Shown: one piece after another, positions 1 through 13,642 of the stretch
Layout of the letters: every line of letters begins with the position of its first letter
Numbering within the stretch: the first letter of the stretch is position 1
Origin: Polyangiaceae bacterium
GTDB lineage: Bacteria > Myxococcota_A > Polyangia > Polyangiales > Polyangiaceae
Length of the DNA stretch: 13,642 bases
Assembly: GCA_033763455.1 (NCBI GenBank)
Contig: JANRKO010000015.1
Span: 1 to 13,642, forward strand
Reading direction: 5' to 3'
Program-made: the position numbers and the translations under genes
Notes under the pieces: generated by a model
Told to the model about the DNA's origin: nothing
Database searches by the model: none
The model's input: only the letters and a program-made list of their open reading frames with translations

Positions 1-125
1 GCGGTCACATCAGGTACAAGCCGAACCCGGGTTGGCTCACGCTCGCCCGAGGCTTTGAAAAACTAAGCACCCTGACCGAAGGCTGGACCGCCGCCAAATT
101 ACAGCTACACAGTGATCAACCATGA
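1..125 (+). mobile_element. C-terminal end of an IS4-family (IS50/Tn5-like) transposase, 5'-truncated by the window edge
   Basis: Frame starting at 3 reads GHIRYKPNPGWLTLARGFEKLSTLTEGWTAAKLQLHSDQP* (TGA 123-125). This matches the '(LG)G..K.G.PGW.TL.RG' motif of the Tn5-type C-terminal dimerisation domain. Not in the ORF track because it is truncated. Confidence 0.8.
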
Positions 126-126
126 G
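111..126 (-). repeat. Probable right terminal inverted repeat of the IS4-family element
   Basis: The reverse complement CTCATGGTTGATCACT overlaps the transposase stop codon and begins with CT, as IS50-type ends do. The partner end is outside the window, so this cannot be confirmed. Confidence 0.4.
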
Positions 127-189
127 CGCATGACAAGTATCTCTGTGCGTCGTGAACCCTCGTCTCCGCGTCATGATTCGCGACTTCGC

Positions 190-221
190 AGTCGATGTCT
201 TGTTGCCGAGTCGATGTCTTG
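190..221. repeat. 13-bp direct repeat AGTCGATGTCTTG x2
   Basis: Exact copies at 190-202 and 209-221. Confidence 0.85.
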
Positions 222-270
222 CCGGGGCGGCGCGGGTTGAGCGTCGACTGTGTGCCGCTGATCGGGCGTA

Positions 271-795
271 TTAGGCAGTTTGCGAGGTGCGGCCGAGCGA
301 GAGCTGATGCTGGCGAGTGAGCGAGGTGGCGAAAGCCGTACTTACTGTGCCGATGAGCACATCTGTGTTTACGGGCTTACCCAAACAGAAATCAGCTAAT
401 TCTTCGGCACGCGTGTTCGAATGGGACGAATGCACCACCACCACAAGCGACGGATACCTAACCGCGACTTCCTCCAACAGAGCCAAGCCACCCATTCCGG
501 GCATCTCCAAGTCTGTCACCAACACGTCGAACGCCTCCCGCTCCAACGCGGCTAACGCAAGCTCGGCACTGGTGGCTGTAGTGACCCGCCATTCTGGCGT
601 GGCCAGGCCCATGAGGCGCGTGAGCCCGCGCAATAGGGGCGCTTCATCATCCACGAGCAGAAGGCGCCCACCCACCGCACGCACTGCTGAAGGTGGCGGC
701 TGAGTACCGACGCTCACCTCGCCCCGCGCCGCGGGCTTTAGGGACGGCACTGCCTTCATACCGCGCTCATTCTCTCTGGTATCCGACACAGCCAT
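271..795 (-). CDS. Single-domain response regulator (CheY-like receiver); start uncertain (ATG 795 or 759)
   Basis: LLLVDDE acidic pocket, phospho-acceptor D in VTDLEMPGMGG, S in VHSSH, conserved KP (CLGKPV); no output domain. Confidence 0.9.
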   Translation of the reverse strand: MAVSDTRENERGMKAVPSLKPAARGEVSVGTQPPPSAVRAVGGRLLLVDDEAPLLRGLTRLMGLATPEWRVTTATSAELALAALEREAFDVLVTDLEMPGMGGLALLEEVAVRYPSLVVVVHSSHSNTRAEELADFCLGKPVNTDVLIGTVSTAFATSLTRQHQLSLGRTSQTA

Positions 796-899
796 CTCTA
801 TTTCATTAAGAAAGCAGCCCAAAACTAGGCTAGTTCCACTCTCAACGTTATATAACGCCTTGCTTCCATTGCCGCAATGCGTATTGTGCGGGGGCTTCC

Positions 900-1031
900 A
901 TGGAATCCGGAATCGTCACGCTCATCAAAATCGTTTCCACGCTAGTGCTCGCCATCGGAATTATTCCGCTCGTGTTTCTGTTCTCCCAGGGAGACAAAGA
1001 CGAACCACGCGGTTTCAATTCTGACCACTAA
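900..1031 (+). CDS. Putative 43-aa single-pass membrane protein
   Basis: ATG 900 to TAA 1031: MESGIVTLIKIVSTLVLAIGIIPLVFLFSQGDKDEPRGFNSDH. One hydrophobic stretch then a charged tail; G-rich run just upstream of the ATG. Below the ORF-track size cut-off. Confidence 0.6.
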   Translation: MESGIVTLIKIVSTLVLAIGIIPLVFLFSQGDKDEPRGFNSDH

Positions 1032-1373
1032 ACCACGCCGTTCTAAATACGGGCGCTAAGCCCTACTTGTTAACCTCTTCCTTTAGGTTGCGAGCCGGGC
1101 GTCCGGTATTCGAATTCGACAGCTACCAGGGTGGAAACCTTGGGTGCCGTTTGGCATGGCGGCCGTAAGGGGGCCCGAAGCGCCGACGGTCGGCGGATCG
1201 GTTGGGGATTGCGTTAGGCGGGGTTGGCGTGGACGCCACCTGGGTCCATGCTGACTCAGTTCCACTGGCGGTGAACTTCCGCTGGCGGTTTTGCGCGGTC
1301 GCCAGAAAATCCCCACCTGTTCGATGAAACCAATCGGGGACGCCCCGCATAACACTCTCGCACCCAAGTCAGG

Positions 1374-2366
1374 ATGGAGACTTTGAGCATGACGTTTTCG
1401 ATTCACACCGCGACCCACTCAACCTTCAGCAATGCACGGCCCAGCTACGCACCTGTGATTTCACGCATCCCCGTTGCTCGTGCGCATTCACGCAGTTCAT
1501 TCACTGCTTCGCCAAGCGCGCAACTTGGTGATTCATTGCCAGCCGGTAAAGTCGTGCATTCGGGGACGCAGCGGGCTCCGTTTGGCCTCGCGAGAGTGTT
1601 GCTCCTTCTAGGCTTATTGCTTGGTGGCCTCCCAGCTTGTGAAGGCAAGCCTTCCGAAAAGTCAGTTCCCGTGAGCGCCGAGCTCAAAGCCCCAGAAGCT
1701 CCGGCTCGAACGTCGGAGAAATTCATCGTGGATGTGCCGACCTCCAAAGCCAACTTCTTGATGGATGCGCCGCTTGAGAAGATCTACGGCGAAGCGAACC
1801 AAGCCATCATGGGTGACCTCTTCGTCGATCTGAAAGATCTCTCCAAGAGCTCGGGCTTGCTCCGCGTTGACTTGTTAAAGCTTGAAGTATTTCAACAGAA
1901 ACGTGAAGACGAGAAGGGCCAATTCGGCGAACGTGTCAAGAATGACAAGCAGAACGAGCATATGCGCACATGGTTTGAAATTAGCGATGACGTTCCGCCC
2001 ATGGTACGCGAGAAGAACCGCTTCATCGAATTCAAGCTCACGCAGGTGACGCCTTCGGTGCCAGATGTAACAGCCCTGCAAGGTGACACTCGCACGTTCA
2101 CGGCTACCGTGACCGCAGATCTTCGCCTGCACCAGCGCACCGTGAGCCGTAAAACCAAGCTCGAAGTGACCGTGCTTTATGCGGGCGGGAAGCCCACTTC
2201 CCTTAAGGTGAAGTCTCTGGAGCCACTCATGGTGAACCTTGAGGCACACGACGTAGTGCCCCGCTCAGCTTTCGAGAAGCTAGCCTCCAAGAGCCTTGCC
2301 GCACTGGGCCCCAAAGTTGCGGCCGAGGCGCCCGTGCTCGTGGAGTTTACGGCCAAGGCACCGTAA
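1374..2366 (+). CDS. YceI-like (lipid/polyisoprenoid-binding) domain lipoprotein; true start probably downstream of 1374
   Basis: Hydrophobic segment plus lipobox-like LLGGLPA-C, followed by YceI-type motifs (F.MDAPLEKI.G; NEHMRTWFE aligning with RDxHL; TVTADLRLHQ aligning with V.G.L.LHG). The N-terminal ~60 aa look non-coding. Confidence 0.7.
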   Translation: METLSMTFSIHTATHSTFSNARPSYAPVISRIPVARAHSRSSFTASPSAQLGDSLPAGKVVHSGTQRAPFGLARVLLLLGLLLGGLPACEGKPSEKSVPVSAELKAPEAPARTSEKFIVDVPTSKANFLMDAPLEKIYGEANQAIMGDLFVDLKDLSKSSGLLRVDLLKLEVFQQKREDEKGQFGERVKNDKQNEHMRTWFEISDDVPPMVREKNRFIEFKLTQVTPSVPDVTALQGDTRTFTATVTADLRLHQRTVSRKTKLEVTVLYAGGKPTSLKVKSLEPLMVNLEAHDVVPRSAFEKLASKSLAALGPKVAAEAPVLVEFTAKAP

Positions 2367-2367
2367 G

Positions 2368-2437
2368 GCGTTCGTTGCGCCTTCGTTGATTGCGCCTTCG
2401 TTGGGCGCTCCTTCGTTGGGCGCTCCTTCGTTGGGCG
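2368..2437. repeat. 15-bp-period tandem repeat (core CCTTCGTTG) between convergent genes
   Basis: CCTTCGTTG at 2380, 2395, 2410 and 2425, plus a degenerate copy near 2368. Confidence 0.9.
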
Positions 2438-2510
2438 TACGTCAGTGGGCAACAAGTAGGTTCAGCGACGGACACACTGACAGATGATCGCTCTCCAGCG
2501 AGGAACTTGC

Positions 2511-5420
2511 TTAGCGACGAACTCGTTCGCGCAGCACGCTAACATGAAGACGCTCTTTAGCCCTCAGCAACTCCAAGCTCACATCAGAACCTTCCGGACC
2601 CTCGAACGCCCGCCTAGCTTCTTCGGACGAGGTTACTTGGCGCCCATCTACGGATAGGAGAACGTCCCCATCGCGCAACCCAGCGCGTTCAGCTTCACTG
2701 CCGTTTGCGACGGCTCCGATCATAACACCCTTTTGACCCTCGAACTCGCCTTCCCGGAGGCTTACGGCGACGCTGGCCCCGAGAATGGGCAATGCTTCAT
2801 AGGCTTCGCTCAACACCAGATCCCCCGCCTCCACGAGCTTCCCTGCGAACACCACTACGCCGACCAACTTTCCCTTGCCGACACCTGCAAGCTGCGCGTG
2901 AAGCTCGGCTGGCCCTTCTTTCACGGCCTGTAGCTCGAAGTGCCCCTCCGCATCGGTGAAAACCACCTCCGGCGGGAGCGTGCCCACAGGAAGGAACTCC
3001 GACACCTCGCCCACGCTCACCCGCGCTCCACTCACAGGCTCTCGCTTTTGATTCAACACGCGGCCCGTTACTCGACCGGCAGCTTCGAGGGTCCAAGGAT
3101 CTAACACCAAGGGGCGCCCGTGTGTATCCGCGGTGGGCACTTGAACAACTATCGATTGTGGTGCGAAGTCCGGATGCCGCACCTCAAAGCTCACCTTCGC
3201 CGGCGGCACATTCTCCAGAATGAAGTGCCCAGAATTGTCCGTCGTCGTAAAAAACCGAACGCCTTCGACTTGCGCCGATACACTCGCCCCCTCCACGTTT
3301 ACGTGGCCACGCACGCCCCGCACCACTCCCTCGACACGAACACCCAAAGCGAGCTTTACCTCCACACGCGTCTTCAAAGATGCTTCCGAATGGCGTGAAA
3401 GCGCATACCCGGGAGCACTTACCGTATATTGAACGTTACGCCCTGCCGCATCTTCCAACTCCGCATACCCTTCTGCATCGGTAAACAGCGTCTTGCGGAA
3501 GGGTGCGCTAGGGGTGAGAGACGCGACACTCACTTGAGCTAGGAGCAAAGGCTCTTCTCGTTGCCCAAGAACGCGAAACTTCACTTTATCGCGAAGGGGC
3601 GTAAGGGCTATTTCGATCTCTTGGCGCTGGTTCGGCACCACGCTGAAGGTTTCCCGATACACTGGCTGAAAAGGGGCTTCGGGGCGAGCGACCGTTACCA
3701 CCACTTGCGCCGGAAGAGTCGCGAACCGAAAGCTGCCGTCGGCTTCCGTCCAGGCGTTGCGACGCAGGGTGCCGCGCGCCGCCATCGCTTCCACACGTGC
3801 CCCGGCCACAGCGAAACCGCGATCGTCCTTAACAGTACCAAAAAGCTCCCCGCCCGCTAACAGCGTGATGACCACCTCGGCATGCCCACCTTTGCTCAAC
3901 ACGACGGCATCGCTCATGCCATCCACAAAATCCGGATGCCGCGCAATCACAAATACACGCCCCGGGGTTACCGGAAATGCCTTAAACCGGCCATCTTCGC
4001 CCGTAACCCAAGCAGCCGTGGCAGGAGGCTGAACGGCGCCCCCAGCTAACGCTTCGCCTCTTCCAGGAATGGGAGGAACTGGACCGGGCATAACACCCAA
4101 TTCTCCAACGGGGATGAGCAGACGAGGGCCTGATTCCGCCCAGGCGAAGTGAGAGCGCTCGAAGTCTAGCGCTTGCGGCGTTTCCGCGACCGGCAAGCCA
4201 AACACGTCGTTGCCGATAACTTCTATGGAGGCACCAGGCACCGCGAACCCACGCGCATCCTGCACTCGCCCCGAAAGCGTAGCACCACGAAGCAACTTCA
4301 CCGGGATGGGTTTCGGAAACGGGAAAGCCACCGGCAGCGCGTGCGTCGCCACAAAGCCTTCGGCGAAGGCACTTACGCCGAGACCACCTTCGGCAAGAGG
4401 GCCCAAGCTGATCTGACCATTCTTTCCAGTCTTTCCCCGCAGAGGGAAAAAGCTCAGCCCCTCTTCAGCAACCACTACTTCAGCATTAGCAATGCGAGCT
4501 TCTCCCAGGCCCTCTTCGCTCACCTCCACGAGCACAAACTGCCCCTCATGCAACGTGACGTCGAGCGTGAGCTTCGCGCCACGAGTTAACGCGAGAGGAG
4601 TGCGTGCAGTGCCAACGAGCGAACCCCGCTGTGCCTTCACCTCGTAAACCCCCTCGGGAAGCCCCAGAATATTTACTTCCCCTGCCGAGTTCGTGGCCAC
4701 GCGCCGTGGCGGCCACAAGCTCGCTCCCGCCAGGAAAACATCCGCTGCTTTGGCGGCTTTTCCACCAGGCTCCTTCACCCGTACTAGCAAGCTTGCCAGC
4801 CGCCCCAGCACCAAGCTCACCTCTTTCCGAACCTGTAAGCGCTCGCCCGGCTCTAAGCCTTCCGCATACACCCGAACTCTGAAGGGACCGGGAGTGAGCC
4901 GAGAAAACAGGGCCATTCCGCGTTCATCCGTGAGGGCGCCGTAAGGCAACGCTCCAGGAACATCCACCAACACACTCGCGCGCACGAGGGGCTTGCCTGA
5001 TTCGTCGCTGACTTTTACCGCCACAGCTTCGGCGTGAGCCAACTGCACTCGGACGTGTTGGAGCCCCTTTTTGAGCGTTCGCAACAGCGCCACCCGTGCG
5101 TATTCCTTGCTCGAAACCAAGAGCCAACACGATGCCGCCGGCAGATCGTTTAAAACGACCACTCCGCTCGCGTCTGTGGCGCCCGAGGCACCCTCTCGGT
5201 ACTTATCTCCAAGTGGACAATACACGCGCACCTCCGCGCGAGCCGCTTTGCCGCTCGGAGTTGTGACGGCCACCAGGAGCTGCGCCGCGGACGCGAAAGT
5301 TGGGACAAGAAGTGGCTGATGTTGAGCTACTGGCGTGTCGACCATGCCCACCACGACCACCACACAAGCTAACGTCACGAGCCATTGCCGGAAACGTTCG
5401 CTCAGCGTGCGCCCGGTCAT
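2511..5420 (-). CDS. Large secreted or membrane-anchored protein with multiple carboxypeptidase-regulatory-like beta-sandwich repeats and a C-terminal PDZ domain
   Basis: 969 aa; N-terminal hydrophobic segment; repeated G.V.D..G.PV.GA.V ... TD..G.F motifs; C-terminal PDZ signature V..GSEAERAGLRDGDVLLSVDG. Confidence 0.88.
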   Translation of the reverse strand: MTGRTLSERFRQWLVTLACVVVVVGMVDTPVAQHQPLLVPTFASAAQLLVAVTTPSGKAARAEVRVYCPLGDKYREGASGATDASGVVVLNDLPAASCWLLVSSKEYARVALLRTLKKGLQHVRVQLAHAEAVAVKVSDESGKPLVRASVLVDVPGALPYGALTDERGMALFSRLTPGPFRVRVYAEGLEPGERLQVRKEVSLVLGRLASLLVRVKEPGGKAAKAADVFLAGASLWPPRRVATNSAGEVNILGLPEGVYEVKAQRGSLVGTARTPLALTRGAKLTLDVTLHEGQFVLVEVSEEGLGEARIANAEVVVAEEGLSFFPLRGKTGKNGQISLGPLAEGGLGVSAFAEGFVATHALPVAFPFPKPIPVKLLRGATLSGRVQDARGFAVPGASIEVIGNDVFGLPVAETPQALDFERSHFAWAESGPRLLIPVGELGVMPGPVPPIPGRGEALAGGAVQPPATAAWVTGEDGRFKAFPVTPGRVFVIARHPDFVDGMSDAVVLSKGGHAEVVITLLAGGELFGTVKDDRGFAVAGARVEAMAARGTLRRNAWTEADGSFRFATLPAQVVVTVARPEAPFQPVYRETFSVVPNQRQEIEIALTPLRDKVKFRVLGQREEPLLLAQVSVASLTPSAPFRKTLFTDAEGYAELEDAAGRNVQYTVSAPGYALSRHSEASLKTRVEVKLALGVRVEGVVRGVRGHVNVEGASVSAQVEGVRFFTTTDNSGHFILENVPPAKVSFEVRHPDFAPQSIVVQVPTADTHGRPLVLDPWTLEAAGRVTGRVLNQKREPVSGARVSVGEVSEFLPVGTLPPEVVFTDAEGHFELQAVKEGPAELHAQLAGVGKGKLVGVVVFAGKLVEAGDLVLSEAYEALPILGASVAVSLREGEFEGQKGVMIGAVANGSEAERAGLRDGDVLLSVDGRQVTSSEEARRAFEGPEGSDVSLELLRAKERLHVSVLRERVRR

Positions 5421-5691
5421 CGTGCAGAAACGCTATCGCGAAAGCCTCGACACTCGCCAGCCCCTCGCCGCCTCCAGCACACCGGCAGCCCCTCTCCGCC
5501 CGGTGGAAACTGAGCAACGCTCGTCCACCTCAAGTTGACAGAACGTCAAAGCCACGACCGACCAGCAGTACGCCCCCAGAGACAGTGCTCCTACGATACG
5601 CACGCCGGATGCAGCCGTACGGGCGGCAGCGTTCGCTACCAGACGATCACCCAACGCTCTCAGGGCCGGCAGGCGTAACGGGTGGAAAAAC

Positions 5692-5835
5692 GTAACGCGT
5701 GGGGACCAGCGCGGGCGAGAAAGTAACCGGCGCGGACCAACTCGGGCGGGCAGCAACGCCGGCACCAATTCGGGCGGCAAGAGTAACCGGCGCGGACCAA
5801 CTCGGGCGGGCAGCAACGCGGGGAGACTCAGGGAA
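5692..5835. repeat. Degenerate ~30-bp tandem repeat with 60-bp higher-order period in a divergent intergenic region
   Basis: AGTAACCGGCGCGGACCAACTCGGGCGGGCAGCAACGC is exact at 5722-5759 and 5782-5819; about five G(T/C)AAC...ACCA...CGGG sub-units. Confidence 0.85.
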
Positions 5836-5907
5836 CCATCGGAGAGGCAGGCGTAGGTGAGACCAAGCGTCGCCCCGTCCTCGTGGGAGTGCTAGCCTGA
5901 ATGCTTC

Positions 5908-7143
5908 GTGCACTCACGTTTTCTTCTTTGGTGTGCCGGGGTCGCTTCCCTGGCCCTCTGCTTCTGCCAGTCTGAGAAGCCACCGGCATACTTTGACCTT
6001 TCCAGGAACAACTCCAACGCTAGCACCGGCGGTGCAGCTCCGGGTGATGTTGGATTTGAAATTCCTCCTCCACGGCCACCGGATATCAACACCATGGGCC
6101 TGTGCGTGAACGAAGTGACACCCGTGGCCATTGAAGCACCCAATCTGTATTTCGTTTTGGATCGCTCAGGCAGCATGCTGGAGCCTCTCGCGAATTCCCA
6201 ACTGAGCAAGTATCGAGCTGCCGAGGTTGCCATCGTGGAAATGCTACGAAAGATCGGCCATCGAGTGCGCTACGGTGCCACTATCTTTCCCGCCCCCAAC
6301 AGCCCAACAGGGTGCGGAGCCGGCGTGCAGATCTTGGAGGCGCAACGTGGGGACCCCTATTCAGCTGACCCAGATGCCGAGGACGGCCCAGTATTGCAGC
6401 TCTTCATCGACAAGCTCAATCGTTCAGCACCGCCGGTAAGTGGCAGTGGCGGCACGCCAACAGCTGCAACACTCGCAGCGCTTGTGGATCCACTCGCGGC
6501 ACTCCCCGGCAGCACCGTGGCTGTACTCGTCACGGATGGCGCCCCCAACTGCAACGCCAAGGCCACGTGTGATCAGGACAACTGCATTGCCAACATTGTC
6601 TTGGGGCCCACAGCCTGCGGCCTCAACGTGAACTGCTGCAGCACTCAGGCGAATGGCTCACCCGAAGGCTGCTTCGACCAGGAGCCAACAAGGGCGGCAG
6701 TAAAATCGCTGGCGGATCGCGGCATTCAGACCTTCGTCGTCGGCATGCCCGGCAGCGAAGCTTTCACCACCCTCCTTAACCAACTCGCCGTGCTCGGTGG
6801 GACTGCCCGCTCGATGACTCCAGCTACTCCAACAACTCCAACAACTCCAACAACTCCCGACTACTACTCAGTGAACGACACCCAAGCTCTTGGTAATGCA
6901 CTGCTCGAAATCGGAGCCTCCCTAGCCCAGAGCTGCGAAGTGGCTCTCAGCAAAGCGCCGCCGGACCCCGCGCTCGTTAACGTCTTTCTTGATCTCGACG
7001 TGATTGGGCAGAGCGAGACCAACGGTTGGACTTGGAACGGCACCTCCGCCCTAACTCTACGAGGCGACGCCTGCGATCGAGTGAAGCTCGGTAACGTTCA
7101 ACAGATCCAGGTAGTGGCGGGTTGCCCCACCGTCCTTAGGTAA
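5908..7143 (+). CDS. Secreted/lipoprotein von Willebrand factor A domain protein with Cys-rich insertion
   Basis: Signal-like N-terminus with Cys; MIDAS DxSxS (FVLDRSGSM), GGTPT, and VLVTDGAPNC; Cys-rich loops and C-terminal VVAGCPT. Confidence 0.9.
   Translation: MHSRFLLWCAGVASLALCFCQSEKPPAYFDLSRNNSNASTGGAAPGDVGFEIPPPRPPDINTMGLCVNEVTPVAIEAPNLYFVLDRSGSMLEPLANSQLSKYRAAEVAIVEMLRKIGHRVRYGATIFPAPNSPTGCGAGVQILEAQRGDPYSADPDAEDGPVLQLFIDKLNRSAPPVSGSGGTPTAATLAALVDPLAALPGSTVAVLVTDGAPNCNAKATCDQDNCIANIVLGPTACGLNVNCCSTQANGSPEGCFDQEPTRAAVKSLADRGIQTFVVGMPGSEAFTTLLNQLAVLGGTARSMTPATPTTPTTPTTPDYYSVNDTQALGNALLEIGASLAQSCEVALSKAPPDPALVNVFLDLDVIGQSETNGWTWNGTSALTLRGDACDRVKLGNVQQIQVVAGCPTVLR
6817..6858 (+). repeat. 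In-frame 9-bp tandem repeat (ACTCCAACA) encoding TPATPTTPTTPTTP
   Basis: actccagct actccaaca actccaaca actccaaca actccc. Confidence 0.9.
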
Positions 7144-7144
7144 C

Positions 7145-8158
7145 TTACCTCGGAAAATCAAGTGGAGATCTAACACCCAAACCACCACGATTGAGGACGT
7201 GTGTGTAGATCATGGTGGTGGTAACCGAGCGGTGCCCGAGCAACTCTTGGATAGTCCGAATGTCGTAGCCAGCATCCAAGAGATGTGTTGCAAATGAATG
7301 CCGAAGCGTGTGGCACGTAACTCTCTTGCTGAGCCCAGCAACAAGCCCCGCAATACGCACCGCTCGCTGTAGGGCAGATTCATGAAAATGATGGCGCCTG
7401 CGCTGATTCAACTGCCGATGGGTGTGAACACGAGATGCAGGAAACAGCCATTGCCAGGGCCATTGCCGACCAGCCTGATAAAGCTTCCGCTCCAAGCCCT
7501 CCGGGAGCGCCACCCAGCCGGCGCCCGCGGCCACATCCAACCGGTGCTGAGCACGCACGCGAGCCAAGTGTTCCCCGAGCTCCACGCTCAACTGCGAAGG
7601 GAGCGGTGTGACTCGATCTTTTGCCCCTTTCCCCTGGCGAACAACAATCTCCCCTCGCTCAAGGTCCACATCCTTTACGCGAAGCTCCGCACACTCCATC
7701 AGACGTAACCCCGACCCATAGAGCAGGCTCGCCATCAGCTTGGGAGTACCCTCCATGCGCTCCAGCACACGTTGCACCTCGGTACGCGTGAGCACCGTTG
7801 GCAGCCGTTCCGCGGCCTTAGCTCGAACGAAAACCGGCTCATCCAACGGTGACATCAACACGCGTTGGTAGAGGAAAAGCAGTGCCGCCAGCGCTTGGTT
7901 CTGGGTAGCAGCCGCAACCTCCAGTCGATTCGCCAAGTCACTCAGGAAAGCCGACACCTCCGGCGCCCCCATTTCTGACGGGTGCCGGAGACGATGAAAC
8001 CGAACGAAGCGTTTCACCCACCCCTCATAGGCCTCAATCGTTCGAGGACTATAGTGCCGGAGGCGAAGCTCGCTTCGCATCATTTCAAGCAGCCTGGGCC
8101 CATGAGATGGTGTCACACCCCAGCTAACAGCAACCTCTGTGCCAGCGGCACCACCCAC
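7145..8158 (-). CDS. intI: Integron integrase (tyrosine recombinase); start GTG 8158 or GTG 8116
   Basis: RHYSPRT.EAY and TQNQAL.ALLFLY N-terminal motifs; catalytic R (SGLRLME), K (GKGAKDR), HxxR (HTLRHSFATHLL), H (LLGH) and Y (TMIYTHV); integron-specific insertion WQWLFPAS...RRHH; divergent from an attC array. Confidence 0.98.
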   Translation of the reverse strand: MGGAAGTEVAVSWGVTPSHGPRLLEMMRSELRLRHYSPRTIEAYEGWVKRFVRFHRLRHPSEMGAPEVSAFLSDLANRLEVAAATQNQALAALLFLYQRVLMSPLDEPVFVRAKAAERLPTVLTRTEVQRVLERMEGTPKLMASLLYGSGLRLMECAELRVKDVDLERGEIVVRQGKGAKDRVTPLPSQLSVELGEHLARVRAQHRLDVAAGAGWVALPEGLERKLYQAGRQWPWQWLFPASRVHTHRQLNQRRRHHFHESALQRAVRIAGLVAGLSKRVTCHTLRHSFATHLLDAGYDIRTIQELLGHRSVTTTMIYTHVLNRGGLGVRSPLDFPR

Positions 8159-8248
8159 AAAGTCTCGACTCCTGCAAGCTCACCCGCACGTCAGTAGCAA
8201 CTCCGATGTCCGACAGACAGACACCCCCCCAAGGCCATCAGCCCAAGA

Positions 8249-8350
8249 ATTATGCAGATCACCAGTAACCGATTAGGCAGATCTGTCTAAATGTGCGACC
8301 CGGCGGGAACCTAGGGAATTCCCTCTATTTTGGCTCGGATTATGCGAATC
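8249..8350 (+). promoter_or_regulatory. Three 12-bp imperfect direct repeats upstream of attI (candidate IntI accessory or regulator sites)
   Basis: ATTATGCAGATC 8249-8260, ATTAGGCAGATC 8272-8283, ATTATGCGAATC 8339-8350. Confidence 0.55.
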
Positions 8351-8369
8351 CTACTTTCAGGCGTTTGTT

Positions 8370-8387
8370 GGCTAATGTACGTTGGGC
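8370..8387 (+). other. attI simple site (crossover G|TT at 8381/8382)
   Basis: GGCTAAT-GTAC-GTTGGGC: an inverse-core-like L box and a GTTRRRY R box. No attC palindrome upstream; similarity to the repeated cassette begins here. Confidence 0.85.
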
Positions 8388-8922
8388 AGACGCTTGGGTA
8401 ATTTTGGTTTGGTGTCGCTAAAGAGCCTGCTGTGGTGCAGTCGAAGCTTGGCGCGGCCCGCCGACTCGGACACCGCCTCCTTCGCGGCCTTCTCTTGCGT
8501 TTAGTGCCCCTGATTCAATGGCTTCGCGTCAGGTGCCGCCTTCGCGCTCTTTCCTCCAGGAATGCCAGCTTCGCTCGATCAGCACGTTGTGTTTGCTTCC
8601 GCTGTGTATTTTCGAAAGAGCGCTGCAGCTGCTGGTTGCTGCTTTTTCGAGAGTGCCAGGCGCTGCTTTCCGGCCCGGACACCGCCGCCTTCGCGGGTTT
8701 CTCTCGCGTTTGGTGCCCACCGGCCATGGCACGGCGTCGGGTGCCTCGCTCGCGGTTTCGTGTGACGTCATGCCTTCCTTGCTGCTTTTTCCAAGCGGGC
8801 CGCCGCTCCGTTTTGCCTCGTTCTCCCTTCCTTCGCGCGGCGCTGCCCAACATGCGCTTGCAGCTGACGAGCGCCGTCGCTCGCTTCGCTCACTCTGGCC
8901 CTCGCACCTGAAGCGTTGTACG
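8382..8922 (+). mobile_element. Cassette 1 (541 bp), gene-less repeated family, copy A
   Basis: Bounded by the attI GTT and attC 8845-8928; no ORF conserved between family copies. Confidence 0.9.
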
Positions 8923-8928
8923 TTGGGC
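8845..8928 (+). other. attC site (84 bp, subtype A)
   Basis: R'' GCCCAAC, CGCTTGCAG/CTGAAGCG arms with an extra G, R' GTTGGGC. Confidence 0.95.
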
Positions 8929-9462
8929 AGACGCTTGGGTAATTTTGGTTTGGTGTCGCTAAAGAGCCTGCTGTTGTGCCCAGGGTGCTTGGCGCGGCCT
9001 TCCGACTCGGACACCGCCTCCTTCGCGGCTTTCCTTCGCATTTGGTGCCCCTGATTCAATGGCATCGCGTCGGGTGCCGCCCTCGCGCTCTTTCCTCCAG
9101 GAATGCTGCCTTCGCTCGATTCGCAATTAATGTTAGCTGGCTGCTGTGCATTCTCGAATGAGCGTTGCAGCTGCTGGTCGATGCCTTCCGAGACTGACGG
9201 GCGCTGTTCTCCGCCTTGGAGATGACTGCCCTCGCGGGTTTCTCTTGCGCTTGGTGCCCATCGGCCTTTGCACTGCGTCGGGTGCCATCCTCGCGGCTTC
9301 GTGCACACGCATGCCTTCCTCGCTGATGTTTCCAAGCGGGGCGCCGCTCCGATGTGCCTTGCTCTCGGTTCCCTCGCACGGCGATGCCCAACAGGCGCTT
9401 GCAGCTGACGAGGCCGTCGCTCGCTTCGCTCACTCTGGCCCTCGCAGCTGAAGCGTTGTACG
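8923..9462 (+). mobile_element. Cassette 2 (540 bp), gene-less repeated family, copy B
   Basis: First 48 nt from the core G are identical to cassettes 1 and 3; ends in attC 9386-9468. Confidence 0.9.
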
Positions 9463-9468
9463 TTGGGC
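9386..9468 (+). other. attC site (83 bp, subtype A)
   Basis: GCCCAAC...CGCTTGCAGCTGAC...GCAGCTGAAGCG...GTTGGGC. Confidence 0.95.
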
Positions 9469-10005
9469 AGACGCTTGGGTAATTTTGGTTTGGTGTCGCT
9501 AAAGAGCCTACTGTTGTGCCGTCGAAGCTTGGCGCGGCCTGCCGACTCGGACACCGCCTCCTTCGCGGCCTTCTCTTGCGTTTGGTGCCCCTGATTCAAT
9601 GGCTTCGCGTCGGGTGCCGCCTTCGCGCTCTTTCCGCCAGGAATGCCACCTTCGCTCGATTCGCCAGTCATGTTAGCTTGCCGCTGTGTATTCTTCGAAA
9701 GAGCGCTGCAGCTGCTGGTTGCTGCTTTTTCGAGAGTGCCAGGCGCTGCTTTCCGGCCCGGACACCGCCGTCTTCGCGGGTTTCTCTCGCGTTTGGTGCC
9801 CACCGGCCATTGCACGGCGTCGGGTGCCGAGCTCGCGGTCTTGCGAGCCGTCATGCCTTCCTTGCTGCTTTTTCCAAGCGGGCCGCCGCTCTGATAGGCC
9901 TCGTTCTCCCTTCCTTCGCGCGGCGCTGCCCAACATGCGCTTGCAGCTGACGAGCGCCGTCGCTCGCTTCGCTCACTCTGGCCCTCGCACCTGAAGCGTT
10001 GTACG
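9463..10005 (+). mobile_element. Cassette 3 (543 bp), gene-less repeated family, copy C
   Basis: 9898-10011 is identical to 8815-8928 of cassette 1 (114 bp). Confidence 0.9.
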
Positions 10006-10011
10006 TTGGGC
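9928..10011 (+). other. attC site (84 bp, subtype A), identical to 8845-8928
   Basis: GCCCAAC 9928-9934, GTTGGGC 10005-10011. Confidence 0.95.
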
Positions 10012-10626
10012 GGACCTTCGGCCATTTCCATTGAGGGCCGACATGGACGCTCGCTGATTACCTTCTTTCGGAAGGGCAGGTGTCGAACCGGATTTGTGCC
10101 TGACCCTCGATCGCGGGATGGCTGTTTGCCCCATCCTTCCTGCGTCGCTGCGTCGTAGTGCCTGACCGGCACTTCCGATTTGGCTGACGCAGGGTGGGCG
10201 CCTTCTGCTAGGTGGCTTAGCCGCTTCGCTGTCCGATGTGCTTCGCCACCTTTCTGATTGCTGCCCTTCCGTCCCGGCCCTTCGCACAGCTCGTCCCGCG
10301 CAACGAAGTTAAACTGAGCCTCGGGCCGTGCCGTTCTGCCCTTCCGGTTTCGTCGTTGCTCAGGATCCCGGGCTTTCCCTTGATCATCGGCTCGCCTCGA
10401 CGTCTTGTTGGGCTTCTTCTCGCGTTCGGTGCCCCGCTCACTCTTGCTAAAGCCGTTTTCGGCCCGAACACCTCGGCCAGCTGCGCTCTCCGACTGGGGA
10501 ACGGATCGCTGATTAGCTGCATTTTGCCACTACTGCTTCCCTGCGCCCAACAAAGCGTTGCAGCTGACGAGCTTGTCGGTCGCCCCAAGGGGCTCCCTCT
10601 GGCGCTCGCAGCTGAACGCCGGTACG
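10006..10626 (+). mobile_element. Cassette 4 (621 bp), no convincing ORF, unrelated to the repeated family
   Basis: The first SD-preceded ATG (GAGGGCCGACATG) stops after four codons (MDAR*). Other ORFs cross the attC or lack recognisable motifs. Confidence 0.75.
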
Positions 10627-10632
10627 TTGGAC
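10545..10632 (+). other. attC site (88 bp, subtype B)
   Basis: GCCCAAC-AAAGCGTTGCAGCTGAC...GCAGCTGAACGCCGGTAC-GTTGGAC. Confidence 0.95.
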
Positions 10633-10650
10633 GGACCGAGAGCCACGGAC

Positions 10651-11424
10651 ATGAGCGATACAGATGACCGTTGTCACCCGCTGCATGCTTCGGAGCGCCT
10701 CTGGCACGAGAGATACCCCTCAGCCTTGGCCGTTTTCTGCGCTGGCTCGGTAATTCGCGGCGAGGCTTTTGCTTCTTCGGACCTCGACGTTGTTGTCCTA
10801 TTCCGCCAACTCCCCAATGCCTGGCGCGAGTCCTTTCACTTCCTGGGCTGGCCTGTTGAGGTCTTCCCTCACGACCCGGAGACTCTCGCTTACTTTGTGC
10901 GAGATGATTGTAAGGGTGGCGTGCCTTCCCTGGCGTCGATGCTTGCAGAGGCCCTGATTGTGCCTGGCTCAAGTCCCCGCGCCGATCGCGTACAGACGTG
11001 GGCAAGGGCCATCGTCGACAGTGCTCCACCTCGCCCTTCACTCGCCGCTCTCGATCAGGAACGCTATGGCATCACAGACCTCTTGAACGACTTTCGCGAC
11101 AACCGAGCCCGTCCCGAGCTGCTGGCCATCGCGTGTAAGCTGTACCTTCAGGTATCTAACTTTTGCCTCAAATCACGCGGGCATTGGCTGGGCTCCCCCA
11201 AACGGCTACCGCGGTCCCTCCGCCATGTGAGCCCAGAACTCTCCGCGGCAGTGGAAAATGGCTTTGAAATTTTCTTTAAGACGGGCCTCCGCAACGAAGC
11301 CATCAACGCTGTCCAACTTGCGTTGGAACCATTTGGTGGCGAACTCTTCGACAGTTTTCGTTCCGATGCCCCAGGAGATTGGCGCCTTCCAACTACAGAT
11401 ATCCCTTGGGCAAACGGCCTATGA
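10651..11424 (+). CDS. Nucleotidyltransferase (Pol beta superfamily) domain protein, 257 aa; gene of cassette 5 (10627-11536)
   Basis: GS...DxD signature (CAGSVIRGEAFASSDLDVVV), third acidic residue in PVEVF, helical C-terminal region. ATG 10651 lies just after the cassette core site; the ORF-track start 10558 is inside the attC. Confidence 0.88.
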   Translation: MSDTDDRCHPLHASERLWHERYPSALAVFCAGSVIRGEAFASSDLDVVVLFRQLPNAWRESFHFLGWPVEVFPHDPETLAYFVRDDCKGGVPSLASMLAEALIVPGSSPRADRVQTWARAIVDSAPPRPSLAALDQERYGITDLLNDFRDNRARPELLAIACKLYLQVSNFCLKSRGHWLGSPKRLPRSLRHVSPELSAAVENGFEIFFKTGLRNEAINAVQLALEPFGGELFDSFRSDAPGDWRLPTTDIPWANGL

Positions 11425-11455
11425 GACTGACGTCTTGTTACTTCCTCGCCGAGCC

Positions 11456-11542
11456 GTCCAACAAAGCGTTGCAGCTGACGATCGCTTCGGTCGCGCTGTG
11501 CGCTCCCTCTAGCGCTCGCAGCTGAACGCCGGTACGTTGGGC
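11456..11542 (+). other. attC site (87 bp, subtype B)
   Basis: R'' GTCCAAC is the complement of this cassette's own start GTTGGAC (10626-10632); R' GTTGGGC 11536-11542. Confidence 0.95.
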
Positions 11543-12076
11543 ATGCGCTTAGGTGGTTGTGGTTTGGCTTCGCTAAAGAGCCTGCTGTTGCGCCGAGGTT
11601 GCTGGGCGCGGCCTGCCGACTCGGACACCGCCTCCTTCGCGGCCTTCCTTGCGTATGGTGCCCCTGATTCGGTGGCTTCGCGTCGGGTGCCGCCTTCGCG
11701 CTCATGGTTCCGGAAATGCCGCCTTCGCTAATACTGCGTAACAAGTTAGCTTGCTGCTGTCATTCTCGGGAAGAGCGCTGCAGCTGCTGGAATCTGTGGT
11801 TTCGAGGCTGCCGTGCGCGGCTTTCCGACTCGGACACCGCCGTCTTCGCGGGCTTCTCTCGCGTATGGTGCCCACCGGCATTCGTACCGCGTCGGGTGCT
11901 TCGCTCGCGGCTTCGTGGGCGATCGTGCCTTCCTTGCTGTTGTTTCCAAGCGGGGCGCCGCTCAGATATGCCTTGTCGCCTCTCCATCGCACGGCGATGC
12001 CCAACAGGCGCTTGCAGCTGACGAGGCCGTCGCTCGCTTCGCTCCCTCTGGCCCTCGCACCTGAAGCGCTGTAACG
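11537..12076 (+). mobile_element. Cassette 6 (540 bp), gene-less repeated family, copy D (visibly more diverged)
   Basis: Shares CGCTAAAGAGCCTGCTG, CCGACTCGGACACCGCC, GCGTCGGGTGC and TTTCCAAGCGGG blocks with cassettes 1-3. Confidence 0.9.
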
Positions 12077-12082
12077 TTGGGC
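11999..12082 (+). other. attC site (84 bp, subtype A)
   Basis: GCCCAAC 11999-12005, GTTGGGC 12076-12082; nearly identical to attC 9386-9468. Confidence 0.95.
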
Positions 12083-12090
12083 GGACCGAC

Positions 12091-12396
12091 ATGCCGACCT
12101 GGGACGACGTTATTGCTCGCGAATTTCCCTGCAAGAAGTGCAAGGGAACATTTCGGGTTCCCGGTCCGATTGACGATTCAGGTCTCTCCGAAATTCGGCA
12201 ACTGCTCGAGAGCGGGCAACCTATTTCCGCAATTCGCCGGATCCGAGAACTTACCGACGCGGAGTTGCGGGACGCCAAGGGCATGTACGAGCACGTCACT
12301 ATTTTTCGCGGCAGGTGTCGCGAGTGCAGCCTTCCGTTGCCAAGCGGGGTCCTCGCCGATTGTCCACAGTGCGGCGCGCTAAACATCAATGCCTGA
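12091..12396 (+). CDS. Hypothetical 101-aa protein with three CxxC motifs and an L7/L12-CTD-like helical motif; gene of cassette 7 (12077-12751)
   Basis: ATG 15 nt after the core-site G; CKKC, CREC and CPQC; ISAIRRIRELTDAELRDAK resembles the I.AIK..RE.T..GL.EAK motif. Confidence 0.75.
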   Translation: MPTWDDVIAREFPCKKCKGTFRVPGPIDDSGLSEIRQLLESGQPISAIRRIRELTDAELRDAKGMYEHVTIFRGRCRECSLPLPSGVLADCPQCGALNINA

Positions 12397-12670
12397 TGTG
12401 CTCCCCCACGGTTCCAGACTCGACACATCATGCGTCTACCCGAGGTTCCAAGACCTGAGAACTGAAGGTATACCTTCTCCAGCATCACCGTCCTGGATTG
12501 AACCGAATAGCTGACCGCTCCTGGTGCTGCGACCAGTTCACCGTCGTCATATTTCAGGATGACTTTCAAGGCACACTCCTCGGCCAGCGCGACGCCCAGG
12601 ATGCATGCGCTATTCTCATTGCACTTCGAGCGCTTGTCGAGACGTTCGGGCGAGCTCTAACCGCGGCGCC

Positions 12671-12757
12671 GCCCAACAAACCGTTGCAGCTGACGAGCGC
12701 TTCGGTCGGCTTGCAGCCTCCCTCTAGCACTCGCAGCTGAACGCCGGTACGTTGGAC
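12671..12757 (+). other. attC site (87 bp, subtype B)
   Basis: GCCCAAC 12671-12677 ... GCAGCTGAACGCCGGTAC GTTGGAC 12751-12757. Confidence 0.95.
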
Positions 12758-12765
12758 GGACAGTC

Positions 12766-13215
12766 ATGGAGGCGATGGCAGTAACGATCGGGTCCACCGG
12801 AGGAAACAGGGTGGTATTACGACCGCACGTGCGATCGCGTGGAGATGCCCTCGATTACTGGGACGGCAATTGGATCGATTGTACGGTAGTTGTCGCAGCA
12901 GGCGGGTTCCGAGGTGAGTACGTCGCGTGTTTGAGAGCTGAGGAATTCGTTTCCTTTCGCCGTGACCTGGAGCGACTTTACGCCGAACTTCGCGGCCAGG
13001 GTCAATTTCGATCGATGGAAGAGTGGGTCACACTCGATTTTGCCGGAGACGGACGGGGAACCTTCCGCGGTACCTGCCGTTTGCGAGATCGCGCGGGCGA
13101 CGGCAACCTCTTAGAATTCGGAATTGAGTTCGACCAAACCGATGTCCCAGCGATGGTTCGAGACTTGAAGGAAATCGAAGAGGCTTTCCCGGTAGTTGGG
13201 GACCCCGGTGGCTAA
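12766..13215 (+). CDS. Conserved hypothetical protein, possibly WapI-like immunity family, 149 aa; gene of cassette 8 (12752-13422)
   Basis: ATG right after the core site; motifs DYWDGNWI, F.SME.W, GDGRG and FDQT. I recall these from proteins annotated as WapI-family immunity proteins; the family call is unverified. Confidence 0.7.
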   Translation: MEAMAVTIGSTGGNRVVLRPHVRSRGDALDYWDGNWIDCTVVVAAGGFRGEYVACLRAEEFVSFRRDLERLYAELRGQGQFRSMEEWVTLDFAGDGRGTFRGTCRLRDRAGDGNLLEFGIEFDQTDVPAMVRDLKEIEEAFPVVGDPGG

Positions 13216-13338
13216 CTTGACGTTGATAACGTGCCACGATGCCCGACGGCAAGCGCTTGAGGGTCTTGTCCGGATAGCGCAACGCGAACCCAATAGAGCG
13301 TGTCCCAGCCACTTCCAATCACCACCATCAATCGAGCC

Positions 13339-13428
13339 GTCCAACAAAGCGTTGCTGCCGACGAGCGCCTCGGTCGCCCCGAGCGGGGCTCCCTCTAGCG
13401 CTCGCAGCAGAACGCCGGTACGTTGGGC
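13339..13428 (+). other. attC site (90 bp, subtype B) with a compensatory arm change
   Basis: R'' GTCCAAC complements the cassette start GTTGGAC; arms TTGCTG/CAGAA replace TTGCAG/CTGAA seen in the other sites. Confidence 0.95.
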
Positions 13429-13642
13429 AGACGCTTGGGTTGTTTTGGTTTGGCCTCGCTAAAGAGCCTGCTCTTGTTCCGAGGCTGCTTGGCGCGGCCT
13501 GCCGACTCGGACACCGCCTCCTTCGCGGCCTTCTCTTGCGTTTGGTGCCCCTGATTCTATGGCTTCGCGTCGGGTGCCGCCTTCGCGCTCTTTCCTCCAG
13601 CAATGCTGCCTTCGCTCAATTCGCAAGTAATGTTAGCGTGCT
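13423..13642 (+). mobile_element. Cassette 9 (truncated by window), gene-less repeated family, copy E
   Basis: TTGGGCAGACGCTTGGGT...CGCTAAAGAGCCTGCT...CCGACTCGGACACCGCCTCCTTCGCGGCC, as in cassettes 1-3. Confidence 0.9.

Follow-up and report, generated by a model that had tools for sequence, protein, structure and literature searches.

A GC-rich family of non-coding ~540-bp cassettes occupying five of nine visible slots in a probably myxobacterial integron

Paralogous families of non-coding cassettes, with up to 45 copies, were described in the superintegrons of Vibrio by Boucher et al. (2006; PMC1382264), the copies numbering 6 in DAT722, 45 in one V. vulnificus strain, and 34 in another. According to the account given there, such families are conserved over their whole length, exhibit no synonymous-type variation, and have no relatives outside the lineage; and they were explained as either selfish elements or carriers of promoters or RNAs, with gene conversion also being invoked. 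The gene-less "promoter cassettes" of the sedentary chromosomal integrons of Vibrionaceae, which are defined by their promoter activity, are described as measuring 491–666 bp with the attC included, some of them deriving from degenerated genes (Blanco et al., 2024; PMC11014356). ORF-less cassettes for which promoters were proposed are likewise described for the Treponema-type integrons of an oral metagenome (Tansirichaiya et al., 2019; PMC6557892). Whether non-coding cassettes parasitize the integrase or regulate the array has long been a loose end of integron biology, and earlier study of such cassettes has been almost wholly confined to the AT-rich Vibrio.

The DNA analyzed here—a stretch of 13,642 nucleotides, hereafter the window—contains an integron whose host is a GC-rich bacterium, probably a myxobacterium, and whose ~540-bp cassette family is a GC-rich example of the kind already known from Vibrio since 2006; an earlier, sequence-only reading of this DNA had likewise cited gene-less cassettes as a known phenomenon. 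Like the Vibrio families, as these are described (PMC1382264), the present cassettes are bounded by attC sites, are gene-less, occur in several copies per array, and lack a synonymous pattern of change; but their GC content is 62–64%, compared with ~41% in that Vibrio array, they hold long spurious ORFs, and they display a two-module duplication and an A/T strand skew that go unmentioned in that description. With the promoter cassettes as characterized by Blanco et al. (PMC11014356) the family has in common the size class, the absence of a gene, and the location in a sedentary chromosomal integron; whereas promoter activity defines the former, the present family contains no sigma-70-like site and is GC-rich, AT-richness having been suggested as the source of the Vibrio promoters. 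The Treponema-type cassettes, in the published description (PMC6557892), resemble the family in having no ORF and differ in the promoter evidence, which the present family lacks, and in the orientation of the integrase gene, since here the intI is divergent from the array. With its attI-proximal slots, two modules, and strand skew, this family would constitute a good second test case: if the cassette body proved dispensable for mobility, the selfish view would be supported; if the family turned out to produce a discrete transcript or to affect neighboring cassettes, "regulatory cassettes" would extend beyond Vibrio.

The intI gene (positions 7145–8158, minus strand) encodes a full-length integron integrase of 337 aa, which product matched the TIGR02249 profile with 427.7 bits (cutoff 265) over profile positions 1–313 of 315 and, furthermore, Phage_integrase and Phage_int_SAM_4 of Pfam. 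The attI region (8159–8387, plus strand) ends in the core GTTGGGC (8381–8387), the first GTTRRRY after the intI, and the first cassette begins at the TT at 8382. Cores were found at 8381 (attI), 8922, 9462, 10005, 10626, 11536, 12076, 12751, and 13422, along with eight RYYYAAC boxes 70–80 nt upstream of cores; by cutting the cores between the G and the TT we located all nine boundaries of the nine cassettes (c1–c9) visible in the window. Five of these, all on the plus strand, belong to the family: c1, adjoining the attI (8382–8922, 541 bp; attC 8845–8928); c2 (8923–9462, 540 bp; attC 9386–9468); c3 (9463–10005, 543 bp; attC 9928–10011); c6, the most diverged (11537–12076, 540 bp; attC 11999–12082); and c9 (13423–13642), of which the window holds the first 220 bp before its end. 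The other slots are occupied by three coding cassettes—c5 (10627–11536, 910 bp), c7 (12077–12751, 675 bp), and c8 (12752–13422, 671 bp)—and by a different cassette without a credible gene, c4 (10006–10626, plus strand, 621 bp). When the bottom strands of seven attC sites were folded as single-stranded DNA, all seven formed the expected hairpin, in which the R boxes pair, bases bulge out, and the terminal loop varies, at z values of -2.03 to -3.86 (c1, -3.03; c2, -2.99; c6, -2.03); the attC of c3, outside that set, is identical to that of c1 over alignment columns 471–544.

The sequence-only reading had described the family as five homologous but non-identical cassettes, the complete ones of 541, 540, 543, and 540 bp, in five of nine slots, three of them next to the attI; the sizes were reproduced exactly, and core-site cutting and alignment gave the same slots. 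The members align end to end with gaps of 1 nt only and a mean column identity of 81%, the body being kept at 462–465 bp and followed by a canonical attC of ~80 nt. Pairwise identity is 0.80–0.93 in columns 1–220, 0.76–0.95 in columns 221–470, and 0.96–1.00 in the attC, which site is thus more conserved (96–100%) than the body (76–95%). In windows of 60 columns the identity among the five copies ranges from 73 to 100%, and that between c1 and c3 rises from 86–88% up to 100%, c3 being 95–100% identical to c1 over columns 211–330 and 451–544. One block of 28 nt shows no variation among the four complete copies or in the partial c9, a length exceeding what shuffling of the variable columns gives (p = 0.006), while the number of invariant runs of at least 15 nt is ordinary by the same comparison (p = 0.50); with four to five copies of one array, conservation cannot be told apart from the effects of recent shared ancestry or gene conversion. 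Beyond the window, a protein fragment from a Polyangiaceae metagenome-assembled genome (MAG; P0001, 60 aa) has its best match here at 95.8% over 48 aa and is not encoded in the window, so that at least one further, sixth, family copy exists.

Each cassette body consists of two diverged direct-repeat modules of ~125 nt, A and B, which duplication is evident within c3, where positions 69–170 and 280–380 of the cassette are 77% identical over 103 nt (E = 8e-17). Module A lies at 8441–8566 (c1), 8982–9107 (c2), 9522–9647 (c3), 11596–11720 (c6), and 13482–13607 (c9), and module B at 8650–8774 (c1), 9191–9315 (c2), 9733–9857 (c3), and 11805–11929 (c6), all on the plus strand. The nine modules can be aligned nearly without gaps and, despite a likeness of only 77%, A and B have blocks in common; a model built from the nine scored them at 109–139 bits, as it was bound to do, and gave no other part of the window more than 9.6 bits. 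The top strand of the family is strongly depleted in A, which makes up 10% of it while T makes up 27% (AT skew, -0.42 to -0.48). In the coding cassettes c5, c7, and c8, A and T are roughly balanced, the skew being confined to c1–c3, c6, c9, and c4.

Every test for coding constraint on the family was negative. The six reading frames contain 0–4 stops per copy, only minus frame 1 of c2 and c3 being stop-free, and no frame is stop-free across all the copies, as had been claimed. The seven indel columns of the alignment are all of 1 nt; the 143 variable columns are distributed 50/44/49 by position modulo 3; and the synonymous fraction of the single-nucleotide codon differences is 0.24–0.36 in the plus and 0.23–0.33 in the minus frames, none of which stands out. 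By our reading of the module alignment (A5), a gap of 1 nt at its column 77 would put the most conserved block, GGCACCCGACGC, into one frame in module A and another in module B. We found no ORF of at least 12 codons with start and stop columns in common across the copies, the pattern sought for toxin-antitoxin or small-protein genes; on the plus strand, the short ORF MASRRVPPSRSF... remains open-ended in c1 and has a GTG start in c6. The near-open frames, all on the minus strand, run on across the upstream attC and out of the cassette with no stop, so that no self-contained gene can be drawn. ORFs of 83–159 aa do occur inside the copies and exceed the limits of 150 bp (2006) or 210 bp (2024) by which gene-less cassettes, those of Vibrio included, have been defined, but ORF length is an uninformative criterion in T-poor DNA of 62% GC. 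The longest example, of 547 aa (8529–10172, minus strand), reads through three cassettes and illustrates a hazard for annotation, since gene callers can yield such a spurious ORF in GC-rich integrons. The sequence-only reading had placed the stop of the long minus-strand frame in c1 at TTAGTG, where c2, c3, and c9 have TTGGTG, and a 1-nt deletion in c6 at the same spot. The c1 difference is real, and TTAGTG interrupts that frame of c1 which corresponds to the open one in c2 and c3; but the 547-aa ORF itself ends at another c1-specific G-to-A change (GTCAGG; TGA on the minus strand, 8529–8531), because 1-nt deletions in c1 at columns 218 and 231 shift the frame, and the c6 deletion, at column 112, lies 7–10 nt away.

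Homology searches gave the same picture. Eleven ORFs from both strands compared with Pfam at E ≤ 1 yielded only two matches, at E = 0.041 and 0.31, both with scores far below the cutoffs, and the family ORFs had no match in NCBIfam; the plus-strand frames were compared with Pfam only, the large protein sets being queried with minus-strand frames. Against 1.84 billion representative proteins the 547-aa ORF found a single match, the 60-aa fragment of another copy, and word-indexed protein searches returned no match, one match (that same fragment), and no match. The recognition values from a protein language model, 999 and 1087, were far below the 2300 reached by 91% of real families.

We consider it probable, with moderate confidence, that these cassettes are a non-coding family within a sedentary chromosomal integron, multiplied by the IntI, encoding no protein, and mainly selfish or hitch-hiking. 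The integron's own integrase would multiply and move the copies through attC x attC excision; an excised copy would be re-inserted at the attI, leaving copies in the first slots; and recombination or gene conversion between copies would homogenize them patchwise. IntI-driven amplification is what the standard integron model and the attI-proximal positions suggest, and the mosaic identity points to a probable gene conversion. The family would persist mainly as a good substrate of the IntI, while the strand-asymmetric body might also act on the array at the level of nucleic acid, as a transcript or as an insert modulating transcription, any function of that body being conjectural. The sequence-only reading had offered a selfish cassette spread by the IntI as an alternative to a functional element, and the former turned out to be at least as well supported as the latter. 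A purely selfish cassette requires only its attC, and against so strict a version stands the circumstance that features of the body look constrained: the length, the 28-nt block, the blocks common to A and B, and the skew, which asymmetry is not something that neutral DNA should keep.

Alternatively, the cassette could encode a regulatory RNA specific to one strand, or could influence transcription of the array as promoter, silencer, or leader, being kept and amplified for that function through dosage; we hold this explanation to be rather unlikely. Length and conserved blocks had been taken in the sequence-only reading as signs of a functional non-coding element; the 28-nt block lends that interpretation weak support, which the ordinary count of long invariant runs and the greater conservation of the attC do not reinforce. 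The skew is strong and strand-specific; a 15-nt motif, GGCACCNNACGCNAG, occurs 14 times, always on one strand, against 0.12 expected, though the occurrences are not independent; and a hairpin of ~50 nt is possible in all nine modules (A5 columns 56–106), on the plus strand only, since its 8-bp stem includes three G.U pairs. The inner 3-bp helix of that hairpin is altered on both sides between A and B, and 95.7% of the cells are paired in the named structure against 31–45% with the partners slid, but the same sequences had served to derive the structure, which biases this control, and the covariation amounts to one evolutionary event, A versus B, among few independent sequences. The evidence for RNA structure is weak: the c3 body folds no better than shuffled sequences (plus strand, z = +1.58; minus strand, z = +1.18), and the covariation terms of the whole-cassette consensus folds are -0.25 and +1.56 kcal/mol. 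That an integron may carry a regulatory RNA would have a precedent in sRNA-Xcc1, a small RNA borne by an integron in Xanthomonas. The Rfam check that the sequence-only reading had proposed produced no match: Rfam 15, with 4227 models, found no family at E ≤ 1 on either strand of the whole window. As to promoters, most of 29–30 gene-less Vibrio cassettes are reported to possess sense-strand promoter activity, which property the authors tied to AT-richness (PMC11014356, as described there), while the family is 62–64% GC; a consensus scan of 5.5 kb, covering sigma-70-like sites and not the promoter types of the host, found one such site, in c7, against 0.8 expected, and none in either strand of the family copies, where terminator-like sites are weak and limited to c1 and c3. 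Quite unlikely, in our estimation, is the more specific form in which the cassette is a mobile RNA gene amplified in copy number, its two ~125-nt strand-specific modules being dosed by the copies next to the attI. The product might possibly be a pyrimidine-rich sense RNA with the conserved G.U-containing hairpin, made from a promoter in the cassette, or a purine-rich antisense RNA, rich in GGA and AGGAGG, that titrates a protein or ribosomes; if this were true, an integron in Myxococcota would be spreading an RNA-based function and setting its dose.

Another origin compatible with the skew and the nearly open minus frames is the decay of a gene that once lay on the minus strand and encoded a repetitive, disordered protein of high charge; degenerated genes inside gene-less Vibrio cassettes are reported (PMC11014356, by its description). 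The minus strand is purine-rich and T-poor, with 0–4 stops per frame, the mean by hand count being ~2.2 against ~4.5 in a rough hand estimate from base composition. One minus-strand frame, X (...GHQT[RQ]EK.AK.AVS...), shows homology between parts of the two modules and stays open throughout module B of c1, c2, c3, and c6; in c6 both modules share a frame interrupted by only one stop, and it is in this frame that P0001 reads, starting at the end of module B and continuing into module A. But frame X is broken in all five copies by different lesions, neither for it nor for the other minus frames did the protein searches reveal a homologue other than another copy, inspection of the alignments suggests that changes between A and B are not biased toward third positions, the frame of the best-conserved block changes between modules, no self-contained gene can be drawn, and the putative gene would run opposite to the array; we judge this origin decidedly unlikely. 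Similar ~540-bp repeats might, finally, have been mis-joined or multiplied in the assembly of a metagenome-assembled genome, as repeats of 80–95% identity are difficult for short-read assemblers and the sole outside relative comes from a MAG; yet the five copies are all distinct, which speaks against the collapse or duplication of a repeat, every junction is a complete and correctly phased attC, and c6 and c9 sit between unrelated coding cassettes, which observations render such an artefact highly improbable.

The non-family cassette c4 resembles the family in its A-poor top strand (A, 76; T, 160). Its plus frames have 5–7 stops, its ORFs had no Pfam or NCBIfam match, and its score with the module model is not significant (7.2 bits, E = 1.1); it does contain a 37-nt match to c3 (81%, E = 8e-5) and one copy of GGCACCNNACGCNAG (minus strand, 10419–10433).

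Judged from its sequence, the window holds a canonical integron. A full-length integron-integrase gene, intI, lies on the minus strand at 7145–8158, its product matching TIGR02249 at 427.7 bits (cutoff 265) over profile positions 1–313 of 315 as well as the Pfam models Phage_integrase and SAM_4. To the right of that gene we found GTTRRRY cores at 8381 (attI), 8922, 9462, 10005, 10626, 11536, 12076, 12751, and 13422, with an RYYYAAC sequence 70–80 nt upstream of every attC core. Cutting at G/TT gives nine cassettes, here c1 to c9, of 541, 540, 543, 621, 910, 540, 675, and 671 bp plus a ninth with 220 bp visible, which cuts reproduce the sizes reported earlier for the complete copies of the gene-less family (541, 540, 543, and 540 bp). 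Seven attC bottom strands were folded as single-stranded DNA, and every one gave the hairpin expected of such a site, in which the R boxes are paired, the spacer is left unpaired, bases bulge out, and a loop closes the tip; the z-values against dinucleotide shuffles were -2.0 to -3.9.

The members of that family—c1 (8382–8922), c2 (8923–9462), c3 (9463–10005), c6 (11537–12076), and c9 (13423–13642, cut by the window end)—are, as the sequence-only reading had it, homologous but non-identical: the alignment runs from one end to the other with gaps of 1 nt only, in seven columns. Identity between pairs of copies is 0.80–0.93 in alignment columns 1–220, 0.76–0.95 in columns 221–470, and 0.96–1.00 in the attC, which site is better conserved than the body. 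Each body is, by self-comparison, an old internal duplication, positions 69–170 of c3 matching its positions 280–380 with 77% identity over 103 nt (E = 8e-17); and the nine resulting modules of ~125 nt (five A and four B) align nearly gap-free, with the common blocks GGACACCGCC..CTTCGCGG, TTCTCT.GCGT.TGGTGCCC, GCGTCGGGTGCC, CTCGCG, and a terminal TGCC. Under frame X, a minus-strand frame homologous between parts of the two modules, the block GGCACCCGACGC is read from the alignment in different reading frames in A and in B because of a 1-nt gap at column 77 of the module alignment, so that the block is conserved as nucleotide sequence. The asymmetric 15-nt motif GGCACCNNACGCNAG has 14 occurrences with at most one mismatch versus 0.12 expected, which occurrences are, however, copies of one another and not independent; all are on the minus strand, and the motif is confined to the family and a single copy in c4 (10419–10433). 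A covariance model of the modules, when run over the window, recovered the nine training modules at 109–139 bits, as its construction dictates; no other stretch scored above 9.6 bits. Tandem Repeats Finder reported no repeat in the family, since the repeat period is longer than 500 and divergence among the sub-repeats is too great. A mid-cassette attC relic, suggested by the resemblance of TGCAGCTGCTGG to an attC left arm, was discarded, its self-match being non-significant (E = 5.2).

Every test that we ran argues against the family's coding for a protein. Neither strand has a stop-free frame common to all copies, in agreement with the earlier statement that none remains intact throughout; stops per copy and frame number 0–4, with zero only in minus frame 1 of c2 and of c3, and these two are different homologous frames over module B because columns 231, 264, and 493 hold 1-nt indels. 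All seven indel columns are single-nucleotide, and the 143 variable columns distribute as 50/44/49 by position modulo 3, with periodicity likewise absent within columns 1–220 and within columns 221–470. The synonymous fraction, calculated from codons with one nucleotide difference between c3 and each other copy, was 0.36, 0.31, and 0.24 for the three plus-strand frames and 0.23, 0.33, and 0.27 for the three on the minus strand; none of the six stands out. The nearly open minus frames are stop-free inside the cassette and continue through the upstream attC; a mobile cassette therefore cannot hold a self-contained gene there. No ORF of at least 12 codons has start and stop columns common to all copies. 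Pfam gave nothing meaningful at E <= 1 for 11 ORFs from both strands, the two listed matches being far below cutoff, and NCBIfam had no match for the family ORFs; the plus-strand translations were compared with Pfam only. In a word-indexed search of 5.8 billion clusters, the c3 frame found no match at 99–315 aa, nor did frame X, the third of the minus frames, at 61–196 aa, while at 30–98 aa the sole match was P0001, a 60-aa protein fragment from a Polyangiaceae MAG. Two minus-strand translations found no usable match in a protein atlas and had recognition values of 999 and 1087, far short of the 2300 that 91% of known families reach—a measure that cannot by itself establish or dismiss a gene.

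Regarding the long minus-strand ORF, for which the sequence-only reading had proposed a stop in c1, the alignment confirms that c1 has TTAGTG in place of TTGGTG and that c6 lacks 1 nt nearby, and in the frame that corresponds by homology to the open one of c2 and c3, TTAGTG does read as a stop; but the literal ORF, of 547 aa at 8529–10172, ends elsewhere, at another c1-specific change, GTCAGG, with its TGA at 8529–8531, because c1 has already been frame-shifted by deletions at columns 218 and 231. The two G-to-A changes specific to c1, at 8503 and 8531, create minus-strand stops (TAA and TGA) in two different frames, which is probably a coincidence. The ORF runs from c4 through c3 and c2 into c1, crossing three attC sites. 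This read-through ORF is an annotation trap; it has neither a Pfam match nor a homologue outside the family. Used as a HMMER query, in which module B is represented by two of its three minus frames and module A by one, it returned a single match among 1.84 billion representative proteins, again P0001, with 96% identity over 48 residues. Long minus ORFs arise because the minus strand has ~10% T, so that stop codons are rare: we counted a mean of ~2.2 stops per minus frame versus the ~4.5 expected from base composition by a rough hand estimate. On the plus strand, a short ORF of 19–25 codons (MASRRVPPSRSF...) lies in module A (8518–8590, 9059–9130, 9599–9676, 11672–11731, and 13559–13630); it recurs in c2, c3, and c9, has a GTG start in c6, and lacks a stop within c1. 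Its changes are mostly non-synonymous, no Shine–Dalgarno-like sequence is visible by eye, and the ORF is unlikely to be a gene.

Of the 463 body columns, 137 are variable when the four complete copies are compared; the longest invariant run, the 28-nt CCGACTCGGACACCGCCTCCTTCGCGGC, exceeds that of 99.4% of variable-column shuffles, and invariant runs of 15 nt or more are ordinary in number (p = 0.50). The identity between c1 and c3 across 60-column windows ranges from 86–88% up to 100%, and c2 is nearest to c9 in columns 151–240, a mosaic of the kind that recombination or gene conversion between copies is expected to leave. This mosaic identity, together with the conservation of the attC above that of the body, indicates that c1, c2, and c3 are not fresh tandem duplicates of one another; this and P0001, the family's sole outside relative, for which the window has no coding sequence, together imply that the copies seen here belong to a larger pool. 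The pattern GGACACCGCCNNCTTCGCGG occurred at no fewer than 120 loci of a 596-Gb genome collection, in many phyla and with one match each, and is too unspecific. When c2, c3, and c6 were compared by blastn with the 120 matches listed (1.29 Mb), only alignments of 22–84 nt around the pattern appeared (E >= 7e-6), with no relative among them, and for 100 of those 120 loci the module model gave no score above 29 bits, versus the 109–139 bits of true modules. A distant-mode blastn of c3 against 72,556 plasmids gave no match.

In integrons, the integrase excises cassettes by attC × attC recombination and inserts them by attC × attI recombination, new insertions landing beside attI. On that model family members would have been copied by the integrase into the first slots time after time, and the success of the family would be owed mainly to its being a good integrase substrate. 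Pure selfishness does not, however, explain the strand skew, the constant length, and the blocks common to A and B. The skew is such that the top strands of the family and of c4 contain ~10–12% A versus 25–28% T (AT skew -0.41 to -0.48), whereas those of c5, c7, and c8 are roughly balanced in A and T. These three features keep two rivals alive: the family may have a strand-specific RNA or transcription-modulating role, or may have decayed from a former minus-strand gene. That the skew would keep the recombining bottom strand unstructured, leaving the attC to fold freely, we rejected, as the bottom-strand energies are alike in family and coding cassettes (-0.172 to -0.185 per nt of single-stranded DNA in family bodies versus -0.154 to -0.178 in c5, c7, and c8).

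With respect to an RNA or transcription role, Rfam 15 had no match at E <= 1 over the whole window, the c3 body was no more stable than its shuffled versions when either strand was folded (z = +1.58 and +1.18), and the covariation terms of the whole-cassette consensus folds were near zero (-0.25 and +1.56 kcal/mol). The plus-strand modules are predicted to be able to form a ~50-nt hairpin with an 8-bp stem, which on the minus strand is absent because the stem would need three G.U pairs; both arms of its inner 3-bp helix differ between modules A and B, and in the count of pairs 95.7% were paired, two pairs having double changes. Since these changes amount to one evolutionary event and the structure was itself built from these very sequences, we regard the hairpin as a lead and not as RNA evidence. 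No copy of the family showed a sigma-70-like promoter in a consensus scan, and weak terminator-like hairpins occurred in c1 and c3 only (5 versus a mean of 7.6 in shuffles). A sigma-54 promoter at the GGCAC motifs was dismissed by eye, the spacing to GC being 2 nt too short for the consensus.

Gene-less cassettes are known from Vibrio, where, according to Boucher et al. (2006; PMC1382264), 6–49% of cassettes are non-coding, tend to paralogy with up to 45 copies, are conserved along their length without a synonymous pattern, have no relatives outside the vibrios, and may be selfish or carriers of promoters or RNAs. Blanco et al. (2024; PMC11014356) demonstrated sense-strand promoter activity in most of 29–30 gene-less cassettes of 491–666 bp, some of these cassettes being degenerated genes. 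The present family resembles the Vibrio cassettes in every tested respect but the ORF-length criterion, from which it departs and which is meaningless in GC-rich, T-poor DNA, and thus belongs to a kind already known from Vibrio; it differs from them in host lineage, GC content, the two-module internal duplication, and the strand skew. In the open-access literature searched, we found no description of a non-coding cassette family in Myxococcota.

The family copies and c4 (10006–10626) bring the visible cassettes without a gene to six of nine. The plus frames of c4 contain 5–7 stops each (top strand A 76, T 160), and no credible gene was found there, with Pfam and NCBIfam giving no match. Membership of c4 in the family was considered for the one common motif and a 37-nt match, but on a module-model score of 7.2 bits (E = 1.1) we treat it as a separate, unrelated gene-less cassette. 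The ORFs of the remaining cassettes are on the plus strand, oriented as is usual for expression driven by the integron promoter. That of c5 (10651–11424, 257 aa) has weak nucleotidyltransferase signatures, all far below cutoffs: PF01909 (E = 1.3e-3), an MntA antitoxin model (E = 1.4e-3), and ANT(4')-II (E = 8.6e-3). The small Cys-rich ORF of c7 (12091–12396, 101 aa) belongs to no family, a Lar-like model remaining below cutoff (E = 5.4e-3), and is followed by ~270 nt without a gene, in which stretch lies the array's only sigma-70-like site (minus strand, 12640–12612). In c8, 12766–13215 encodes a WapI-like immunity protein (PF24716, E = 3.7e-25, 89.2 bits), for which the visible array contains no partner toxin. 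The genes flanking the integron include one whose product resembles the gliding lipoprotein CglB at 111.8 bits, short of the cutoff of 200, and another for a 969-aa protein with multiple CarboxypepD_reg domains and one PDZ domain, between which two genes lies a 41-nt direct repeat (5722–5762 and 5782–5822, 98% identical, spacing 60 nt). Both genes suggest Myxococcota as the probable host lineage, in line with the Polyangiaceae origin of P0001. Directly downstream of a YceI-like ORF, at 2369–2439, a tandem unit of ~15 nt (CGTTSRTTGCGCCTT-like) is present in four overlapping copies.
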